A DNA stretch of 10,547 nt from Candidatus Hydrogenedentota bacterium. Its GTDB lineage: Bacteria > Hydrogenedentota > Hydrogenedentia > Hydrogenedentales > SLHB01. The stretch spans positions 1-10,547 of the forward strand of contig BTWA01000071.1 of assembly GCA_045863295.1 (NCBI GenBank), in the 5' to 3' direction. Under the pieces are notes generated by a model. The model ran no database searches and was not told where the DNA came from. It was given only the letters and a program-made list of their open reading frames with translations. Below are positions 1-10,547 of the stretch, piece after piece. Numbering within the stretch: position 1 is the first letter of the stretch; every line of letters begins with the position of its first letter. The translations under genes were made by a program, and so were the position numbers.

Positions 1-282
1 AATACACGTACTACATGTAATGCAAACCCGATTTCTTAGTTTGCCTTTCCGAGTGGCCAAGGTAGATTCACCGAACGGTCGCAAGGCTTCGCAACTGTGT
101 TTCACGCAAGTCAGCTTGACGATCGCTCGTCTTTGGCACGGACCACGTGCGCCTCAAGCGAAAACGTCGGGCGGAGGTTGATCGTTGGGTTGAGCGCCAA
201 TCACTCTTGAAACACTCTCAATCTCCCTGCCGCTTCACCAGTGTACGGACGGCGTGGTACGCCGGCCGCAGGAGCGGCTTCA

Positions 283-1200
283 ATGGCGATCAATCAGCAA
301 AGCAAGCGGGTCCTTCGGGACTTGGCCGACTATCGCATCCTGAGCACCTCGCATATCGCGCACCTTTACGGGCGAGGGCGCCGATCGGCTCGCGGCACCA
401 TAGAGAGTCTCTGCAAACGGGGCTACGCGGAATCGTTGCCGGGATTCTCGGGCGAGAGCGGCGGACGCCCGGAGAACGTATTCGGATTGAGCAAGACTGG
501 ACATCGTCTCCTGATCGACGATGGGGTTATTCCTGGTGAGGTCCCCTACGAAGCTGCGTCCGGCCACGCGCTCCTGAAGGAGATCCATCACCAGATGCTC
601 CTCAACTCTGCGCGGATTCATCTCGAATATGCGTGCCGGCAACTGACGCGCCTGGAGTGTCTCTTCTTGACGGCGAATTCCCCGTTCACGTGGAACGCTG
701 ATGATGGTACTTCCTTTGTTCGGGAGGAGGTGGTGTTGCCGGAGAACGGACGAACCAAGGGCCTGGTTCCGGACGCCGTCTTCTTACTGAAGCACCGCCG
801 CTCCTCCGAGGGCGTGCTCTTCTTCCTCGAGGTCGACATGGGTACTGAGCCGTTCACTCGTTCGGACAACGGACAGTCAAATATCCAAGACAAGGTCGCT
901 CGTTACAAAGCCTACTTTTGGTCTGGGGAATACCGGATTAAATACGAGGCGCGTTGGTGGGTTCCCCTACGTGGATTCCGTACGCTCTTTCTCGCCGCGG
1001 ATCAGGGTCGCGCCCGCCAACTGGCCCATCATCTCGCAACGCTCCGCCCGTCAGGTTTCTGCTGGGTGACCGACAAAGACCAAATGGAAGCGCGCGGTAT
1101 CAGCGGCAAGATCTGGCTGACCGGGGACAACTCGGAGCAGACCGAATCCATGTTCGACCACTACGCCGCCGACCTCCCGCTTCCCGCGTTGCGCGACTGA
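283..1200 (+). CDS. Replication-relaxation (Replic_Relax-like) family protein, putative relaxase/replication initiator
   Basis: N-terminal wHTH-like segment (LRDLADYRILSTSHIAHL...LCKRGY...VFGLSKTG), then IHHQMLLN, LVPDAVF and FFLEVDMGTE motifs typical of Replic_Relax proteins. AGGAG SD at 270-274 precedes ATG 283; the ORF track starts at GTG 241. Confidence 0.8.
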   Translation: MAINQQSKRVLRDLADYRILSTSHIAHLYGRGRRSARGTIESLCKRGYAESLPGFSGESGGRPENVFGLSKTGHRLLIDDGVIPGEVPYEAASGHALLKEIHHQMLLNSARIHLEYACRQLTRLECLFLTANSPFTWNADDGTSFVREEVVLPENGRTKGLVPDAVFLLKHRRSSEGVLFFLEVDMGTEPFTRSDNGQSNIQDKVARYKAYFWSGEYRIKYEARWWVPLRGFRTLFLAADQGRARQLAHHLATLRPSGFCWVTDKDQMEARGISGKIWLTGDNSEQTESMFDHYAADLPLPALRD

Positions 1201-1274
1201 TTCGGCGCCACTATGCCTCCGGGCCCTTCAAGTCCTCGCACCCCGCAGTCCAAACCCTTCCCATTTTTAGCCGT

Positions 1275-1358
1275 CCGAAACCTGGCAGGAACCTTCCGAA
1301 ACCCCGTCGATTTCTTGCCGAAACGCATTCAAAACCCTTCCGAATCGTCTGCCGAAAC
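1275..1358 (+). repeat. Phased degenerate direct repeats (CCGAAAC core, about 11-bp period), iteron-like
   Basis: CCGAAAC at 1275, 1296, 1318 and 1352; CCGAATC at 1340; degenerate copies at 1286, 1307 and 1329. A palindrome TTCCG-TTT-CGGAA follows near 1371-1383 and CCGAAAG near 1435. Confidence 0.6.
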
Positions 1359-1523
1359 GCCCAACAAATTTTCCGTTTCGGAATGGGCGCGAGAACGGCA
1401 AAACCCATGGCGTCGCATGGCTTAGGGTACATTTCCGAAAGCCGACTAAATAGAGTATTCGTCTCAATTCATTCTGTTTGGATTGTATCAAGTTCTGGTG
1501 TGGCGGTATTCCTTCACATTGGA

Positions 1524-2033
1524 TCAGCGATACCCCGGTCTGGGGCTCCCTTGGAAAACGTTGAATAGTCGGGGATGGTACTGGCGTTGGAATGCTACGT
1601 AGGGTCGTCCGGATCGGGGCTGTGTTTGTCCGGGTTCAATTGTCTGTCGGAATGCCTGGGCGTAATCCTGTTGTCGTTTGTAGATGGGATCGAGTAGTGG
1701 CCGTGGCCAGTGGTCCAGAAGCGTGATCGGGTAGATTGGAATCGCGTCGATTTTGTTTTCCTCATAGAGTTTCATTTTCGAACGCATTCGTTGGTCGTAG
1801 TAGTGGTATGTGATGCGGCCAAAGTATTCGACGATGATTTCTTCGTTGGGGAGGAGGAAGTCTGGGCGGAGCTTCTTTGTGGTTCCCGAGGCGGTGATCG
1901 TGAGTATGGGTTCGTAGACGTATGGGATGCCGTAGTTGTCGAGGGTGCTGCCAATTCTGCGTTCGCCTTCGGAGCGGTATTCGTGGGTTGATTTGGCTAC
2001 TGTCCATTCCAGGGATTTTGGGTTTGGATTCAT
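1524..2033 (-). CDS. Standalone PD-(D/E)xK restriction-endonuclease-like domain protein
   Basis: YRSEGERRIG..L...GIPYVYEP....LRPDFLLP...IIVEYFG.....Y..RM..K..LY pattern, resembling the nuclease-like domain found at the C-terminus of some UvrD/HelD-type helicases. Confidence 0.7.
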   Translation of the reverse strand: MNPNPKSLEWTVAKSTHEYRSEGERRIGSTLDNYGIPYVYEPILTITASGTTKKLRPDFLLPNEEIIVEYFGRITYHYYDQRMRSKMKLYEENKIDAIPIYPITLLDHWPRPLLDPIYKRQQDYAQAFRQTIEPGQTQPRSGRPYVAFQRQYHPRLFNVFQGSPRPGYR

Positions 2034-2254
2034 CCGCAGGCGTTGCTATCCATAGCTTATTAAAGTTTTGATTTCGCGGAACGGTTTGGGGGAGCTGTCG
2101 GCTTCGATGGTTTGTTTTGGCGTTCCGCGTTTTTGTCGAAGCCGTCTGCTCATTTCCGATGGCGCAGGCGTTCAGCCCGCTGGCGTGTCCTGGTGTCTGG
2201 CTCCGCTGCCGGGGGATTTACCTTCCCCACGGGGTAAATCCCTGGAGGTTGAGC

Positions 2255-2584
2255 ATGAGAGCAACACAAACAAATATTTCCGGCTCGGGTGGTGTACCAA
2301 GGCTTGGCGAGGACGAGGGTTGGTATTTGTGTCCGAGATGTCCCCGGTGTCTGTCCATTGCTGGGCATTGGCGTGGGGTTCGGTTTCGGAAGCGGAAGGG
2401 TCCTGTGCATAGGCGGTGCTGTACGCGGTGCACCCAGTGGTTTTTCGCTGAGTTGGAAAGTGACCTGCCGTTGACGGCCAGTAGAGGTCTGGACGTAGCG
2501 GATGACCTCGCGTTGGACGCGGAGGAATCCAGTGGGGACGTGACGGCTTTAGAGGCGTCGAATGGCGATGTCAGAAGCCGTTGA
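2255..2584 (+). CDS. Small Zn-ribbon protein (CPRC...CTRC) with acidic tail
   Basis: GGAGGT at 2244-2249 before ATG 2255; two CxxC motifs; 109 aa. Confidence 0.55.
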   Translation: MRATQTNISGSGGVPRLGEDEGWYLCPRCPRCLSIAGHWRGVRFRKRKGPVHRRCCTRCTQWFFAELESDLPLTASRGLDVADDLALDAEESSGDVTALEASNGDVRSR

Positions 2585-2728
2585 GCGTCCGAGGAAGCAG
2601 TTGTGCCTGCGTTGCTGGCGACTGTTTTCCGAGCGTGGGGACAGGCAGCCGGTCTGCTATCCCTGTCAGGAGCAGACCCGTCTGCACGAGTTTGTTCAAT
2701 TTGGCCCAAGTGGCCGGAGGTAAACACC

Positions 2729-3001
2729 ATGGAAAAGGAGAAACAAAGACCTGAGAAAAAGTTCCGAGTAGGCGCCATTGCCGCGTCAGTCTGGAAGCGC
2801 GTGAACACCACTTCAGATGGCCGAAGTTTCGAGGCCTATCAGGTGAGTCTGGATAGGACGTGGCTTGACAAGGATGGACAGTACCGCAGCAGCAATACGT
2901 ATGGAATGAATGATATTCCGAAGGCGGTTTTGGCGATGGAGCAGGCGTATGAGTACATCGCCACGAAGTCTTCGGACGGCGATGGCAAGGAACAAGATTA
3001 G
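2729..3001 (+). CDS. Small hypothetical protein, putative PC4/Whirly-like ssDNA-binding fold
   Basis: GGAGGT at 2716-2721 before ATG 2729. Pattern PEKKFRVGAIAASVW...VSLDRTWLDKDGQYRSSNTY..NDIPKAVLAMEQAYEYI gives aromatic beta-strands plus a C-terminal helix. The fold is inferred, not searched. Confidence 0.8.
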   Translation: MEKEKQRPEKKFRVGAIAASVWKRVNTTSDGRSFEAYQVSLDRTWLDKDGQYRSSNTYGMNDIPKAVLAMEQAYEYIATKSSDGDGKEQD

Positions 3002-3031
3002 GGAGGGGCAAATAGGCCTCTTTCCCTCTTT
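3000..3031 (+). terminator. Possible intrinsic terminator or stem-loop
   Basis: AGGGAGGGGC / GCCTCTTTCCCT imperfect stem directly after the stop codon, with a weak T tail. Confidence 0.35.
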
Positions 3032-3107
3032 CGTCGTTTCCAATGAGCAGTTCGCAGTCTCACGGGATTTGCTCGACAGTGCGAAGCAAATCCCGGAGGT
3101 GGGACAA

Positions 3108-3395
3108 ATGACGAAGTACATAAACACGAACGAAAACAAGCCAGCTATGAGCGCTTACTTTGGCAGGTTTCAGGTGAGCGTGTGGGAATGGCGCAAGGTG
3201 GTCAGTGCGCCAGAGTCAGAGAGAGATTTCAAGCCGGAACGTGAATACGTGTGCCGGAGGGCGTGTATCAGGCACAGCCGTTGGGACAAGGTGGTTGGCG
3301 TTTGGGATAGGCAACTCATTTGGTGCAATGAGCACGAGTTGGAGAGCCTGAAGAAGGCCTTGGATATTTTCTTCAGTGAACGGCCGCCAGAGTGA
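3108..3395 (+). CDS. Small hypothetical protein, probable distant paralog of 2729-3001
   Basis: GGAGGT at 3095-3100 before ATG 3108. KP..SAYFGRFQVSVW...RACIRHSRWDK..G.W....IWC...EL..L..AL parallels the preceding protein. Confidence 0.7.
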   Translation: MTKYINTNENKPAMSAYFGRFQVSVWEWRKVVSAPESERDFKPEREYVCRRACIRHSRWDKVVGVWDRQLIWCNEHELESLKKALDIFFSERPPE

Positions 3396-3409
3396 TTCGG
3401 CAGCGTTTG

Positions 3410-3431
3410 CCCCGCCGGGAGCCCGGCGGGG
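3410..3431 (+). other. GC-rich perfect inverted repeat (stem-loop)
   Basis: CCCCGCCGGG (3410-3419) AG CCCGGCGGGG (3422-3431). A second small hairpin CCTGTG-ACTA-CACAGG lies at 3439-3454. Confidence 0.7.
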
Positions 3432-3485
3432 TCACTGGCCTGTGACTACACAGGTTTATATAGCGCGTGATTATTCGCTCCCAGT

Positions 3486-4598
3486 ATGGACTTATTGCTC
3501 CGAGTATGGGACGTGTATCCATGGGCGGTCGATCTCTGCCTCTACTTCTTTCTCTTTGCTGCTGCCGCCCGTGTGTCCTTCGCAAAGATTTACCCTGGCC
3601 ACGAGGGGCGGATGCTTGCCGCCGCGATCGGGATCGTTCTCGCGGCGGGCCTAACCATCGCACAACGCAAGATCGGCTTCTCACTCGAGTCCCTCGGGCC
3701 CATCGCCGCCGTGCTGCTCTGCGTCATTGTCTTCATCGTGGCCTACCGCCTACTGAGCCATTCCGAGCTACCGCCCTGGGTGCGCATCTCGTTCTCCATA
3801 TTCTTTGCATTGGGACTCATTCGCATCGCGCTGCCCGATTACACCTCCCGGTTGATACGTGACAATCCTGGTCTCGTGCTGTTTGCATTGGCGGCGTTGG
3901 CATTTTGGATGTGGCAGAGCGCGTCACAGGGTTCCGAGTTCTTCCGCCGAAGGCTGCCTGGGTTCGCATTGGAGCGATTCAAGATGGTCCCTGAGAGCCA
4001 GACTCTCAGAAAGGAGCACCGGGTCGCGAACAAAAGGCTTAGACACGAGACTGCGGAAAACGTCAAAGAGACCAAGAAGGTTGGCAGCGGTCTGAGCGCA
4101 GCCATACACCTGCTCGAGTCTGGAGGGTTTTCGCCCAAAACCACTCCCAAGATAGTGAAACTTCTCGACGGGGCACGAGCCCAGACCAAGCGTTTGGAAT
4201 CACGGTGTGACAGTGTGCGGCAGGTCGATGAGGCCTTGCAGCGTTTCGATTGGAAGTGGTTCCAGCGCATGCGCAATGTTCACCTCGGACAGTTGACTCC
4301 TGCCCAGCAGGATATTCTCAAACGAAGCGCGCTCGAAGAGCGGCGCCGTTTGAATGTGGAGAGCGTATTGAAGGAACTGGAGACCGATGCTGGCCATCGA
4401 TTGCGCGTATTGGAGCAACACTTGGATAAGGCGGTCGAGAGCATCCGGGCGTCGAACGCCGCGGCTGCCCTGGGTTGGCTTCGGGAAGCGAAGACCGAAG
4501 AAGAGCACTTGTTGCAGATTGAAGAAAAGGTACTGGACCTAGAACGCCGGCTTATACGATTGGTATCGCGGCAGACCAGTGAACAACTTCACCGATAA
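3486..4598 (+). CDS. Membrane protein with about 5 N-terminal TM helices and a long charged helical/coiled-coil C-terminus
   Basis: 370-aa ORF; hydrophobic segments within the first ~145 aa; E/K/R/L-rich helical C-terminal half; no SD. Confidence 0.85.
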   Translation: MDLLLRVWDVYPWAVDLCLYFFLFAAAARVSFAKIYPGHEGRMLAAAIGIVLAAGLTIAQRKIGFSLESLGPIAAVLLCVIVFIVAYRLLSHSELPPWVRISFSIFFALGLIRIALPDYTSRLIRDNPGLVLFALAALAFWMWQSASQGSEFFRRRLPGFALERFKMVPESQTLRKEHRVANKRLRHETAENVKETKKVGSGLSAAIHLLESGGFSPKTTPKIVKLLDGARAQTKRLESRCDSVRQVDEALQRFDWKWFQRMRNVHLGQLTPAQQDILKRSALEERRRLNVESVLKELETDAGHRLRVLEQHLDKAVESIRASNAAAALGWLREAKTEEEHLLQIEEKVLDLERRLIRLVSRQTSEQLHR

Positions 4599-4711
4599 CA
4601 TCTGTGTTCTCCTTTTCGTTTCGTCTTTTGGCAAACTCTATTGCTTCTAGGATGAGCTCTGCGTTTCTTTTGAATCTACCCGGTAGGATTCAAAAGAAAC
4701 GAGGTGAGACC

Positions 4712-5206
4712 ATGGAAATTGCCGCCATCAAACGCATAAGGAAGGGAGACCTTGTACTGTGTGTCGGACGACGGGAGACCGACGGGGAGCGAGTCGTCTC
4801 GCTGGGCAGAATGGGCGAAATCGCGAACAAGAGCACAGACTTCTTCACCGGTCCGGAACTGGATACCCTATTCAGTACGTTGCTGAAAGATAGGCGCAGC
4901 GACTTTCGCATACCCTTCACGTCCAGCCGCGCCGTCGCAAAGGATGACAGCCATTACAGCGAGGAGCGGACGTACTGGGAGATACGCCGCGCCATTGAAG
5001 AAGTACGAGAAGCAGACCTATCTGAGGCGGGCAGTCGAAATAGTCGGGTCACCATGACGGTGGTCAGCCCGATGCCCAAGTTCACATGGGCACACACTTG
5101 CCGAAAATGTGGATGCCACGTCGAATCCCAACTCCGCATGTACGGCACTGCCCTCAAGCTTTGCCCGAACTGCCAGTTTGTTCACGCAGCGTCACCAGGA
5201 GCCTGA
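4712..5206 (+). CDS. Hypothetical protein with C-terminal Zn-ribbon (CRKC...CPNC)
   Basis: GAGGTG at 4701-4706 before ATG 4712; 164 aa; paired CxxC motifs near the C-terminus. Confidence 0.7.
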   Translation: MEIAAIKRIRKGDLVLCVGRRETDGERVVSLGRMGEIANKSTDFFTGPELDTLFSTLLKDRRSDFRIPFTSSRAVAKDDSHYSEERTYWEIRRAIEEVREADLSEAGSRNSRVTMTVVSPMPKFTWAHTCRKCGCHVESQLRMYGTALKLCPNCQFVHAASPGA

Positions 5207-5508
5207 GTTCAACCGCCGCGGTCCAGAGGCGCCGAGCAGCGCTCGCAGCAATACTGCGCTCCTGTTCACCGCACCCACGGTCCTCCTCCGGGAGCCACAA
5301 TAGCCAGGCGCCCGGCACGCCTCCATCGTATCGCGGGTTTTGTTTTCAAGCCGTTGTGTACCTCCGCCGGTTTTCATGGTGTGACCGCGGAAACAGGGAT
5401 TCATTGAGATTTCCCCCTCTCGGGGCCGCCAGGTTTGCCTGAAATCTCATGACCCCGTTCCCTTTACCCGGTCCCATGAAAACCGAACATACGGAGGTAC
5501 ACACGAAA

Positions 5509-5796
5509 ATGAAAACAAACAAAACCCGCGAAGAAGAATTGGCGTGCCGAGCGCCTGAGGACCTCTGGCAAGACGAGAGCGTCTCGCCCGAGGAACTCAT
5601 TCGGCTTGACCCGTGCAATGAGGTGATTGACCTGCTGAAGCTCGCAGGCTTCATTACCCCCATTGACGGGTTCATCGCCGAACTCCCGGAGGACCCGTGG
5701 ACCACGCGGCAAGAGGACCTTTGGCTAAGGACCCTCAAGCCGCTTGGCGGTGAACAGGAGACGCCAGAAGCGTTCTGCAAGAGAGTCCGGGGATAA
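5509..5796 (+). CDS. Small acidic hypothetical protein (95 aa)
   Basis: GGAGGT at 5493-5498, ATG at 5509, stop inside a terminator-like hairpin; no recognisable motif. Confidence 0.55.
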   Translation: MKTNKTREEELACRAPEDLWQDESVSPEELIRLDPCNEVIDLLKLAGFITPIDGFIAELPEDPWTTRQEDLWLRTLKPLGGEQETPEAFCKRVRG

Positions 5797-5815
5797 TCCC
5801 GGCTCTCTTTTTTTT
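5779..5815 (+). terminator. Intrinsic terminator-like hairpin with T-tract
   Basis: AAGAGAG-T-CCGGG GATAAT CCCGG-CTCTCTT running into a T8 tract (5808-5815). Confidence 0.65.
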
Positions 5816-5978
5816 GCTGCGAGCGCTGAAGCGAGCATTGGATTCCCCACTGGAATCCAAGCGCACAAGCGGTTTTCCACTGTCGCGGAAAACCGAAACT
5901 CACTCATGCTGGTGAGTTGGACGCGCTTCTGCTTCCTTGCGTCCGCGGAGCAGAAGCGCTCCGTGGAGGAAGATAATC

Positions 5979-6185
5979 ATGCCGAGGCAAAGGTACGAAG
6001 ATGCCGAATTCAGAATCACGACAATTCTTGGACGAGAGGATTGCCCGAAATGCGGATGCCGCCGCAGCCGAATGGTAAGTGAGCGAATCAGTTGGCGCTA
6101 CAGGGTTGTCATCGAGCAACGAAGGTGCAGCAAATGCGGATACGTCTATGTTGGCGAGCGGGCATATGGAAAACTGATTTGGTGA
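5979..6185 (+). CDS. Small Zn-ribbon protein (CPKC...CSKC), 68 aa
   Basis: GGAGGA at 5965-5970 before ATG 5979; CPKCG and CSKCGY motifs. Confidence 0.7.
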   Translation: MPRQRYEDAEFRITTILGREDCPKCGCRRSRMVSERISWRYRVVIEQRRCSKCGYVYVGERAYGKLIW

Positions 6186-6302
6186 CCCAACCCAAGTCGA
6201 AACAGTATCCGCTGACCCACGCAGGTGTCTAGCCTCTCCTGGAATTGGACAGTCTTGAAATTGGTAAAAGAGACTGAGTCCGACCTAGGAGGAGTAGCAC
6301 GG

Positions 6303-6634
6303 ATGTGCGAAGAGAAACATACCCGGCGTCAGTTTATGTCGGAAGACAAAGCCGCGACGGTGAAGCGGCATGTGGTCGGCGGCGAGGCGGTATCGTCGAT
6401 CTGTGAGGACCTGGGCGTTGCCCCGAACCTGTTCTACCGCTGGCAGCAGGAGTTGTTCGATAACGCGGCGGCGGCCTTCGAGGTGAAGGGCCGGTGCCGG
6501 CGGCCGGATGCCAAGGCGCGCACGCTTGAGCGGGAAAACAAGAAGCTGCGCTCGAAGTTGGCGCACAAAGACAACGTGATCGCGGAGATCACGGAGGATT
6601 ATGTGAAGTTAAAAAAACACTTGGCGAGGGTTGA
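6303..6634 (+). CDS. IS3-family transposase OrfA (HTH). Canonical end at 6634 is reached only by a -1 shift at the A7 tract; in frame it runs to 6818
   Basis: GGAGGAG SD before ATG 6303. RRQF..EDK...V...GGEAVSSICEDLGVAPNLFYRWQ HTH, then a leucine-zipper-like LERENKKLRSKL; A-tract at 6611-6617. Confidence 0.8.
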
Positions 6635-7605
6635 AGGATGTGTGGACAGAACCGGACGTGCGGGACGAGGTGGTGGATTTCGTGGCCACGCTAAAGGAAA
6701 AGATGGGCATCAGCCAGAGCCGGCTGGTGCGCTGGGTCGGCATTGGCCGCTCGAAGTTCTACGCCTGGAAGCAGCGCTATGGCAAGGTGAACGCACACAA
6801 CGGTCAAGTTTCGCGTGACTTCTGGCTCATGGATTGGGAGCACGAGGCGATTCTGGCCTATTTCATTGACCATCCTTTCGAGGGCTACCGCCGATTGACG
6901 TACATGATGATGGACGAGGATCTCGTGGCGGCCTCGCCCGCCACGGTCTACCGCAGCCTGCAGAAGGCCGGGGTCTTGGACCGCCGCGACGTGAAAGCGT
7001 CGAAGAGGGGCACGGGCTTCCACCAGCCTTTACAGGCGCATGAGCATTGGCATATCGACGTGACCTACTTCAATCTGAGCGGCACCTTTTACTACCTCTG
7101 CTCGGTGCTTGACGGCTTCAGCCGTTACATCATGCACTGGGACATCAAGGAGGCGATGAAAGAGGAAGACGTGGAGTTGATCGTGCAGAATGCGCTGGAG
7201 CAATTTCCCGATGTGAAGCCGCGACTCATCTCAGACAACGGCCCGCAATTCGTGGCCAAGGACTTCAAGGAGTTCATCCGGCTCTCGGGTGTGACGCACG
7301 TGCGCACCAGCCCGTACTATCCCCAAGCGAACGGAAGGCAGGAACGCATGCAGGGTACAGTCAAGCGAGAGTGCATCCGCGAGAAATGCCCCCTTACGGT
7401 GGAGGAAGCTAAACGCTGGGTTGGCGAATACATCGAGCACTACAATACCGCTCGCTTGCACTCCGCCATTGGCTACGTGACACCCCTGGACATGCTCGAA
7501 GGTCGCCAGGCGACCATCCATGCCGAGCGCGACCGGAAGTTGGCCGAGGCCCGCGATCAACGTAGGCAACGAAGACAGTTGAATCACGAACCAACCGTCG
7601 CGTAA
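6631..7605 (+). CDS. IS3-family transposase OrfB (DDE integrase core)
   Basis: WHIDVTY, LISDNGPQF and NGRQERMQGTVKRE catalytic DDE motifs; YNTARLHSAIGYVTP C-terminal motif. Confidence 0.95.
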   Translation: MKDVWTEPDVRDEVVDFVATLKEKMGISQSRLVRWVGIGRSKFYAWKQRYGKVNAHNGQVSRDFWLMDWEHEAILAYFIDHPFEGYRRLTYMMMDEDLVAASPATVYRSLQKAGVLDRRDVKASKRGTGFHQPLQAHEHWHIDVTYFNLSGTFYYLCSVLDGFSRYIMHWDIKEAMKEEDVELIVQNALEQFPDVKPRLISDNGPQFVAKDFKEFIRLSGVTHVRTSPYYPQANGRQERMQGTVKRECIREKCPLTVEEAKRWVGEYIEHYNTARLHSAIGYVTPLDMLEGRQATIHAERDRKLAEARDQRRQRRQLNHEPTVA

Positions 7606-7753
7606 CGTGACGGTTGCCGGGTGAATCGGAGGCTGGCTCTGCGGGAGCGCAACCGTGCCAAGGGATAGCCCGGCGGGGCACATCGAGACGATGTGCTACG
7701 GGACGGGGACGTACTATTGGCGTCCCGTCCCAACCCGGAAAGTATATCGGGTT

Positions 7754-7850
7754 GATAGACCCCTTATGCCTCAAAAACTCCCGCCCGACGGGTGGAAACA
7801 AATGCTTAGGCAGGGCGATGGAATTGTCCTATCCCCGCCTAGGAAGAACA
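7754..7850 (+). repeat. Internal degenerate copy of the IS right end (direct repeat of 8437-8527)
   Basis: GATAGACC at 7754 and 8437; AAACTCCCGCCCGA at 7775-7788 and 8453-8466; IRR-like 7825-7850 matches 8502-8527 at 19 of 26 positions. Confidence 0.8.
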
Positions 7851-7940
7851 AGGAATACTGGCCATGGAGATCTCGCCTCGCCATTTTCACGATTTCATTC
7901 GGAGCGTGAATCTCTGTCAGGTAACCTGGAGACCGTGGAG

Positions 7941-8441
7941 ATGCAAACACAACGTTTGAGTCTCGTCTCGCTGACGCGTGAAGAATTAATTGCAGAGGTA
8001 GAGGCGATTAACTCCGAAGACAGACACCGCTTGTCCGCGGACTGGCTCGCGCTCCTTCGTGGCTCAACAGGGGCAGACCCTTGGATACATGGCTTCACCT
8101 TGGTGTTTCGGGAAACTGGCATAACCGTCGGTAGATGCGGTTTCAAGGGGCCTCCGGCCCCTGATGGTGTGGTGGAGATCGCTTATGGTATTGAGGCCGC
8201 CCAGCAAGGAAAAGGATATGCTACCGAGGCCGTGATGGCGCTTGTTACTTTTGCTTTCGAAAGCGGAAGAGTAGGACAAGTTCGCGCACACACGCTCCCG
8301 ATGGAGAACCCATCGACAAGCGTCCTGGCTAAATGTGGATTCAAGCGGGTCGGAGAAATAGTAGATCCCGAAGACGGCTTGGTATGGCGTTGGGCGAAAA
8401 GCAGCGAGGGCATAGCCCGGTCCGGCTCATTGAATCGATAG
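7941..8441 (+). CDS. GNAT N-acetyltransferase, RimJ/RimL-like
   Basis: TQRLSL start; VGRCGFKGPP..DGVVEIAYGI...QGKGYATEA acetyl-CoA motif; N..S.SVLAKCGF. GTG 7935 is an alternative start. Confidence 0.9.
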   Translation: MQTQRLSLVSLTREELIAEVEAINSEDRHRLSADWLALLRGSTGADPWIHGFTLVFRETGITVGRCGFKGPPAPDGVVEIAYGIEAAQQGKGYATEAVMALVTFAFESGRVGQVRAHTLPMENPSTSVLAKCGFKRVGEIVDPEDGLVWRWAKSSEGIARSGSLNR

Positions 8442-8588
8442 ACCGGTCTTAGAAACTCCCGCCCGAAGGGCGGAACAAGTCCTTAACTGGCGTGAATGGA
8501 TTGTCCGATTCCCGCTGAGGCAAGACAGCAGGTAGATCGCCGGACCTCTGTCCTGACAAGCGGGACAGAGGTCCTGGAGGAGAAAACA

Positions 8589-8858
8589 ATGAGACAACAA
8601 CAATCTGAGCAATGCGAACGGCAACTCGCGCCATTGAATCAATTCCCGTTCAACATCGATTTCCTGACCCGGTTCCGGGAGACAGAGCAAGAGCTCATGC
8701 CCTGTGACGGCTGGGGTACAGATGCGGAAGGGCTGGTACTGAACGAATTCTCCAAGTTTCAGGCGACCATCCTCCCAACGAGGGAGGAGCTGGAAGCACT
8801 GCCGGCGTGGAAGTCGACACTACGTGATAACACCCGCGCGAGGCGTGAAAAGAGTTGA
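8589..8858 (+). CDS. Small hypothetical protein (89 aa)
   Basis: GGAGGA at 8576-8581 before ATG 8589, preceded by a 12-bp hairpin like the other small genes. Confidence 0.55.
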   Translation: MRQQQSEQCERQLAPLNQFPFNIDFLTRFRETEQELMPCDGWGTDAEGLVLNEFSKFQATILPTREELEALPAWKSTLRDNTRARREKS

Positions 8859-8897
8859 ACGAATGCAGCCTATGAGCGACCTGAATTCGTTTGACTC
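8852..8897. terminator. Stem-loop between convergent genes (possible bidirectional terminator)
   Basis: GAGTTGAACGAAT / ATTCGTTTGACTC, 13 bp including two G-T wobbles; overlaps both stop codons; no T-tract. Confidence 0.4.
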
Positions 8898-10547
8898 ATC
8901 CCGAGTAACTCCATCCGACCATGAAGTCAGCGAAGGTTTGGACAGGTACAGATAGCCCTGTTTTTTCGTGAATGCTGTGCTTCAGCCGCGCCGCGACTTC
9001 TGGTGTCGGCGTGACCACGTGGACGTCGGTGTAGCCCGCAGTCTGTGTTTGTTTGAGGTTGTGGAGGTAGTTGCTCTTTCCAGTCTCCACCAGCACGCAG
9101 CACAGTCGTCCATCCACTTCCGCGTGGACATCGACAATCAGGTTATCTGCGATTGGATGCTCCGTCTTCACGTGCCAGCCGTCGGCACGAAAGCGTTCGG
9201 CGACCCGACGCACGATAAAGCGATGAAGGACGCCACCCTCGGTATGACTGGGCAATGCGCCGAGTTGGGCGCGTCGGCATAAACGTAAACCGTTTTCTGT
9301 CAGATCGAAGAGCTTCAATTGAGACGTGCCCGTATAAACGAGCACAGGTTTCGTCAGTCCCTGCGCCTCGAGGGCGCGAAGTACGGCCGCGGCTTTGCGC
9401 CGGCTCAGCCCCAGGCGCTTGAGGCGTTCGACTACCCCGCTGAAGGGGTTCTGGACAATGTCTTTGAACACGAGCGCTTCGCACTCGGTGAGGGGATATT
9501 CTTGGTCGACGATTGCTTTCCCTGGGGTGGTGGGCGGGGGTGAAACAGTCGGCTGAGTGATAGCCGATTTGCCTGGGGAGGCCGATTCCTTATTCGTCGT
9601 TTCTTTAACGTCTGGCGGCGGAATCGGCGGAACTGGTCTCGACTTTGGTAATGCGGCCAGGTAATTACCGGATTCAGCGGAATACCAGTTCCTTGCCATG
9701 TATTGAGCGAGATCGGTGTCGGAAACGCTTCCCTTGGGGATTGGACGATATTCCAGCACGATGTGTAACGGGTCATGACACCGGGGTAAACGAATGATGG
9801 CTTCGCCTACGGGAAGCCGGCCGAGTTCGTCCTTGGCCTCGTCTTTGAGAAGCATGGCCTGTGCGGTACTCGTTACGTCGCGCTGATGCTTTGTGTGAAA
9901 AGCGAGTGTCGTGGCCTGATTTCCGAAGACAGGCAGTGGGACCATGCTTCCATTCTGGCTCGCCAGAACGACCGCAACGCCCAATTCGCGCACTTCGCGC
10001 AACAAGCCGTGAATCACGGGTTCCGAACCATCGCCTATCCCTGGTGGACTTCGAAGCAGGTGGTGCGCTTCTTCGATGAAGAGCGCATGAACCAGTTCTT
10101 CACGATTACGGTTGTTGTGCATGAAGTGCTGGAGCACGTAGACAAGCACGGATTCACTCAAGAGAGTGGCCTCCGCTACGTTGAGCAGTTCGATCTCCAG
10201 TACCATACGACGGCGTAGTAGCTTGGATAGGTCAAGGGGATTCTCCGAACAAAACACGTCTGCGGCGTTTCCAGATGTGAGACTTTGCATTGCCCTCCGT
10301 GCCGAGTCCATCCACAGAGCGCGGCGTCCTCGAGCACGCATTTCTTCCAAGATCGTGTGTACATCTCTGAAGGTGGGCCATCGGCTTTCCTTGGCAGCGT
10401 TCACGTATGCCTGCTGAATCGCCGTAACCAGGAGGCTTTCACTTCCGGCCCCTTGCATGAAGGCATGACTGACGAGGCCCGTGATGCGTTTACTCCATAC
10501 ATCGGTTGTGGTACCGCTTGGTGGGATGAGTGGATTGAACGCGAATG
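8896..10547 (-). CDS. HerA/VirB4/VirD4-like (DUF87-type) P-loop ATPase fused to wHTH and PD-(D/E)xK-like domain; 5' end lies outside the window
   Basis: The frame stays open to the window edge (FAFNPLIPPSG...W upstream of M at 10458). Walker B LFIEEAH, LREVRELGVAVVLASQ motif, LPVGEAI motif, Pro-rich linker, wHTH (LGLSRRK...LEAQGL...LFDLTENG), then H-helix and VDV...VETGKS. Confidence 0.85.
   Translation of the reverse strand, partial: FAFNPLIPPSGTTTDVWSKRITGLVSHAFMQGAGSESLLVTAIQQAYVNAAKESRWPTFRDVHTILEEMRARGRRALWMDSARRAMQSLTSGNAADVFCSENPLDLSKLLRRRMVLEIELLNVAEATLLSESVLVYVLQHFMHNNRNREELVHALFIEEAHHLLRSPPGIGDGSEPVIHGLLREVRELGVAVVLASQNGSMVPLPVFGNQATTLAFHTKHQRDVTSTAQAMLLKDEAKDELGRLPVGEAIIRLPRCHDPLHIVLEYRPIPKGSVSDTDLAQYMARNWYSAESGNYLAALPKSRPVPPIPPPDVKETTNKESASPGKSAITQPTVSPPPTTPGKAIVDQEYPLTECEALVFKDIVQNPFSGVVERLKRLGLSRRKAAAVLRALEAQGLTKPVLVYTGTSQLKLFDLTENGLRLCRRAQLGALPSHTEGGVLHRFIVRRVAERFRADGWHVKTEHPIADNLIVDVHAEVDGRLCCVLVETGKSNYLHNLKQTQTAGYTDVHVVTPTPEVAARLKHSIHEKTGLSVPVQTFADFMVGWSYSG

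Follow-up and report, generated by a model that had tools for sequence, protein, structure and literature searches.

A small protein-coding gene of a mobile element from the phylum Hydrogenedentota, ORF95, is preceded by a non-coding leader that mirrors it block by block, and leader and gene together are predicted to zip into a single nested rod of 592 nt (5237-5828; Table 1). The window that we analysed is the whole of contig C71 (10,547 nt), which belongs to a 6.3-Mb genome of 88 contigs (G000). The initial annotation had described the fold-back as eight perfectly nested helices. A complementarity search combined with an MFE fold located all eight in position, with helix 4 complementary at only 94%. 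In the MFE structure of 5230-5835, 450 of 606 nt (74%) are paired, which is what the earlier wording of almost every base being paired amounts to; within the leader, 135 of the 177 bases pair with position 5441 or beyond. Burial of the SD and pairing of the codons just past the start were both recovered (helices 6 and 5), and 16 of the 20 nt spanning SD and ATG are paired in this prediction. The CDS segments that the leader skips do fold on themselves: the two that had been pointed out, 5600-5682 and 5706-5743, are seen along with others as local hairpins. The outermost helix indeed passes the T-tract, its 3' arm starting at the last two T of the run and continuing for 13 nt, and the ORF95 stop codon lies inside the terminator loop.

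Table 1 Features of the fold-back and of the element around it (positions in the window).
Feature	Position	Strand	Details
Replic_Relax (PF13814) protein	241..1200	+	E 7.6e-20
164-aa protein gene	4712..5206	+	ORF, start with hairpin and SD; C-terminal CxxC...CxxC zinc ribbon
Non-coding leader (5' arm)	5237..5413	+	Block-wise antisense of the SD with start codon, of CDS parts and of the post-terminator flank
Helix 1 (outermost)	5237-5251/5814-5828		15 bp, 100% complementary
Helix 2	5259-5272/5747-5760		14 bp
Helix 3	5284-5294/5683-5693		11 bp
Helix 4	5305-5321/5541-5557		17 nt, 94% complementary
Helix 5	5331-5345/5517-5531		15 bp
Helix 6	5356-5366/5492-5502		11 bp, spans SD GGAGGT 5493-5498
Helix 7	5368-5379/5474-5485		12 bp
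Helix 8	5405-5413/5441-5449		9 bp
Apical module	5383..5473	+	Asymmetric motif, GGATTCATTGAGATTTC (5397-5413) opposite GAAATCTCATGACC (5441-5454)
Ribosome-binding region	5492..5511	+	SD GGAGGT 5493-5498, ATG 5509-5511; anti-SD at 5356-5366
ORF95	5509..5796	+	95 aa, acidic soluble protein; SD GGAGGT 5493-5498
CDS local hairpins filling the leader gaps	5558..5777	+	5562-5593, 5600-5682, 5706-5743, 5765-5777; MFE helices
Intrinsic terminator	5779..5815	+	Stem 5779-5809, then eight T at 5808-5815
3' partner of outermost helix	5814..5828	+	Beyond the terminator; complementary to 5237-5251
Conserved two-hairpin intergenic module	5829..5895	+	Hairpins 5838-5860 and 5870-5895; directly 3' of the unit
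HerA/CedD-like DNA-translocating ATPase	8896..10545	-	Truncated by contig end; NCBIfam CedD E 8.8e-9, under the curated cut-off

We confirmed the fold-back, which is clearly biological. Its folding energy lies far below that of shuffled sequences in dinucleotide- and codon-preserving comparisons alike, and under both RNA and DNA parameters. Against 20 dinucleotide shuffles of 5230-5835, the RNA MFE is -338.5 kcal/mol compared with -211.6 +/- 8.9 kcal/mol (z -14.2; 0 of 20 as good). Folded as DNA, the + strand reaches -196.4 kcal/mol and its shuffles -101.7 kcal/mol (z -16.0). The - strand gives z -21.9 as RNA and z -19.6 as DNA. Synonymous-codon shuffles that keep both the protein and its codon usage still leave z -8.5, and uniform synonymous recoding leaves z -10.8 (100 shuffles each), so that the protein sequence does not account for the pairing. 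The fold-back is the sole outlier among 600-nt segments scanned along the contig, and a search of both strands of the whole window against Rfam 15 matched no known family (0 at E<=1).

Relatives share the fold-back. An ORF95 HMM found the gene in six of 135 Hydrogenedentota genomes, all of one family, and a second copy in two of these (G027b and G036b) brings the total to eight; since the G036b copy is cut by a contig end, seven are complete. The leader folds against the SD and the gene in all seven, with 71-139 long-range leader-to-gene pairs per copy (six copies; G027b was checked separately) and 116-149 complementary positions per copy in the arm-to-arm alignment. Shuffle z-scores cover G000 and one relative, G011, whose RNA fold reaches z -22.0. 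Every copy has an SD, an ATG and a terminator, the SD/anti-SD helix (9-14 bp) is likewise universal and often extends over the ATG, and a hairpin with T-run stands 3' of the ORF in all copies read. The helices themselves are built from wholly different sequences, for example CTCCTGTTCACCGC/GCGGTGAACAGGAG in G000 and CTCTCTTCCGCCGT/ATGGCGGAAGAGAG in G011. When the G000 structure is mapped on G011 (77% DNA identity), 142 of 225 pairs are unchanged and 27 are double compensatory changes, the remainder being single changes or gaps. The earlier contention that a simple inverted duplication does not suffice is borne out by pairing that different sequences retain in 7/7 complete copies. A MAFFT/RNAalifold consensus of six apical regions had a poor covariation term because the distant copies are unalignable by sequence, and we used per-copy folds instead.

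Complementary arms might also persist without any function, as a neutral or selfish DNA by-product: on this view an ancient, incomplete inverted duplication would stay complementary through template switching within the molecule. Such template-switch correction of quasipalindromes is established, hardly any pairs here depart from Watson-Crick, and the paired sites have diverged at about the same rate as other positions of the gene. Against this origin, which we consider very improbable, the fold-back is kept in copies whose proteins are just 23-32% identical, the leader is block-wise, omits exactly the self-folding segments and forms perfect runs of at most 18 bp, and a useless silencing hairpin on a conserved gene would come at a cost.

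The apex of the rod is less uniform. Its module contains two small hairpins (5414-5425 and 5430-5441) and is almost invariant between G000 and G011. In each of five of the 135 genomes the exact pattern TTCATTGNNATTT...AAATNNCATG occurs a single time, at this locus and nowhere else; in metagenome contigs, an exact search with 24 nt of the apex gave no match. In copies G027a and G122 the motif is missing and the apex is short, so the fold-back, rather than its apex, is the constant feature.

ORF95 is, judging by the way it evolves, a real protein gene of unknown function. Compared with the G011 copy it has a dN/dS of 0.30, with differences mostly at third codon positions (17/19/33 by position). 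The 6-7 close homologues are all 93-95 aa long, six of them at 63-72% identity. A profile search of 1.84 billion representatives returned 83 clusters at E<=1e-3, 48 of them at <=1e-10; these are metagenomic, mostly 60-150 aa (median about 100), and among ten that were looked up two carried a name, in both cases just 'hypothetical protein'. ORF95 has no family match in Pfam, PHROG or NCBIfam and none among PDB sequences, and its scores against the Atlas are low only. Its product has a pI of 4.46, a GRAVY of -0.62, 21 D+E compared with 12 K+R, and a longest hydrophobic run of five residues. The AF2 model is all-helical at moderate confidence (pLDDT 69, pTM 0.34), and at E<=0.001 Foldseek matched it to nothing in PDB or BFVD. 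One of three readings put forward at the outset, a large ncRNA, would make the ORF accidental and could appeal to the high structure z-scores and to the only moderately confident model. It is disfavoured because ORF95 evolves as a protein, in its dN/dS, its constant length and its 83 clusters; the SD, ATG and terminator in every copy and the empty Rfam search also weigh against it, and we find it hardly credible. The two other readings, a locked mRNA and an ssDNA structure, remain and stand near level.

The source organism is an uncultured sludge bacterium, which named protein matches assign to Candidatus Hydrogenedentes. The Replic_Relax domain near the left end of the window is found in MOB_C-class relaxases (excerpt of PMC5357655) and has a PD-(D/E)XK fold (excerpt of PMC3424549). 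At the other end, the truncated ATPase is 63% identical to a 721-aa DUF87/HerA protein of the G011 element, which also encodes Cdc6-like, ParA and UvrD-like proteins. The G011 element lies in a defence island, with BREX, AbiEii-like and STAND genes around it and no T4SS gene within +/-30 kb, and carries an IS21 between its zinc-ribbon gene and the leader. In the window, the small genes from 2255 to 6185 are all co-oriented, several of them with zinc ribbons, so that one strand serves as template for all. The last of these genes before the leader encodes the 164-aa protein, of which a homologue stands upstream of the fold-back in seven of the eight copies. This protein gave only weak zinc-ribbon matches and no PDB relative, and its AF2 model is poor (pLDDT 51) and unusable. 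We found no homologous DNA outside the phylum set in the metagenome, genome and viral contigs searched, and blastn with 5200-5900 as query was negative against 72,556 plasmid and 50,697 phage records.

The mechanism that we consider most likely, though only tentatively, is that ORF95 is a self-locking gene: in the mRNA, its leader would hide the ribosome-binding site together with the start codon. We prefer it because this burial physically follows for any transcript that contains the leader. The leader would act as a cis-encoded antisense image of the gene. A transcript carrying both would fold during synthesis, from the apex outwards, enclosing the SD, the start codon and most of the CDS in a rod of 9-18-bp helices while other CDS pieces fold on themselves. 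The locked mRNA would be compact and translationally silent, and ORF95 would be made only once the lock is opened or bypassed. Release could occur by a factor that binds the conserved apical motif, a role for which the zinc-ribbon protein encoded next door suggests itself, by nuclease processing, or through a leaderless transcript starting inside the apex. Co-transcription of the leader, silencing as its selected function and the manner in which the lock is released are inferences.

Several observations are consistent with a self-locking mRNA. The RNA z-scores are extreme in both G000 and G011, the anti-SD/SD helix is in all copies, and the structure is conserved through compensatory change and is built from different sequences in the seven complete copies. 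In G000 the first helix begins 31 nt past the stop of the 164-aa gene and we found no terminator between that gene and the leader, so any operon transcript must fold the leader on the gene. Among 83 perfect arm-to-arm runs the longest is 18 bp and none reaches 20 bp, which fits avoidance of long perfect dsRNA; RNase III has a length requirement for its dsRNA substrates. At neighbouring genes of the element, hairpins end 0-1 nt before the SD, a position that is meaningful at the RNA level alone. In a B. subtilis reporter, a single anti-SD-like 8-mer hundreds of nt away pairs with the RBS and shuts translation, and natural genes avoid such sequences (excerpt of PMC12697547). Here, by comparison, an anti-SD helix of 11-14 bp and some 100 more pairs are actively conserved.

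The closest RNA parallels are the hok and aapA1 mRNAs, whose full-length folds are untranslatable until 3' processing (excerpt of PMC5416894). The hok/Sok and aapA1/IsoA1 systems share with the fold predicted for the present locus a compact whole mRNA, an SD sequestered by a distant sequence and a mobile-element setting, and in them the 5' end pairs with the 3' region (same excerpt). In contrast to their membrane peptides of under 60 aa, ORF95 is 95 aa, acidic and soluble; whereas they have an antisense RNA partner, a consensus scan found no antisense RNA promoter here; the lock here is a dedicated leader of ~180 nt that mirrors the gene block by block, at about twice the overall length; and the helix that would pair the ends here has its 3' arm (5814-5828) past the T-run. 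Mobile elements also offer a protein-controlled parallel: in the com-mom operon of phage Mu, a zinc-finger protein opens a translation-inhibiting stem. There, too, a zinc-finger or zinc-ribbon gene lies directly upstream and co-oriented, and the downstream start is buried in a stem beside a conserved hairpin, but the Mu stem is one short hairpin and no sequence relation is known. By this analogy the 164-aa protein might bind the apex, which is pure conjecture.

Other features speak against a self-locking mRNA. The 15-bp outermost helix needs sequence past the T-run and is thus out of reach for a terminated mRNA. Any unlocking factor is conjectural, and the product is unlike a type I toxin. The pairing is almost purely Watson-Crick. 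The share of G.U among MFE pairs is 4.5% for the + strand and 7.8% for the - strand; for comparison, RNase P and tmRNA of the same genome have 9.7% and 6.4%, and background pieces 9-13%. The arm-to-arm alignments cover 850 positions and contain 83 mismatches. On the + strand, 56 of these are hard, that is, of the most destabilising types (A.C 19, C.T 18, A.A 11, C.C 8), and 27 are soft (G.T 7, A.G 11, T.T 5, G.G 4), whereas 42.9 and 40.1 would be expected from arm composition (p 0.004); if selection favoured a stable sense RNA, the deviation should run the other way. The same 56 mismatches, taken on the - (template) strand, become soft (G.T 19, G.A 18, T.T 11, G.G 8) and 27 are hard. The 1x1 internal loops point the same way, with 12 A.C compared with one G.T on the + strand (p 0.003-0.009). 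The mismatch positions differ between G000 and G011, and so look transient rather than designed.

This strand bias favours the template strand, and we grade it as suggestive only because several tests were tried. Two of them were null: single-side changes from G000 to G011 gave 11 G.U and 12 A.C, and internal G.U in long helices numbered 29 compared with 17, which is not significant. Hairpins outside the fold-back contain too few mismatches for the test (A.C 3, G.T 1). The MFE of the - strand is lower in 7/7 complete copies, and we dropped this asymmetry as evidence: most of the native gap in G000 (29.9 kcal/mol) is already present between shuffles (23.6 kcal/mol), and the gap follows the local base skew along the contig.

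A bias of this kind would be expected if the molecule that folds is the template DNA strand. A possible reading, somewhat more doubtful than the self-locking mRNA, is that the - strand folds while the element is single-stranded after relaxase-like nicking, in transfer or rolling-circle-type replication. The complement of the leader would then be a built-in second strand of the gene, and the rod could rebuild a duplex for early transcription, or prime or delay complementary-strand synthesis, like the Frpo/ssi/ssp elements of F-like plasmids. The DNA folds are far better than shuffles on both strands and especially on the - strand, the pairing is almost exclusively Watson-Crick, and the mismatches and 1x1 loops are of the kinds that the - strand tolerates. 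The helices that enclose the terminator are present not only in G000 but also in G011, G122 and G120, an arrangement that is natural for DNA and not for a terminated RNA. The element has a MOB_C-type relaxase domain, its G011 copy adds a UvrD-like helicase, and the co-oriented small genes share a single template strand. A precedent exists in known ssDNA promoter stem-loops, from which early genes are expressed and at which synthesis of the complementary strand halts until UvrD acts (excerpts of PMC11541004, PMC12672017 and bioRxiv 10.64898/2026.01.09.698686). However, we found no sigma-70-like -35/-10 pair on either strand of 5200-5830, where the phylum's own promoter consensus may differ, and in G027a and G122 the distance from loop to SD is only about 20 nt, too short for a promoter. 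The T4SS-free surroundings of the G011 element do not suggest transfer, the strand evidence is uneven as described, with a - strand MFE advantage that is mostly compositional, and it is not obvious why a structural DNA element should hold a protein gene.

Soft mismatches on the - strand would also suit an RNA made from that strand, since they are of RNA-tolerated types. A structured antisense RNA of ~600 nt could regulate ORF95 through loop-loop contacts, and the - strand does fold slightly better. But a consensus scan of the - strand from 5830 to 6200 found no promoter-like site, the region is preceded on that strand by a terminator-like hairpin (5918-5897), and there is no Rfam match; we judge such an RNA highly unlikely. 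Two further candidates were set aside. A '-10-like' GAAAAT beside the SD, seen by eye in most copies, was not used, as it reads GAAAAC in G000 and has no -35 partner. An ORF runs through each leader and was considered as a coupling ORF; it was rejected because few stops are to be expected anyway opposite a GC-rich ORF.

The analogies that had been drawn to Frpo/ssi and to hok/aapA stand as likenesses and fail as membership. Frpo/ssi/ssp are intergenic stem-loops of 50-350 nt that rebuild a -35/-10, drive early leading-region genes, and can prime complementary-strand synthesis or stall it until UvrD acts (excerpts of PMC11541004, PMC12672017 and bioRxiv 10.64898/2026.01.09.698686). The fold-back resembles these elements of F-like and IncI plasmids in being a big predicted stem-loop upstream of small co-oriented genes, in an element with a relaxase-type gene, and its DNA fold of -196 to -210 kcal/mol is well under the -75 kcal/mol threshold used for mining them. 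Unlike them, it spans 592 nt and encloses SD, CDS and terminator rather than being intergenic, the scan found no promoter boxes in it, and it shows no DNA similarity to the plasmid records searched. From hok/aapA it is set apart by its 95-aa acidic product and by the consensus scan, which found no antisense promoter. The fold-back thus belongs to neither group and may work like one of them. The sso of rolling-circle plasmids is a non-coding hairpin; it is strand-specific and carries conserved motifs of RNAP-binding and terminator type, whereas the fold-back unit is coding. In the literature searched, with partial coverage, we came across no account of a gene that pairs with a mirror-image leader and no paper on Hydrogenedentota mobile elements, one review mentioning the phylum in passing.

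A self-locking mRNA and a template-strand ssDNA fold are not mutually exclusive. They could be combined in a two-state cassette, which we regard as unlikely, in which transcripts from dsDNA are locked and ORF95 is expressed only from the folded single strand during its brief existence, as a zygotic-induction switch that rests on a single complementarity. Once the template strand is displaced as ssDNA or has entered a cell, leader and gene would zip into a quasi-duplex; transcription of this duplex would begin at the apex and leave out the leader, and the RNA would be shed as the rod re-forms. Hairpin-templated correction would keep the Watson-Crick pairing near-perfect.

Bacterial genes normally avoid even one distant anti-SD, whereas here a whole gene is kept paired with a dedicated mirror-image leader across diverged relatives. 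If the RNA lock is true, it would be the most extensive cis-antisense translational lock known, and the guarded product would be soluble rather than a membrane toxin, which would suggest that its timing is critical for the mobile element. If instead the ssDNA fold is true, the ssDNA-promoter idea would extend from enterobacterial intergenic hairpins to a folded gene in an uncultured phylum. Either way, the locus offers a compact testable model in which protein-coding and structural constraints co-evolve over 600 nt.

Logan contigs from sequencing libraries overlap part of the unit. RNA-library contigs of 151 nt cover 5569-5719 and 5729-5878, in two rows that look like one data set filed twice, and a third library ('probably DNA') covers 5491-5770. 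The leader is uncovered by these contigs, whose depth of ~2 comes without strand or end information and counts neither for nor against transcription, read-through or a start near 5491.

Downstream of the unit, an IS3 element and a GNAT gene (6225 to about 8530) form an insertion that is absent from a diverged second copy of the element on contig C83 of the same genome. A metagenome contig without IS3/GNAT joins 6224 straight to the hairpin at 8542. The two-hairpin module directly 3' of the fold-back also recurs at other loci, including a 48-nt identical copy at the start of C83.

Downstream of the fold-back lies a conserved two-hairpin module (see table), in which GCGGGY is followed by a hairpin, then GCCCAC and a second hairpin of the form CGGTTYTCY...RGARAACCG. 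Since the module sits 3′ of each terminator and 5′ of the next gene, it occupies the site where a promoter would be expected. On by-eye reading, several copies retain the same C.A opposition in the enclosing stem; this would become a G.T wobble if the other strand were read.

Most small genes of the mobile element are preceded by a perfect hairpin of 11-15 bp, whose 3′ arm stops 0-1 nt 5′ of the SD. The same hairpin type occurs at three related loci in the phylum (L007, L008 and L014). At such gene starts the order is hairpin, GAGGTG, about 6 nt and ATG. This repeated start architecture could stabilise the 5′ end, mark a site of processing or be bound by a protein.

Features of the element and their coordinates (C83, another contig of the same genome; L numbers, related loci in genomes of the phylum)
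Feature	Location	Remarks
Two-hairpin module	window 5829-5895; C83 1-48 (L002); also L007, L009, L010, L014	conserved
Pre-SD hairpins	window 2213-2243, 3063-3095, 4662-4701, 5923-5959, 8542-8574	
Insertion	window 6225 to about 8530	IS3-family transposase pair (6225-7605) and GNAT acetyltransferase gene

Neither the element's second copy, on C83, nor a metagenome contig in which 6224 is joined directly to the 8542 hairpin contains the IS3 and GNAT insertion.

Positions 1351-2250 of the window display extreme strand asymmetry: GC skew reaches +0.33, and AT skew falls as low as -0.40. For 600-nt segments, the minimum free energy here is about -211 kcal/mol for the plus strand, whereas the minus strand yields -105 to -136. 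This region takes in the sole minus-strand endonuclease-like gene and the intergenic stretch 2033-2255, in which an inverted repeat spans 2092-2151; the region might correspond to an origin or oriT.

Two proteins of about 90 aa (2729-3001 and 3108-3395) have in common a beta-like "V-W-x-x-R/K" motif, which reminded us of small ssDNA-binding folds; no database match supported such a fold for either. The 68-aa zinc-ribbon protein (5979-6185) gave sub-threshold matches to TIGR04165, a family of Cys-rich peptides (E 4.6e-8), and to the Lar family of restriction-alleviation proteins (E 0.003), similarities that we treat as leads only.

Fold-back genes recur in other Hydrogenedentota genomes. G027 (L014) carries two tandem paralogs, at 947-1324 and about 2200-2810, one of which lacks the apical motif. 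Two diverged copies are found on separate contigs of G036 (L009, L018), where an extra hairpin 5′ of the leader holds the apical motif with its halves in swapped order. The G011 element, which includes Cdc6-like, ParA and UvrD-like genes, resides within a defence island (contig C20, 101-161 kb; L011, L019, L020) containing the BREX genes BrxL, BrxB and an Eco57I/MmeI-type N6-adenine methylase resembling BREX PglX, together with an AbiEii-like ATPase and an NB-ARC/WD40 STAND protein. In this genome, an IS21 lies between the zinc-ribbon gene and the leader.
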